DNA of 64,000 nt from an uncultured delta proteobacterium (GTDB taxonomy: Bacteria; Desulfobacterota; Binatia; UBA9968): contig CAVYDL010000006.1 in NCBI GenBank assembly GCA_963767275.1, positions 941,867 to 1,005,866 on the forward strand, in the 5' to 3' direction. A program made the translations under genes and the position numbers. The notes below the pieces were generated by a model. It did no database searches. It worked only from the letters and a program-made list of their open reading frames with translations, and had not been told where the DNA came from. The first letter of the stretch is position 1, and every line of letters begins with the position of its first letter. Below, piece by piece: positions 1 through 64,000 of the stretch.

Positions 1-2319
1 GTGACGAAAGATCTCGGCATCGCCATGCTGATGCGGAAATTCTACCCGCTCACGGGAGGTTATCAAAACCAGGCGTTGCGGCTCGCCACCGAGCTAAGCA
101 AGAGAGGCTTTAGAGTCCATGTCGTCACGCAACGCCACGGGACGCTGCTTCCATATGAAGTCTATCAGGGTATCCCCATTCATCGGGTCTCTGCCTTCCC
201 GTCAGGCCACTTGGCCGCCTGGTCTTATCTGGCTTCAGCATTTTTCTGGATGCTGCGAAACAGACAGCGCTTTCAAATCATTCACGCGAACCGCTCGTCT
301 TCCGGCCTGGTGGCCGGTCTGATCGGGTTCGTGCTGCGGAAACCTGTTCTATACAAATTGACTCGCGGAGACGAGATCGATGTGAAGGGTTTCCGGACTA
401 CTTTGCTAGGCCGATTCAAAGTGCAGTGCTTGAAACATACCGTTGGTAAGTTCGTTGCGATAACCAAGGGGATTGAGGAGGACCTTCGACGGCTGGGTAT
501 TCCGGCAAAGAAACTAGCCAGGATCCCCAACGGAATCGAACTTAAAGATTTTTCAAAATGCTATGACCGCGAGAAAGTCAAGTCAGAATTGGGTTGGGGA
601 CCGGAAACCAAAGTGGCGACTTTTGTCGGCAGACTCATCGCGGTAAAAGGCGTGGACTGGCTGCTTCGAATTTGGCGGGATGTTATCCAGCAGGAAACCC
701 AGGGGCGTCTCTTGATCATCGGAGATGGGCCGGAGCGATCCGCCCTGGAAGCTCAAATTCGCTCTTTCGGCCTTACAGACTCTGTAGCATTGGTGGGGAG
801 GCAAGAAGATGTTTTTAAATTCTTAGCCATAACCGATGTCTTTGTGCTTCCGTCAAGGTTGGAAGGCGTTTCAAATGCCCTTTTAGAAGCAATGTCCCAG
901 GGAGTGCCGGTAATCGTCGCGGACGACGAGCTCGGTGGGAATCGGGAAGTGGTCGATGATTGCATTGACGGCCACGTCGTGAAGATCGGTGATGATAAGT
1001 CCTTTAGCGAAGTTCTAGTTAAACTTCTACGAGATGCAGAACTGCGCAACGACATGGGGCGAAAGGCAAAGCATAAAATCGAGCAACGATTTTCCATGGA
1101 CAGCGTCGTCAATGGGTATTGCCGTATCTACAGTGAATTATCCGCGCTCCACGTCCGACCCGTGGGTGGCCAAAAACCATCCGTAGGAATTTTTTTGGCC
1201 AGGCCGGATCGTAGTTTTCACATGGCCAGGAAACTCCGTGAGAAGGGCTTCGATATCATTCATTACAACAGGGTCGGATATAAAGATGATTCTTACGTCA
1301 AAGTGCGCGGCGGGCCGCTAGCGGCATTAGCGTATCTTTTGCTCCGGACAAAGAACGACATATACTTTACCTCTCTCGGTTTCGTTCCTTCCACTTGGTT
1401 GTATCTGAACAAGTGTTTGCGCGGAAAACCATACGTTTTCAATGCTACCGGCCTGAGGTGGGAGACGTTCGACGACAGGTCGTCTAGAAGACCTTTCTCG
1501 AGCTTTTTTTCGCACCGGTTCTATCCTTTTTTATTAGACTGTACTTTCGCAGGAGCGAGCAGGATCGTCTGTAACAGCCACTTCCTCGAACGGATGATCA
1601 GCGTCCACTATCCAAAATATAAAGAGCGCTTGCTGACGATTTACAACGGCATTGAGTTTGACCGGTACTCATCTGGGCGGCGTCAAGCCCTTCCCCGCGT
1701 TCATAATGGCGAGTTGATTCTTCTCTGCGTGACGGCGCTTAATTTCAAGAATAAATCGAAGGGGCTGCAAATCGTTATAGACGCCTTCGATCATGTCAGA
1801 GCAAAAAGAACGGACGTCAAACTGGTCATCTCTGCCAAGACCTCCAACCCTCTATATCAAAAGGAGGCGGAAAGTTATTTGCGGTCGAAGTCGTGGAGGG
1901 ACTCGGTCACGCTTATGTATAACCATAGCGATATCCCGGACCTGTTGGCGAGCGGCGATATCTTTGTCTACGCCACTCCCAACAACTCCAACGACAGCCT
2001 TCCCAGAGCACTGTTGGAAGCTCAATCGGCGGGTCTGCCGGTCGTCACAACCGACACCAGCGGGTGCCCGGAGATTGTTCGTGACGGAAGGACCGGCTTC
2101 GTCGTTCCGTATGATGCCGCTGAGATGGCGGAAAAAGTTTTGCTGCTGATGGACAATCGGCAGTTACGGCTTGATATGGGTAGAGCCGCCCAGGAATGGA
2201 TCCGACGGCAGTTCAATTGGGATCAGATGGCTGCCGGCTATGCCAAGGTGTTCCTCGAGGTCGCCGCCGGTGAACCACAGATCCTCCAAATGGAAATCAA
2301 TAAGAAAGAGCACATATGA
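1..2319 (+). CDS. Tandem double-domain glycosyltransferase (two GT4/GT-B modules in one 772-aa protein). The ORF begins at the window edge with GTG and may be 5'-truncated.
   Basis: Two separate GT4 C-terminal signatures: 'EAMSQGVPVIVADDELGGNREVV' (~aa 295) and 'EAQSAGLPVVTTDTSGCPEIVRDGRTGFVVP' (~aa 670). Each is preceded by a Rossmann-like N-domain. The stop overlaps the next start as ATGA (2316-2319). Confidence 0.8.
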   Translation: MTKDLGIAMLMRKFYPLTGGYQNQALRLATELSKRGFRVHVVTQRHGTLLPYEVYQGIPIHRVSAFPSGHLAAWSYLASAFFWMLRNRQRFQIIHANRSSSGLVAGLIGFVLRKPVLYKLTRGDEIDVKGFRTTLLGRFKVQCLKHTVGKFVAITKGIEEDLRRLGIPAKKLARIPNGIELKDFSKCYDREKVKSELGWGPETKVATFVGRLIAVKGVDWLLRIWRDVIQQETQGRLLIIGDGPERSALEAQIRSFGLTDSVALVGRQEDVFKFLAITDVFVLPSRLEGVSNALLEAMSQGVPVIVADDELGGNREVVDDCIDGHVVKIGDDKSFSEVLVKLLRDAELRNDMGRKAKHKIEQRFSMDSVVNGYCRIYSELSALHVRPVGGQKPSVGIFLARPDRSFHMARKLREKGFDIIHYNRVGYKDDSYVKVRGGPLAALAYLLLRTKNDIYFTSLGFVPSTWLYLNKCLRGKPYVFNATGLRWETFDDRSSRRPFSSFFSHRFYPFLLDCTFAGASRIVCNSHFLERMISVHYPKYKERLLTIYNGIEFDRYSSGRRQALPRVHNGELILLCVTALNFKNKSKGLQIVIDAFDHVRAKRTDVKLVISAKTSNPLYQKEAESYLRSKSWRDSVTLMYNHSDIPDLLASGDIFVYATPNNSNDSLPRALLEAQSAGLPVVTTDTSGCPEIVRDGRTGFVVPYDAAEMAEKVLLLMDNRQLRLDMGRAAQEWIRRQFNWDQMAAGYAKVFLEVAAGEPQILQMEINKKEHI

Positions 2320-3710
2320 CACGGCGCCCTAACATCTTGCTTATCGTCCTGGATGCCACACGATTTGATTACCTGTCCGCTTACGGGTCTTCCAATACGA
2401 CTCCGAACCTCAACCGCTTGGCGCAAGACGGGATCCTCTTTGAAAGCGCTTTTGCCTCTGCGCCCTGGACCCCGCCATCCCATGCGTCCCTGTTCACGGG
2501 CAACTACCCATCGCGGCACGGGGTCGACGTTAACGAAAATCTTTACTTGAGCAAGGAGAATCGAACCGTAGCAGAAATTCTGTCCGAGAATGGATACCGG
2601 ACTTTCGGGGTGCTGCCCGATGCCCACCTGAGCAGTGATCGAGGATTCCATAAGGGATTCCAGGAATATATCGAGCTGTGGCGGATTCCTTACCTTTATC
2701 CGGAATACGACTGGAATGAGTGCTTGTTGCGGAACCTCCTCTTCGGACGTGACAAGCGGACATATTATACCAATCGGCTGATTCAGCGCTGGTTAAGAGC
2801 GAACTGGCGTGGCACCGACCCCTTTTTCATCTTCTTGAATTACAAGACGGCTCACAACCAGTATCAGCCCCCGCGCGCGTTCAGGCGCAGGTTTGAGAGC
2901 AGGCCCGGAGCGGGGGTGGACATGCGCAAGGTGAAGTTCTATTCCCGCGAGGGCGGTTATCCGTACATGGCTCGGCGTTTCGAGATGACAGATGATGAAT
3001 TGGCCATCCTGAAGTCGTGGTATGCGGGCGCCATCGCTTACATGGACTTCCGGCTCGGGGAACTGATCCAGTCTCTCAAAGAGGCCAGGGCGTATGAGAA
3101 TACGCTGATCATCGTCACGGCTGATCACGGCGAAAATTTTGGCGAGCACCATCTCGCGTATCACATGTTCTGCCTCTACGAGAGTCTTATCCACGTCCCC
3201 TTGATTATGAGCTGGCCGGCAGGCCTGCCTCACGGACGGCGCGTCCCGGGATTGGTATCCCTCACCGATGTGGTGCCGACTCTTGTAGAGCTGCTGCAGC
3301 TCGAAGGGGCAGGAGACGGTCTCCAGGGAACCAGCCTGGTGCCCTTTGATAGCCGGCAGTACCACGACCATGTGTTCGCTGAATTCGGCCGACCCCACTA
3401 CATGCTGAAGCGGCTGCAATCTCGGTTTCCGGGCGACGATTTCTCGCTGTTCGACAAAGGGCTTCGCTGCATCCGAACGGACCAGTTCAAGTTGATCATA
3501 GGGTCGGATGGGAGTGAGGAGTTTTACGATTTAGCGACCGATCCCGGGGAGATCTGCAATCTCTCCGGCAAGCAGTCAAACGTCGCCGCAGAGCTCCGCG
3601 ATAGCCTGGCTAACTGGAGCGGCTCGACGAAAAACTTTACCGCAGCGGCCAAAGAACCAGAAGAAAATGAGTCCGTAAGACGGTCCCTGGAGAAACTGGG
3701 ATATTTCTAA
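2316..3710 (+). CDS. Sulfatase-like protein of the alkaline-phosphatase superfamily. It carries a non-canonical active-site motif (T-P-P-S-H instead of C-x-P-x-R) and appears cytoplasmic (no signal peptide).
   Basis: N-terminus 'ILLIVLDATRFDY ... SAPWTPPSHASLFTG' matches the sulfatase signature region but has Thr and His where the FGly-forming Cys and the Arg normally sit. C-terminal 'TADHGENFGEHH' matches the metal-binding region. Confidence 0.75.
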   Translation: MTRRPNILLIVLDATRFDYLSAYGSSNTTPNLNRLAQDGILFESAFASAPWTPPSHASLFTGNYPSRHGVDVNENLYLSKENRTVAEILSENGYRTFGVLPDAHLSSDRGFHKGFQEYIELWRIPYLYPEYDWNECLLRNLLFGRDKRTYYTNRLIQRWLRANWRGTDPFFIFLNYKTAHNQYQPPRAFRRRFESRPGAGVDMRKVKFYSREGGYPYMARRFEMTDDELAILKSWYAGAIAYMDFRLGELIQSLKEARAYENTLIIVTADHGENFGEHHLAYHMFCLYESLIHVPLIMSWPAGLPHGRRVPGLVSLTDVVPTLVELLQLEGAGDGLQGTSLVPFDSRQYHDHVFAEFGRPHYMLKRLQSRFPGDDFSLFDKGLRCIRTDQFKLIIGSDGSEEFYDLATDPGEICNLSGKQSNVAAELRDSLANWSGSTKNFTAAAKEPEENESVRRSLEKLGYF

Positions 3711-3787
3711 CGGCGCTCCACAGCCGCCGGCGCGTTTCTCACCTGTCTTCCAACCCAGTCCGTTTTTTTACAGAAGGTAGTCAAACC

Positions 3788-4039
3788 ATGGAATGGTTAA
3801 GTCTTATCCGGTGCCCGACATGTTCCGGGACTATTCGCCACGATGGCGAAGGAATGTTCCGCTGCAGTGGCTGCAATGCCAACTATCCGGCCGCGGGGAG
3901 CGTGCCGGACTTTATCGCTAGGGAAGGCGACATCGCCGCCCCGGGGATTGAGCTTGATTATGACTATCACCTGCGCCGCCACACGGCTCCCTGCGCGGTT
4001 TATACAACCGGTTCTGCCGGTCGTTGGAACTTCAATTGA
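3788..4039 (+). CDS. Trm112-like zinc-ribbon protein (CPxC...CxxC). It is probably the N-terminal part of the downstream methyltransferase, split by a frameshift.
   Basis: 'CPTCSGTI...FRCSGCNANY' is a four-Cys ribbon. The same motif is fused to a methyltransferase in the paralog at 23147-24242. It overlaps the next ORF by 16 nt in a different frame. Confidence 0.5.
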   Translation: MEWLSLIRCPTCSGTIRHDGEGMFRCSGCNANYPAAGSVPDFIAREGDIAAPGIELDYDYHLRRHTAPCAVYTTGSAGRWNFN

Positions 4040-4701
4040 TCAAGCGTGAAGCTGACCGGCTCGGTAGGTCTATCGATATGCTTGATGTGGGCTGTGGTAA
4101 TCCCACTCGCTCCAATACCACCTATCATGCACAACTCTTCCCGCTCGCCAGGTTGTACCTCGGGGTAGAACCCTCCCTGCCGCTTGCGTGCCGCGTCCAT
4201 CCTCTTCCATCGGTCGGGCTGGTTCGAGCCAGCGGAGAGCTCCGCGTCTTGAAGGATCGAGTTGTGGATATGGCAATGTCATTCAGGGCACTTGATCGGT
4301 GTGCGGATCCGGACCGCACACTGGCCAACATGGCGGCGGCTATACGACCTGGAGGCCGCATCCTGATCAGCCTGGTCAATAAAAATATCTGGTATGGAGC
4401 GCTGTCCAATCGCTTGCGCGGTATATTGGCCCAACGCTTGTCACCCCAAGAGACGAGGCGCGGCGAGGAAATGTCGCCAAGCGATTTGCGTCGCCGTCTC
4501 GAATCTGTTGGCTTTCAGGATGTCGAACTCTATGACTTGCTCTACTTTTCAGGCCCGCTGAAAAGCAAGGCTTTTAACCGAGTTTTGGACTTGTTCGGAG
4601 AACAGCGGTGTGCCGCCGTTCTCCGCCAGGTTGACCAACTTGGCCGGCGCATCGCCCCCGGCCGGGGTGGCATGTTTGTCGCCGTGGCACGCAAACCGTA
4701 A
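4024..4701 (+). CDS. Class I SAM-dependent methyltransferase
   Basis: Motif I 'MLDVGCGNP'. Domain order matches the fused Trm112-MT paralog at 23147. Confidence 0.65.
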   Translation: MELQLIKREADRLGRSIDMLDVGCGNPTRSNTTYHAQLFPLARLYLGVEPSLPLACRVHPLPSVGLVRASGELRVLKDRVVDMAMSFRALDRCADPDRTLANMAAAIRPGGRILISLVNKNIWYGALSNRLRGILAQRLSPQETRRGEEMSPSDLRRRLESVGFQDVELYDLLYFSGPLKSKAFNRVLDLFGEQRCAAVLRQVDQLGRRIAPGRGGMFVAVARKP

Positions 4702-4940
4702 TGCTAACGATGGAAGGAAGAAAGGTATCCGCGGGTAGTAATCCGGCTGCCGAGCTGACCGAGGAATGTGGCCGGCTTCGTTGCCGCTGTCGAGCGATTG
4801 ATCCGCGACCGAGACCCGGCCTTTAGCTGGGTCAGAACACTGGGTGCCCCAAACCTGTATGTTGGAGGAAAGCGTGATCGGAAGTCATCGGTGTCGAAGA
4901 GCAGAGGAATGGTAGGCAAAATAATTTAATCCTAGGAAGG

Positions 4941-5689
4941 ATGGAGATAACTATGTTTCAGAATCAGAAATGGACGAACTGTTTTCTTATCATCGCCGGC
5001 GCAATCTTGATAGGCCTGAGCTTCAATTCATCTGCCATTGCGCAAACCTGCGGTGGCACCGTTCCGTGCAAGTGCGGGGATAGCGTGATCGCCAGCCGAA
5101 CGATCCGGGGCGATCCGGTCGTCGGTGGTTTCTGTCCGGGCGACGGACTCATCATGGACACGCCCGGTGTAACCCTGACCCTCAAGGGGAATCTCTTTGG
5201 AAGTGCGGATCCGCACACCACGAGGGGCCCGGGCATCGGTATACACATCACCGCCGATAACGTTACTCTCCGAGGCGGAAGAGTCGAAGGTTTTCAGTAT
5301 GGGACCTACGGAACAACCAACGGTTCCTCGATTGGGGCGATCACTAACGATCACAATGCCGTGAGTTCGGTCCACATCACCGGCAACAACAACACGTTCA
5401 ATGGAACCGACGGCGCCCACGTGCTTGGCCCCAACGCTGGCGATGGGTTCGTCGTCATCGGGGACGACAACGACTTCATAGAAACCTTTACCGAGAAGAG
5501 TGCTCCCGGCCAAGTAGGGCTGCGAGTCATAGGCTCTGGTAATTTTTCCGAAAAAATTGGACAAATCAGGGCGAGGGCGGCGGGATCTGGGTAACAGGCG
5601 GGAACAACATTGATGGCGGCGGCAATAAAGCAAAAAACGTAAATGGGCAACCGATATGTGAGATCGACGGGATCCCCTGCAAAAAATAG
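4941..5689 (+). CDS. Secreted Cys-motif parallel beta-helix protein, copy 1. It is frameshifted at an A6 run (5552-5557); the frame-restored C-terminus ends '...GGGNKAKNVNGQPICEIDGIPCKK'.
   Basis: Signal peptide 'MFQNQKWTNCFLIIAGAILIGLSF', then 'AQTCGGTVPCKCGDSVIASRTIRGDPVVGGFCPGD', then ~22-aa PbH1-type repeats (GxxNxxxG). The +1 frame after 'gaaaaaatt' restores the conserved C-x-I-D-G-x-P-C C-terminus seen in copy 2. Confidence 0.7.
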
Positions 5690-5825
5690 CTGAGCTGTTA
5701 ACTGCGGAATAGTGAAAGAGGCGGCCGGCGCGCCATGGTCCGAGATCGCCTGGCTAAAGGCCAGAGTGAATTGACCACAAGCCATAAGATCTGACCGTAA
5801 AGGCAGGCAGTGAAAGGGAGGTAGT

Positions 5826-6575
5826 ATGTGGAGCAAGTGGATAAGCTATTTTGTTTTCAGCAGTGTTGTGATCCTCGCCGGTCTGGTTTTTCCCCTGCCG
5901 GCCCTGGCGCAAACCTGTGGCGGCACCGTTAAATGCAAGTGCGGCGACAGCGTGATAGCCAGCCGGACGATCCAGGGAGACCCGGTCGTTAAGAGTGTCT
6001 GTCCAGGCACCGCACTCTTCATGAGCACGCCCAACGTCACCTTGATCATCAAAAATGGCGGCCTCGTTGGGAGTCTGGATGTGCACTCGCAGTGGGCGAC
6101 CGGCGATGGCATAAACATTTCCGCGGATAACGTCACTGTCCGGAAGGGTAAAATCGAGGGTTTTCAGCATGGGATCTTTGGGATAACCAACGGCTCGACA
6201 ATCTCAGGGGTCACTACCGAGCACAATGCCGTGAACGGCATCAATATATCCGGCAACGGCAACACGATCGAAGCAAGCGCGGGCAGCCACAATACTAGCT
6301 CCTTGGCGCAAGACGGGATCCTGATCACTGGAGACGACAATGTCGTGACCGACAACTATGCAGAAAAGTCGGTCAGCGGCTTCGTAGGTATCAGGGTCGT
6401 GGGCTCTGGCAACTTTCTCCAGGATAACTTCACGAAATTAAATGATGGTGGTGGGGTCCAAGTCACCGGCGATGGCGTCATTGATGGTGACAACATCGAT
6501 GGTGGGGGTAACAAGGCGGGAAAGACCGCCGGGACGCCTAAATGCGAGATCGACGGAAACCCGTGCCTGCCTTGA
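5826..6575 (+). CDS. Secreted Cys-motif parallel beta-helix protein, copy 2 (intact)
   Basis: Signal peptide, then 'AQTCGGTVKCKCGDSVIASRTIQGDPVV...CPGT', beta-helix repeats, and C-terminal 'PKCEIDGNPCLP'. Confidence 0.8.
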   Translation: MWSKWISYFVFSSVVILAGLVFPLPALAQTCGGTVKCKCGDSVIASRTIQGDPVVKSVCPGTALFMSTPNVTLIIKNGGLVGSLDVHSQWATGDGINISADNVTVRKGKIEGFQHGIFGITNGSTISGVTTEHNAVNGINISGNGNTIEASAGSHNTSSLAQDGILITGDDNVVTDNYAEKSVSGFVGIRVVGSGNFLQDNFTKLNDGGGVQVTGDGVIDGDNIDGGGNKAGKTAGTPKCEIDGNPCLP

Positions 6576-6684
6576 GGATTGACCGTTACAGGTGGGACTA
6601 TGGAGCGGACTACGGCGACCTCGCGCAGATCGGAAGTGCCACGAGAGCTGTGACAGGTACCGCAATTTACCGAGAGGAGCAACC

Positions 6685-7680
6685 ATGTTTCAGAATCAGA
6701 AATGGACGAACTGTTTTCTGATCATCATCGGCGCAATCTTCATGGGCCTAGGGTTTTATTCGCCGATCCTAGCGCAAACCTGCGGCGGCAACATCCCATG
6801 TGAATGCGGGGATAATGTGGTGGCCAACCGGACATTGGTTTCCGGTCAAGATCCTATCGTAAGAGCCGTGTGCCCGGGCGATGGGCTAATTATGAACACC
6901 CCAGAAGTCGTCTTGAATCTCAACGGCAACAAAATCTTTGGTTCAGGTAGCGGTGTGGGTATTCTCATTGGCGACGGGGTTAATAACGTCACCATCGAGA
7001 ACACAGGCGGCGGGGGGGCGGGTCCTGATAACTTTGGCGTCGGCATCGCCACCGCTGGCCAGACCAGTGGCTCAAGAATTAGCGCGGTCAGGCCCCATGC
7101 GAACGGATTAGGGACAATACCACTAGGCGATGGGATATTCCTGAAGGGCGATGGGAACGTGTTGATTGGCATCCTGGCAAAAAACAACGGCAACAATGGA
7201 GTCACGGTGATCGGCGATGACAACGTACTCCAAGGTCACAACGATGAATACAATGGGGTCCATGGAATATTTGTGGAAGGTAATGGCAACCAGCTGAATG
7301 CCAATCTGGCAAGCGAGAATCGGAAGAAGTTTCAGGGCGCGGGGATATGGGTGGAGGGGGACGGCAATACGGTCGAACAAAGCAAGATCACCAAGATGAA
7401 CACCTGGGGGATCGTCATCCATGGCGATAACAACAGCTTGAGAAAGAACGATGTCACGAAGCAGGACATCGATGGGATAGTAGTGGTCGGCGATGGCAAC
7501 GTGCTGAAGGACAACAAGTCGCAGAGTTCCAAGGGCGTTGGCATTAGCGTTGAGGAGGATGACGGCGTCCCCAACTCCAACGCCGCCGCCAGTACGGGAA
7601 ATATTGTCAGCGGTAACCGGCAGGGGCCCCAGTGTAGCATCTACGGGGTCACGACGACGCCGACCTGCATCCAGAAATAA
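6685..7680 (+). CDS. Secreted Cys-motif parallel beta-helix protein, copy 3. It is longer (331 aa) and has a Gly-rich insert.
   Basis: Its first 35 nt are identical to copy 1 (atgtttcagaatcagaaatggacgaactgttttct). It has 'AQTCGGNIPCECGDNVVANRTL...CPGD', many GDGN/GNGN beta-helix rungs, and C-terminal 'PQCSIYGVTTTPTCIQK'. RBS GAGAGGAG precedes the start. Confidence 0.8.
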   Translation: MFQNQKWTNCFLIIIGAIFMGLGFYSPILAQTCGGNIPCECGDNVVANRTLVSGQDPIVRAVCPGDGLIMNTPEVVLNLNGNKIFGSGSGVGILIGDGVNNVTIENTGGGGAGPDNFGVGIATAGQTSGSRISAVRPHANGLGTIPLGDGIFLKGDGNVLIGILAKNNGNNGVTVIGDDNVLQGHNDEYNGVHGIFVEGNGNQLNANLASENRKKFQGAGIWVEGDGNTVEQSKITKMNTWGIVIHGDNNSLRKNDVTKQDIDGIVVVGDGNVLKDNKSQSSKGVGISVEEDDGVPNSNAAASTGNIVSGNRQGPQCSIYGVTTTPTCIQK

Positions 7681-7761
7681 GGATTCTTCCAACAGAATGT
7701 CCGTATTCTTTAAGGGCTCTCGCATCGCCGACCTCGGCAGCCATAAGCAGAGGAATATTTA

Positions 7762-8976
7762 ATGAGTACGGGTAAGCTGACAGTTGCGGCCTACAGCCAT
7801 TTCGGCGCCAGAGGCTTGAAAGGGGTCGAGACGTACTACCTCGTGCAAGAGGCCTGGAGGAGAGGATATTTAGAAAAGGTGATTGCCGTATCGAAAAAGC
7901 GTTGCCGTTTTGAGTTCGACCTCGCCCTTGTCGACACGCTTCCGGGAGAGTCACGGCTTATTTCCGGGCTGGTCCAGATCAAGGAAAAAGCCTGGCAGGC
8001 GTTCCCATCGAGGTGGTTCGGCGAGATGATTTTTGACCGCTATGCGGCTTCAAGGCTGAAGCGCTCAGGCGGCACCCTGATCCTGACCCCAGGAATGATC
8101 CACACAGCGCGGAAAGCTAAAGACCTCGGGTATACGATCTTACTGTACGGTGCCACTCCTGACCCTAGATATCTTATGGAGCAGATCCAGACCGAACGGG
8201 CGGCCCTCGGCTTTAAAGGCGGGGAAGATGATAAAGATCGCTCGCGGATGGTGGCACGCTGGACGGCTAGCTTGGCGTTAACAGACCACCTCCTCGCCGT
8301 CTCGGAGTTTTCCAGGGACACCTACGTCAAGTACGGTTTTCCGCTGGAAAGAGTATCGGTCGCTCCTCTTGGGGTCGCTCTGCAACGGTTCCCGCTAACA
8401 GCCCCTCCCACGGATAGCTGTTTCACCTACCTCTTCGTTGGTCACGTGAATGGAACAACGGGAATCGTGAAAGGGTTGCAATATCTCTTGCCGGCCTGGT
8501 GTGAGCTTAAATTGAAAAACGCTAGGTTGCTGGTCTGCGGAAAGATGGGCGCCGAGGGACGGGAAGTGATTCGGAGATATGACGGAAGGCTGCACAATGT
8601 CGAGTTCACTGGGCAAGTTAGTGACCCGGCGGAGTATTATCGCAAAGCGGCGGTGTTTGTCTTGCCATCGGTTGCCGAAGGGATGGCCAAGGTAACAATC
8701 GAGGCTATGGCCACCGGACGACCTGTCATTGTCACCCCAAACTGCGGAGCCGTGGCGCGCGATGGCGTTGATGGTTTCTATGTCCCAGCGCGAGATGTGG
8801 AGGCCTTGAAGGAGAGAATGCTCTATTTCTACAACCATCGCGAAGAGATCGCGAGGATGGGCGCCAACGCCAGTGAATGGGCCCAGAGGTTTACCTGGGA
8901 GAGATTTAGTCGGCAGATCGCTGATGTCATCGTGGGACCTCCACTCTGCAATAAGGTAGAGGTCGAGAAACGATGA
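7762..8976 (+). CDS. GT4 family glycosyltransferase. It is a paralog of the gene at 35680-36930.
   Basis: 'EGMAKVTIEAMATGRPVIVTPNCGAVARDGVDGFYVP' is a GT4 C-domain. Its N-terminus 'AAYSHFGARGLKGVETYYLVQEAWRRGYLEKVIAVSK' is near-identical to the 35680 gene. Confidence 0.85.
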   Translation: MSTGKLTVAAYSHFGARGLKGVETYYLVQEAWRRGYLEKVIAVSKKRCRFEFDLALVDTLPGESRLISGLVQIKEKAWQAFPSRWFGEMIFDRYAASRLKRSGGTLILTPGMIHTARKAKDLGYTILLYGATPDPRYLMEQIQTERAALGFKGGEDDKDRSRMVARWTASLALTDHLLAVSEFSRDTYVKYGFPLERVSVAPLGVALQRFPLTAPPTDSCFTYLFVGHVNGTTGIVKGLQYLLPAWCELKLKNARLLVCGKMGAEGREVIRRYDGRLHNVEFTGQVSDPAEYYRKAAVFVLPSVAEGMAKVTIEAMATGRPVIVTPNCGAVARDGVDGFYVPARDVEALKERMLYFYNHREEIARMGANASEWAQRFTWERFSRQIADVIVGPPLCNKVEVEKR

Positions 8977-10538
8977 AATCGGTCCGGGGGAAGATCGCTA
9001 AGGCAGCCGGCCTGCTTCTGGTGTTGCAAGTCTTTGAGCAGGCCACCGGCCTGATGAAACAGATGGTGATCGCCGCTCAGTTCGGAACTTCGGAAACGAT
9101 GGACGGCTATCTGATAGCGACGACCATTGTCGGGCTTATTCTTCTCTGGGTCGGCCTGCCGATCCGCCAGACTCTGATCCCCATGTTCCGCCACGATCTC
9201 GCGAAGCGGGGTGAACGAGCGGCTTGGGCCAATGCCAGCGTTCTCTTCAATAACCTACTGCTGGTTCTTATCGGTATCGTTCTCTTGGGGACACTAATAG
9301 CTCCTTACCTGGTGAGCATCCTGGCTCCCGGTTTCGATGAGAGCGCGCTGTCCTTGGCCACTTCTTTGGCCCGGATCACGATGGCCAGTGTGGTCTTTGT
9401 CGGTATGGGAAACGTGTTGTCCCAGATATTCTTTTCTTACGAAAGGTTCTTCCAGCCCGGCATCGCGGGCAGCGTGAATAACGTCGTGACGATGTTGGCA
9501 CTGCTCGCTTTAGGTGGCACGTACGGCATCTATGGTCTGGCCGTCGCCGTCGTGATAGGCGGCGGTTTTCACTTCGTGCTTCAGCTGCCGATTCTGTGGG
9601 AGAAGCGGAAATTTTATTCTGCCACGGTGAACTTTCGCCATCCGCACATGGTCGAGACCGGCAAGCTGAGCTTGCCGCTGCTGATTTCCACTGGCGGTAA
9701 CGAGTTGGCGAGAGTTACCGATCGGATCTTTGCCTCGCTCTTGGCTGCCGGAAGCCTCTCGGCCCTTGCGTTTGCCCATAGGCCAATCACGGTCCTGATC
9801 GAATTTCTAATCCACCCGCTTAATACAGCGACTTTGCCTCACTTCGCCAAGCTCAGTGCCGAGGGAGATTTTCGCACGCTGTCCCGCCAGCTCTTTTACT
9901 ATGTTCGTCTTATTGCTTTCTTTACGCTTCCCATCGCCGTCGGCCTCATGCTGCTGGCGGAGGACGCCGTCAGAACGCTCTATGGACGGGGGGCCTTTGA
10001 TGAAGCCTCGGTCCGCTTAACCGGTCAGGCGCTGTTCTTCTATGCGATCGGAGTGCCGGCCCAGGCGATAATGAGAATCTTCAGAAATGCTTTTTTTAAT
10101 CTGAAAGATACCTGGACGCCGACAAAAATAGCCCTTGGTCGTATCGCGCTCAAAATCATTCTCTCTTGGATTCTGGTCCAACCGATGGCCCATCGGGGTA
10201 TCGCCTTGGCCGAGTCTCTCTCGCTGATTGCCAACGCCTTCTTTCTCTTCTGCTTTCTGCCAAGGGAACTGAAGGGCAAAGAGGGATGGAAGACTCTGGC
10301 GGCGTTCGGGCAGACTCTGGCAGGCTGCGTCGTCATGGGAACCGTGGTGTACTTCGCGCAGGAGAAGCTAAACGGAATGATCAGTCTACCGCTGGAGCTC
10401 GTTACCTTGGTCATGCTGGGCGCAGCGACTTATGGCGCTACCGCGCTCCTCTTCCAGGCGGAGGTGAGCCACTCGATCCTAAAGACGGTGACGGAGTTGG
10501 GCGGAAAATACCTCAGAGGAGCTGCCAAAACAACATGA
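8973..10538 (+). CDS. MurJ/MviN-family lipid-linked oligosaccharide flippase (MOP superfamily)
   Basis: 521 aa and polytopic. The N-terminal pattern 'GLMKQMVIAAQFGTSETMDGYLIATTI' fits the MurJ N-terminal consensus (G..R....A..fG.s...DAf..A). Its start overlaps the GT4 stop (ATGA). Confidence 0.75.
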   Translation: MKSVRGKIAKAAGLLLVLQVFEQATGLMKQMVIAAQFGTSETMDGYLIATTIVGLILLWVGLPIRQTLIPMFRHDLAKRGERAAWANASVLFNNLLLVLIGIVLLGTLIAPYLVSILAPGFDESALSLATSLARITMASVVFVGMGNVLSQIFFSYERFFQPGIAGSVNNVVTMLALLALGGTYGIYGLAVAVVIGGGFHFVLQLPILWEKRKFYSATVNFRHPHMVETGKLSLPLLISTGGNELARVTDRIFASLLAAGSLSALAFAHRPITVLIEFLIHPLNTATLPHFAKLSAEGDFRTLSRQLFYYVRLIAFFTLPIAVGLMLLAEDAVRTLYGRGAFDEASVRLTGQALFFYAIGVPAQAIMRIFRNAFFNLKDTWTPTKIALGRIALKIILSWILVQPMAHRGIALAESLSLIANAFFLFCFLPRELKGKEGWKTLAAFGQTLAGCVVMGTVVYFAQEKLNGMISLPLELVTLVMLGAATYGATALLFQAEVSHSILKTVTELGGKYLRGAAKTT

Positions 10539-11349
10539 TGCATACAACACTTCCGATCCAGACGCTGGTGCCTCAGCTCGTTACCCTCGCTCACCGAGCG
10601 GGCGAAGCAGTCATGAAGTTTTATTCTCAAGACGAGTTGGGGACAACTTATAAAGAATTTGACTCGCCGCTGACCTGCGCGGACATCGCGTCCCATGATT
10701 TGATTGTGGAACAACTGCAAGCGCTGACTCCAACCGTGCCGGTATTGTCAGAAGAGTCCAAGGCGGTCCCCTATCAAGTGCGACAGGCATGGCGGACATT
10801 CTGGCTAGTAGACCCACTGGATGGGACCAAAGAATTCATCAAACGCAATGGCGAATTTACCGTTAACATCGCGCTCATCGAGGACGGGCGGCCGGTTTTT
10901 GGTGTCGTGCATGCTCCAGCCATGGAGGTGACTTATCTTGGCCGCTCACGGAATCGGCGCGTTCAAGCAAACCGCTCAGGAGTCAAAACGGATTCCAATC
11001 GCCGTCAGGCAATGCGAGAGCACGAGGCTTAAGGTAGTCGTCGAGCCGTTCACATGCGGGCGATGAGCTCGAAAGATTTCTCGATAAGATCGCGCCTGCT
11101 GGAGTGCTCAGTATCGGTAGCTCGCTAAAAATCTGTCTGGTCGCGGAGGGCGAAGCGCATCTTTACCCACGCCTCGGGCCAACCATGGAGTGGGACACCG
11201 CTGCCGCCCAGTGCGTCGTTGAAATGGCGGGCGGGGCGATCGCCGATCTGGCGAGGGCAAACTCTGAGTATACAATAAGCCCGATTTGGCACAATCCCCA
11301 CTTCATCGTCAGCGGCACTCCCGACCTTTCCCTGGCAGAGTTATTTTGA
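10535..11349 (+). pseudogene. cysQ: 3'(2'),5'-bisphosphate nucleotidase CysQ (PAP phosphatase, inositol-monophosphatase fold), disrupted by two frameshifts
   Basis: 'WLVDPLDGTKEF' is the IMPase motif. The reading continues in a second frame ('LAAHGIGAFKQTAQESKRIPIAVRQCESTRLKVVV') and then a third ('SRSHAGDELERFLDKIAPAGVLSIGSSLKICLVAEGEAHLYPRLGPTMEWDTAAAQCVV'). Confidence 0.7.
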
Positions 11350-11483
11350 GAACAGGGAGTGTGCCGCTGGACGGTGATAAACATGGTGTTGTGATCGCGC
11401 TGTTCAAGGATGCGAGACGATGAAATCAGTATATCAACCCTAAACTACTCCGCACTTGCAGAAGCGTCCATGCGGCTTACCGA

Positions 11484-12283
11484 ATGGCGACTGCGCCGCT
11501 CCGGGTCATGCCGGATTTCCTCTTTATCGGCGGCAACCGATGCGGCACGCCGACGCTCTATGAATACCTGTGCGGCCATCCATGCTTCGCGCCGTCGGTG
11601 CGAAGCGAGAAGTGCATGTATTTCGATCTGCACTTCGCAAAAGGCGTGAACTGGTACAAAGGCATTTTCCGTCGGTCGGATTACAAATACTCCGTCACAC
11701 AATTACAGCAGGAAGAAGTTTTTACCGGAGAGGCAACGACCTATTACATATTTCACCCCATGCCCCCCGGCAGAATCTAGCAAACGTGCCGAAGATCAAG
11801 CTCATCCGCTCTTGCGCAATCCCGTCGACCGCGCCTACGCGCAGTATCATCAGAAAGTCAGGAGAGGTAACGAGCCGCTCTCATTTGAAGACGCGATAGA
11901 CGCGGAGCCTGAGAGACTGCAAGGCGAGAGGGAAAAAATGCTGGCCAATGAACCCTATAACAGCTTCAACTACCGTCGACTATTCCTATCTCACCAGGGG
12001 CGTCTATGTGGATCAGACTCGCGCACTGGATGAATCTGTTCCCAAAGAACAGCTGCTGGTCATGTGCAGCGAAGACTTGCGCAGGGAGCCGAGCCGGGTT
12101 TTGCAAGAGGTTCTACAGTTCCTCGAGCTGCCGGCGTGGGAGCCGCAGGCGCAGAACAATTATGGTCAAGCCGAGTATCCGAAGATGGATGCTGCCGTGC
12201 GGGCACGTCTCATCGAATACTTCCAACCGCACAACCGGCGTTTACATGATTTCTTAGGTCGGGATTTCGGCTGGGACCGGTGA
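11484..12283 (+). pseudogene. Sulfotransferase (subtype A), split over three frames. It is a paralog of the intact gene at 13237-14151.
   Basis: 5'-PSB 'PDFLFIGGNRCGTPTL' and 3'-PB 'RNPVDRAYAQY' lie in different frames. One shift is at a C6 run (11763-11768), another is near 11807-11812, and a third is near 11950-12030. The order of pieces matches the intact paralog. Confidence 0.7.
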
Positions 12284-12352
12284 TCCATGGAGCGCGCAGT
12301 GGCTCACCGCAGTGCTCCTCAGTATAGGGATGATTCAACAGGAGTTACAAGA

Positions 12353-13227
12353 ATGAGGCGACCGGATTTTTTCATCGTCGGCGCACCCAAGTGCGGCACG
12401 ACCGCAATGATCGATTACCTGAAACAACACCCGGAGGTCTTCGTCCCGGACCGCAAAGAGCTTGACTTCTTTGGCAGGGACCTTGTGTTTAAAGGCCATC
12501 GACTCACCGAAGAAGAGTATCTGGATTTTTTTTCGCGGGCGACGGCGGAAAAGCGCGCCGGCGAAGGCTCGGTATGGTATCTGCACTCAAAAACCGCGGC
12601 ATTAGAGATCAAGGATTTTTCCCCGGCGCGCGGATCATAATCATGCTGCGCAATCCTCTCGACATGATGTATTCATTCCATAGCCAGCGTCTTTATAACG
12701 GCAACGAGGATATCGAAAATTTTTCAGCGGCATTGGATGCCGAGGCCGAGCGCAGACGAGGATTGCGCCTGCCCAAGGGCGCGTCGGATGTTTTCGGTTG
12801 GTGTTACCGCGACGTGGCGACTTATACCAAACAGGTCCAAAGATACTTTAACACCTTCGGCAAGGAACATGTTCGCGTCATTATTTACGACGATTTCGCC
12901 AAGGATGCCGGCCTCGCGTATCGAGAAACCTGCCAATTCCTCGATATAGACTCGGACTTTCAACCGGATCTCCGGATCATCAACACCAGGAAGCAGGTAC
13001 GAAGCAAAGCGTTGCGAGAATTCCTGCGACGCCCGCATCCTGCTTCGGGCTGGCTTTTTCGAGCGATAGGACTCCGCCCGGATCGCAACGGGGGATACAA
13101 AGGCTGGCTCAGGCGGTTAAACAGTAGTGACAATTCCCTTCGCCCGATGAATCCGGTATTGAGAAAACAACTGCAACGGGAATTTGCTCCTGAAGTCCGG
13201 CAGCTAAGCGCATTTACTCGGACGTGA
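12353..13227 (+). CDS. Sulfotransferase (subtype B), with a single frameshift near 12620-12635 in a GCGCGCG tract
   Basis: 'RRPDFFIVGAPKCGTTAM' is the PAPS 5'-phosphosulfate loop; '...IIIMLRNPLDMMYS' is the 3'-PB. It is collinear with the intact paralog at 38159-39052. An AGGAG RBS precedes the start. Confidence 0.7.
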
Positions 13228-13236
13228 TTTGAGCCA

Positions 13237-14151
13237 TTGGTGCAAGTCATGAATCGACTCATTGATCCGAAGCCACTGCCGCCTTTTCTGAAGCGGCTAG
13301 TCAAGGCTCCTCGGGCGCTGACGGCCAGAGTCCGACTCCTGCCGGATTTTCTCATCATCGGGGCGCAGCGGTGCGGCACCACTTCTCTGCAAAGGTATTT
13401 AATACAACACCCCTCGATAGCGCCTGCGTTCAGGAAAGAGGTGCATTATTTCGACAAGAATCTGAAGAAGGGGGTGACCTGGTACCGGACGCATTTCCCG
13501 TCAGCGCCCTACAAGTACTTCGTAACCAAAGTCCTCCGTCGGCGGTTTTTGACGGGTGAGGCGAGCGCCGCGTATCTTTTCTATCCGCATGCGCCGAAAA
13601 AGATCCTTGAAACGGTGCCCCGCGCCAAGCTGATCGTTCTGCTACGGAACCCGGTGGATAGGGCGTACTCTCATTACCAGCACGAAGTGAGCTTAGAGCA
13701 TGAAACTTTGCCGTTTGACGAGGCGATCGAGCAGGAGCAGGAACGACTTCGTGGCGAGAGAGAGAAAATGCTCGCCGATCAAAGCTATGACAGTTACAAG
13801 TACCGACACTATTCTTACCTGTCGAGGGGCGCATACGCCGACCAGCTGGCAATCTGGATGAAATTCTTTCCCAGAGATCAGATGCTCATTTTGCGGAGCG
13901 AGGATTTCTTTGCCGAACCGCCCAAGATCTTTCAGAAGGTTCTACGGTTCCTCGATCTGCCCCTATGCGAGCTCGGCGAGTATAAGCAATACAATGCGCG
14001 GGACTACTCAACCATGGATGCGGCAACCAGAGCTCGGTTAATTAAGTACTTCGAACCGCATAATCGCCGCTTACGGCAACTGGTTGGTCGAAAGTTTCGC
14101 CTGGAACCAATAAGCCCCACGCGCTATGAAGTTTGCCATTCGCGACGATGA
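13237..14151 (+). CDS. Sulfotransferase (subtype A), intact
   Basis: 'LPDFLIIGAQRCGTTSL' and 'LLRNPVDRAYSHYQH' are the PAPS-binding motifs. Confidence 0.8.
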   Translation: MVQVMNRLIDPKPLPPFLKRLVKAPRALTARVRLLPDFLIIGAQRCGTTSLQRYLIQHPSIAPAFRKEVHYFDKNLKKGVTWYRTHFPSAPYKYFVTKVLRRRFLTGEASAAYLFYPHAPKKILETVPRAKLIVLLRNPVDRAYSHYQHEVSLEHETLPFDEAIEQEQERLRGEREKMLADQSYDSYKYRHYSYLSRGAYADQLAIWMKFFPRDQMLILRSEDFFAEPPKIFQKVLRFLDLPLCELGEYKQYNARDYSTMDAATRARLIKYFEPHNRRLRQLVGRKFRLEPISPTRYEVCHSRR

Positions 14152-14950
14152 CACGTCGTTCTTCACCCGACCCGAGCAATTGCTGCGCGTGTATGAGGGT
14201 ATCTGGGATAGGGTGCCGGTCTCTCTGTCCGTCGTGCCTTTTCATGGCCGCACCCACACCGAAGGCATCCCGGTTGAGTATTGGTCCGGCGGGAATGAAT
14301 TATACCCGGTGGCCGATAACAGTGATTTGATCGCATTCTTACGGGAGCAAACCGCGAAGAATCGAGTATCGATCATGATGCACGGTTACAGCCACGTCGA
14401 CGAGCCGGATGGCTACGAGTTTGAAACCGCAGCCGATTTGGAGCGCAAGGCGCGCGAGGGTAAACGCTATTTGGAAGAGGTGTTTCGAGTACCGATCCAT
14501 GCGTTCGTCCCGCCCCATAACGCGCTCTCGGCCGCCGGCTACCTAGCGGTGATACGCGCCGGTTTGGATATCGTCCAGATCGTTCGTTTCGGGCATGGCG
14601 TTCGGCCAATCGCGCTGCGTTATTTTTCCCAGCTGGCCCGTTTGGTCTGGTCGAAGTTCAAGTGGAAGCATCCATATCCTTACTATCCTCAAGTGCTCGA
14701 TTTTGGTGGACATCGCGAAGTTGCGTACCACTCGCTTACGCCTTCGGTTACTTTCCAAAAGCGCTTAGACGAGCTGGAATTTTGTCACCGGCGTGGCGGT
14801 GTGTTTGTGCTCGCCACCCACTATTGGGAGCTTGAGCGAAAAACAAAAGACGGGCTGACTTTGCGCCATGCGCTCGAGCGTCTGGTCGACCGTGCGGCTC
14901 AACTCGGTGCGCAGTTTTGTTCTGTGAATCAGGTACTGGGGCGAGAATAG
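14126..14950 (+). CDS. DUF2334 / polysaccharide-deacetylase-like protein
   Basis: N-terminus 'MKFAIRDDDTSFFT' and 'MMHGYSHVDE' are typical of the DUF2334 deacetylase-like fold. There is a paralog at 25444-26238. Confidence 0.6.
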   Translation: MKFAIRDDDTSFFTRPEQLLRVYEGIWDRVPVSLSVVPFHGRTHTEGIPVEYWSGGNELYPVADNSDLIAFLREQTAKNRVSIMMHGYSHVDEPDGYEFETAADLERKAREGKRYLEEVFRVPIHAFVPPHNALSAAGYLAVIRAGLDIVQIVRFGHGVRPIALRYFSQLARLVWSKFKWKHPYPYYPQVLDFGGHREVAYHSLTPSVTFQKRLDELEFCHRRGGVFVLATHYWELERKTKDGLTLRHALERLVDRAAQLGAQFCSVNQVLGRE

Positions 14951-14959
14951 GATGTCCGA

Positions 14960-16230
14960 TCAAAGGTATGGTGTCGCGTTGCCCAGCCGGTTCCAGTTGA
15001 TTCTATGATTTTTTCTCGGATTTTCTGCAAGACGCCAACGTCCAAAGACCGGTCGCGGTCTCGTGCGTTGAGAAAATCTCAGTGGAATTTCACGGGCACA
15101 CCGGCAACAGATCGCGGAGAGATATTTCTGGTCGATCGCGTCGAGCGGCCGCACGCCCGCGCCCGCTAATATCGCACGAGCCGCCGTGCAAGCCTCCTGG
15201 GTATCGACCGGGGGAGCCGGGAAAGGACTCATTTCGTTGCCGACTTTATTGATGTCCTGTTCAAGCTTGTCGGCGCTGTAATTCCCACTGGTATACACCT
15301 TGGCCACAGCGGCTGATTTTTCTCCGCTGCCCTGCATTGCGCCGACGACCAGCGCCTGTTTTTGGTTCTTGGGGAAACTCCGGGGAGAGGAATAAAAGTT
15401 GTTTATGACATTGGCCTTTGAGCCGGACCAGATCAACGTCCCGTATCCGCCGGCCCAGTCCCACACCAGGTTGTTTCTCATATCGAGAGTCGTGTCGGTG
15501 GCGGCCGTCCCGTTGTTGTCGATGGCGACTTGCGGGTTTCTCTGCTGCGCGTTGCACGAAGATGTTGTGATGCAGGCTGATCCGCGAGGGATTATATTTG
15601 ATCAGCATATTTTTCTGAGTTGCGCGAGGTTCCGCGAAGATACTCCAGGATACGGTCACGTCGCGTGAATCGGTTCCGATGTCCAGATTGCCGTCTTCCG
15701 AGCCGTGAATCGAAACGTGATCGATCACGACATTGTATGCGCCTTTGACAACGTTCATGCCGTCGGTTTGTTCTTTGTCGCCTGTTGATCCCAGCATCGC
15801 GCACCCGCATGCCTCGCACGATAATATCGTGGGCTCCGCGTTTTCCACTAATGCTGAGGCCATAGTTCTTGAGCGTAATGCCGGGAGCCGGCGCAGTAAA
15901 CCCATCAATGGTTATGAAAGCACCCCTGATGTAGTACGGTCTTGGTGAGAACAATCTCTCCCGCTACATCGAAGACGACCGTCCGATTCCCTGAGACACG
16001 GCATCACGAAAGCTACCCGGCCCTGAGTCGTTGAGGTTGGCAACGCGGACGATGGCTTTACCAGATCCTCCCGGCGTCTTCGCTCCAAAACCCTGATATG
16101 CCGGATCGGCAGCTTTCGCCCCGGCCGGCGATGAAGGGATCGGGATGAGTTCCCTGGGTTTCCACACCGACAGAAGTCGCCAGCACAAGGGCGCAACTCG
16201 CAAGCAGCTAAAAGCGTCGCATCCAGCCCA
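14960..16230 (-). pseudogene. Pectate-lyase-family-1-like polysaccharide lyase, decayed into at least four frame segments. It is a paralog of the genes at 41722 and 39608.
   Basis: The minus-strand pieces 'AYQGFGAKTPGGSGKAIVRVANLNDSGPGSFRDAVS', 'GAFITIDGFTAPAPGITL...AHDIIVRGMRVR', 'VVIDHVSIHGSEDGNLDIG...ISLHHNIF' and 'RNNLVWDWAGGYG...NFYSS' are collinear with the 41722 protein but lie in different frames. Confidence 0.65.
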
Positions 16231-16305
16231 TTTTTGGCTGCTGAAATTGAAAATTTGCATCGTGAACCTCTAGATATCTATAAATCTACCTCGGGAGATT
16301 TTGCA

Positions 16306-17801
16306 ATGAACTCAATGAGTCAGGTGAAAATCATCGCTACGATCGGTCCAGGCAGCAACACCGCGGCGGCGCTCACGTGCCCTGCTAGAAGCCGGAGCCA
16401 ACGTGGCTCGTCTCAACGGCTCGCACGCCGACTTGGAGTGGCATGCCGCCACGATCAAATTGCTGCGCAAGGTGGTGCCGCAGATGCCGATCCTGCTCGA
16501 TATCCCCGGACGCAAGATCCGCACCGGAGCTTTGGAGCACGAGCCCTGCTTCCAAGCGGGTGATTTTCTGGTGCTGACTACGTCTGCCGATCACAACGGC
16601 CATTTTAAGGTGCCGGTATCGTATCCGAACCTGCACGAAGACCTCTCACCGGGGGACACAATCCTGGCTGACGATGGCCAGTTGCGGTTCACCGTCGAAT
16701 CGGTGGTGGATCGGGATATCGTCTGCAGAGCGGAGGCGGCTGGAACCCTGCGCAGCAGAAAGGGCATCAACTGCCCGGGCGTCACACTTGCGCACGGCGA
16801 TGGTGACGGAACGGGACCGGAGCATGCTGGCCTTCGCCAAAGAACACGGCGTTGATTTTGTCGGCATCAGTTTCGTCGAAAGCGCGGATCACGTCAATGC
16901 GATTCGCGCTGTGATCGATGACGCGAGCCCTCGAATTGTCGCCAAGATCGAAACTCCGGATGCGCTGGAACACTTGGCAGATATCATCGCCGTGTCCGAC
17001 GCGATCATGATCGATCGCGGCGACTTGGCCGTTGAAACCAATCTTTATGGTATCGCGCTGTTGCAAAAGCAGATACTGACCGCTGCCCGCCAGGCCAACA
17101 AGCCGGCTATCGTCGCCACCGAGATGCTGCATTCCATGATAGCGAGCCCGGTGCCGACAAAAGCCGAAGTGACCGACATAACCAATGCCGTCCTCGACGG
17201 CGCCGCGGCGGTGATGCTTTCAGGCGAAACAGCCGTCGGTCAGTTCCCCGCTGCAGCCGTGGCGACGATGCGTCAGATAGCCGACAGAGCTTCGGCCCAT
17301 TTACAATCGACGTTGGACCAGAATGGCAGCCGGGAAGAGTTCAGCGTGCCGCAAGCGGTAGGGGATGCGATCGCTCTCATATGCCGGCGCCTGCCCGTGA
17401 CCAAGATCGTCGCGATTACGATCGCCGGCTACGCCGCGCGCACGGTGGCCATGCACATGCCGCGTCAACCTATCCTCGCCGTCAGCAATGATCCCATCGC
17501 CGCTCGCAGTTTTCACATGCTGCCCGGAACGGAAGGCATCTACGTGGATATTCCGTTCGTGCGAACCAGCACCGACCATATTCCCAAATGCTTGGAGGAA
17601 TTATGGCGGAGCGGAAAATTACTGGACGAGGATCTCGTGTTGGTGACGTCGGTCGGATACCCGAGGTCGGGCAATCGGATGAACCTGATTCAAACGCATA
17701 ACATTGCCGATCTGCGGGAGAGCCTGGGATGGCTATCGATGCCGCAGGGCTCGGTCGGTCCGGGCCTCACCATGATGGCGGCTCCTGCGGACCCGATATG
17801 A
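16306..17801 (+). CDS. pyk: Pyruvate kinase, with two apparent frameshifts (~16370 at a CCC run, ~16800)
   Basis: 'KIIATIGPGSNTAAAL' continues in the next frame as 'LLEAGANVARLNGSHADLEWH', and then as 'MLAFAKEHGVDFVGISFVESADHV...IVAKIETPDALEHL...MIDRGDLAVE'. These are classic PK motifs. Confidence 0.7.
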
Positions 17802-17903
17802 CCGCCGGCCATGGGCTGATAACTTTGGGTCGTCGGCAATTATGATCAATAGCGAAATTACCACAACGATTTCATACAATGATGAAAACATCTGGGTGCA
17901 ACA

Positions 17904-19219
17904 ATGAGAATATTAACCGCCATCAAGTCGGTGACGAGTAAAATAGCGCTGGTTGTCCTTTCCATCGCCATAACCCTCGTGCTGCTGGAGTTTGCTGTCC
18001 GCCTGTTTTCCCCACAGCCGCTCAACCATTACAATTTCACGCTGATTCAAGCAGAGGGCGGCGGCGAGGTGGTTTTAAGGTCAGTCAAATCGGCTGGCTG
18101 GAAAAGCACGAGAGGCTATGGCCCCTACGTTCCCAACCTGTCGACGAATTTTGGCGGGGTCCCGGTGACCATCAATTCGCGCGGTTGGAGAGACGGCGAG
18201 TATTCTTTGAAAAAGCCCGCGGGCGTTCGCAGAATCATGGTCGTCGGAGATTCGGTCACCTTTGGTTATGGAGTCAAGCTTGAGGAAATGTTCGCGAAAT
18301 TGCTCGAACGAGGATTGAACAGCCGAGGGCCGGGACGTTACGAGGTCATCAGCTTGGGCGGGGCCGGCGGCAATACCTATTCTCAAAGTCGGATAATTAA
18401 AGAAAATGTGGCGATTTATGATCCTGACCTGGTGATTCTCGCTTTCAACTTAAACGACATTTTGCCGAAAATCTTTGGCAGACGAAATGCGACGTACACC
18501 GCGTGTCGGCCGTTCAATTTCACGGACCGTCCTTCGATCTGCGAAGGACACTGGACACAGAGTTCCGGGGGCGCTCGCACCTCTTTTTTCTACTTAGGGA
18601 GAGAATGAAAGTCTTGCTGCGAAAGTTCGGCATCGCTGGCGCCGATCAGGGGTTCCGCTGGCGGCATTTGACATGGAAAGCGATTCTGGCCGCGCCGCTT
18701 GGCAGGATACCAGCGGGGCGTTGCTTGAAATCGCCGATCAATTAAATCGCGACAAGGTCAAGTTCTTGCTCGCCGTTCTGCCGGTGGATATGCAGTTGAG
18801 TCCCGAGATCGCGGATATCTACCGACGTGAATACGGATTTGTTTTCGACAATAGCCTGGTCAATGGCCTGCCGCAGAAGAGTAGTAGCCGATTTTGCCCG
18901 GGGCCACGGCATCGCTTACATCGATCTGCTTCCGTCGTTTCGAAAGGATCCGCACGAGCAGACATTTTTTCGCATTTACGGTGGGTCGGTCGATTGGAAC
19001 CACCCAAACCGTTTGGGCCACAAGATCATCGGCGAGCAATTAATGAACGCCGTTCACTCTCTCTGTGCCGATGATACCGGCCTCAATGGTAAAGCCGATC
19101 GAAAATCCTATCCGGACAGACAAAAACAAAGAGAGCGCGCCGTAGCCGTACCGATCTTGGAGTATGACGCGGGGCCTTCGATAGACAGTGTTCCTAAGTC
19201 GCCAAATCAGGGGCTGTGA
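17904..19219 (+). pseudogene. SGNH/GDSL-family hydrolase (candidate polysaccharide O-acetyl esterase/transferase) with an N-terminal TM anchor, split over at least three frames
   Basis: Block I 'IMVVGDSVTFGYG' (GDSL). The C-terminal catalytic 'DWNHPNRLGHKIIGEQL' (DxxH) is found in a different frame (18827 ORF). The intervening piece is in a third frame. Confidence 0.55.
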
Positions 19220-19525
19220 TGGTTGAATGATTAACGAGCAGACACATTTGAATATCGCTGTTGTGGGAACGGGTAATGTGGTCTTGTCACCGGGATGTGT
19301 CTTGCCGAGTTCGGCATGAATGTCATCTGTGCGGACAAGGAAAAACAGAGGAGCTCGCAGTTACCCAAAGTGGAAAATCCGATTGATGAGCCGCGATTCG
19401 CCCGAGCTGCTCCAGCGCAACCTTCAACAAGGACGGTTCACTGCACGACCGACACGGAATATGCGTTAAACAGTCAGTCAAAGCTTGCGGATTCGAATAC
19501 TACGGCTTCGTTCGGGGCTGATACC

Positions 19526-20726
19526 ATGGTCAAGATAAAAGATAGGATACTCCATGTCATCACCGAGTCCGGACCCTACGGCGGTGCCCAGCGCAACACC
19601 TTTCTTACTGTGAAGGGACTGATCGAGGATGGCTATGATGCTGAGCTGATCTGCGGAGCGGGAGGACCACTGATTCAAGAGGCGAGGGCGGCCGGCGTTC
19701 CGGTTTACGTGATGGCGGATCTGGTTCGCCCGGTGCATCCAGTAAAAGATTGCCGCGCGCTGGTCCAATTGTATCGGCTGTTCCGATCCAGGCGCTATCA
19801 CATCGTCCACACCCATTCGGTCAAGGCGGGACTGCTGGGCCGACTGGCTGCTTGGTGCGCGCGGGTTCCTGTGATTATTCACACGCTCCATGGCGTTCCC
19901 TTCCGGATAACCGGAGACTTCAAGTCGCGATTCTACATCGTTTACGAGCGACTCTTGGGCCTCATCACACGCTGTTTTGTTTGTGTCGGCGAGGTTCTTC
20001 GCCAAGAGATATCGGCCTGGAAGATAGCGCCGGAGAAAAAGCTAACGACGATCTACAGCGGCATCGATTTTACTTCGTATGTGCCCCAATACACGGCTCT
20101 GGATACGAAGCAAAAGCTCGGTGTGGAACGGGCATGGCCGATCGTTGGCTGCATCGGCCGCCTTTCTGAGCAGAAAGCGCAACACTACCTCGTTGAAGCC
20201 GTATCATTTTTGACGGACAAATATCCGCACATCAAATTACTGCTTGTGGGCGAAGGCGGGCTGCGCTCCTTTTTGGAAAAACAAATCCGCGACCTTGGCC
20301 TCTCATCGAATGTTTCGCTGCTTGGGGAGCGCGACGACATCGCCGATCTTCTTAATGTTTTCGATGTTTACGCGATGTCGTCCCGTTGGGAAGGCGTCGG
20401 GCGGGCTTTGACGGAAGCGATGCACATGGGACTCCCGGTCGTAGCGACCTCGGTCGACGGGGTAACAGAACTCATCTCTGATGAAAAAACCGGACTGCTC
20501 GTTCCGACCGCAGAATCCTCGGTCATTGGCCGCCGCCATCGATCGGCTGTCTGTGGACCGCGAGCTGGCAAAACGCTTGGGATCAAGCGCGCGCCAGAGA
20601 GTGAAAGAGCTCATGGACGGTCAGCAGATGGTCCGTGCCATCGAGGAACTCTACCAGAAACTAACCGAGCGGCGTATAGATGAGAGCCCGCTCTGTCCGA
20701 GCTTGACATCAGATCAAGCAAAGTGA
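19526..20726 (+). CDS. GT4 family glycosyltransferase, with a C-terminal frameshift near 20515-20530
   Basis: 'ILHVITESGPYGGAQRN' (N-domain) and 'EAMHMGLPVVATSVDGVTELISDEKTGLLVP' (C-domain). The C-terminal tail 'LAAAIDRLSVDRELAKRLGSSARQRVKEL' continues in the ORF at 20481-20726. Confidence 0.7.
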
Positions 20727-21161
20727 CTTGCCCAACAATGTGCAGATGGAAAAATTGGGCCTGGTGGTGGACGGGGCTGCTACCGCTCCTTGTATGGATC
20801 GCGATGATTCTGTGGATCGCTTCCCAACCCAAGACGAGCTTTTTCCCTTCAGAGGTGAAGACCTTTCTGGGCATGCCGCGAGAGTGGCTCCAGTACCCCT
20901 ATCATTTTAGTGTCTTCTTTATCTTGGCGTTTCTTTTCCGCCGAGTCCTCACGTGGTCGACCGGCGGATCTGGCTGGCTATAAACCTGTGGTCTTGTCGT
21001 TCCTCGGCTGCGCTCTCGTTTCCCTATGTTCTGAAGGCCTTCAGTTTTACGTTCCGACGCGGACTCCCGCTGTGCGTGACTTAGCCGTCGATCAGTTCGC
21101 CGCCATCTTAGGACTGGCTCTGATGCGGTTCGTTTCCGAGAAGCTCTTCCGCCTGGGGTAA
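20723..21161 (+). CDS. VanZ-like family membrane protein, split by a frameshift near 20950-20990
   Basis: TM segments 'WAWWWTGLLPLLVWIAMILWIASQP'. The VanZ C-terminal motif 'SEGLQFYVPTRTPAVRDLAVDQFAAILGLAL' is in the second frame. Confidence 0.5.
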
Positions 21162-21184
21162 TAGCTTTAAAGAAAGTAACGCTT

Positions 21185-22940
21185 ATGTGCGGCATTGCCG
21201 GCAAATTGAATTTTCAACAGGGTCGTCCCGTCATGCACGACACCATCGCGCGGATGTGCGCGGTGATGCGGCACCGTGGTCCCGACGACGAGGGGATATA
21301 CCTGGACAGGAATTTCGGCATGGGCATGAGGCGGCTCAGCATTATCGATCTCGCTACCGGCAAACAGCCGATCAGCAACGAGGACGGGTCGATCTGGACG
21401 GTATTGAACGGGGAAATCTACAATTTTTTGGAGCTGCGCGAACCTCTCGAGCAGAAAGGCCACAAGTTTTATACCCATACCGACACCGAGGTGATCGTTC
21501 ATTTGTACGAAGAATACGGAGAAAAGTTCGCCGAACATCTGACCGGCATGTTTGCCGTCGCGGTCTGGGACAAGCGCCAACAGAAGTTGATCCTGGCGCG
21601 GGACCGGCTGGGGATCAAGCCGCTTTACTACTCGGAAGGCCCGAACGGATTACTTTTCGGATCGGAAACCAAGGCGATTTTACAGGACGGCATGGAGCGA
21701 GAGGTCGACTTGCAAGCGCTCCACGATTATCTCTCGTTCAACTACGTGCCGGGGCCGCGTTCGATTTTCAAGCATGTCCGCTCCCTTCCCGCTGGGCATG
21801 TTTTGACTTGCTCGGGAAAGAGCGTGGCGATTGCGCCTTATTGGCAGCTGCAATATCCGACGGCCTCGGCCAATGGCAAGCGGCCGCTCCGAGCAGAGCT
21901 ACTGTGAAGAACTGTACGAGCTGCTGTGCAGCACCGTCAAACAGCACCTGATCAGTGACGTTCCGCTCGGGGTTTTTTTGAGCGGGGGGGTCGATTCCAG
22001 CGCTCTGGTTGCGCTGATGAGCAAAGTTTCCTCGCAAACGATCCGGACTTTTTCCATTGGTTTTGAAGAGAAGTCATACAATGAGCTCGACTATGCCAGG
22101 ATCGTCGCGCGAGAATTTGGCACGGAGCACCACGAGCTGGTTGTCAGTCCCAACATCGTGGATCTGTTGCCCGAACTGGTGCGTTACTTCGATGAGCCGT
22201 TTGCGGATAGCTCGGCGATTCCGGTTTATTGTGTCTCGAAGCTCGCCAGGCAACACGTCAAAGTCGCTCTGAGCGGCGAGGGGGGCGACGAGGTGTTCGC
22301 CGGGTATCACACCTACACCGCCTATAAAATCGCCGAATTGTACAAACGCCTGCCGCGAAAGCTTGCCGCCGAGGTTATTCCGGCCATTGTCAGGCGACTG
22401 CCGGTTTCCCACAAAAAGGTCAGCTTCGATTATAAGGCGAAACGATTTATCGAGGGAGCGCTGCTGGCCCCGGCGGAGGGCCACTATTCGTGGAAGGTGA
22501 TTTTTACCGAGGAGGCAAAAGCCGCGCTTTACGCAAGTAATCGCGAAAGTTTTCAAGACCCCCTCCGGCTATACCAACGCGTCTATGAGGACTGCCCATC
22601 GGCCGATGTACTGACCAGGCTGCAGCACATCGACCTCAAGGTCTACCTGCCGGACGATATTCTCGTTAAGGCCGATCGAATGAGCATGGCCAATTCTTTA
22701 GAGGCGCGGGTGCCGTTCCTCGATCACCGGGTGGTCGAATTCGCCGCCTCGCTGCCGGCGCAGCTCAAACTTCGAGGCTTAACCAAGAAATATATTCTCA
22801 AGCGAACGATGTCGCGTGACCTTCCGGCCAAGGTCCTGAACGGAAAAAAGCGTGGCTTTAACGTTCCCATGCCCGGCTGGCTGCGCCACGAGTTGCGCGA
22901 CGTGGTGCACGAAGTTCTCGGTCCACGGCGGCTCAAATAA
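21185..22940 (+). CDS. asnB: Asparagine synthase (glutamine-hydrolysing) family amidotransferase, copy 1. The N-terminal Cys2 is present. There is a frameshift near 21880-21900.
   Basis: 'MCGIAGKLNF...RGPDDEGIY' is the class-II GATase domain. '...VFLSGGVDSSALVALM' (PP-loop) is in the downstream frame. Confidence 0.75.
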
Positions 22941-23146
22941 TGCCGGGTTTTTCAACCCTGAGGCTGGTGGCCGCGATGATCCGCGATCATGAGAGCATGC
23001 GCATCGATTACAGCCGCAATATTTGGTGCCTCCTGGTCTTCATGCTCTGGCATGACGAGTATGTACGGCATCCACGGGTTGCCGCATGCCAAGAACAAAT
23101 GGCTCTATAGCTTGGTAAATTTTATTTTGCGTCTTGAGGTGTGGTC

Positions 23147-24242
23147 ATGAAAAAACGAGTATTGGATTTTCTTTGTTGCCCCGACTGTCGGCGGGAAAAA
23201 CTCGATCTCAGCGTCTATGCGGGCCGGGAGAACGGCACGCAGGAGATTGTCGAGGGGGATGTCCGCTGTCTTGGGTGTGGGAGCCGCTTCCCTGTGGTCA
23301 ATGGCATTCCACGGATGCTACCGGTGGCGCTGCGACGGTCTCTTGTCCCGTTTCACCGAGACTTCTTCGAGCGGCATCCCGACCTTATCCCGCAAAATGG
23401 AGCCATGGGACCTGATGAGCGGGTGGCGCGGACCCTGGATGGCTACAGCTATCAGCACGTGAAATTGGATGATCATGGAAATGAGTTCCCGCGCTGGAGG
23501 CAAATTTTTTACGATTCCATTCCTGTGGAATGGAGAAAAAGAGATTTTTTCAAGGGCAAAGTGGGCGCCGACATTGGTTGTGGGGAGGGGCGGTTCCTTT
23601 ACTGCGCGCAAGAGTCTGGGGCAGAAATGGTCGGTCTCGACCTCAGCGAGGGGATTGAGGTAGCGAGAAACAACACGATCAAATCTAAATATTGCCACGT
23701 CGTCCAGGGCGATATTCATCACCTGCCATTCAAGCCGGGTGTCTTTGACTTCGCTTTTAGCATTGGCGTACTGCACCATCTGCCCAACCCTCAGAATGGC
23801 TTCCGGCGAATCCTGCCAGCGGTTAAACAAGGCGGCAAAGTCTCCATCTGGGTCTATGGGCTGCAGGGGATGCGCTGGTGGTACCGGTTATCTCATATGA
23901 CGTGGTTGCGGGGTATTGCCCCGCGCCTTCCCAGGTGGGGACAGTACATGGTCAGCTTGGCAGTGGCGAGCGCTTTGGAACTTGGGATCTGGCTGCCGTG
24001 TCGTATAGTGTCGCGTTTTCCCGGCGGGGCAATCTTTGGTCAGCCGGGTTCCCTTCGGCGATGCTTGCCGAAGATCCTTCAGAGCAAAGATCAGAAGCGT
24101 CTTCGATCGGGTCCAGCCGCCGGTGACCCACTATCCCACAGCAGAAGAACTAGACGGCTGGTTCAAGGAGGCGGGGCTGAGAAATGTCACAGTTCTCAGC
24201 AAAAACGGCGCAGGATGGATAGCCGCCGGGGAGAAGGCGTAG
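23147..24242 (+). CDS. Fused Trm112-like zinc ribbon and class I SAM-dependent methyltransferase, with a C-terminal frameshift near 24030-24070
   Basis: 'LDFLCCPDCRRE...VRCLGCGSRF' is the ribbon; 'GADIGCGEGRFLYCAQESGAEMVGLDLSEGI' is motif I/II. The C-terminus continues in the ORF at 24036-24242 ('FDRVQPPVTHYPTAEELDGWFKEAGLRNV'). Confidence 0.7.
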
Positions 24243-24255
24243 CGCGGATAGCACT

Positions 24256-25466
24256 ATGAAAATTACCCACGTGATCAGCGGACTCACCGCCGGCGGCGCG
24301 CAAACGATGCTCTATAAGCTACTCTCGCAGATGGACCGAACAGCTTTTACCGCTGAAGTCATACCACTCGCGGACGTCGGATCCCTAGACAAAAAAATCC
24401 GGGCGCTAGGGGTTCCGGTTCGGACCCTCGGGATGCGCCCGGGAGTACCGAACCCCTGGGGAGTTCATAGACTTGCCCGCTGGCTGCGGCGCGATCCCCC
24501 CGACCTCATTCAAACCTGGATGTACCACGCCGACCTCATTGGCGGCCTCGCGGCTAAGTTAGCCGGCGGCATTCCGGTAGCCTGGAACATTCGCCACAGT
24601 GATCTCGATGCCAATGCGAACAAGCGCAGTACTTTTTGGACCATCAAAGCTTGTGCGGGGTTTCCCGCTGGCTGCCAACCCGGATCGTCTGCTGCGCGGA
24701 ACTCGCTCGCCGAGCGCATACTGAATTCGGCTATTTAGGGGAGAAAATTGTCGTCATTCCCAACGGTTTTGACCTGAAGGCATTCCGACCGGACCCCGCG
24801 GCGCGGCTATCTGTGCGTCAAGAGCTGGGCATCGCCAAAGACGCCTTGATCATTGGATTGGTGGGTCGCTTTCACCCGCTAAAGGATCACGGCAATTTCA
24901 TTGACGCCGCCGCCCGGCTCCAAAGCGAATATCCGGAGATTCACTTCTTACTCTGCGGCGACGATGTGACGCCTGAAAACACGGCGCTTGGCCAATGGAT
25001 CGCAGCGCGCGGCATCGGCGCGCGCTGTCATCTTCTAGGGCCACGAGATGATATTCCAAGAATCAATGCCGCGCTCGATATTGCGTGCTCTTCTTCCTAC
25101 ACGGAAGGGTTTTCCAATGTCATCGGCGAAGCAATGTCTTGCGGTGTGCCTTGTGCCGTGACCGATGTCGGGGATTCGGCGTTGATCGTGGGCGATACGG
25201 GCAGGGTTGTACCACCCAAAAATCCGCGAGCTTTGGCCGATGCGTGGGGCGAATTAATCAAGATGTGTCCGGAGAAAAGATCTCAACTAGGCGCAGCAGC
25301 ACGCCGCCGCATTGGTGAGAAGTTCAGCTTACAGGCGATTGCTCAGAGATATGAGGAATTATACGAAGCGATTGCCGCCCATGCCCCCAACGTCATTACC
25401 GACACCCTGTCAATGGATAAATCCGGGCGCAACGGGCGCATCGATGAAAGCAATAATGCCCGCTAA
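24256..25466 (+). CDS. GT4 family glycosyltransferase, with a frameshift near 24650-24700
   Basis: 'MKITHVISGLTAGGAQTM' (N-domain) and 'EGFSNVIGEAMSCGVPCAVTDVGDSALIVGDTGRVVPP' (C-domain) lie in two frames. Confidence 0.7.
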
Positions 25467-26238
25467 ATACCTCATTCGTTTTGATGACATCTGTCCCACG
25501 ATGAACTGGGATATATGGAAAAAAATCGAGCAGATCCTTATTCAACGGAAGGTAGATCCAATCTTGGCCGTTGTGCCGGATAACAAGGATAAAAATCTGA
25601 TGGTCGGGGAAGCCGAGTTGAGATTTTGGCACGTGGTCCGCTCATGGCAGGCGCGCGGATGGGCAATCGGCATGCACGGCTATCAACATACCTATGTGAC
25701 CGATCGAGCGGGACTTGTCGGACTCAACAACCGAAGCGAGTTTGCCGGTCTTGACGAGCATGAGCAGGAATCCAAACTGAACAAAGCACTGAACCTATTC
25801 CAACAGGAAGAGATTACTCCCGAGGTTTGGATTGCACCGGGGCATTCTTTCGATGCCATAACGCTTCGCGTTCTGAAAAAACTGAAAATAGACGTGGTCA
25901 GTGATGGGTTTTATCTTTCGCCGAACACCGATTCTCTTGGGATCATCCACATACCGCAACAGCTTTGGCGACTTAGACCCATGTCCTTTGGACTCTGGAC
26001 TGTTTGTTACCATCACAACAGCTGGACTAGCAGCGATGTTGAACGATTCGGATCTGACATCGAACACTATCAGCACCAAATCACGGGATTGCGCCGTGTT
26101 CTTGCCTTATATCGCACCCGCAAGCGCAACCTTTCTGATGCACTGTTCTCGCGCGGCTGCCTGATGGCTCTTCAGACCCGAAGCACTGTACGAAAACTGC
26201 TCGCTTCCCATCAACAGTCAGTTACCATCACGAGCTAG
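25444..26238 (+). CDS. DUF2334 / polysaccharide-deacetylase-like protein (paralog of 14126-14950)
   Basis: 'AKYLIRFDDICPTMN' and 'GMHGYQHTY' are hallmarks of DUF2334. Confidence 0.6.
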   Translation: MKAIMPAKYLIRFDDICPTMNWDIWKKIEQILIQRKVDPILAVVPDNKDKNLMVGEAELRFWHVVRSWQARGWAIGMHGYQHTYVTDRAGLVGLNNRSEFAGLDEHEQESKLNKALNLFQQEEITPEVWIAPGHSFDAITLRVLKKLKIDVVSDGFYLSPNTDSLGIIHIPQQLWRLRPMSFGLWTVCYHHNSWTSSDVERFGSDIEHYQHQITGLRRVLALYRTRKRNLSDALFSRGCLMALQTRSTVRKLLASHQQSVTITS

Positions 26239-26287
26239 CACTTAGGTAAGCGGATTCGGCCATTCGCGTCGCCGCAAAAATAAATTT

Positions 26288-27154
26288 TTGAGATTTGACT
26301 TTATGAGCTTGCCAACTTTTTTGGGTATTGGGGCTATGCGATCAGGCACTTCCTGGCTTTATGTGCAGTTACGAAGCCACAAAGATGTTTACATGTCGGA
26401 GCAAAAGGAACTCAACTTCTTCAATGATTTCTATAGCAACGGCATAGAGTGGTACCGTGGACATTTTCCGTTAGAAAAAGAAGCCGCGAACTATAAAGCA
26501 GTCGGAGAAATTACCCCGACGTATATGACGGCTCCGGATGCTCCGTCCAGAATTCATTTTCATATACCCGATTGCCGGTTTATCGCGATTCTTAGAAACC
26601 CGGTCCATCGCGCTTACTCTGAATATACGAAGAGGCTCCGGGATTTCAATTTTAATGGAACGTTCGATGAGTTCGTCGAGCGATTCCACGAAGTGCTTGC
26701 TCGAGGGTACTACGCGGAGCAGCTTAAAAACTATTTTCGACTATTTTCGCGGGATCGATTTCTCATCCTCATTTTTGAGGAAACGGTCGGAAATCATCAA
26801 GCAGCGACGCGAAAATTATCATCGTTTTTGCAGATCGATCCGAATGGGTTTGATCTGAGCCGAATGCAGCAAAAAGTTAATCCCTCATATCTTCCTAGAA
26901 TGCCGAGCCTCTACTCCTCAGCGGTAAAGATGAGGCAATCTCTGGTGAAGAAAAACCTGGGGCGGGTTCTCACGGCTGCCGAAAAGCTCGGGTTAATTCA
27001 TGCCGCTCGACAGGTTGTTCGATTTCGCGGACCTAGATCTGAGCTCCCCAAGATGGATGAAAGAACACGAAAGCGGCTGAACGACGTGTATTTGCAAGAA
27101 ATTCACACTCTCGAAGAACTCCTAGAACACGACTTATCGACCTGGAGGAACTAG
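26288..27154 (+). CDS. Sulfotransferase (subtype C), intact
   Basis: 'LGIGAMRSGTSWL' (5'-PSB) and 'ILRNPVHRAYSEY' (3'-PB). Confidence 0.8.
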   Translation: MRFDFMSLPTFLGIGAMRSGTSWLYVQLRSHKDVYMSEQKELNFFNDFYSNGIEWYRGHFPLEKEAANYKAVGEITPTYMTAPDAPSRIHFHIPDCRFIAILRNPVHRAYSEYTKRLRDFNFNGTFDEFVERFHEVLARGYYAEQLKNYFRLFSRDRFLILIFEETVGNHQAATRKLSSFLQIDPNGFDLSRMQQKVNPSYLPRMPSLYSSAVKMRQSLVKKNLGRVLTAAEKLGLIHAARQVVRFRGPRSELPKMDERTRKRLNDVYLQEIHTLEELLEHDLSTWRN

Positions 27155-27438
27155 TGCAGAAATTGCTCTCATGGCGGGAACGTTCCTGCTCGCTCGGATT
27201 ATCCGCTGCTCCGAATCCTCCCGACTAGTTCATGCTGCATTCAGCGAATCGGACGCCATGATTTGGCCTAAAAAAAAGGTGATGCCCCTTGAATGACTTT
27301 ACTGCAAAGGTAAGGCAGTAGGCGCAAACAACGTTTGCCGATTGGTCCGCGGCCCATTGGTGCTGAAAACTTCGCGGCTAGTGGTCAGCGGACTTTATAT
27401 AATATACATGCATTCCAACTTTTTAAAGGAGAATGGTT

Positions 27439-27846
27439 ATGAGAACGACGATAAACGCAATGATATTCGCGGCCAGCCTGATCACCGGGATAGCATCCGC
27501 TTACGCGGGGTCGCGGACGATTGAAGGCACACTTGTGCAGGAACCCAGGGCAAGCGACAAGTTTGCTTTGCGAAGCAGCCAGGCTGGAGATATCTGCGTC
27601 CAGATCTGCAATGCGGGTCCGATTTTCGACACCTCCTTCGGCGTCACAATCAAGAGTAAAACCGGCGCCAAGGCCTCGGTATTCGCCCCGGTAGGAGGCT
27701 GCGAGACCGTTTGTGTGCCGAACTCGCAGAGAGCCACTGTCTTCATTTTCTGTGACGAGAGCGTGTCCGACTGTGATGACGTCTACTCCGCCGAGTTCAC
27801 TTGCCAAGGCGAGCTCGTCAAACTTACTCAGGAAGGGAATGAATAG
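27439..27846 (+). CDS. Small secreted Cys-rich hypothetical protein (135 aa) with a predicted signal peptide
   Basis: An AAGGAG RBS sits 7 nt upstream. 'MRTTINAMIFAASLITGIASAYA' is a signal peptide. The protein has 8 Cys. I recognise no family match. Confidence 0.4.
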   Translation: MRTTINAMIFAASLITGIASAYAGSRTIEGTLVQEPRASDKFALRSSQAGDICVQICNAGPIFDTSFGVTIKSKTGAKASVFAPVGGCETVCVPNSQRATVFIFCDESVSDCDDVYSAEFTCQGELVKLTQEGNE

Positions 27847-28070
27847 ACCGCGCGCATTAACCCAGCGCGTTCAGCTGGCGATACGGCATTATGATTTTTG
27901 CGCCGCCACCGTCCCGATCGCCCATATCTCTCTGATGTAGCAACACTCTCAGGCAGTTCCCGCGCCACTTAGTGGCCCGGTCGGCGGGCCTTAAAACAGC
28001 GTAAAAAGTTTTCTTCATTCGGCTCAATACTATTGGATAGTGAGCCGGGTAATTCGCAATCTTAGCGCCT

Positions 28071-28234
28071 GAGGAGCAAGCCTCTTCGGTCACGGGCAAT
28101 AGGTCTCTGTCTTAAGGAGGCCGGCAATCTTAAATGATGCCGCGAGCAGCGAGGAGAAAGCACAGCCACTGCCAAGCGCGCGATTCGTCATTATAGTTTT
28201 TCACTCCTGCGTCCGCTCTACGAGGCTTGCTCCT
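28071..28234. repeat. Perfect 14-bp inverted repeat (GAGGAGCAAGCCTC ... GAGGCTTGCTCCTC) enclosing ~136 nt within the 510-nt leader of the PGT fusion gene
   Basis: 28071-28084 is the reverse complement of 28221-28234. Confidence 0.6.
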
Positions 28235-28357
28235 CGTCCACAATGTGTCGTGTGTTTCCTTCGGCACTGAATAAGCAGGCCTTAGCCCGCTGAGCTATTC
28301 CGTATTTCGACCACCTTCACATACTTCACCATTTCTATTTCTTTTAGGGGCGATCCT

Positions 28358-30298
28358 ATGAAACAGCGCAGTTTTTCAACGGCTGACACCGCGGCTAGCG
28401 GGGAAATTTACCCAACCGCCGTCGGATCTCTCCATGGAAAAATATATGAGTCTGACTGGCTTATTTGGGCCGTCCAAGCGTGTATAAGCGTTTTGGGGCT
28501 TATTCTTTTCAGCCCTCTTCTGATTTTGATTGCTTTTACAATTAAGCTTACCGATGGCGGGGATATATTTTACCGCGGCGAACGGGTCGGCCGGGGAAAG
28601 TGTAGATTCAAGATCTACAAATTCCGGACGCTCGTCGAGGATGCAGAAAAAAAGATCGGCGCCCGGCTATTGCGCACCGAAGATCAGGGCATCTATTACA
28701 CGAGGATCGGAAAATTTTTAAAGCGAAGCAAGCTTGATGAATTACCGCAGCTGCTGAACGTTATTCGAGGTGAGATGCGGCTTACGGGTCCTCGACCGGT
28801 GCGTCCTATCTTCCTCGATCAGTTCGAGCGCACCATCCCAAATTACCCTGATCGTTTCTTGGTGCCCCCGGGTATCACAGGGGTTGCCCAACTTCGCGGC
28901 GGTTATTACACTTCACCACGGAACAAACTTCGTTACGATCTCATCTACATCAAGCGGCGGTCCCTGCTTTTCGATTTCAAAGTCGTCTTCTTCACATTCG
29001 CTAAAATACTCAATCGATGGTTCAACAGAGGGTTTTTCGTTCTTTTCCTGTTTCTCTTTGTTTCCTTTCTCCCGGCTGGCTTACAAACTTCTTTATACGT
29101 AACACTCTTCGGCACCAGGATCAGCCTCCTTTATCTATTCATTATCGTTTTAGCGGCTGGACTCTTCTTTAAGAAGGGGCCTACTCAGGTTTGCCTTTAT
29201 CGTGGCCCGCTCAACTTTCCGCTGGTTTTGTTTTTCGCTCTTAGCGCCGTCTCTGCGTTTTTCGCCGAGGATTTGGATCAGGCCCTCTTGAGGGCCGGTT
29301 ATTACATCGTCACGGGGTTCATGGTTGCCTTTCTGATTGTGAACAGCCTCGCGACCAAGGGGTTTATTATTTTGACGGCGCGAGTCATCGCGCTGACCTC
29401 GGTCGTGATGTCGGTGTTTGGGCTATTTCAGATCTTTCTCTTCAATTATACCGTCGCCTTGGCCGCGCCTTTTTCCGGCGAACAACTGGCCGGCTATATC
29501 CGGGCATCTTCCCTTCTTGGCAATCCGGTGGTTCTGGCGGTATACCTCGTTTTGGGACTGCCGCTCCTGCTGTCGGAGGTGACCCGCGCTTCACGGCAGA
29601 GGGAGCGAGACTTCTGGCTCGTCTGCGCCACCCTGTCTTTCGTCGGCATCTTTTTCACTCAGACACGGATCGGACTCTTAGCTCTGCTCGTGACCGGAAC
29701 CGCCTTTCTTTCGCGACGCCGGGGTCACGCGCTCTTCTTTGTCACGATCTGTTTAGTCTGGTTGCTGTCTCTGATTTCGCTCGGCGGCGCTCGCTTCTCA
29801 CCCGCCGGGATGCGGGGCGAGGTGACCGCCTGGGTGGCAAAACAATTGCACATTCTCCGAGAGATTCCGGTTAAGACATGGCTAATTGGTGGCGGAGTCG
29901 TCACACCCTACCCGCTCGTCACAGAACCTATAGCGGAGATCGCTCAGTCCGCAGAGGAAGAGGCCGCCCGCGAGATACCGAACATGCATGTCACTTTAGC
30001 TCTGGAGCATGGAATAATCGGCTGGTGTGTGATCGTCTGGCTCATCCTGACTGCTGTGCGGACGATGACTCAGGCTCATCGAAGTACAAGAGACCACCAG
30101 CTCAAGTCTATTTTATGGGCGATCGTGTCGTCTCTGGTCGGTTTTCTGGTCTCCATGAACGCCATGAACGTTTTTCACAATCTCACGCTGCAGATCTTTT
30201 TCTGGAGTTTGATCGGTATTGGGCTCGGCATCGTGGTGCATCTAAAAGGTTACCGGCGGTCCAATCTGATCTGGCGGTTCGGCGATGCCGGTGATTGA
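28358..30298 (+). CDS. Fusion protein: an N-terminal small (PglC/WbaP-C-like) polyprenyl-phosphate sugar phosphotransferase joined to a C-terminal polytopic O-antigen-ligase/Wzy_C-like domain
   Basis: Residues 1-230 'LILFSPLLILIAFTIKLTDGGDIFYRGERVGRGKCRFKIYKFRT...DELPQLLNVIRGEMRLTGPRP' are the bacterial sugar-transferase domain. Residues ~240-640 contain at least 10 TM helices with 'FTQTRIGLLALL' (Wzy_C/O-antigen-ligase signature). Confidence 0.75.
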   Translation: MKQRSFSTADTAASGEIYPTAVGSLHGKIYESDWLIWAVQACISVLGLILFSPLLILIAFTIKLTDGGDIFYRGERVGRGKCRFKIYKFRTLVEDAEKKIGARLLRTEDQGIYYTRIGKFLKRSKLDELPQLLNVIRGEMRLTGPRPVRPIFLDQFERTIPNYPDRFLVPPGITGVAQLRGGYYTSPRNKLRYDLIYIKRRSLLFDFKVVFFTFAKILNRWFNRGFFVLFLFLFVSFLPAGLQTSLYVTLFGTRISLLYLFIIVLAAGLFFKKGPTQVCLYRGPLNFPLVLFFALSAVSAFFAEDLDQALLRAGYYIVTGFMVAFLIVNSLATKGFIILTARVIALTSVVMSVFGLFQIFLFNYTVALAAPFSGEQLAGYIRASSLLGNPVVLAVYLVLGLPLLLSEVTRASRQRERDFWLVCATLSFVGIFFTQTRIGLLALLVTGTAFLSRRRGHALFFVTICLVWLLSLISLGGARFSPAGMRGEVTAWVAKQLHILREIPVKTWLIGGGVVTPYPLVTEPIAEIAQSAEEEAAREIPNMHVTLALEHGIIGWCVIVWLILTAVRTMTQAHRSTRDHQLKSILWAIVSSLVGFLVSMNAMNVFHNLTLQIFFWSLIGIGLGIVVHLKGYRRSNLIWRFGDAGD

Positions 30299-30575
30299 TG
30301 AAATGGACTAGATCTCACCTTGTCGGAATGCTCCTCGCGCTTTCGTCTCATATACCCGAGAGGAAGGCAAGCGGATACTGCCAGCGTATTGGGTATGACC
30401 ATAGAGCGAGATCGCTACGCCTTCATCGGGCATTAGCGTTGGAAATACGGACGTTGGAAACTACGGATTGGCCGGTAAACGACGAGAAATAACAACAAAG
30501 ATCTCCAGCGCTGGAGATCCAGTAAAGCAAAATTAGCAAAGTCTAGGAAAAGAAGTCAGAGGGAGAAGACTGTTC

Positions 30576-31553
30576 ATGAATATCCTTAAACGAATACTGC
30601 CTCAGCGTGTGTCCGAGACGGCGGCCCAGGCCGTTCAATCTGCTCCTCAATCCACAAGCGCTGCCCAGAAGGATCGGGTCGAGGCTGCACGACCTTCACC
30701 GCAGGCAACCAACAACTACATCATCGTGGTGCTCGATAGCTGTCGCTACGATAGCTTCATGGCCGCGGCGCCTCCCACCTTGAGCCGGCTCGGTCCCATC
30801 GAGCGCCGCTGGAGCTATGCGTCGTGGACCGCTCCCTCGCATTATAACCTGCTGATGGGGTTGCTCCCCCACTCCAGCCCGCCCCATGTCTACGCGTCGG
30901 AGTACTACAAACACGACTTCCTCAAATATCGAGAACGCCTGGGCGCCGAGCAGGTAGAGTTTAAGAGCCTGGTGCCGCACCTCTTCTTGCCCACGTTACT
31001 CAAACAAAAGCTGGGCTATCAGACTCACGCGCTGGTGTCGCTGCCGGTGCTCAATCCCGCGACCCTTATCAACAAAGACTTCGATCGCTTTATTTTAATG
31101 CCCAAGCACAACGACATGGCGGCGATGATCGATCGCATGACATTCTCCCCCGACCGGCCGTCTTTTTACCTGTTGAACGTAGGCGAGACGCACTACCCTT
31201 ATGCGTTGCCGGATGAGCCCGAGGACTGCTGGCCGAAAATTCACGGAGTGCACGGCGTTTTTAAACACTTGGATGACCTGGTGGTGGGAGGAAAGCTGAT
31301 CGAGGACGAAGGAGCACAGGACAAGTTCTTCGACCAGGACAAACTCGACGACCTGCGTGAGCGTCAGATTGGGACCGTGCGTTACCTCGATGGGATCTTC
31401 GCCCGCCTTTTTGACGTGGTGCCGCCCAACACCTATATCACGGTGACCGCCGATCATGGTGAGTTGTTTGGCGAGGAAGGGTACTTTGGCCACGGGCCCA
31501 TTTACCATGAGAAGGCCTACGAGGTGCCCTTCGTCGAGGGTAAAATCCGCTAG
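30576..31553 (+). CDS. Sulfatase-like alkaline-phosphatase-fold protein, copy 2 (325 aa). It has the same Thr/His active-site variant as copy 1.
   Basis: 'YIIVVLDSCRYDSF...ASWTAPSHYNLLMG' and 'TVTADHGELFGEEGYFGHG'. Confidence 0.65.
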   Translation: MNILKRILPQRVSETAAQAVQSAPQSTSAAQKDRVEAARPSPQATNNYIIVVLDSCRYDSFMAAAPPTLSRLGPIERRWSYASWTAPSHYNLLMGLLPHSSPPHVYASEYYKHDFLKYRERLGAEQVEFKSLVPHLFLPTLLKQKLGYQTHALVSLPVLNPATLINKDFDRFILMPKHNDMAAMIDRMTFSPDRPSFYLLNVGETHYPYALPDEPEDCWPKIHGVHGVFKHLDDLVVGGKLIEDEGAQDKFFDQDKLDDLRERQIGTVRYLDGIFARLFDVVPPNTYITVTADHGELFGEEGYFGHGPIYHEKAYEVPFVEGKIR

Positions 31554-31755
31554 GAAGAATTCTTTTGCGTGAGTACTTGCGGTTGCAATCAACTTTGACC
31601 CGCTGACTCGACAGAAGATGCCTGAAATTACTTCAAAGAGTGAGGGCGCGAATAGGTATTGCAGAAAAAATTGATGGGTCGTGAGAGTAGGATTATTTCT
31701 ACCACACATAGTAGAAAAATCACGGGGCCAAAAAAAGCACAGGGAGGATAAGACT

Positions 31756-32819
31756 ATGAACAAGGGAGTCAGCCAAACCGGAGGAGGATCAAAGGTGAAA
31801 ACGAGACAGATGACCCTGTATGTATTTCTTAGCGGCGCAATCTTACTCGCGACAGCGCCGCTTGCTTGGGCGGACATTTGCGGCGGTGCTGGAACCGCGA
31901 AAATCCCCTGTAAGTGCGGCGATACGGTGACTGCGAGTACTACATTGGACCCCATCGTGGACCCCGTCGTGTCCACAAACGACGATGATTTCTGCTCTGA
32001 CGATGGGCTTATTGTTAGTACCACCAACGTCAACCTGAATCTTGGCGGTCAAATAATCCGGGGTTCGGGCCTTGGTTTCGGTTTGGTGTGGGCATTAGAA
32101 TTCTCGGCGTTAATGTTGACAGGGTCCAAGTTAGGAACGGTGGAATTAAGGCCTTCGAGACAGGAATCGCTACCCCTGTCGGCAATAGTTCCAATAGATC
32201 CACGATTCGAAAGGTCGCGGTCAGCGATAACTTACTTTTGGGGATAGACTTGGTGGGCAATACCAACACGCTGGACACCGTCGACTCACTAACAAACGGC
32301 GACACCGGGATAAGGGTCCAGGGCAATGGCACCACAATGCTGATCATCCGATCGAGTCAGAACGGCAACCACGGAATAGAAGTGATTGGCGATGGGACGG
32401 TGCTCCGCTCAGGTCAAGTTAACAGAAATGTCGGAAATGGGATTCAAGTGACGGGTAATGGCAGCCTTTTGGATAAGAATCTGGCAACGAAAAATTTCGA
32501 TGGGATAGTGATAGCCGGTAACGGTGACGGAAACTCGGCCACCCTTGAGTTATTGAAGAACAAAGCTGCGGAAAATGATCGGAATGGAATTATCGTGACC
32601 GGCAATAACCATGTCCTCCAGGAAAACCAGGCACCTCTGAACGGCGAGGATGGCATTGCGGTTAACGGCACGGGAAACCGTCTAAGCACGAACAAGGCTA
32701 ACGACAATGGCGATGACGGGCTCCTCGTCACGGGTGGCGGTAATATCAACGGTGGTGGAAATTTCGGAAAGAGTAACGATGGCGTGATCCAATGTCAAAT
32801 CGACGGGTTAAACTGTTAG
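31756..32819 (+). CDS. Secreted Cys-motif parallel beta-helix protein, copy 4. It is frameshifted near 32071-32090 in a GGTTT-repeat context.
   Basis: GGGAGG RBS. 'MTLYVFLSGAILLATAPLAWADICGGAGTAKIPCKCGDTVTAS' is followed by beta-helix rungs in the second frame (32088-32819) and ends 'VIQCQIDGLNC'. Confidence 0.7.
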
Positions 32820-32940
32820 CTGATAGATAAGAAATGAGCTCAGTTCTCCGCCCCGACCCGCAAACTGATCCTTGTCAATTCACTTCGTAGGTCTTTAGCT
32901 AATCTTTGCGGGTTGTCTTTCCAGTCATAGAGGTCCGTTA

Positions 32941-34305
32941 ATGTCCAGCGATGAGATGGGTTCACTGGTGCTGGCGCTCGGGATACTGATCGCGTTCGCC
33001 CACGTGCTTGGTTACCTTTTCGAGCGCCTGCGCCAGCCCCGCCTAGTCGGCGAGATCCTGGCGGGCGTTCTGTTGGGTCCATTCGTACTGGGTTATTTTG
33101 CCCCATCGCTATCGACAACTATTTTCGGCGACCTTGCGCTCGGTACGGGTAAAACCGAAGTTGTTTTGAATTTCATTTATTGGATCGGTTTGTTCTTGTT
33201 GATGTTCATTTCCGGAAGCGAGACCCGCCGCCTGATGGCAAGGGAGAATCAGCGTGAGACGGCATGGCTCCTCGGGATTGGCAAGGCAGTGCCTCTCTTA
33301 TTGGTTCTTGGGTTAGGTTTTGCTTCGTTGCTTCCTCTGAATGCGATAGTGGCAGACTCGCGTCACACCACGTCCGCGCTGCTGGTGCTGGCTATCGCGG
33401 TGGTGGTGACCTCGATCCCGGTTATCTCTCGGATTTTCTACGACCTGAAAATTCTTCATACGCGTTTCGCCAGTCTTATCCTCGGTTTTGCGGTTGTTGA
33501 AGATATCGTTCTTTGGGGGATGCTGGGGATAGCGACCAACCGTCCTAAGGGCGCGTCACCGGCGAACGGCTATGTAATTAACGATATCGCTGCAGAAATA
33601 GTTGTGACTCTAGTATTCCTGACAGTCGGCCTAGTAATAGCTCCACGGGTGCTCAAGTTTGTGCATAGCGCGCGTTGGAATATCTTGGTGAGAGCATCTT
33701 CTGTAGGCTATTTGTTTGTCATCCTCTTTTCCTACGCTGCCTTGGCTTCCCTGTTTGGCGTCAACCTAGTATTTGCTTCTTTTTTAGCTGGATTTGCTAT
33801 CGTCAATGGCGCTAGTGGCGCTGAAAGAGCGCGCTTTTCTGAATCGCTTGACTCTATCGGAAAAGTCGCGTTCGCCGTATTTATTCCAATCTACTTTGCG
33901 ATCGTCGGCTACAAACTCGTACTAGGCAGAGGTTTTTCGCTTACGATGGTGGTGTTTTTTTTGATCGGTTCGTCTTTGATTTCCATGCTCTCAACTGGTT
34001 TTGCCGCCAAGCTGGCCGGATTTCGTAGGCTAGACATTATGAATCTGGCCATCACCACCAATGCCCGCGGCGGCCCGGGCATAATCCTAGCGAGCGTGGC
34101 ATTCGATGCGGGCATCATCAATGCGCAGTTTTACACGACCCTGGTTTTAACGGCGGTGCTGACGTCGCAGGCAGCAGGAGCATGGCTGCGCTTCGTGCTG
34201 GGTAGAGGATGGCCGCTGCTGTCGACCAACCCAACGGAAATCTGGTCGGGTGCAGACGTCGAACAACCAGCGGAGTTGGAACCAGCACATAAGACTCTAG
34301 CGTGA
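32941..34305 (+). CDS. Cation:proton antiporter (CPA2/Kef-type Na+/H+ exchanger family)
   Basis: 'LGYLFERLRQPRLVGEILAGVLLGP' is the Na_H_Exchanger N-terminal signature. The protein has ~12 TM segments. Confidence 0.8.
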   Translation: MSSDEMGSLVLALGILIAFAHVLGYLFERLRQPRLVGEILAGVLLGPFVLGYFAPSLSTTIFGDLALGTGKTEVVLNFIYWIGLFLLMFISGSETRRLMARENQRETAWLLGIGKAVPLLLVLGLGFASLLPLNAIVADSRHTTSALLVLAIAVVVTSIPVISRIFYDLKILHTRFASLILGFAVVEDIVLWGMLGIATNRPKGASPANGYVINDIAAEIVVTLVFLTVGLVIAPRVLKFVHSARWNILVRASSVGYLFVILFSYAALASLFGVNLVFASFLAGFAIVNGASGAERARFSESLDSIGKVAFAVFIPIYFAIVGYKLVLGRGFSLTMVVFFLIGSSLISMLSTGFAAKLAGFRRLDIMNLAITTNARGGPGIILASVAFDAGIINAQFYTTLVLTAVLTSQAAGAWLRFVLGRGWPLLSTNPTEIWSGADVEQPAELEPAHKTLA

Positions 34306-34449
34306 TCGCGCCGATCTCAAACCCGTAGTCCCGCTTAAGGCTGAGATAGTGATTATGATTAGTGGTAACAGACCATGAGTTTTCCGCTTTCTAGGGCATT
34401 CACACATCGAGCTGAACTTCAGGTTGTCTTTAAAAGGAGGAAAAAAACA

Positions 34450-35649
34450 ATGCAACGAACGTCATTCTCCACATGCTTCGCTGTCGCGGCGGCGTTTATC
34501 GGGCTGCTGTTCGGTACACCATTACACGCACGCGCCGATTCCTTTAACTTCGAGAAAATCGCCGATTTTAACACTGTCATTACCGGTGGGAAGAAGACTC
34601 TTACCGGCCTTCACGATCCTTCTATCAATGATCAGGGGCAAGTGCTGTTCAGGGCAAGAGGTAAGTCCGGTCAGCGCGGCGTTTATGTCTACCAGGGCGG
34701 TATTCTTTCGGTAGTGGCAGACGCCAATACTGTTCTCCCCGGTGAGGCAGGGGTTTTAACGGGCGTTCACGATCTAGCGATGAATGACAGCGGCGAAGTA
34801 GTGTTTGAGGCAACAGGCAGTTCCGGCCAGCAGGGCATTTACTTCAAAGCGGGCGGAAGTCTCGCGGTTGTGGCAGACCGCAAAACGTCCATTCCCGGTG
34901 GAAGCGGAAATTTCACCAATCTCAGCGCTCCTTTTATCAGTAAACAGGGGGAGGTTCTTTTTAAGGGAGACGGCGAGAACGATCAGCACGGTATCTACAG
35001 CTATAGAGGAGGCATACTGGCTATTGTCGCCGACACTAAAACTGCTATTCCTGCGGGAAAAAAATTCTTCGTTAATTTCCGTCATCTTTCGATAAATAGG
35101 GCGGGACAGGTGGTGTTTAACGGCAAGGGCCACTCTGAGCAGCGCGGCATTTATATCCACATGGGCGACCGTCTAGTGGTTGTAGCGGACCGCAACACGC
35201 CTCTTCCTGATGGAAGTAAAACTTTTAAAGCGTTCCGCAAAGCTTCCATTGACGCTGAGGCGGAGGTCGCGTTTAAGGCAAAAGGGAAATCCGATCAGCG
35301 CGGTATTTATACCGACATCGGAGGTAATCTCGCTGTCGTGGCGGACCACAATACGGCAATTCCGGGCGGAGCGGGAAATTTTAATTTATTCGGGATCCCT
35401 TCTATCGATAGCGGGCACGTGGCCTTTACAGCCAACGGCGATAACCAAGGAGGTCTATACACGACCCTCGGCGGATCGCTTACGAAGGTCCTCGCATTGG
35501 GCGATCCGCTTGCTGGAAAGACAGTGACGGAAATAATTTTTCGACCGGACGGCCTTAAAGGTAACAACGTCATCTTCAAAGTCATCTTCGACGATTCTTC
35601 GAGAGGCATCTACCGCGCCGTTCTGGCTACCTCAGCTTCGAGTTCCTGA
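34450..35649 (+). CDS. Secreted repeat protein with ~7 x 48-aa repeats, probably a 7-bladed beta-propeller
   Basis: AAGGAGG RBS. Signal peptide 'MQRTSFSTCFAVAAAFIGLLFGTPLHARA'. The repeating unit is 'G..G.Q.GIY...GG.L..VAD..T.IPGG.G.F..F..P.I...G.V.F.A.G' (e.g. QRGVYVYQGGILSVVADANTVLPGEAG / QQGIYFKAGGSLAVVADRKTSIPGGSG). Confidence 0.6.
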   Translation: MQRTSFSTCFAVAAAFIGLLFGTPLHARADSFNFEKIADFNTVITGGKKTLTGLHDPSINDQGQVLFRARGKSGQRGVYVYQGGILSVVADANTVLPGEAGVLTGVHDLAMNDSGEVVFEATGSSGQQGIYFKAGGSLAVVADRKTSIPGGSGNFTNLSAPFISKQGEVLFKGDGENDQHGIYSYRGGILAIVADTKTAIPAGKKFFVNFRHLSINRAGQVVFNGKGHSEQRGIYIHMGDRLVVVADRNTPLPDGSKTFKAFRKASIDAEAEVAFKAKGKSDQRGIYTDIGGNLAVVADHNTAIPGGAGNFNLFGIPSIDSGHVAFTANGDNQGGLYTTLGGSLTKVLALGDPLAGKTVTEIIFRPDGLKGNNVIFKVIFDDSSRGIYRAVLATSASSS

Positions 35650-35679
35650 ACCGTCAATTTTTTGTGCTCTTTTTCCTAG

Positions 35680-36930
35680 ATGATCATGGACCTTCATTCG
35701 CCTCGCGTGACTCTTGCTGCCTATACCCATTTCGGGGCTAGAGGGCTCAAGGGCGTTGGTATGTATCACATTGTCAAAGAAGCGTGGAGGAGAGGATGGG
35801 TAGAGAAAGTCATTGCAGTGTCGAAGAGCCGTTGCCAATATGACTTCGATCTTCGCCTGGTGGATACACTTCCCGGTGGATCACGCCTGATCCATGGCCT
35901 CGGCCAGGTTCAAGAAAAGCTATGGCGGGGGTTTCCGTCCCGCTGGCTGAATGAGGCGATCTTCGATCAGTATGCTGCGTCCCGGCTGAGAGGCTCAGGC
36001 GGGATATTTATTGCGACTCCGGGTCTGGTTCGGACTGCGCGCAAAGCCAAGAATCTTGGCTATACGACTTTCCTGTACGGCGGCCATTCTGACCCTGCAT
36101 TTCTGTTGCAACAAATACAGATCGAGCGGAGCGCCTTCGGTCTCAACACCACAAATCAAAACAAAGGCCGCTCTTGGGAAATGGCACGCTTCGCGGCGCA
36201 CATCGATACCTCGGATTACATCCTTGCAATTTCGGAGTTTGCCGCCAACACCTACGTGCAGCAGGGCTTCCCACCGGAAAGAATCTTTATTGTCCCGCTC
36301 GGGGTGGATCTGGCCAAATTCTCCGCCACGCCGCCGCCTTCCGGTAACGACTTCACGTATCTGTTCATGGCTCATGCGAGCGGCAGTACGGGAATCTTAA
36401 AGGGCCTTCCATACCTTTTACAGGCATGGGATGAGCTGAGCCTGCAGCACGCTCGGCTGCTAATATGTGGGCATATCGGCCAGGAGGTTCAAGACTTGGT
36501 TGCCAAATATAGAACCAGATTCACCAATGTGGAGTTTACAGGTAGCGTCAGTGATCCCGTGAAGTACTATCAAAGAGCATCCGTCTTTGTCTTTCCCTCA
36601 CTTGCAGAGGGATTCGGGAAAGTCGTTCTTGAAGCCATGGCCAGCGGCCGCCCTGTTATCACTACCGCTATTCCAAAACCGGTCGTTCGGGATGGCATCG
36701 ACGGGTTTTATATCTCCCCTCGCGACGTACCGGATTTGAAAGAAAAGATGCTTTACTTTTACAATCGTCCGGAAGAAGTTGGCCGAATGGGGATGCACGC
36801 GAGCGAGCAAGCCCGCAGGTTCAGTTGGGACAGATTCAGCCTACAGGTGGCCGACATAGTGGCGCGGGCGGCTGCGGAAAGGCCACCTGCGAGTTCCAAT
36901 TTTTCGGTCCAGCCGGCTGAGGGACAGTAA
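35680..36930 (+). CDS. GT4 family glycosyltransferase (paralog of 7762-8976)
   Basis: 'AAYTHFGARGLKGVGMYHIVKEAWRRGWVEKVIAVSK' and 'EGFGKVVLEAMASGRPVITTAIPKPVVRDGIDGFYISP'. Confidence 0.85.
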   Translation: MIMDLHSPRVTLAAYTHFGARGLKGVGMYHIVKEAWRRGWVEKVIAVSKSRCQYDFDLRLVDTLPGGSRLIHGLGQVQEKLWRGFPSRWLNEAIFDQYAASRLRGSGGIFIATPGLVRTARKAKNLGYTTFLYGGHSDPAFLLQQIQIERSAFGLNTTNQNKGRSWEMARFAAHIDTSDYILAISEFAANTYVQQGFPPERIFIVPLGVDLAKFSATPPPSGNDFTYLFMAHASGSTGILKGLPYLLQAWDELSLQHARLLICGHIGQEVQDLVAKYRTRFTNVEFTGSVSDPVKYYQRASVFVFPSLAEGFGKVVLEAMASGRPVITTAIPKPVVRDGIDGFYISPRDVPDLKEKMLYFYNRPEEVGRMGMHASEQARRFSWDRFSLQVADIVARAAAERPPASSNFSVQPAEGQ

Positions 36931-37118
36931 TCGCCGTGGGTTCGCTGGCTAGCAATCTCTGGGGTGCTATTGGATTTTCTGATGAGGGGTAAGAGGATAA
37001 GCAGTAATCCGCGAACGTTCGAAATCTTGCCAGGCCTGCACCCCCTTGATATTTGGATTACGTTCGCGCGCGATACTTACTGTTACGAATTCAGGTTTTC
37101 CTGGGAAGGCAAAACCAT

Positions 37119-38006
37119 ATGAAGAATGCGAGCTATATTGCCGTTGTTCTCGTCATACTGCTGGCGGCACCAGCATCACCCAATACCGACGCTGTAAACC
37201 CTTTGGTTAAATTTTTCGAGGGACGTTTAAGCATCCGTGCTGTGAATATCCCTCTCAAGGAATTGGTCCAGGAAATTCGCAAGAAAAGCGGCATAGTTGT
37301 CGAGCTAAGAGATGCCAAAGCTGCGGAGAAGCGGATTACCGTCGATCTTGTCAATATCTCACCCGCACTCGCACTTGAAGAGATTCTCAGAGGCTTCAGT
37401 TTTGCCTTGCTCTATAATAATAAGGCCCATATTTCCGAAGCTGTGGTCTTGGCGCCCGTAGTTCCTCCCCCGCAGGTCGCTCAATCCAAGCCCCCGCCAC
37501 CCCGGCCGTCGCAGCCTGTGAGACAACCTTCAGTCCCTAGGCCGGATTTTGAAGCGCTTCTACAGCGTAACCGGGACGAAGGCATGCAAGCTATTTCGCT
37601 AGCTCTGAAGGGGAGTAACCGGAGAGATAAGCTTGAGGCTGTGGATGCTCTTGAGAGCTTCGGATCCGCCGACGATCCGGAAATCATTCGGCTTCTGGGA
37701 GAAGCGCTGGCCGATTCCGACAAGGCGGTAAAAAAATCCGCGCTTGAGGCTTTGGCGGATAAAGAAGGAGCGGCTGTGATTCCCCTTCTCGCCGGTGGAC
37801 TAAAAGATCCAGACCCTTCAATCCGTATAGACGCTCTAGATGCTCTAAGCGAAAAGGGGGAATTCCAGCTAGTGAGAAACGCGCTCTCGGATTCAGACAA
37901 AGAGGTCAGAGAAAAAGCGCAGGAGCTTTTAGAGACCGAACGCAAAACCTCTGAAACTAAAGCCAATAGCGCACGGAATACTATTCGGCCCGGCTTGCAG
38001 CGTTAA
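37119..38006 (+). CDS. Secreted protein with an STN-like N-domain, a Pro-rich linker and PBS-lyase/HEAT-like repeats
   Basis: Signal peptide 'MKNASYIAVVLVILLAAPASP'. 'LSIRAVNIPLKELVQEIRKKSGIVVEL' is STN-like. 'PPPQVAQSKPPPPRPSQPVRQPSVPRP' is the linker. The repeats are 'DPEIIRLLGEALADSDKAVKKSALEALAD / LKDPDPSIRIDALDALSE'. Confidence 0.55.
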   Translation: MKNASYIAVVLVILLAAPASPNTDAVNPLVKFFEGRLSIRAVNIPLKELVQEIRKKSGIVVELRDAKAAEKRITVDLVNISPALALEEILRGFSFALLYNNKAHISEAVVLAPVVPPPQVAQSKPPPPRPSQPVRQPSVPRPDFEALLQRNRDEGMQAISLALKGSNRRDKLEAVDALESFGSADDPEIIRLLGEALADSDKAVKKSALEALADKEGAAVIPLLAGGLKDPDPSIRIDALDALSEKGEFQLVRNALSDSDKEVREKAQELLETERKTSETKANSARNTIRPGLQR

Positions 38007-38158
38007 CGAAGATTTTATCCTTAAGAAAGAAGATCGAGAGGCAACTCGCAAACTGTGCCGCTAGAGTTTATACCTTTCTTTGCGTTACTCTTGGCTCACT
38101 TGAGAATTCGACCCTGCCGTGAGAATTCGTCGGACCCATCGGGATCATACGACGGACA

Positions 38159-39052
38159 ATGAGATCGCCTGATTTTTTTATCGTTGGAGCGCCGAAATGT
38201 GGCACCACCGCGATGAATTTTTATCTCAAACAACATCCCGACATCTTCATGTCTGAGAAAGAAATTCATTTTTTCGGTGAGGATTTGCGCTTCACGGTCC
38301 CCAGGGTGACGAGACAACAATATCTCGCCGCTTTTTCCCTTGCGACAGAGGCTAAAAGAGCTGGGGAGGCCGCGGTGTGGTACTTGTACTCGCGGCAGGC
38401 TGCAGACGAAATAAAAGAATTCTCTCCTGCGGCGCGGATCATTATTATGCTTCGCAACCCCGTCGACGTTATGTATTCGCTCTACCGGCAACGCCTGTAT
38501 AACGGCAACGAAGATATCGAAGATTTCGAAGCGGCATTGGATGCCGAGGAGAGTCGAGAGTTGGGAGAACGCATGCCGCGACGGCCGTCGAATCTCATGG
38601 GGTGCTTTTACCGGGCGAGCGTGAAATTCACGAGTCAAGTCCGGCGCTATTTCGATCGGTTCGATCGGCAGAATGTGCATGTCATCATTTTCGACGATTT
38701 CCAGAAAGATGCAGCTCTGGTCTACAGCCAATGCTGTGATTTCCTCGATGTAGATAATCGTTTTCGGCCAAGCTTCCCCGTCATTAATGCTAGGCAACGT
38801 GCCCGCAGCGAGTTTATACGCGATCTATTGCACGATCCTCCCCAATCCTTTCACTGGCTTGCCAGGGCGTTGATGCTTCGGCGGAACCGCCAGGGGGGAT
38901 ACAAAGGCTGGCTAAAGCGTTTAAATACCACTCACGCCAAAATTCCGCCGATGAAACCGGAGTTGCAGCGGTCACTGAAGAAAGAGTTCCGGCCAGAAGT
39001 GGAAAAGTTAAGCGAGTTGCTCGACCGCGATCTAACCACCTGGTGCAAGTGA
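38159..39052 (+). CDS. Sulfotransferase (subtype B), intact
   Basis: 'RSPDFFIVGAPKCGTTAM' and 'IIIMLRNPVDVMYSLY'. Confidence 0.85.
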   Translation: MRSPDFFIVGAPKCGTTAMNFYLKQHPDIFMSEKEIHFFGEDLRFTVPRVTRQQYLAAFSLATEAKRAGEAAVWYLYSRQAADEIKEFSPAARIIIMLRNPVDVMYSLYRQRLYNGNEDIEDFEAALDAEESRELGERMPRRPSNLMGCFYRASVKFTSQVRRYFDRFDRQNVHVIIFDDFQKDAALVYSQCCDFLDVDNRFRPSFPVINARQRARSEFIRDLLHDPPQSFHWLARALMLRRNRQGGYKGWLKRLNTTHAKIPPMKPELQRSLKKEFRPEVEKLSELLDRDLTTWCK

Positions 39053-39575
39053 TGAGAACTAGCACTGAATCAGGGCCGCTCCCTGGAGCAATATCGCAGA
39101 CCGTTGCCCGCACAGGTACTAACCAGCAATAACACATTAGCCACCTCTACCCTGTGGCGTCTTTCCGTCTTCTTAGTTAAGCTCTCTCGGTATCATTATC
39201 GCTCATTCGTTTTCTTATGCATTTGAAAATTTCGCGAGCCACTTTCTAACACTCACAAAACCACCTCCGTTCTAAGCAATGCTAGTTTTATAAGAGGTTC
39301 CGCCTAAAAATGACCGGACAGCAACATTTTTGAACTTCACGGATGTAATGAATCCCATTCACTTTAACTGTGTTTTCTGTATGAAATTGCAGTCAACCTA
39401 TTGGCAGCGCAGGTATGTGAGGGCGGTGTCGTGATTCTTTTTTCAGCGTGAAATGAGTACGGCTGCATGTCCCAATTTGTGCAAAGGCAGCGGCAGAGGA
39501 CGGCTTTGATAAAATGATTTGGTGCGCTGATCGATTCAGTCCTGGTTTCTCAACGGTTTACACACCAGGCTTGTC

Positions 39576-39591
39576 TGGCACTGCCCTTGCA
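39576..39591 (+). promoter_or_regulatory. Candidate sigma-54 (-24/-12) promoter, TGGCACtgcccTTGCA
   Basis: It matches the consensus TGGCACG-N4-TTGCW at 11 of 12 defined positions, with the GG/GC spacing exact. It sits 17 nt upstream of the 39608 ATG. Confidence 0.4.
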
Positions 39592-39607
39592 CATGGCGTC
39601 GGGAACC

Positions 39608-41083
39608 ATGAAATTCCCGATACTCATATCCATGTTTGCCGTGGCCAATCTATTTTTGAGTTTGCCTGCGTTTGCGAAAGACAAACCACCGACCGAACCC
39701 GTAGTGATCGACGACGGGGCCTACACTAGCTCTTTTATAAAGCTACATGCGAAGTGGACTAGCCCTAGTCCCGAATCGGGAACCGTCAAATTTAGATATC
39801 AAATCCGCGAGGGGTCAACTTCAGGCCCTATCATAGTTGGCTGGCAGTCGGTTGGTCTGGCAACCGAAATCACCCATCTTGGGTTAAGTCTTTTCAACGG
39901 GAAGACCTATTATATTGGGGTGAAGGCGATAAATAGCGAAGGCAAGACGTCCGACGTGGGTTACTCGGACGGGATCACAGTACAAAATAGTTCCGCACCG
40001 CCGCCACCACCGCCACCGCCACCACCGCCGCCGCCACCACCGCCGCCGCCACCACCGCCACCACCACCACCGCCGCCACCACCAACGAGCGGGGTACTGG
40101 AAGGATTTGGCTCTCAAACATCAGGTGGTGCGGGGAAGCCAATCGTCTTTGTTAGCAATCTGAACGATTCCGGTCCAGGCTCTCTCAGGACTGCGCTGTC
40201 TGGTGGAGATAGGACGATTCAATTCTTGGTGGGTGGTTTGATCCCGCTTACCAGTACTCTGCGTGTGAATGGAGCAAATATCACGCTTGACGGTTGCAGT
40301 GCCCCTGCACCAGGAATCACTCTTGTTGGTCGTCCGGTAGACATTCGCGGCAACTACGGTGCGCACGATGTTATCGTTCAATGTATTCGTAGCCGAGATT
40401 CTATTGATGATGGTTTCACTATTAGCGAAGGGGCGTTTAACATAGTCCTGGATCGGGTAAGTGTTGCTAATGCTGCTGACGGAGCTATCGACATTGGTAG
40501 TTGGAACGGAAAGCATACGCACGATATAACTATCCAGCGTTCGTTAATGACTCAGCCACGTAAGATCATGTTGGTGAAATATTTTGATGTTAAACGGGTT
40601 AGTTTACATCATAATTTATTTGCTGATTCGACTGATCGGAGCCCGCGCATTGCCTATAACCAGAGCGGCGGGTTGCCAGCGAATGAAATTACCGTCGACT
40701 TGCGCAACAACGTGATCGCCAATTGGAGGGGAGGAATCGGCACGGATGCATCCTGCGGCGCTAAAGCCAATATAGTAGGAAATTACTTTTCCAATTCTGG
40801 TGCATCGGTGACCGATCAGAAGCAGGGAATCGTTGTGTCCAGTGCATCCGAAACTTGCCTCCAAGGTTTTGCATACGTGGAGGGCAACGAGAGTGCAGAT
40901 GTTCCGGATATAGACAACACGCCTTATATTCGCGTGCCCAAAGAAACCATCCCGTTTGCCGCACCACTGATCACAGAGCAGAACGCATGTGGCGCTGCGC
41001 AAATCGTTCTAGCCACGGCTGGCCATCCGATTCGCGACGACATTGATCAAGCTGCGGTCGGCAGAGTGAGAATCAATTGCTAA
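39608..41083 (+). CDS. Secreted multidomain polysaccharide lyase: FN3-like domain, ~30-residue polyproline linker, then a pectate-lyase-family-1-like beta-helix catalytic domain
   Basis: Signal peptide 'MKFPILISMFAVANLFLSLPAFA'. '...VKFRYQIREGS...YYIGVKAINSEGKTS' is FN3-like. Then come the Pro run and 'GKPIVFVSNLNDSGPGSLRTAL ... IVLDRVSV ... SLHHNLF ... DRSPRIAY' (PL1 vWiDH / HHN / RxPxxR-like motifs). Confidence 0.75.
   Translation: MKFPILISMFAVANLFLSLPAFAKDKPPTEPVVIDDGAYTSSFIKLHAKWTSPSPESGTVKFRYQIREGSTSGPIIVGWQSVGLATEITHLGLSLFNGKTYYIGVKAINSEGKTSDVGYSDGITVQNSSAPPPPPPPPPPPPPPPPPPPPPPPPPPPPPTSGVLEGFGSQTSGGAGKPIVFVSNLNDSGPGSLRTALSGGDRTIQFLVGGLIPLTSTLRVNGANITLDGCSAPAPGITLVGRPVDIRGNYGAHDVIVQCIRSRDSIDDGFTISEGAFNIVLDRVSVANAADGAIDIGSWNGKHTHDITIQRSLMTQPRKIMLVKYFDVKRVSLHHNLFADSTDRSPRIAYNQSGGLPANEITVDLRNNVIANWRGGIGTDASCGAKANIVGNYFSNSGASVTDQKQGIVVSSASETCLQGFAYVEGNESADVPDIDNTPYIRVPKETIPFAAPLITEQNACGAAQIVLATAGHPIRDDIDQAAVGRVRINC
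39996..40084 (+). repeat. (CCG/CCA)n simple repeat encoding ~29 consecutive prolines
   Basis: An uninterrupted run of ccg/cca codons. The antisense strand reads as a W/R-rich ORF, which is an artefact. Confidence 0.9.
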
Positions 41084-41224
41084 ATGGCTTGGCATGTCTC
41101 CACAGTCCCGATAGCGGCGAGACGGAACTAACGCATCACTCGATGGCTTGGCGCGGCTTTGTTCCGGTGAACGCAGCGCCGGTTACATAGACGCCGGTAT
41201 CGTCAATCTTTTTTCAGCAGCCAA

Positions 41225-41506
41225 ATGACTACGACTGCTCGGCCTAGTTCAGCGTTGGCAAACAAACTGCCATCGGCAACAAGCCCCTTGTTATTTGCCG
41301 AATATGAACACGGAATCATCGTGTCGTCGTTTCAGAAGGGTTTGGCTGCGGCCTTTGCGGTATCTGAGGGTGTAGGTAACGGGGCGCCTGGATCCCTCGA
41401 TGAATTTATGGCGAGCTTGCCGGACAACATGGTTCCCTCACGCTCCGGTAACAATCTTTACCTGACCGGTTCAGGAAAAGTTGCAGTTGCGGATCTGCTA
41501 AATTGA
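41225..41506 (+). CDS. Hypothetical small protein (93 aa); weak call
   Basis: An ORF in a 640-nt gap with no recognisable motif. Confidence 0.2.
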   Translation: MTTTARPSSALANKLPSATSPLLFAEYEHGIIVSSFQKGLAAAFAVSEGVGNGAPGSLDEFMASLPDNMVPSRSGNNLYLTGSGKVAVADLLN

Positions 41507-41721
41507 CATTTTCTTTTCAGGATAGCCCGCCGTAAACCCGCGTTCTTGGATAAGCGACCCAATACATAAATTCTCCCGTCGGGCTCATAATCCTTCTGGA
41601 AGTTGCAACGGGTTTTACCGCCCCGGCGGCCTCGTTGACTAAGCTTCGCTGTGTGAGGTAAAAACTCGGGCAGCGTCGTGGCGTGCTCGAGAGCGTCCAC
41701 CCGGCCTGAAAGGACCCAATT

Positions 41722-43398
41722 ATGGCGATTCTAGAAACGCTGAATAAAGGCTTTAAGAGAATCGGCGCGGCGAGGCTGGGTCTTCTAGTAACCGTGACAA
41801 TTCTCTCCGCGCTCTATCCAGCTATTCCATCCCTGGCACAACCGTATCAAGGATTTGGAGCGAATACGCCAGGCGGGACGGGGCAGCCAGTTTACCAGGT
41901 GACAAACCTCAACGATTCCGGACCCGGAAGCCTGCGTGACGCCGTGTCTCTGGGAAATCGGACCGTCGTGTTCGATGTGGCCGGGGAGATTGTGCTTTCA
42001 AGTGAGATCTACGTGAAAGGCGCTTTCATCACCATCGATGGTTTTAGCGCCCCCTCGCCGATAACTCTGGTTAACGATGGCCTGAGAATCGTCGGGAATA
42101 TCGGCGCACATGACATCATCGTGCGGGGAATACGGGTGCGGAATGCTATAGGGGATAGCATCACGATCCGTGACGGGGCGCATAACGTTCTCATCGATCA
42201 TATCTCCTCCCAGGGGGCGACCGATGGGGCCATCGACATCACCAGGGGCGCGCACGACGTGACTGTCCAGTGGAGTATCCTCGCTGAGAACGGGCCGGAA
42301 CATAACTTCCTGGCATTGGTTGAGTTTCAAGCCCTACGTGTCACCTTTCATCACAACCTGTTTGTGAAAGGGCAAAGTCGAAACCCGCAGTCCGGCTGGG
42401 ATACTACTTTAGCCACAACCGCGCCGGAGATCGTCACTGATATCCGCAACAACCTGATTTGGGATTTCTCTGATTACGGGACCGTGGCTACTAAGAAGAC
42501 GAAAGCCAATGTAGTGAACAACTTTTACTATTCCTCGCTTAATCCGAAAGCTAAAAGAGCACTCTATGTGACTCAGGGCAGCCAGGTCTTTGCCGCAGGC
42601 AACTACAGTCATAACGGTGCGAACGTTGATGGGGAGGGGAATCAGCAGGCTCCTTTCCCTGTCCATGAAGGTGCGGTGGATATCACCGACGCCTGCACCG
42701 CTGCTCACCAGGTACTTGCCGAGGCGGGAGTAAATCCGCGGGACGTAGTAGACCAGCAGTATCTCTCGGCCGTGTCGCTACCGTCATGCGGTGCGCCTAA
42801 CCCAACTATCGCAGTCAGCCCGGCTGGGCTCAATTTTTCGGCCACCATCGGGGCACCAAACCCATCCCCGAAGGTACTGACGATCACCGACTCTGGTGGT
42901 GGCGTGTCTTGGAATGCGACTATCAGTGCGCCGTGGCTCTCAGTTTCCCCTATGGGAGGGAAAACTCCATCTAATGTGACGGTGACCGCGAACTCGTCCG
43001 GCCTGCCGGTAGGCTCCCACCTAACGACGATTAGCATTATCGCTCCAGACGCAGAGAATCCTCCATTGTCGGTCCCGGTAACTCTGACAGTGTCCCCCAC
43101 TGTTACGACGATACCCCAGATCACTACGCCGATACCAGGTGCAGCACTTCCGGGTTCAAGCGTCACTTTCGGCTGGGTCACCAACGGTGCGAATGTCGAC
43201 AAGTGGCAGCTGTATGTCGGGTCCAGTCAAGGCGCGAAAAACCTTCACGACAGTGGCAAGTTTGGCGGAAGTTCAACCACCTCTAAAACTGTATCCGGCT
43301 TGCCGGTCGATGGACGCACAATCTGGGTGCAACTTCGCTTCAAAATCGGCGCGAATTGGCAGTTCGCCGATTTTCAGTACACCGCTGCTCCGCAGTAA
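41722..43398 (+). CDS. Secreted PL1-like polysaccharide lyase with a C-terminal BACON-like/Ig-like domain and a further beta-sandwich domain
   Basis: 'AQPYQGFGANTPGGTGQPVYQVTNLNDSGPGSLRDAV', 'VLIDHIS', 'VTFHHNLF' and 'SRNPQSGW' are the PL1 motifs. The C-terminal 'AVSPAGLNFSATIGAPNPSPKVLTITDSGGGVSWNATISAPWLSVSPMGGKTPSNVTVTA' fits the BACON pattern. Confidence 0.75.
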   Translation: MAILETLNKGFKRIGAARLGLLVTVTILSALYPAIPSLAQPYQGFGANTPGGTGQPVYQVTNLNDSGPGSLRDAVSLGNRTVVFDVAGEIVLSSEIYVKGAFITIDGFSAPSPITLVNDGLRIVGNIGAHDIIVRGIRVRNAIGDSITIRDGAHNVLIDHISSQGATDGAIDITRGAHDVTVQWSILAENGPEHNFLALVEFQALRVTFHHNLFVKGQSRNPQSGWDTTLATTAPEIVTDIRNNLIWDFSDYGTVATKKTKANVVNNFYYSSLNPKAKRALYVTQGSQVFAAGNYSHNGANVDGEGNQQAPFPVHEGAVDITDACTAAHQVLAEAGVNPRDVVDQQYLSAVSLPSCGAPNPTIAVSPAGLNFSATIGAPNPSPKVLTITDSGGGVSWNATISAPWLSVSPMGGKTPSNVTVTANSSGLPVGSHLTTISIIAPDAENPPLSVPVTLTVSPTVTTIPQITTPIPGAALPGSSVTFGWVTNGANVDKWQLYVGSSQGAKNLHDSGKFGGSSTTSKTVSGLPVDGRTIWVQLRFKIGANWQFADFQYTAAPQ

Positions 43399-43558
43399 TT
43401 CATTGAGAGCCAGGGGAAGACTTGGCGTGATCCGCTCTGCAACTGTGGTGGCGGACTGAGTTCATTGCACCGAAATTCACGACCCACCCTTCAGGCCATC
43501 CATTGCAACCCCGGCGACGACAAAATTCGCCAAACCAACTGGTATCATAAGACCGGAC

Positions 43559-43835
43559 GATGAGATCGCCTGATTTTTTATAGTCGGAGCGCCAAAGTGT
43601 GGTACGACGGGGATGCATCATTATCTCAACCAGCATCCAGAGATCTTCATGTCCGAAAAGGAACTGCACTTCTTCGGCAGTGATCCTCCCCGCTCTTTTC
43701 GTTGACTAGCCAGAGCCTTGGGGCTTCGGCGGAATCGACACGGCGGGTACAAAGGCTGGCTGAAGCGCTTGAATACTAGCCACGCGAAACTACTACCCAT
43801 AAACCCGGAACTGAGACGCAGCCTGCAGAAATAGT
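43559..43835 (+). pseudogene. Remnant of a subtype-B sulfotransferase, with a frameshift at codon 7 and a ~600-nt internal deletion
   Basis: 'atgagatcgcctgatttttta' is near-identical at the DNA level to the 38159 start. It retains only the N-terminal ~40 codons ('GAPKCGTTGMHHYLNQHPEIFMSEKELHFFG') joined directly to the C-terminal '...RRNRHGGYKGWLKRLNTSHAKLLPINPELRRSLQK'. Confidence 0.6.
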
Positions 43836-43889
43836 TTTCTCCGCAGTCGAGCAGCTCAGTAGTTTACCCCGCCGTGACCAAATGCACTG

Positions 43890-45506
43890 GTGCAACCGAT
43901 GAAAGAATATACCGAGCCTGCGCGTCTCTCCCTATCCGGCGAACGCGTTGCGCATGTCCTTGGCGCCCTAGGATTTGCATCGGTCGGAAGATTCTTGTTC
44001 TGGTCGTTGGCATTCGGTGTTGCCTACACGCAAGCACCGCTTTACACGTCAAATCAAAACACCAAATTTCTTATTGGATTGGCAGACGCTGGTTTGGGAT
44101 TTTTGAACGAGGACTGGCTGGCCAATACCTTAGACCCTTTTCCGCTCTTTAGCTTCTTAGTCTATGCGACTTATCGCTACCTTCACGCAAACGCGTTCTA
44201 CTTCTACAATATTATTATCTTCGGCGTTTATCTTTATAGCGTGGCAGGGATCGTGGCGAAAATCTGCAACATCAAGGAACCACGACCTAAATATCTTACG
44301 TTCCTGGTCACTACTATTGCACTTCATTCTTACGTTTTAGACTCTCTCTCTATGAGAATTTTTGGTTTTGAACTGGCACAGCTCCACTATGGCATGGCCG
44401 AATATCATATCATCGGGCGAATATTTCAGCCTAGCGTATTTGGCGTTTTCATTCTCTTATCAATCTACGCGTTTCTTAGTAAACGTCTCTTTTCGGCTGC
44501 TTTTTTGTTGGTTTTCGCGGCAATAATTCATCCCACTTACCTTTTAATTTCTGCGGTACTGACAGTCGCATATATGTTAGTTGTTTACCGAGAGGAAAAA
44601 AGCTTAAAGAAGTCACTCTCTCTAGGGCTTTTCAATCTGACGTTGATACTGCCGGTCTTGGGCTATCTCTTCATCTACTTTAGCCCAACGTCGCCTGAGT
44701 TGTGGAGCAACTCGAAAGCGGTGTTGATCAATATCAGGAGCCCGCATCACTTCAACCCGGAAGTTTGGCTTGGCGGGCTCGTGTATATCAAACTAGGCAT
44801 TACGGCAGTGGCTATTTATCTGGTCAGAAACACGCGGCTTTTCCCGATCATGTTGTTACCTTTTGCGGTTGCCGTAATTCTGACCATGACACAGGTAATA
44901 TGGGGAAATAACGGCCTTGCGGCTCTTACGCCCTGGCGTATGTTCATTGTCTTAGTGCCGCTGGCGCTCGCTATTATTGTCGGATATCTCGTTTCGCGAT
45001 TTTTCGAGAAGTTCTTCAATCCGGCCGGGGAACGATATGCAGTAACGACTCTGGTAAATTTTACGGTACTGCTGGTGCTGGTTCTCTATGGCGCGAATAC
45101 GCAGATGAAACGTTTTACGAATTACTATGGCGGCGAAACGATGCCGATGATGAACTTTGTAAGGGAAGCGAAATCTTTCGGTGACAACTTTCTCATACCC
45201 GTCGAATTTGAAGACTTTCGACTTTATACAGGCGCGCCTATCTTGGTAAATTTCAAGTCAGGGCCATACAAGGATACTGAATACATGGAGTGGTATCAGC
45301 GCTTCATCGGAGCTAGCGATTTTTACAATGCCCGGGACGAGGCCGCTTGCGACATTCTTCAAAGGTTGCACGATAGGTACAAGCTAACGCACGTTGTCGT
45401 CAAAGGCGCCCATCCCGGCGCACGGTGCGGGAATTTGGCGAAATTATACGAAGATGATCACTATAGCGTTTATAGAATACAGAAAGAGAATTCATCAGGC
45501 AGCTAG
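43890..45506 (+). CDS. Polytopic integral membrane protein of unknown function with a C-terminal soluble domain. It is a possible GT-C-like glycosyltransferase or polymerase, but that is speculative.
   Basis: There are at least 11 hydrophobic segments in residues 1-400, and a hydrophilic tail 'YGGETMPMMNFVREAKSFGDNFLIPVEFEDF...'. I see no diagnostic motif. Confidence 0.55.
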   Translation: MQPMKEYTEPARLSLSGERVAHVLGALGFASVGRFLFWSLAFGVAYTQAPLYTSNQNTKFLIGLADAGLGFLNEDWLANTLDPFPLFSFLVYATYRYLHANAFYFYNIIIFGVYLYSVAGIVAKICNIKEPRPKYLTFLVTTIALHSYVLDSLSMRIFGFELAQLHYGMAEYHIIGRIFQPSVFGVFILLSIYAFLSKRLFSAAFLLVFAAIIHPTYLLISAVLTVAYMLVVYREEKSLKKSLSLGLFNLTLILPVLGYLFIYFSPTSPELWSNSKAVLINIRSPHHFNPEVWLGGLVYIKLGITAVAIYLVRNTRLFPIMLLPFAVAVILTMTQVIWGNNGLAALTPWRMFIVLVPLALAIIVGYLVSRFFEKFFNPAGERYAVTTLVNFTVLLVLVLYGANTQMKRFTNYYGGETMPMMNFVREAKSFGDNFLIPVEFEDFRLYTGAPILVNFKSGPYKDTEYMEWYQRFIGASDFYNARDEAACDILQRLHDRYKLTHVVVKGAHPGARCGNLAKLYEDDHYSVYRIQKENSSGS

Positions 45507-46040
45507 CGGCTGCTTTCGGCGAAAACGACCACAGCCGCCGGCTATAAGACCGGCCACATACAAGTATTTAGATCTCCACGGGCATAGTTAATCCCAGTCA
45601 AGTTAACGGTTTCAAGAGACGTTCGGCGGCTGCCGACCGACGGTCGTACTATTATATGGGTACAACTACGGTTCCAAATTGATTGCGCACAGCAATTTGC
45701 CGATTTTCATTTCAAAGTCGCGCCTAGGTAATTAGCGGCGTTGTGTAGACCACCGCAATCTCTCGCCGCGGGAACCGCGCAGCTCGCTGCTTCAACTCAT
45801 GACAAGGCTCTTTGCCACGCATATTAATATCAACCGAGCAGGTGAGAATCGTGAGAAGCTCGCTTTGAGTCGTCGGCGGGTTTTTGCCGGCACCTCATTT
45901 TAGCGCTTATTCATCGAGCGACCCCTTTGTATCGCTGGTTTGGCCCGGCAGGCCGGTACGAATGGTAGGCGTGACATGCCTGATCGCGTCAACTCGCGGT
46001 CCTAATCCATCTCTGTCCCTTCTTCAAACACAGCGCAGAC

Positions 46041-47735
46041 ATGAAAAGAGATCCTTCGCGACTGGCTGGTCGGATTTTCGATATTGCTGTCGTCGGCGGG
46101 GGAATCTATGGGATGAGCGTGGCGAGAGACGCCGCCTTAAGAGGACTGACGGTAAGCTTGGTCGAGCAAGGGGACTTCGGCAATGCCGCTTCCTCGAATC
46201 ATCACAAGATCATCCATGGAGGGTTTCGATATCTGCAACACGCGGACTTTTCAAGGATGCGCGAATCAATTAAGGAGCGCAACATTCTTATGCGAATGGC
46301 TCCGCATCTCGTCCACCCATTACCGTGCGTCATACCGACTTACGGTCACCGTCTAAAAGAAAAACTCATGTTTGCGGTGGCGCTGAAGTTAAATGATTTG
46401 ATCAGCTTTGATCGCAATCGAAAGCTGCGAGAGGACCAAAAAATCCCCGCTGGACGTATTTTATCAACGGCGCAATGTCTGCAGCTTTGCCCCAATATCG
46501 ATCAACGCGGGTTGAGTGGAGGCGCACTTTTTTTCGACGCCCAGGTCGACAACCCCGACCGTCTCAACCTATCGGTTTTGTTTTCCGCCGCAGCGGCCGG
46601 GGCGGACTTCGCAAATTACGTGGAGATGACTGAATTCCTGCGAGACGGTTCTGCGGTTTCAGGCATACGGGTTAGGGATACGCTTTCGGGAGCAGAGTTT
46701 GCGATTCGCGCTCGGGTTGTTGTCAATTGCACCGGTCCTAGGCCGGAGCAGGTTCTCCACTTGCTCGGACGGCCGCCGAGCGAAATACCTACTAAGCTGT
46801 TGAAAGCGATAGTACTGGTAACGCGGCCTGTAGTGGGCAATACAGCGGTTGGCATACGCAGTACATCGCCCTATACCGATCGAGACGCCGTGGTTCAAAA
46901 AGGGTACAGGTTCTTTTTTATCACACCCTGGCGACATAAGTCGCTGGTCGGCACGTTTGAAACCCCGTACAAAGCGGATCGCGACGGCCGGGATGTAAGT
47001 GAAAACGAGATTACGGATTTCCTCCGACAAATCAACGATGCTTTCTCGGGTGCCCGCCTTCAACGGGAGGACGTGGTTGGAGTTTTGAGCGGCCTTGTCC
47101 CCGCTGCTGACGCGGCGGAGCAAAATAGTCACGCGCAACGCCAGAATCACTGGACCATACGAGATCACGGAGCCGAAGACGGTATACCAGGGCTGCTATC
47201 TGTTGTCGGAGTGAAATATACGACGGCGAGAGGCATTGCCGAGAGAACCGTCAACCTGGTGTTAACGAAACTTGGCCGCAAGTTTATAAGATCTCGAACT
47301 GCGGAAACTCCAGTGGCCGGGGCCGTCATCAATGGCTGGGACGAATTTGCCGATCGAGCGGCAAAAGAACGCACTAGGCGGATCAGCACGGAGACGCTTA
47401 GGCATTTGTTGCAGTGCTACGGATCTGAATACCGCAATATTCTGCGCTATTGCGACGAAGATTCGCGCTGGAGCCGGTCTATCAGCAGTGACGCGCCGAC
47501 GATACGGGCTGAAGTGCTCCATGGCATACGGTCCGAGATGGCTCGCAAACTGAGCGATATCATTTTCCGACGCACGGAGTTAGGGACGGCGGGGCATCCA
47601 GGAGATGCATGCCTGCACGCGTCCGCGGAAATCATGCGCGCTGAATTGAACTGGAACAAAGCAACCATGTTTCGAGAGTTGGATGAAGTTCAGCAGGGAT
47701 TTTCTTACGAAAGACAACCAAGCCGTGCAGGTTGA
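46041..47735 (+). CDS. FAD-dependent oxidoreductase, glycerol-3-phosphate dehydrogenase (GlpD/GlpA)-like
   Basis: 'DIAVVGGGIYGMSVARDAALRGLTVSLVEQGDFGNAASSNHHKIIHGGFRYL' matches the GlpD N-terminal FAD-binding region closely. Confidence 0.75.
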   Translation: MKRDPSRLAGRIFDIAVVGGGIYGMSVARDAALRGLTVSLVEQGDFGNAASSNHHKIIHGGFRYLQHADFSRMRESIKERNILMRMAPHLVHPLPCVIPTYGHRLKEKLMFAVALKLNDLISFDRNRKLREDQKIPAGRILSTAQCLQLCPNIDQRGLSGGALFFDAQVDNPDRLNLSVLFSAAAAGADFANYVEMTEFLRDGSAVSGIRVRDTLSGAEFAIRARVVVNCTGPRPEQVLHLLGRPPSEIPTKLLKAIVLVTRPVVGNTAVGIRSTSPYTDRDAVVQKGYRFFFITPWRHKSLVGTFETPYKADRDGRDVSENEITDFLRQINDAFSGARLQREDVVGVLSGLVPAADAAEQNSHAQRQNHWTIRDHGAEDGIPGLLSVVGVKYTTARGIAERTVNLVLTKLGRKFIRSRTAETPVAGAVINGWDEFADRAAKERTRRISTETLRHLLQCYGSEYRNILRYCDEDSRWSRSISSDAPTIRAEVLHGIRSEMARKLSDIIFRRTELGTAGHPGDACLHASAEIMRAELNWNKATMFRELDEVQQGFSYERQPSRAG

Positions 47736-47748
47736 CAATCTGAAAATT

Positions 47749-49024
47749 CTGATGATCGCACCCACGCCATTTTTTGCGGACCGTGGGTGTCACATCCGTA
47801 TTCTAGGCGAAGCCAAGGCGCTGATTAACTTAGGCCACGAATTAATCCTGTGTACGTATTTCCTCGGTCGGGATATCGAAGGTGTCCGGGTTGTGCGTAC
47901 CTTGTCCGTTCCGTGGTACAACAAGCTGTCTGCCGGACCATCATGGCATAAGTTCTACATCGATTTGTTACTGTTGGGAAAAGTCGTCTCGGTGTGCCGT
48001 ACGTTTCGGCCCCATGTCATTCACGCGCATCTACATGAGGGAGTCGTTATCGGCAAGATCGCAAGTCTGCTTTTTGGGATTCCGCTGGTTGCGGATCTTC
48101 AGGGCGGCCTGACCGATGAGCTCCTGGCTCACAGGTTCATCCCAGAGGTCCCCATCTTGGTAAAGCTCGTCCGCTGGATTGAGAAAAAGATCGACCAGAT
48201 GCCGATACACCTGATTGTCAGCTCCAAGCAAACTGCCCAGAGCTGCGTCGATACCTATGGTATCTCTGGAGACCGGGTCAGTTCGGTGACCGACGGCGTC
48301 GATCTCGATATTTTTTCGCCGCGCGAAAAAGATTTGGTTCTGCAAGCGGCTCTAGGCATTCACAAAGGCGGTGGGAACGATGAATGATAGGGTGGTCATT
48401 TTCGTTGGGCTGCTTTCCCAATATCAGGGAATAGACTTGTTGCTGGAGACTATACCTATTGTGGCGCGAGAAGTACCCGAGGTGAAGTTTTTGATCGTCG
48501 GATATCCGGGTGAACAAATTTATCGGGATAGGGCGCGCGCGTTGGGAGTAGAGAGATGGACCCATTTCACCGGCAGGATTTCCTACGAAGATGTGCCGCG
48601 TTATCTGGCGTTGGCGGAGGTCGCGGTTTCTCCGAAGATTTCTACTACGGAGGCGAATTTAAAGCTGTTCACATACATGGCTATGGGACTTCCGACGGTC
48701 GTTTTTGATAATCCCATTAACCGTGAAATTCTCGATGATGTCGGAATCTATGCTAAATATGGCGACGTAGAATCGCTGGCGGCGGCATTGATCAGAGTTC
48801 TTCAAGATCGAGCATGGGGTCGCCAACTCGGTGAGCGGAGCCGCCAAAAAGCAGCGGCCAGCCATTCTTGGTTACAAGTCGGAAGACGATTGGGCGACAT
48901 CTACCATTCGATAGGCGCTTATACTGCCTCGGATCCGAAGGAGCGACACAATGGGCAAGGAAAAGGTATTAGTCACAGGGGGGGCCGGTTTCATCGGTTC
49001 CCATTTAGTAAACGAATTGGTTAG
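47749..49024 (+). CDS. GT4 family glycosyltransferase, with a frameshift near 48360-48385
   Basis: 'KILMIAPTPFFADRGCHIRIL' (N-domain) and 'VVIFVGLLSQYQGIDLL...FLIVGYPGEQ...VAVSPKISTTEANLKLFTYMAMGLPTVVFD' (C-domain) are in two frames. Confidence 0.65.
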
Positions 49025-49982
49025 ACGCGGCTATCGTGTCACGGTCTTAGATGATCTGAGCGGTGGATTTGCGGAGAATGTCCAGCAGAAAGCTAGGTTG
49101 ATCCAAGGTAGCGTAACCGACGAAAATCTAATTAAAGTTATCTTCTTTAGAGAAAAGTTTGATTATGTCTTTCACCTGGCTGCATATGCTGCGGAAGGGC
49201 TCAGTCATTTCATTAAGAGATTTAACTATGAAAATAATCTTATAGGTAGCGTCAATCTCATCAATGCGTCGATAAACCACCACGTGAAATGTTTTATCTT
49301 TACGTCGTCCATCGCAGTTTACGGAAAGAACCAGACTCCCATGGTTGAAGATATGATCCCGCTGCCGGAAGATCCTTATGGAATCGCGAAGCTGGCAGTG
49401 GAACACGAATTGCGGGTGAGCCAAGAAATTTTCGGGCTCGATTATGTCATCTTCAGGCCGCACAATGTCTATGGCGAACGCCAAAACATCGGGGATCGAT
49501 ACCGCAATGTAGTCGGCATTTTTATGAACCAGATCATGCAGGGTCAACCTATGACTATTTTCGGCGATGGAGAGCAGACCCGCGCATTCACATATGTTCA
49601 AGACATTGTACCGGTCCTGGCTGAAGCACCGCTCAACCCACTTGCGCGAAACCGGGTCTTTAACGTTGGAGCAGATACGCCTTATACGGTCAATGAACTG
49701 GCCAGGAGCACGGCAATTGCGATGGGCGTTCCGGCGAGGATAAAATATTTGGATGAGAGAAATGAAGTTAAGCACGTGATTGGTAATCATAATCGTCTCC
49801 ACGAAATCTTTGGATATCGAGCACGGCTTCCATTAGAAGCGGGTCTCGAGAGAATGGCACGCTGGGCCCGTTCGGTCGGACCCCGGCAGAGCAAGCTTTT
49901 TGATAAGGTGGAAATCGATAAGAATATGCCAAAGAGCTGGCAAGAAGAGTTGGTTTCGGCGCGCATGTGTATGGGAAGATGA
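48951..49982 (+). CDS. NAD-dependent epimerase/dehydratase (extended SDR; GalE/WbpP-like nucleotide-sugar epimerase)
   Basis: '[35 protein letters not shown]' and a YxxxK catalytic pair ('DPYGIAK'). Confidence 0.85.
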   Translation: [343 protein letters not shown]

Positions 49983-50965
49983 GAATTTTGGTGACAGGTG
50001 GCACCGGGTTTGCCGGAAGCCGTCTCGTAAATCGACTATTGGAGAGAGGCCATGAAGTCCGCGTGATGGATAATCAGCGCGGCCTATTCTATCAGGAGCT
50101 TAAAGCCAAGGGCGCCGTTATCGAACTAGGAAGTGTCACGGATAAGCAGCTGGTGGACAAACTGGTGAGAGGGTGCGATGTGGTACATCATCTCGCCGCG
50201 GCGTTTAGGCAATTAAACGTCCCCAAGCGGTACTATTGGGATGTAAATGTAGAAGGAACCCGCAATGTTGTCAGTGCAGCCCTTCGATTCGAGGTAGGAA
50301 GGGTCGTTTACTGCAGCACGCAGGGGGTGCACGGCCATATAACGCAACCGCCGGGAAACGAACAGTCGCCGATAGCGCCAGAGGATTACTATCAACTGAC
50401 GAAGTACGAAGGCGAGAAAGTAGTGGCTGAATATTCGGACAGAGGGCTTAATGCCGTAACGCTTCGTCCGACCGCTATTTATGGCCCCGGAGACCCAGAA
50501 AGATTTCTTATCCTTTTTCGACTTGTGAAACGGAAGTCGTTTCTGATGTTTGGTGATGGCAAGACCTTCTATCATCCAGTGTACATCGACAACTTGGTGG
50601 ATGCATTTGAGCTCGCGGGCTCGAAAAATAGCATTCGCGGTCAAACGTATATTATTGCGGATGAGCACTATTACTCCTTAAACGACCTAGTTCAGCATAT
50701 TGCTGACGCTTTAGGAGTCTCGATCCAAATCCGGCATCTTCCATTTCTGCCACTGTGGTCCGCTGCCGTGCTATGTGAGATCGCCTGTAAACCTCTCCGC
50801 CTTAGACCGCCGCTTTTCCGCCGGCGTGTCGACTGGTTTCGGCAGGTTCGTGCCTTTAGCATCGACAAGGCTAAGGGCGAGCTAGGATACGAGCCGAAGT
50901 TGGGCTTAAGAGAAGGTTTGGCCTTAACCGCTCGCTGGTACGAGAAGCAAGGCTACCTGGCCTGA
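49979..50965 (+). CDS. NAD-dependent epimerase/dehydratase (extended SDR), second copy
   Basis: 'MRILVTGGTGFAGSRLVNRLLERGHEVRVMD' and 'YYQLTKYEGEK' (YxxxK). Its start overlaps the upstream stop as ATGA. Confidence 0.8.
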   Translation: MRILVTGGTGFAGSRLVNRLLERGHEVRVMDNQRGLFYQELKAKGAVIELGSVTDKQLVDKLVRGCDVVHHLAAAFRQLNVPKRYYWDVNVEGTRNVVSAALRFEVGRVVYCSTQGVHGHITQPPGNEQSPIAPEDYYQLTKYEGEKVVAEYSDRGLNAVTLRPTAIYGPGDPERFLILFRLVKRKSFLMFGDGKTFYHPVYIDNLVDAFELAGSKNSIRGQTYIIADEHYYSLNDLVQHIADALGVSIQIRHLPFLPLWSAAVLCEIACKPLRLRPPLFRRRVDWFRQVRAFSIDKAKGELGYEPKLGLREGLALTARWYEKQGYLA

Positions 50966-50975
50966 GAAGCAGCCA

Positions 50976-52754
50976 ATGATAGTATTAGGTATTACCGACG
51001 GCGACGATAGTGGAGCATGCATTATAGGCGACGGAGTTGTACTTGCCGCGGTGAATGAAGAACGCTTGAACCGTAAGAAGCAGGTGATTGGCTTTCCATC
51101 GCTGTCGATTGAAGAAGTCATTCGACTGAGCGGCATACAAGCCGCGGACGTCGAAGCCGTGGGCGTGGCGGCAATAAGCGAAAAGTTCAATCCGCAACCC
51201 TTAGAAAACAACGGATGGTTTAGAACGAAGGAGGGTTTCGTAAAACGCTTTCGCGACGACGTCTCCTCAGCTCTAGCTCCTTATGTGGGAGACTACGGAT
51301 TGGCCAAAAAGATCTATCATCGCATGCGGGTAAGAATCAGCCACCAACGGCGAGCAGGTGTTCCTAGGCTCCTGCGGGACCTCGGCGTTAATGCCCCGAT
51401 TCGTTATTACAATCATCACCTGTGTCATGCGCTTTCTGCTTATCACACGAGCGGCTTCGAATCGGCGCTCACTTTGACACTGGACGGCGGGGGAGATGGC
51501 TCATGTTCCCATACGTATCTAGCCGATGGGCGGTCATTTCGGCGTCTATCGACTCTGGACAGTTTTCATTCTATCGGAAACTTCTACGCTTATGTTACTT
51601 ATCTGTGCGGATTCAAGCCTGCCATTCATGAAGGGAAAATTACCGGACTGGCCGCCTACGGGCGGCCTGAATATGAGGATCTCTTCAGCCGCTTAATAGG
51701 CTACCGCGATGGACAAATCATCAATACCGGAAACGTTTATCGTTGGAGCGCCATTCGTGAGATTAAACGGATGCTGCCGCCATCCTTCAAATTGGAAGAT
51801 CTTGCCGCAAGTATTCAGACGGTTCTCGAAAAAACTACCCTGGACTATGTTCGGCATTGGATCGGACGATCCGGAGCGAGGAATGTCGCGCTCGCGGGAG
51901 GAGTATTCTCCAATGTCAAGTTGAATCAGATGATCGCCGAGCTCCCTGAGGTCGACGCGCTCCATGTATTTCCGCAAATGGGAGACGGAGGGTTGGCCGT
52001 CGGCGCAGCTTATGCTTTCCCAGCGCCGAACGGGCGCGGCGAAATGTTCACCCGCCGCCTAGAAAACGTGTATCTTGGGCCGGCTTATACTGACACGGAA
52101 ATGCGCGGCGAATTGGATGCGGCCGGTCTCGTCTATGTGCACCACCATGACGTGGAAAGGCAAATCGCCAAACTTCTCGCGGCGGGAAAGGTTGTAGCTC
52201 GGTTCGATGGCAAGATGGAGTTTGGCCCGAGGGCTTTGGGAAATCGCTCGATTTTATACGGGCCGACAGATCCGACGATCAACGACTGGTTGAATAAGCA
52301 ACTGAAGCGAACAGAGTTCATGCCCTTTGCGCCTTCTGTTCTGGCGGAGTATGCCGACCAATGTTTCAAAACCAGCAAAACGAGCTCTCACGCTACTCGA
52401 TTCATGACGATGACTCTTAGTTGCACTGATTGGATGAAACGAAATTGCCCCGCGGTTGTCCATGTGGACGGCACCGCTAGACCGCAAATGGTAGATCAAC
52501 AGACCAGCCCGAGTTTCTACACAATCATCAACGAATTTCGGAAACTTACGTCTTTACCCTGCGTTATCAATACCAGCTTCAACATGCATGAAGAGCCTAT
52601 CGTCTGTAGTCCACGCGATGCCATCCGCGCTTTCAAGCTCGGCCGCCTGGATTATTTGGCGATGGGCAACCTTGTAGTCAAGAATCCGGCTCTATCGCTA
52701 GATTCTTTGATCCCAGACAGGCGATCCGTGGGCGGCCTTCAACCCACTTACTAG
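50976..52754 (+). CDS. NodU/CmcH-family O-carbamoyltransferase
   Basis: 'MIVLGITDGDDSGACIIGDGVVLAAVNEERLNRKKQVIGFP' is Carbam_trans_N. The 592-aa length and C-terminal 'HVDGTARPQMVDQQTSP' (Carbam_trans_C) agree. Confidence 0.85.
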   Translation: MIVLGITDGDDSGACIIGDGVVLAAVNEERLNRKKQVIGFPSLSIEEVIRLSGIQAADVEAVGVAAISEKFNPQPLENNGWFRTKEGFVKRFRDDVSSALAPYVGDYGLAKKIYHRMRVRISHQRRAGVPRLLRDLGVNAPIRYYNHHLCHALSAYHTSGFESALTLTLDGGGDGSCSHTYLADGRSFRRLSTLDSFHSIGNFYAYVTYLCGFKPAIHEGKITGLAAYGRPEYEDLFSRLIGYRDGQIINTGNVYRWSAIREIKRMLPPSFKLEDLAASIQTVLEKTTLDYVRHWIGRSGARNVALAGGVFSNVKLNQMIAELPEVDALHVFPQMGDGGLAVGAAYAFPAPNGRGEMFTRRLENVYLGPAYTDTEMRGELDAAGLVYVHHHDVERQIAKLLAAGKVVARFDGKMEFGPRALGNRSILYGPTDPTINDWLNKQLKRTEFMPFAPSVLAEYADQCFKTSKTSSHATRFMTMTLSCTDWMKRNCPAVVHVDGTARPQMVDQQTSPSFYTIINEFRKLTSLPCVINTSFNMHEEPIVCSPRDAIRAFKLGRLDYLAMGNLVVKNPALSLDSLIPDRRSVGGLQPTY

Positions 52755-52784
52755 CCGAGCGGTCAGCAATCACCAGTCAATCGA

Positions 52785-54552
52785 ATGGGCGCTATATATG
52801 GCATTGTCGGGGAGACGAGTCGCTCCGCGGTTCGTTCCATGGGCGAACGCCTCACGCATCGCGGCGCGGTAGCAGCGGAGTGGACACTCTCGCCAACGGT
52901 TCATCTGGGGCAGCGGTTCGAGGACGATCAGATAGTTTCATCGAAGCACCACTGCATAGTTTTCGACGGTTTTATCAATAACCTTAACGAGCTTATCAAG
53001 CTTCTGGGTAGAACCCATCCTCCTGCGGAGGCGGATCCCGCAGAGATTGTCTTCGATATCGTTCATAAGTTTGGGGTCAATGGGTTTCAGTTCCTACAAG
53101 GGCATTTTGCAGTCGCGATATGGGACGAAAAAAATCACTGCCTCATTCTGGCGCGCGACCGGGTGGGAGGGCGCCCGCTGGTTTATGCGCAACTGCCGCA
53201 TTGCTTTCTATTCGCAAGCGAGTACAAGGCGCTGTTGGCTATCGATGAATTGCCCGCGCAGCCCAACCGGGATGCCATTCAATACGTGCAATGTACGAAG
53301 ACTGCGCATGTCCACGCCTGCTGTCTGGAAGGAGTCTATCAAGTTCCCCCCGGGCATTGGCTGAAAGTCGATGATAGCGGTATAGAACGCATCAGATATT
53401 GGGATATCGCCCTTCCGGTGTCGAAAGCGTCGGAACGCATGCAGGTAGTGGCTTTTCGGAAAGCTTTTGACCAGGCCGTCCAGAAACAAATCACAGGCTA
53501 TGATGAGATCGGCGTCGCGCTTAGTGGCCTAGATTCCGCAGCGACGCTTGCCGGGTTGCGGCAAACCGCACCGTCGCGAGTTGTCCATACCTTTACGGCA
53601 GGTTTCGGGCCGGACGATATGGACTTGGTCCTTTGCTCAGAGTTGGCGCGTCATTTTAGAACCATTCATCACGAAATTGTGCTCCAGGCCAACGATCTTG
53701 AGGAGATCTTACCTTATTTGGTTTGGCTCATGGGAGATCCGGTGGGAAGGGAGGACAAGCCTTATCTTTTCGTCACTAATCGTGAGGCGGCAAAGTATGT
53801 CAAACTGTTACTGACCGGATATTATTCGGATTATCTCTTTGGCGGCATGCCCCGTCACAAACTTGTAAAGGCTGCCGCGATGCCGTTATTATCGCGTCCG
53901 ATTGAGGAGTTTTACCGGTTTACTCAAACCGGAGAGATGCCCGATTCATTGTTCGGCCGCTCTCTGGTGAGACTGTATTTCCGCGGCAAGGACTATCCTC
54001 CCCCGACTGTCATCGGCGCGAACGGCTTTCCTGCGCTGGATCCCCTGCGTTGCAACAATGGGCAGCCCTTAAACACGCACCTGCGAAGTCAGATTTTTGC
54101 GAATCCGGGCTTTGCCTCGGGAGAATCTATTTACGCTGCATTTGGCCTTTCCTACAATTCCCCGTTTATGGATCCGTCTGTCATCCAAGCCGCGTTCGAA
54201 ATTCCCGATTGCCTGAAAATGCCCGCTTTTAACGGCAAATACATCCTTCGCAGGGCATTTTCCGGACTGCTTCCGGAATCTATTTTAAGGCAGAGAAAAA
54301 CGCTTCTGCGACTAAAGCACGATGAGCGCTTTGCTCGCATTCTGGATTCCTTGGCAGAACGATTTCTCTCGCTCGACGTCGTGTGCTTCCAGGGGTCTTT
54401 TTGAGCGCAGCTACATCGAGCAACTGCGCCGAAAAAGACGTCACCCCTACTCCAGCGAGCGCGGATACCGTCTATGGTCGATAATCCTAACCGAGATATG
54501 GTGTCGCATATATCTGGACCACCGAGGCGTTTCGGCTGAAATGACGGTTTAG
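52785..54552 (+). CDS. Asparagine-synthase-like amidotransferase, copy 2. It lacks the catalytic N-terminal Cys (Gly2 instead) and has a frameshift near 54380-54410.
   Basis: 'MGAIYGIVGE' stands in place of MCGI. The AsnB core 'GVALSGLDSAATLAGL' (PP-loop) is present. The C-terminal 'ERSYIEQLRRKRRHPYSSERGYRLWSIILTEIW' is in the next frame. Confidence 0.7.
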
Positions 54553-55781
54553 CTGCCGGAGCTTGCCGGCTGTTCTTCAAGAAGAGGCCTGGCAATGTAA
54601 GAACAGACATAGATACGGCCGATCCAACCAAGCCCGACGCCATAGATCACTCCGGTAAGTCCCCAGGCGGCGCCTAAAATGGCGCCGGCGGCGCCCACAA
54701 GCACCGATATCCACATCAGTAGATTTAGGTAAATTAATTCGCGTTCACCGCCGAGCGCGGTAGCCGTCGCTTTGCCGATACCGCCGAGTACCTTTAAGAC
54801 TCCTGTAACAATCCCGGCCATCACCAGTCCGGAAGATAGTTCGTACTGTTCGGAAAGAAACCCATGAACAACAAGCGGCGCGAAGTAAAGAATCGCAACA
54901 CTTACAAGCAAAATGAGTAAGAGTGCACTCATCAGCTCTTGGGTGACGAGCCGGCGCCGCTCACTTGCTAACATTGTCGTGCAAAGCTTCGGAAAAAGCG
55001 TGTACCCGACGCCCAATTGGAGAACTCGAAACGGTCCGATGACCACCGCGGCGAGAATTCCGAATACGGCCAAGTCTTCGAGCGGAAGAAGTTTCGGGAT
55101 AAGGAGCCTTTCCAACTGCAATAGGAGCAACGCTGATGCATTGATTCCCGCATACGGCAAACTCTCGCGCCAGGAAAAACAGAGCACAGAATTGTCAGCG
55201 AAAGCTCTCTGCTTGAACAGTTGCCACCAGCCCAAGCTTGCGGCCAAGCCGTAACCGACAACCATGAGGCCGACGGGCAATTGAGGGCTTTGATGCATAA
55301 GAAACGCCACAGTTAGCGAAGCAAGCAGCAAAAAGGCATTGCAGATATGTGCAGTTGACAGCGACCACATGAAACGTTGGGCGTTTTGAAACTTTGCAGC
55401 CGCAACAGTCGTGGCACCCCCGGCGATGGTGCCCGTAAGAAGCCACAGCACCATCGCCGAACTGAGGTCATAAATGAGAGCAGCCAAAATTGCCATGCCG
55501 AACCCTACTGCGGCCGATGTAATAAGGGTACGGATTAAAAGCCATGGTCCGGGAACAATGGACTTGCGGTTGACCACACCATCTATGCCTGCGGGGGCAA
55601 CTAACGCGCCTAAGTTCAACAAGGTAATCGCAAGAGTGGCCAGCGCATACTCAAGAATCGGCAGGTAGTGCGCTAACAAAAGATTTGCCAATGCGACTGC
55701 TAAACTAGAGAAAGCAAAGAATATAGAGTTATAAAAAGTTCTTGATGAAAGAAACGATCTCCATGCAGAGTCCTGATTCAT
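54549..55781 (-). CDS. Polysaccharide-biosynthesis flippase-like (Wzx/PST-type MOP superfamily) membrane protein
   Basis: 410 aa with ~12 hydrophobic segments. The first periplasmic region shows the Wzx-like pattern (FSSLAVALANLLLAHYL...). No soluble domain. Confidence 0.6.
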   Translation of the reverse strand: MNQDSAWRSFLSSRTFYNSIFFAFSSLAVALANLLLAHYLPILEYALATLAITLLNLGALVAPAGIDGVVNRKSIVPGPWLLIRTLITSAAVGFGMAILAALIYDLSSAMVLWLLTGTIAGGATTVAAAKFQNAQRFMWSLSTAHICNAFLLLASLTVAFLMHQSPQLPVGLMVVGYGLAASLGWWQLFKQRAFADNSVLCFSWRESLPYAGINASALLLLQLERLLIPKLLPLEDLAVFGILAAVVIGPFRVLQLGVGYTLFPKLCTTMLASERRRLVTQELMSALLLILLVSVAILYFAPLVVHGFLSEQYELSSGLVMAGIVTGVLKVLGGIGKATATALGGERELIYLNLLMWISVLVGAAGAILGAAWGLTGVIYGVGLGWIGRIYVCSYIARPLLEEQPASSGS

Positions 55782-55941
55782 AGTCCCTTCACTGATTCTC
55801 GTAAAACTTTGCTTTAAGTATCAAGAAAGCGAAAACCGATCATCAGAGCAATTTTGTTTATTTCTTTGCCTGGCCTAATTCAAGCCGTGAAGACTGCGCG
55901 CTGCCCAAGTCCACGGACGACTGCAGTCGCATATGCGCTGA

Positions 55942-56589
55942 TTGTTGTCGATCCTGTTATTGTGGCCATTCGACTTCCATATGCCTTTTTCAATAAATCA
56001 CGTTAGATGGATCCAGGGAATGAACGGTATAGAGTTCGTTGGTCCTGGAGCCATTCAGTTGTGCTCATCCGCCAACGCTTTGCACAGCGCGTTGCTTTCA
56101 GGCAATGGCCTAACTATCGAGGTCTGGGCGGCTACCAGGACCAATGACCAAGAGGGTCCTGCGCGGATCGTGTCTTATTCCAAGAATACGCGGTTAAGAA
56201 ATTTCAGCCTTGGCCAGGCGCACGGTGATCTTGTCATGCGCCTGCGAACATCCGAGAGCGACATAAACGGAACAGATCGCGTTCTAATCGGCAAAAGCTT
56301 GTTCCGACCCAACGAGCCTCAGCATGTCACGGTCACCTATGATTTCTCTCAACAACAAATCTATGTCGATGGCGACATGCGCTTGCGCACGACGATGCCG
56401 TGGGGCAGATTTGCAACATGGGATCCGTCGTATTCTTTCGTAGTCGGCAATGAAGCTACCGGGAATCGTCCTTGGCTGGGTAAGCTTTTTTTACTGGCAG
56501 TCTACGATAGGGCCTTATCGGAGGACGAGATCCGGAGAAATTATGCAGCCGGCAGACTGATTGCACCGCAATCAAATCGGCGCCGGTGA
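55942..56589 (+). CDS. LamG-like (concanavalin-A-like) jellyroll domain protein
   Basis: 'NGLTIEVWAATRTNDQ...RIVSYS...NFSLGQ...LVMRL' is a LamG beta-sandwich pattern. It overlaps the next ORF by 29 nt in another frame. Confidence 0.45.
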   Translation: MLSILLLWPFDFHMPFSINHVRWIQGMNGIEFVGPGAIQLCSSANALHSALLSGNGLTIEVWAATRTNDQEGPARIVSYSKNTRLRNFSLGQAHGDLVMRLRTSESDINGTDRVLIGKSLFRPNEPQHVTVTYDFSQQQIYVDGDMRLRTTMPWGRFATWDPSYSFVVGNEATGNRPWLGKLFLLAVYDRALSEDEIRRNYAAGRLIAPQSNRRR

Positions 56590-57106
56590 ACGCGTTGAGC
56601 GAGGACTGCTTGCGCTTTACATATTCGCCGAGGGAAAGGGAAAGCAGGTTTTTAATCGCGGCGGGGAACTGCCTTCAGCTGATCTCGACATCCCCGCACT
56701 AATTAAAACTAGCGGCCGAGCGTATCTGACGAGTCCTTATGCCGAGTTTCGCTCGGAATCTCTAACATTCCGCCGGGCCATCGACATTAGCGGGAACATA
56801 TTTGTTTTCATCCCGTTTGGACTGCTCCTACATGGGGCGTTAACAGGGTGCTACCGTTCACCGCGTCAAAGAGTTGCGTGGGCTCTCGCGGCGGGAATTT
56901 TGTTCACGTTCACCATGGAATCATTGCAGTATTTTTCCCAGACAAGATATTCTTCAATGACCGACGTCATCGCCAATGCGATTGGCACGATTTTGGGCGT
57001 TGAGCATCGATACGCGCGCAGCGTGGCGGCAATAGCCGCAACAGGAACGGCGATGTCCAAGAGGGGCTTTGTCTTTGACGCTAAGGTTTTGCAAGAATTC
57101 GCTTAG
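56561..57106 (+). CDS. VanZ-like family membrane protein. It is possibly fused to the upstream LamG domain via a frameshift.
   Basis: 'FIPFGLLLHGAL' and 'ESLQYFSQTRYSSMTDVIANAIGTILG' are VanZ signatures. Confidence 0.5.
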   Translation: MHRNQIGAGERVERGLLALYIFAEGKGKQVFNRGGELPSADLDIPALIKTSGRAYLTSPYAEFRSESLTFRRAIDISGNIFVFIPFGLLLHGALTGCYRSPRQRVAWALAAGILFTFTMESLQYFSQTRYSSMTDVIANAIGTILGVEHRYARSVAAIAATGTAMSKRGFVFDAKVLQEFA

Positions 57107-57794
57107 GTTGCTTTACGTCAGTGTAGCGGCTGCGGATATTGCTATTTTAGCCGCGTACTTCTTGCTGCGAACCCAGTCGTTTGGGCCTCTCAATTTCATT
57201 CGAGCGCAACTTGACCTTAGACATGAGAATGTTGCCGCCGTCTGGTACTCAGGCATAATTTTGTTTTTAACTAGCATAGCCGCGCTTTTCTGTTTTCATG
57301 TAGATTCTAGAATCAGGTCGTCTCCGAAATTAGGAAACACGTTGCGTTACGGTTGGCTTGTCATCGCGCTCATATTTGCGGGATTCTCATTTGACGAGAT
57401 CGGTTCGATACATGAGCGCTCTGATTTGATAGTGTCTGGAGCATCTTACACTCTGGGACTGGCAGGATGGGTAGGTGTGCTGTGGCCATTCATGGCGCTG
57501 GTGTTTTCCTATTTTGTTCTATTCTTTTATTTTTATCTTTCTCGCTCAAGGATCTCTCAAGTATTGGCTTTAATAGGCGGCGGGCTTCTAATATCCGTTC
57601 CAATTCAAGAGTTTTTAGAATCAAAATTGCGATTAGGAGGGCAAACGCGGGGAACTGTTCTGGGGATGTTAGAAGAAGGGTCAGAGATTATTGGCACTAC
57701 ACTTATTCTTATATCTTTCTTGGAGTTCGCCATCATGAGCAGCTGCATGGGACCTGCGAAGGGATTTGTTTCTCCGCGTCCGGAGATAACCTGA
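57069..57794 (+). CDS. Hypothetical polytopic membrane protein
   Basis: Multiple TM helices and no recognisable motif. It may continue into the next ORF via a frameshift. Confidence 0.35.
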   Translation: MSLTLRFCKNSLRLLYVSVAAADIAILAAYFLLRTQSFGPLNFIRAQLDLRHENVAAVWYSGIILFLTSIAALFCFHVDSRIRSSPKLGNTLRYGWLVIALIFAGFSFDEIGSIHERSDLIVSGASYTLGLAGWVGVLWPFMALVFSYFVLFFYFYLSRSRISQVLALIGGGLLISVPIQEFLESKLRLGGQTRGTVLGMLEEGSEIIGTTLILISFLEFAIMSSCMGPAKGFVSPRPEIT

Positions 57795-58420
57795 TTCAGA
57801 TTAGAATCAGCGATCACTTCGTTAAACTGACCTATTCCGTACTTGTGCTGTCAGCTATAGCAGCGTTGGCTATGGCCTGGTTTTTAGTTCCGCATTTAAG
57901 CGATTTACATCATCGTGGCAATCCAAGTGTATGGCATCCTAGCGTAGCCTTATTCGTTGCTGGTGTTGCAGCTTTTATCAATTTTTCGTTAGAATGTAAG
58001 AGTAAAAACCACCTGCTTGGGTACTCGTTCAAATGGACGTGGGTTCTGGTGGGGATAGTTTGTTTATGGTTCTCGGTTGAGTTTGAGTCCGGTATTAACA
58101 CCGCAATCTATGCCTCTATAAAATCTCTTTCAGATATGTTGTTTATTTCGGCTCGACGTGGCGAAATACTACTTTCGGTAACTATCCTTACTATGGGTTT
58201 CGCTGCGTTTTTTGCTCTTTTTGGCATCAATTTCAATCGTGCAGGTCAATGGTTATTTTGCCTGGGCATCGTATCATGGGCAGGAGTTTTTACCACTGGT
58301 TCGTGGGAGACCAAAGAAGCGCTAAAGATTTTGAGTCCCTCCCTATTTTTAGTGTCCTTTATCGAGTCCATGAAATGTCTTTACGTTCAAGTTTCTCATA
58401 CGACTTCAAACGCAGGTTAA
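57467..58420 (+). CDS. Hypothetical polytopic membrane protein. The true start is probably ~57875 or a frameshift continuation of the previous ORF.
   Basis: Hydrophobic segments 'LVLSAIAALAMAWFLV', 'VALFVAGVAAFINF', 'WVLVGIVCLWF' and others. Confidence 0.3.
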   Translation: MGRCAVAIHGAGVFLFCSILLFLSFSLKDLSSIGFNRRRASNIRSNSRVFRIKIAIRRANAGNCSGDVRRRVRDYWHYTYSYIFLGVRHHEQLHGTCEGICFSASGDNLIQIRISDHFVKLTYSVLVLSAIAALAMAWFLVPHLSDLHHRGNPSVWHPSVALFVAGVAAFINFSLECKSKNHLLGYSFKWTWVLVGIVCLWFSVEFESGINTAIYASIKSLSDMLFISARRGEILLSVTILTMGFAAFFALFGINFNRAGQWLFCLGIVSWAGVFTTGSWETKEALKILSPSLFLVSFIESMKCLYVQVSHTTSNAG

Positions 58421-58445
58421 AGAAGAATCTGCTTCGCACCTCGAT

Positions 58446-59057
58446 TTGACGCAAATGGCTACTTCATTGGGTCACTACTTGTTGGGCCTTTCGATCACGC
58501 GCGCTGTGGCTTCTAACAATACCGAGAAAAGCAGAGGGCTGTGGTTGGCTTTGATTGCTTGTGTGCCTGACCTCGATGTCATTCCGGGTTTCTTTGTCGG
58601 TAAACTGGGTCAATTCCATCATGGCATCACCCACAGCTTTGCGGCTGCGCTGATTTTTTCGGTGATCACTTGGGTTTTATTCAGACCGAGGGGCGAAAGG
58701 TCTCTGAAGCTAAGTATTCTCGTTTTTTTTCTTTACGCGTCCCATGTCGTCCTGGATTATTTCACTATGGATACGGGGGCTCCATATGGAGTTCCGCTCT
58801 ACTGGCCTATATCTCATGACACCTACCAGTCGCCGTGGGCTTTGCTGCCGAACGTTCAACACACGCGCGCCCCTCTTTTCAGCGCGCACAATGTCTTGCT
58901 GATGGTCCGAGAGGGAGTAATCTTTCTTCCTCTAATCGGATTTATCCGTGCATTGAACCATTCTCAAACCGCTTGTCGAGTACGAAGCGCGTGGCTCTAC
59001 GGCGGGTGGTTTATCATTGCGGTCTGGGCTTCGCTGGTTTCTCTTCACGAGGGGTAG
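58446..59057 (+). CDS. Membrane-bound metal-dependent hydrolase (YdjM/DUF457-like)
   Basis: 'LGHYLLGLSI...HHGITHSFAAALIF...HVVLDYFT' is the His-rich pattern of the YdjM family. Confidence 0.55.
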   Translation: MTQMATSLGHYLLGLSITRAVASNNTEKSRGLWLALIACVPDLDVIPGFFVGKLGQFHHGITHSFAAALIFSVITWVLFRPRGERSLKLSILVFFLYASHVVLDYFTMDTGAPYGVPLYWPISHDTYQSPWALLPNVQHTRAPLFSAHNVLLMVREGVIFLPLIGFIRALNHSQTACRVRSAWLYGGWFIIAVWASLVSLHEG

Positions 59058-59097
59058 CCCACACTATTCCTGGTAATTTCGGCAGTTAAATACGTAA

Positions 59098-60966
<1,869 letters not shown>

Positions 60967-61220
60967 CTCGGACGCTACAACCAGGAAAACCTTCGACCCT
61001 CTGGTGCTACGTGTCATCCCACAAAAGTAAAATGTTGAATTAAGGTACCGGTACGAAATGTATGTTTCGTGCGCGGCACTTTGTTTGACTTGCGCTGCTG
61101 ATCTCACAAGCAACGCGCTCTTGAATATTCATCGACAGTGGCTTTGCCCTAATTACGGCGATTAAATCCCGCCCGCGAATAGCGTCGTTTAATTGACTCA
61201 TACAGCTCAAGGAAAAGTAA

Positions 61221-62012
61221 TTGGAAGACATATCGCTGCTTTTTGTAGTTCTTTTAGTTGGCGCGGGGGGACAACTTCTCGACGGAACGTTGGGAATGGG
61301 ATTCGGAGTTTTCTCCGCCTCCGCGCTGCTCGCGGCCGGGTTTCCGCCGGTTACGGTGGTAGCCACAGTAAACGCTGCAAAGCTTTTAACCGGCATCTTT
61401 TCGGGCATCGCTCACTGGAGGGCCGGCAACGTCCGTTCGGATTGGCTGCTGCCTCTGATCATACCTGGAGTCGTGGGAGGCGTGTTAGGCGCATATCTCC
61501 TGGGTTCTCTGCCGCAGGAGAATTTCCGTTTCTGGATGGCTGTGGTGTTGTTGGGAATGGGCATGATCATTTTATGCCGAACTCTTTTTCCCGCTATCTT
61601 TTCGGTTGGATCCGCGGCGGCGGGTGAGCCTCCCCGACGCTTTTCTCGCCGTTTCTACCTCGCGATAGTAGGTTTCGTCGCCGGGGCTCTCAACGCTATC
61701 AGCGGCGCTTACGGCCCCTTCGCAACTTCGGGGGTAATGCTAATCGGCAAAGCTAAGCCCGCCCGCGCCATCGGTACGGCCAACATGGCGGAGATATTTG
61801 TGGCAGGAGCCGTGATTTCCAGTTTTCTCACTGCGCGAGGGCTGCAAACCGTATCCTGGGACTTGGCGATTGCCTTGGATCTGGGGGGCGCCCTCACTGC
61901 TCCACTGGCAGCTTATGCCTGCTCGCGGCTACCTTCCAGGGTGCTTCAGCTCGGAGTCGGGATGGTCTTGATCGGTCTTAACTTGAAAGTGGTCATCGCC
62001 CAGATCGGGTGA
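61221..62012 (+). CDS. TauE/SafE (TSUP, DUF81) family anion permease, a candidate sulfate/sulfite transporter
   Basis: 263 aa with 8 TM segments. The Gly-rich repeats 'LLVGAGGQLLDGTLGMGFGVF' and 'AIVGFVAGALNAISGAYGP' are typical of TSUP. Confidence 0.75.
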   Translation: MEDISLLFVVLLVGAGGQLLDGTLGMGFGVFSASALLAAGFPPVTVVATVNAAKLLTGIFSGIAHWRAGNVRSDWLLPLIIPGVVGGVLGAYLLGSLPQENFRFWMAVVLLGMGMIILCRTLFPAIFSVGSAAAGEPPRRFSRRFYLAIVGFVAGALNAISGAYGPFATSGVMLIGKAKPARAIGTANMAEIFVAGAVISSFLTARGLQTVSWDLAIALDLGGALTAPLAAYACSRLPSRVLQLGVGMVLIGLNLKVVIAQIG

Positions 62013-62341
62013 GTCTTGCCGCTCTAAAAATTAACGTCGTTGCCAACCTATTCAAGACGCACCCCACCGAAAGGCCAACCTGCTGATTGCTCGCTTTTCT
62101 GATTGTGCGGTCACTGTAGAAAGCACAGTTCGAAGTACGCGGTTGTCTCTAGGAATGTCACCTACGTCTCGAAAACCATCTCGCTGGATAATAATCATCG
62201 GCCCGGGGCCACATAATGAAAGCTTTACATGTCGGTGACGATGTTTTGTTTCCTCGGAAATAGTCAGTTTTTTGTTTTCAAAATGGTTATTGTCGTTGAT
62301 CGAGGCGCACCGGGGCATACTTCCGCCGGATTATTCAAAGC

Positions 62342-63706
62342 ATGGGGGAGGATAAAGTGATGGAGTTGATGGCGGAGACTGTTGTTGAAAATCGAAGTAA
62401 TTCTGTTCACGAGGATTGGGAAGCAAAGATTCGTGATCGCTCCGCAAAACTCGGAGTTATTGGCTTAGGCTGCGTCGGACTGCCACTGGCCATCGAAATG
62501 GCTCGCGAGGGTTTTCAAGTGACCGGGATTGATATTAACGGCAGCAGGGCGGCATCCGTCAATGCAGGCGTATCGTATGTTTTAGACGTGCCAAGTAACG
62601 TTCTCCATGCCGCCGTTGCTAATCGGAGCCTGAGAGCGACGCAGTCATTCGCCGCGTTGGAATCGGTTGACACTATCAGCATATGTGTCCCGATGCCTTT
62701 GCGGAAATCCAAGGATCCCGATCTTTCGTACATCGTGGCCGCCGTGGAAGCCGTTCATAATCACCTTACGCCCGGAAAGTTGATCGTTATCGAGAGCACC
62801 ACATATCCTGGAACTACTCGGGAGGTTGTGCTTCCCATTTTGGAAAAATCAGGTCTCAAGGCCGGTGAAGACTTTTTCCTGGCATTCTCCCCCGATAGAG
62901 TCGATCCTGGCAATCAGACTTATACGATACGAAACATTCCGAAAATCATTGGCGGCCTGACTGCCCGTTGTACTGCCATGGCGACGCTTCTTTACCGGCA
63001 GTTTGTCGACAGCGTTATTCCGATGTCCTCTTCGGAGTCGGCAGAAATGGTTAAGCTTTTGGAAAATACTTTCAGGAGCGTCAATATCGCTTTGGTCAAC
63101 GAAATGGCTCGCATGTGCTGCCAGTTCGGTATCAACGTCTGGGAAGTCATTGACGCCGCTAAAACAAAGCCGTTTGGTTTCATGCCGTTTTATCCCGGAC
63201 CCGGCCTGGGGGGGCATAGCATTCCGATCGTTCCGGACGATCTCACATGGAAAAGTAGAATGAACGGTTTTCAACCGCGCCTGATCGAGACGGCCGCACT
63301 TGTCAATAGCCAGATGCCGGAATTTACCGTCAGCCGAGTCGCATCTGCGCTCAACCAAAAAAAGAAGAGCATAAAAGGCTCTCGCCTCCTTGCACTCGGA
63401 ATTGCCTACAAGCGGGATGTTAGCGATACGAGGGAATCGCCGGCACTCGAGGTGGCAAGAGCTCTAATAGAAAAAGGCGCGGCGCTCGAGTATTCGGATC
63501 CCTATGTACCGATGGTTTCTATAGGCGAAGAAACTCTCGTGTCGGTTCCCTTGACCGCACAACTAATTCAATCGATGGATTGCGTGTTGATATTGACGGA
63601 CCATCCCGCTTTTGACTACCCCATGATCGCAACCCATAGTGCTGTAGTAGTGGATTGCCGAAACGCGCTCAAAAATTTCTCTGGTGCAAACGTGATGCCG
63701 CTCTAA
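62342..63706 (+). CDS. Nucleotide-sugar dehydrogenase (UDP-glucose/GDP-mannose dehydrogenase family; WecC/WbpA-like UDP-N-acetylhexosamine 6-dehydrogenase). Ser stands at the catalytic Cys position.
   Basis: 'KLGVIGLGCVGLPLA' (NAD Rossmann) and 'PGPGLGGHSIPIVPDD', where the family consensus is GGHC(I/F)P. The codon is agc at ~63208-63210. Confidence 0.8.
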   Translation: MGEDKVMELMAETVVENRSNSVHEDWEAKIRDRSAKLGVIGLGCVGLPLAIEMAREGFQVTGIDINGSRAASVNAGVSYVLDVPSNVLHAAVANRSLRATQSFAALESVDTISICVPMPLRKSKDPDLSYIVAAVEAVHNHLTPGKLIVIESTTYPGTTREVVLPILEKSGLKAGEDFFLAFSPDRVDPGNQTYTIRNIPKIIGGLTARCTAMATLLYRQFVDSVIPMSSSESAEMVKLLENTFRSVNIALVNEMARMCCQFGINVWEVIDAAKTKPFGFMPFYPGPGLGGHSIPIVPDDLTWKSRMNGFQPRLIETAALVNSQMPEFTVSRVASALNQKKKSIKGSRLLALGIAYKRDVSDTRESPALEVARALIEKGAALEYSDPYVPMVSIGEETLVSVPLTAQLIQSMDCVLILTDHPAFDYPMIATHSAVVVDCRNALKNFSGANVMPL

Positions 63707-64000
63707 CAACCTCTCTATTCTTTCCTTCCCGCGAAGGCTCACCCTTAGAATAATCATTGCTCCCATCGTTCCTTAGTCCGATCCCCGTTAGTACAGCCAC
63801 CTTCTCCTTACCCATCCCGCCTTGACGCAAACCCTATCGGCTCCAAGAGAGGCCAATCCCTCTCTTCAGTCGTCGAACTCTCCCACTGCTGGCATTCTTC
63901 CTATTCGTTCTCCTTGGACCGATTTATGGACAAGACAGACAGCGGAGCTTTATCCAAAACAATTCCCAGAGTGCCAATTCAAACTCCCTCGCACGCCGCT

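Follow-up and report, generated by a model that had tools for sequence, protein, structure and literature searches.

Nucleotide-sugar dehydrogenases are obligate dimers; to our knowledge, automatic annotation labels every member of the family as an active enzyme, and we know of no non-catalytic role for any of them. Pseudoenzymes such as pseudophosphatases and pseudokinases are homologs that have lost catalysis but are retained to bind, scaffold or regulate. The related β-hydroxyacid and 6-phosphogluconate-type dehydrogenases use a Lys, and no Cys, for two-electron chemistry. A literature search for a natural Cys-less or pseudoenzyme nucleotide-sugar dehydrogenase returned nothing relevant.

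The catalytic Cys and Asp were counted among the invariant residues in a survey of 229 family sequences (PMC4794789). In SpUDPGDH, Tyr10 has been assigned to thioester hydrolysis and Thr83 contacts the nicotinamide ribose (PMC4794789), and in human UGDH (hUGDH) the thioester is hydrolysed with Glu161 acting as base (PMC3265891). The C276S substitution costs human UGDH at least 10,000-fold in activity, and the mutant undergoes two oxidations to a long-lived ester acyl-enzyme, a course that S. pyogenes C260S likewise follows (PMC3129169). The human C276A mutant still turns UDP-Glc into UDP-GlcUA, forming 2 NADH for each substrate molecule, although 1.8e4-fold more slowly, and releases no aldehyde (PMC3129169), and in D280A the first oxidation is massively disrupted (PMC3265891). 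Single mutations at these residues leave human UGDH between 600-fold and more than 10,000-fold less active (PMC3129169, PMC3265891).

The gene considered here encodes a homolog of these enzymes and comes last in a large sulfated-polysaccharide cluster of the window, by which we mean the whole 64,000-nucleotide stretch of DNA that was analysed. The gene and its surroundings are as follows.

59191..60966 (+): bifunctional enzyme of PAPS synthesis, sulfate adenylyltransferase/APS kinase; conserved upstream neighbour (Pfam PUA_2, ATP-sulfurylase, APS_kinase)
61221..62012 (+): TauE/SafE-family membrane protein, a conserved upstream neighbour (Pfam TauE, 2.2e-34; synteny)
62347..62351 (+): ribosome-binding site GGAGG, 8 nt before the ATG at 62360 (read from the sequence)
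62360..63706 (+): nucleotide-sugar dehydrogenase homolog gene, 448 aa (Pfam, TIGR03026, open reading frame)

The longest open reading frame spans 62342..63706 (+) and encodes 454 aa, and residues are numbered throughout by this version. The true start is probably the ATG at 62360, because gene callers and nearly all homologs use it, giving 448 aa, and because the GGAGG lies 8 nt before it; the ENA contig_213 annotation of the same gene is also 448 aa long. Judged by its profile matches, the product is a three-domain UDP-glucose/GDP-mannose dehydrogenase family protein, with PF03721 (UDPG_MGDP_dh_N, 1.5e-39), PF00984 (central, 4.6e-29) and PF03720 (C-terminal, 9.9e-21) and a nearly full-length match to TIGR03026 (403.7 bits, cut-off 189.8). 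The N-terminal region also matches Pfam NAD_binding_2. No NCBIfam equivalog cut-off was reached (WecC NF008286, 242.5 against 459; TviB NF011729, 204.7 against 592; archaeal UDP-ManNAc dehydrogenase NF040825, 273.2 against 750), and therefore no substrate is assigned; close homologs carry the JGI label UDP-N-acetyl-D-glucosamine dehydrogenase.

The sulfate adenylyltransferase/APS kinase neighbour is also present in five loci with the canonical Cys (L097, L110, L111, L116 and L133), and the cluster carries two AsnB-type amidotransferases and one carbamoyltransferase. A sigma-54 scan (TGGCAC-N5-TTGC) found no site in the intergenic region 62013-62341, with 59 sites overall against 60 expected by chance. 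Scans for sigma-70 promoters and terminators stayed at background level, and an Rfam scan of the window gave no matches.

The positions that set this protein apart from its relatives, together with the retained catalytic pair, are listed below in order along the gene.

62462..62479 (+): NAD-binding motif GLGCVG, with Cys44 (TGC, 62471-62473) replacing the near-invariant Tyr of GxGYxG (alignment column)
62693..62695 (+): Met118 (ATG), replacing the family-invariant Thr of VPTP (60-column invariance comparison)
62894..62896 (+): Asp185 (GAT), replacing the invariant Glu of S-P-E-R (column Glu in 118 of 121 sequences)
63053..63067 (+): KLLEN, with the retained catalytic Lys238 and Asn242 (invariant columns, unchanged)
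63218..63220 (+): Ser293 (AGC; TGC would encode Cys) in the column of the catalytic nucleophile (alignments to structures and homologs)
63230..63232 (+): Val297 (GTT) at Cys+4, in place of the invariant catalytic Asp (column Asp in 112 of 121 sequences)
63236..63241 (+): Asp299-Asp300, in place of a conserved Tyr/Phe-Tyr pair that follows the active-site helix (columns Tyr in 102 and 114 of 121)

The active-site loop reads GPGLGGHSIP. In phmmer alignments Ser293 lies opposite the catalytic Cys of the P. horikoshii UDP-ManNAc dehydrogenase 4r16 (GGHCLP; E-value 1.2e-66), of S. aureus Cap5O 3ojl (GGHCLA; 2.3e-57) and of CalS8 4xr9 (GGSCLT). It also falls on the catalytic Cys of 346 canonical homologs, and the same column holds Cys in 110 of the 120 closest database proteins when these are aligned with the query by MAFFT, and in all 80 genome loci at 48-73% identity. 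The claim made earlier from the letters of the DNA, that Ser occupies the catalytic Cys column, is therefore borne out by solved structures and homologs alike. The diagnostic base is the A at 63218, where a T would give Cys; the earlier note had placed it at 63208, which is off by 10 and is the third base of the Leu289 codon. It had also allowed that a Cys from a neighbouring position might align into the active site, but the alignments contain no neighbouring Cys able to slide into the Ser293 column, and none of the other cysteines (C44, C115, C219, C259, C260, C419 and C439) is a conserved substitute specific to the clade. A relocation of the nucleophile to Cys44 was ruled out, as this position is Arg in the ortholog at 88% identity. 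A database search with a 67-aa query around the loop returned only short fragments, almost all with canonical GGHC, and did not enlarge the group of Ser-bearing sequences.

This group, the Ser clade, comprises 12 distinct sequences from independent assemblies that are 88-100% identical, all with GGHS, and related genomes thus do carry Ser, as the earlier note had proposed to check. GGHS is found in 11 of 11 members of the 90% cluster (ENA, JGI, NCBI and Logan) and in P0002, and the AGC codon recurs in L001 (95-97% nucleotide identity, a different ENA sample), in L002 (88%, third sample, MEGAHIT contig) and in L088 (97% at the amino acid level, from a JGI metagenome). All 12 sequences are full-length and intact. 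Inside the clade dN/dS is 0.12-0.16 over a dS of about 0.4, the same level as the 0.08-0.25 of Cys-bearing pairs, and third-position changes predominate, with 104 of 163 differences. Ser in 12 sequences combined with low dN/dS indicates a functional gene rather than a decaying one, and on these substitution patterns the gene is intact and kept by purifying selection. Ser is conserved across the whole clade and could be a nucleophile, an observation that speaks against a pseudoenzyme.

The loss of the Cys is not confined to this clade. The same orthologous subfamily contains at least five independent Cys losses, the replacements by clade being Ser; Gln, His or Tyr with Asp to Gly; Arg with Glu to Lys; His; and Val. 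Cys-bearing orthologs at 75-86% identity to the window protein also exist, among them P0007 at 75% and P0003 at 86%. One of the Cys-less groups, clade B, has a dN/dS of 0.23-0.33 and is under purifying selection. The heterogeneity of the replacements argues that a requirement was lost, not that a catalytic residue was gained, and the mixture looks like relaxation of the need for Cys, not convergence on a new nucleophile.

Four further catalytic positions are altered in the window protein. The Cys44 column is Tyr in 112 of 121 sequences; P0001 alone shares the Cys of the query, and P0002 has Arg. Mapped by motif, Met118 would correspond to Thr83 of SpUDPGDH; this Thr to Met change is confined to the window lineage, and the invariant pair S152 and T153 (Ser117-Thr118) is kept. 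Asp185 corresponds to Glu141 of SpUDPGDH and Glu161 of hUGDH: the PDR of the window protein aligns with the PER of 4r16, Cap5O and CalS8, P184 of the invariant Pro-Glu (Pro140-Glu141) is kept, and the substitution occurs in the window lineage, the Glu being retained in the 88% ortholog. Val297 corresponds to Asp264 of SpUDPGDH and Asp280 of hUGDH, with the CLPKD of 4r16 opposite SIPIV, and this position varies inside the Ser clade, being Val or Ala in all its members. Outside these four, the Asp299-Asp300 change predates the Cys loss, since DD or ND at 299-300 is common to the nearest Cys-bearing relatives (P0003 and L006a).

Across the 60 columns with an invariance of 97% or more in the 346 canonical homologs, the window protein differed only by T118M, E185D, C293S and D297V, and the 88% ortholog only by S183C, I249T, C293S and D297A. 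In both, the NAD-binding, Lys/Asn and UDP-binding residues at these columns are all unchanged. Four of the 18 residues invariant in the 229-member survey are altered here (Glu141, Cys260, Asp264 and, as mapped by motif, Thr83), as is the 99%-conserved Tyr10 (PMC4794789). Lys238 and Asn242 are equivalent to Lys204 and Asn208 of SpUDPGDH and to Lys220 and Asn224 of hUGDH (PMC3265891, PMC4794789). The Rossmann glycines G41, G43 and G46 are kept, matching the invariant Gly7, Gly9 and Gly12 of SpUDPGDH (PMC4794789), as are the UDP-binding Y356 and K357 and the C-domain R364, the UDP-diphosphate-binding Lys being Lys320 of SpUDPGDH. The conservation of Lys238, of Asn242 and of the substrate and cofactor pockets is complete and counts against a pseudoenzyme, as a Cys-independent enzyme would need all of these too. 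An AlphaFold2 model built from a 30-sequence alignment was poor (mean pLDDT 63.7); its central domain, residues 218-308, to which the active-site loop belongs, scored below 50.

As the catalytic Cys column is occupied by Ser, the protein is probably no longer an ordinary family enzyme performing the four-electron oxidation at C6, and going by the published mutants its activity should be severely reduced. This much of the earlier reading stands; the release of an aldehyde, as it was put there, is not supported, and the Cys is only one of several losses. The explanation we favour, at a probability of about 0.5, is that the protein is a disabled, ligand-binding pseudo-dehydrogenase kept for a non-catalytic role. 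It would be an ortholog of a WbpA-like UDP-N-acetylhexosamine 6-dehydrogenase that originally belonged to a sulfated exopolysaccharide locus, and in this lineage the covalent-catalysis machinery would have been dismantled: the nucleophilic Cys has become Ser, the Asp that activates it via a water Val or Ala, and the P-loop Tyr Cys or Arg, with the PER Glu to Asp and nicotinamide-ribose Thr to Met changes added in the window species. UDP-sugar would no longer be turned into uronic acid at a useful rate, but the folded protein may still bind NAD(H) and UDP-sugar and be used non-catalytically, possibly as a partner that regulates, senses or scaffolds during the assembly of exopolysaccharide. Because family enzymes are obligate dimers, this role might be exercised by pairing with an active family member; a tblastn search of the protein against the 64-kb window found no second member, so that such a partner is hypothetical. 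Lost turnover, retained ligand binding and a non-catalytic role are all things that we infer.

It seems unlikely, on balance, that the protein is instead a Cys-independent dehydrogenase that still makes uronic acid. Such an enzyme might use Lys238-assisted alcohol oxidation followed by oxidation of a gem-diol, in the manner of histidinol dehydrogenase, or a hemiacetal or ester intermediate on Ser293, with the missing base supplied by the reshaped loop (His292, Asp299 and Asp300). The conservation of Lys238, Asn242 and the NAD- and UDP-binding residues under purifying selection, and the fixation of Ser in 12 of 12 clade members, fit this proposal, as does the order of events, with Tyr-Tyr becoming Asp-Asp before the loss of Asp and Cys, so that an acidic group may have been relocated. 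The UDP-GlcUA still formed by human C276A points the same way, though at a 1.8e4-fold slower rate (PMC3129169). Against this, five catalytic positions are altered rather than one, the former Asp position drifts between Val and Ala, and other Cys-less clades hold chemically unrelated residues where Ser stands here. Moreover, the C276S ester hydrolyses very slowly (PMC3129169), and the hydrolysis residues equivalent to Glu161 and Tyr10 are altered here too.

A broader version, to which we would give only a slim chance, is that the Ser clade and the other Cys-less clades have evolved a Cys-free chemistry, yielding either a UDP-6-aldehydo-N-acetylhexosamine for tailoring or a Ser293 ester resolved by AsnB-derived ammonia to a uronamide. 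The simpler form put forward in the earlier note, a two-electron dehydrogenase releasing a UDP-6-aldehydo sugar for amination or tailoring, appears doubtful. It is helped by the retained general base Lys and cofactor and substrate sites, by an N-terminal fold common to the β-hydroxyacid and 6-phosphogluconate-type dehydrogenases (the NAD_binding_2 match), and by the two AsnB-type amidotransferases and the carbamoyltransferase of the cluster, which could act on a modified C6. Its premise, that Cys to Ser abolishes only the second oxidation and so gives the 6-aldehyde, conflicts with the characterised mutants, in which Ser traps an ester and neither Ser nor Ala leads to aldehyde release (PMC3129169). 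Aldehyde formation is also thermodynamically unfavourable without trapping (discussed in PMC3129169), and loss of the Asp massively disrupts even the first oxidation in human UGDH (PMC3265891). The annotated genes of the window include no PLP-dependent sugar aminotransferase, and the replacement residues of sister clades are heterogeneous. Cys-independent two-electron activity is the less likely reading.

That the gene was recently inactivated and is a functionless pseudogene in the making is very improbable. The idea draws on the sister ortholog L006, from the nearest genome representative and 85% identical, in which Asp has become Asn, 4 bp are deleted and a CGA codon has mutated to the nonsense codon TGA, and on several other window genes that look split by frameshifts. 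L006 is, from these lesions, itself a pseudogene; a nanopore artefact as the sole cause of its frameshift was rejected, the deletion lying outside a homopolymer and the nonsense codon being separate. The Ser-clade sequences, however, are intact in every case, share the loss of Cys and Asp across lineages separated by a dS of about 0.4, have a dN/dS over that interval of 0.14-0.16, as low as canonical relatives, and differ mainly at third positions. A single-base sequencing or assembly error, the other possibility raised in the earlier note, can be dismissed: although the window comes from a long-read-style assembly (contig_213) with apparent frameshifts elsewhere, AGC recurs in four or more contigs that were assembled independently and differ in sample and sequencing platform, Ser is found in 12 distinct proteins, and the gene is under purifying selection.

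The window thus holds a natural lineage without the catalytic Cys and Asp, and at least four further lineages of the same orthologous group lack the Cys and are still under selection. Predictions of uronic-acid sugars for such exopolysaccharide loci may be wrong, and the scaffold would have a second use, through binding or regulation without catalysis or through a reaction that needs no cysteine.

Compared with the WbpA/TviB UDP-GlcNAc 6-dehydrogenases and the UDP-ManNAc dehydrogenases (WecC, Cap5O 3ojl and 4r16), the window protein has the same three domains and the same GGH-x-IP type of loop, and like the WbpA, TviB and WecC types its gene sits in a polysaccharide biosynthesis cluster. It departs from them in having other residues in place of the Cys, the Asp at Cys+4, the Tyr of the P-loop, the Glu of PER and the Thr of VPTP. 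The engineered C260S and C276S mutants carry the identical substitution in the same column and are the only experimental guide to a Ser enzyme. Unlike them, the window protein is natural, fixed in its clade, under purifying selection and changed at four further catalytic positions, and with these it need not even reach the ester. Unlike that of described pseudoenzymes, its non-catalytic role is a proposed one. The operational marks of a pseudoenzyme can nevertheless be read from the protein, with essential catalytic residues lost, fold residues kept and purifying selection acting, and it resembles known pseudoenzymes further in its conserved ligand-binding residues and in the recurrence of the loss within its family.

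The gene studied here occupies the longest open reading frame at 62342..63706 (+), which encodes 454 amino acids and supplies the residue numbering used below. The true start is likelier to be the ATG at 62360 than 62342, because a GGAGG (62347-62351) lies 8 nt 5' of this ATG and the resulting 448-aa form is the one called on public contigs and seen in nearly all homologs. Domain architecture and profile score place the product in the nucleotide-sugar dehydrogenase family, with all three UDP-glucose/GDP-mannose dehydrogenase domains (PF03721, PF00984 and PF03720) and a score of 403.7 bits against TIGR03026 ("nucleotide sugar dehydrogenase", cut-off 189.8). No substrate-specific equivalog was matched at cut-off, those for WecC, TviB, archaeal UDP-ManNAc dehydrogenase, AglM and TuaD included. 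Among solved structures the nearest are 4r16 and Cap5O, both UDP-ManNAc dehydrogenases, and CalS8; close homologs carry the JGI name UDP-N-acetyl-D-glucosamine dehydrogenase.

The active-site motif reads GPGLGGHSIPIVPDD, in which Ser293 is encoded by AGC at 63218-63220 (the earlier note had wrongly placed this codon at base 63208). Pairwise HMMER alignments set Ser293 opposite the Cys of GGHCLP (4r16), GGHCLA (Cap5O) and GGSCLT (CalS8). Counting back along the Cap5O alignment gives chain residue 268 as its partner which, minus a 10-residue tag, is Cys258, the catalytic Cys of that enzyme (PMC4794789). In a MAFFT alignment of the query with its 120 closest database proteins the column holds Cys in 110 sequences, and species-representative genomes supply 80 loci (48-73% identity) in which it is Cys without exception. 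The structure alignments, the MAFFT column and the genome loci therefore bear out the initial observation that Ser stands in place of the catalytic Cys.

Loss of the Cys was all that had been seen at first, and it is accompanied by replacement of the Asp, Glu, Thr and Tyr positions. A set of 346 canonical homologs (40-99% identity) has 60 columns with 97% or higher invariance; the window protein differs at four of them (only T118M, E185D, C293S and D297V), as does its 88% ortholog (only S183C, I249T, C293S and D297A). The Rossmann glycines, D64, S152, K238, N242, N248, N253, Y356, K357 and R364 are unchanged in both, and the Tyr of GxGYxG has become Cys44 in the window protein and Arg in the ortholog. 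A survey of 229 family members found 18 invariant residues (PMC4794789); four of these (Thr83, Glu141, Cys260 and Asp264, S. pyogenes numbering) are altered in the window protein, as is the 99%-conserved Tyr10, with correspondence assigned by motif and spacing, direct structure alignment covering the Cys, Asp and PER Glu only, and the roles of Thr83, Tyr10 and Glu141 mapped by motif. In characterized enzymes the nucleophile is Cys, which is deprotonated by an Asp-held water, and the first oxidation itself is massively disrupted in D280A; thioester hydrolysis uses Glu161 as its base, with a 610-fold slowdown in E161Q, and alcohol oxidation uses Lys220 (PMC3265891). The window protein lacks catalytic residues expected of the family, so the label of active UDP-GlcNAc 6-dehydrogenase should not be applied to it.

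For proteins sharing 60% or more identity with the query, a neighbour-joining tree of the subfamily combined with column states shows that the Cys was lost independently five times or more.

Lineages without the catalytic Cys
Clade A (window, L001, L002, L088): Ser at the Cys position; Asp to Val/Ala
Clade B (P0066, P0077, P0094, P0093, P0114): Gln, His or Tyr at the Cys position; Asp to Gly
Clade C (L112, L119, L120, P0122): Arg at the Cys position; Glu185 to Lys
Long branch L118: Arg at the Cys position; Glu185 to Lys
Long branch L123: His at the Cys position; Glu185 to Gln
L006b, second paralog in genome L006: Val at the Cys position; Glu185 to Gln, RESP motif lost

Clade B (dN/dS 0.23-0.33) is still under purifying selection, somewhat relaxed. 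Of the 150 top-ranking representatives of clusters at 50% identity, with intein-bearing proteins left out, about six lack the Cys. In a soil-metagenome group (L104-L108, P0116) the PER Glu is Lys185 and the Cys is kept, and nested within it are L112, L118-L120 and P0122, which combine Lys185 with Arg293. The Cys-bearing members look like intermediates toward clade C; in this group the same active site has been taken apart along a separate route, with Lys185 first and then Arg293.

Other distant cluster representatives (P0164, P0199, P0211, P0230, P0239, P0258, P0260 and P0267) keep the Cys and carry Ala, Asn, Val, Thr or Ser for the Asp at Cys+4, often with Asp or Ser and not His before the Cys (GGDC, GGSC). 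In this branch of the family, then, the Asp is not as universal as the published survey would have it. Inteins are found in about 25 of the best 150 cluster representatives, which are hence 600-940 aa long (intein-bearing homologs: P0124, P0126, P0137, P0138, P0142, P0150, P0160, P0125, P0131, P0149, P0167, P0178 and P0257). The insertion site lies exactly between GGH and the catalytic Cys (...GGH/C...HN/CIPxDP), so this Cys doubles as the +1 extein nucleophile.

The closest species-representative genome, L006, is a MAG titled uncultured delta proteobacterium. Its ortholog L006a (L006:9929-11290, +), at 85% identity the closest at species level, is a pseudogene with a 4-bp deletion at the spot matching window 63345-63348 and a premature stop (CGA to TGA) 15 codons ahead of the normal end; it also carries EST to ESM. 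Measured against the window, L006a retains a dN/dS of 0.13, so the disruption is recent. Clade A's nearest relatives show an order of events: P0003 keeps Cys and Asp, with Asn-Asp replacing Tyr-Tyr; L006a keeps Cys, with Asp297 changed to Asn and an Asp-Asp pair; and clade A has Ser, Val/Ala and Asp-Asp. Located 3.5 kb downstream of L006a, L006b (L006:14508-15866, +) is an intact 452-aa family member reading GSDVAPVD, with PER Glu to Gln and C-domain RESP to GLCEAA. It adjoins an ExeA-like AAA protein, a Cache/HAMP protein and a sigma-54 regulator.

The dehydrogenase gene closes a cluster of co-directional genes, over 60 kb long, that takes in the whole window (1-63706), and no second family member occurs within these 64 kb. 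Its genes encode GT4 glycosyltransferases, a priming sugar transferase (Bac_transf), a MurJ-like flippase, at least four sulfotransferases, several sulfatase-like proteins, methyltransferases, DUF2334/deacetylase-like proteins, two SDR epimerase/dehydratases, a NodU-like carbamoyltransferase, two AsnB-type amidotransferases, PAPS synthase, a TauE-family membrane protein and two pectate-lyase-like proteins; this content is that of a sulfated exopolysaccharide locus. Gene order in the subfamily is Sat/CysC, TauE, dehydrogenase, 168-aa protein, PAS protein and sigma-54 response regulator, and since this order recurs in many canonical-Cys loci, the Ser protein is the positional ortholog of normal enzymes and no stray paralog. 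The ~168-aa protein, which has no Pfam match, lies between the dehydrogenase and the PAS/sigma-54 pair (L086:7273-7779, L097:6215-6718, L085:11756-12100 and many others). Its gene is absent from the window, L001 and L002, and the Ser clade has an amidohydrolase gene followed by the PAS/regulator pair in inverted orientation.

Elsewhere in the window, the interval 10166-12640 contains a CysQ/inositol-monophosphatase-like gene and one or more sulfotransferase genes whose coding sequence is spread over several frames, and 10538-12574 has no ORF above 120 aa. Either these genes have really decayed or the long-read-style assembly contains indel errors here. The same may hold for half-length GT4 ORFs (24256-24738 and 47683-48387) and for a pyruvate-kinase fragment (16674-17801). 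Perfect sigma-54 cores (TGGCAC-N5-TTGC) occur at 39576-39590 (+), just upstream of a pectate-lyase-like gene, and at 49999-50013 (+), at the start of an SDR gene. With up to two mismatches allowed, matches are as frequent as chance predicts, so any meaning would be confined to the exact sites, in view of the sigma-54 activator beside the cluster.

The window and L002 show 163 differences, 104 of them in the third position of a codon, with a dN/dS of 0.14; for Cys-bearing pairs in this subfamily the value is 0.08-0.25. Because both lineages share the Ser and the loss of the Asp at this low dN/dS, selection kept the protein after the active site had changed. The fold and the cofactor and substrate pockets are retained under normal purifying selection, and the residues for covalent catalysis and hydrolysis have been replaced and now vary (Val/Ala at 297, Cys/Arg at 44); in sister clades the Cys has been swapped for chemically unrelated residues. 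From these patterns we put a probability of roughly 0.5 on loss of the four-electron family reaction, with the protein presumably retained for a role in ligand binding that is not catalytic.

Catalysis that needs no cysteine is the chief alternative, because it would call for precisely the features preserved here, namely Lys238, Asn242 and both pockets. Its acid-forming version we regard as unlikely, and its aldehyde-releasing variant, proposed in the earlier note, seems quite unlikely. In human C276S activity falls at least 10,000-fold and a long-lived ester builds up after two oxidations, as in S. pyogenes C260S, and human C276A, 1.8e4-fold slower, still forms acid and releases no aldehyde (PMC3129169), so the premise that a Cys-to-Ser change yields such an enzyme lacks literature support. 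Simple decay of the gene is very unlikely given the normal purifying selection within clade A (dN/dS 0.12-0.16). The window itself matches a stretch of ENA ERZ25039516 contig_213 (2.35 Mb) exactly. A single-base error is excluded: the same AGC codon occurs in L001 (different ENA sample, 95-97% nucleotide identity), L002 (MEGAHIT contig, third sample, 88%) and L088 (JGI metagenome), and related homologs do carry Ser, with GGHS in all 11 distinct sequences of the 90%-identity cluster (ENA, JGI, NCBI and Logan) and in P0002, the 88% ortholog.

Dead-enzyme homologs, as favoured here, are common in biology. Our literature search, limited in scope and no proof of novelty, turned up no account of a family member that is naturally Cys-less or a pseudoenzyme. 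The Cys-less finding is solid and recurrent, and demonstrates no new mechanism. The laboratory mutants C260S and C276S resemble the window protein at one residue, but the natural protein goes well beyond them, with several further catalytic positions changed.
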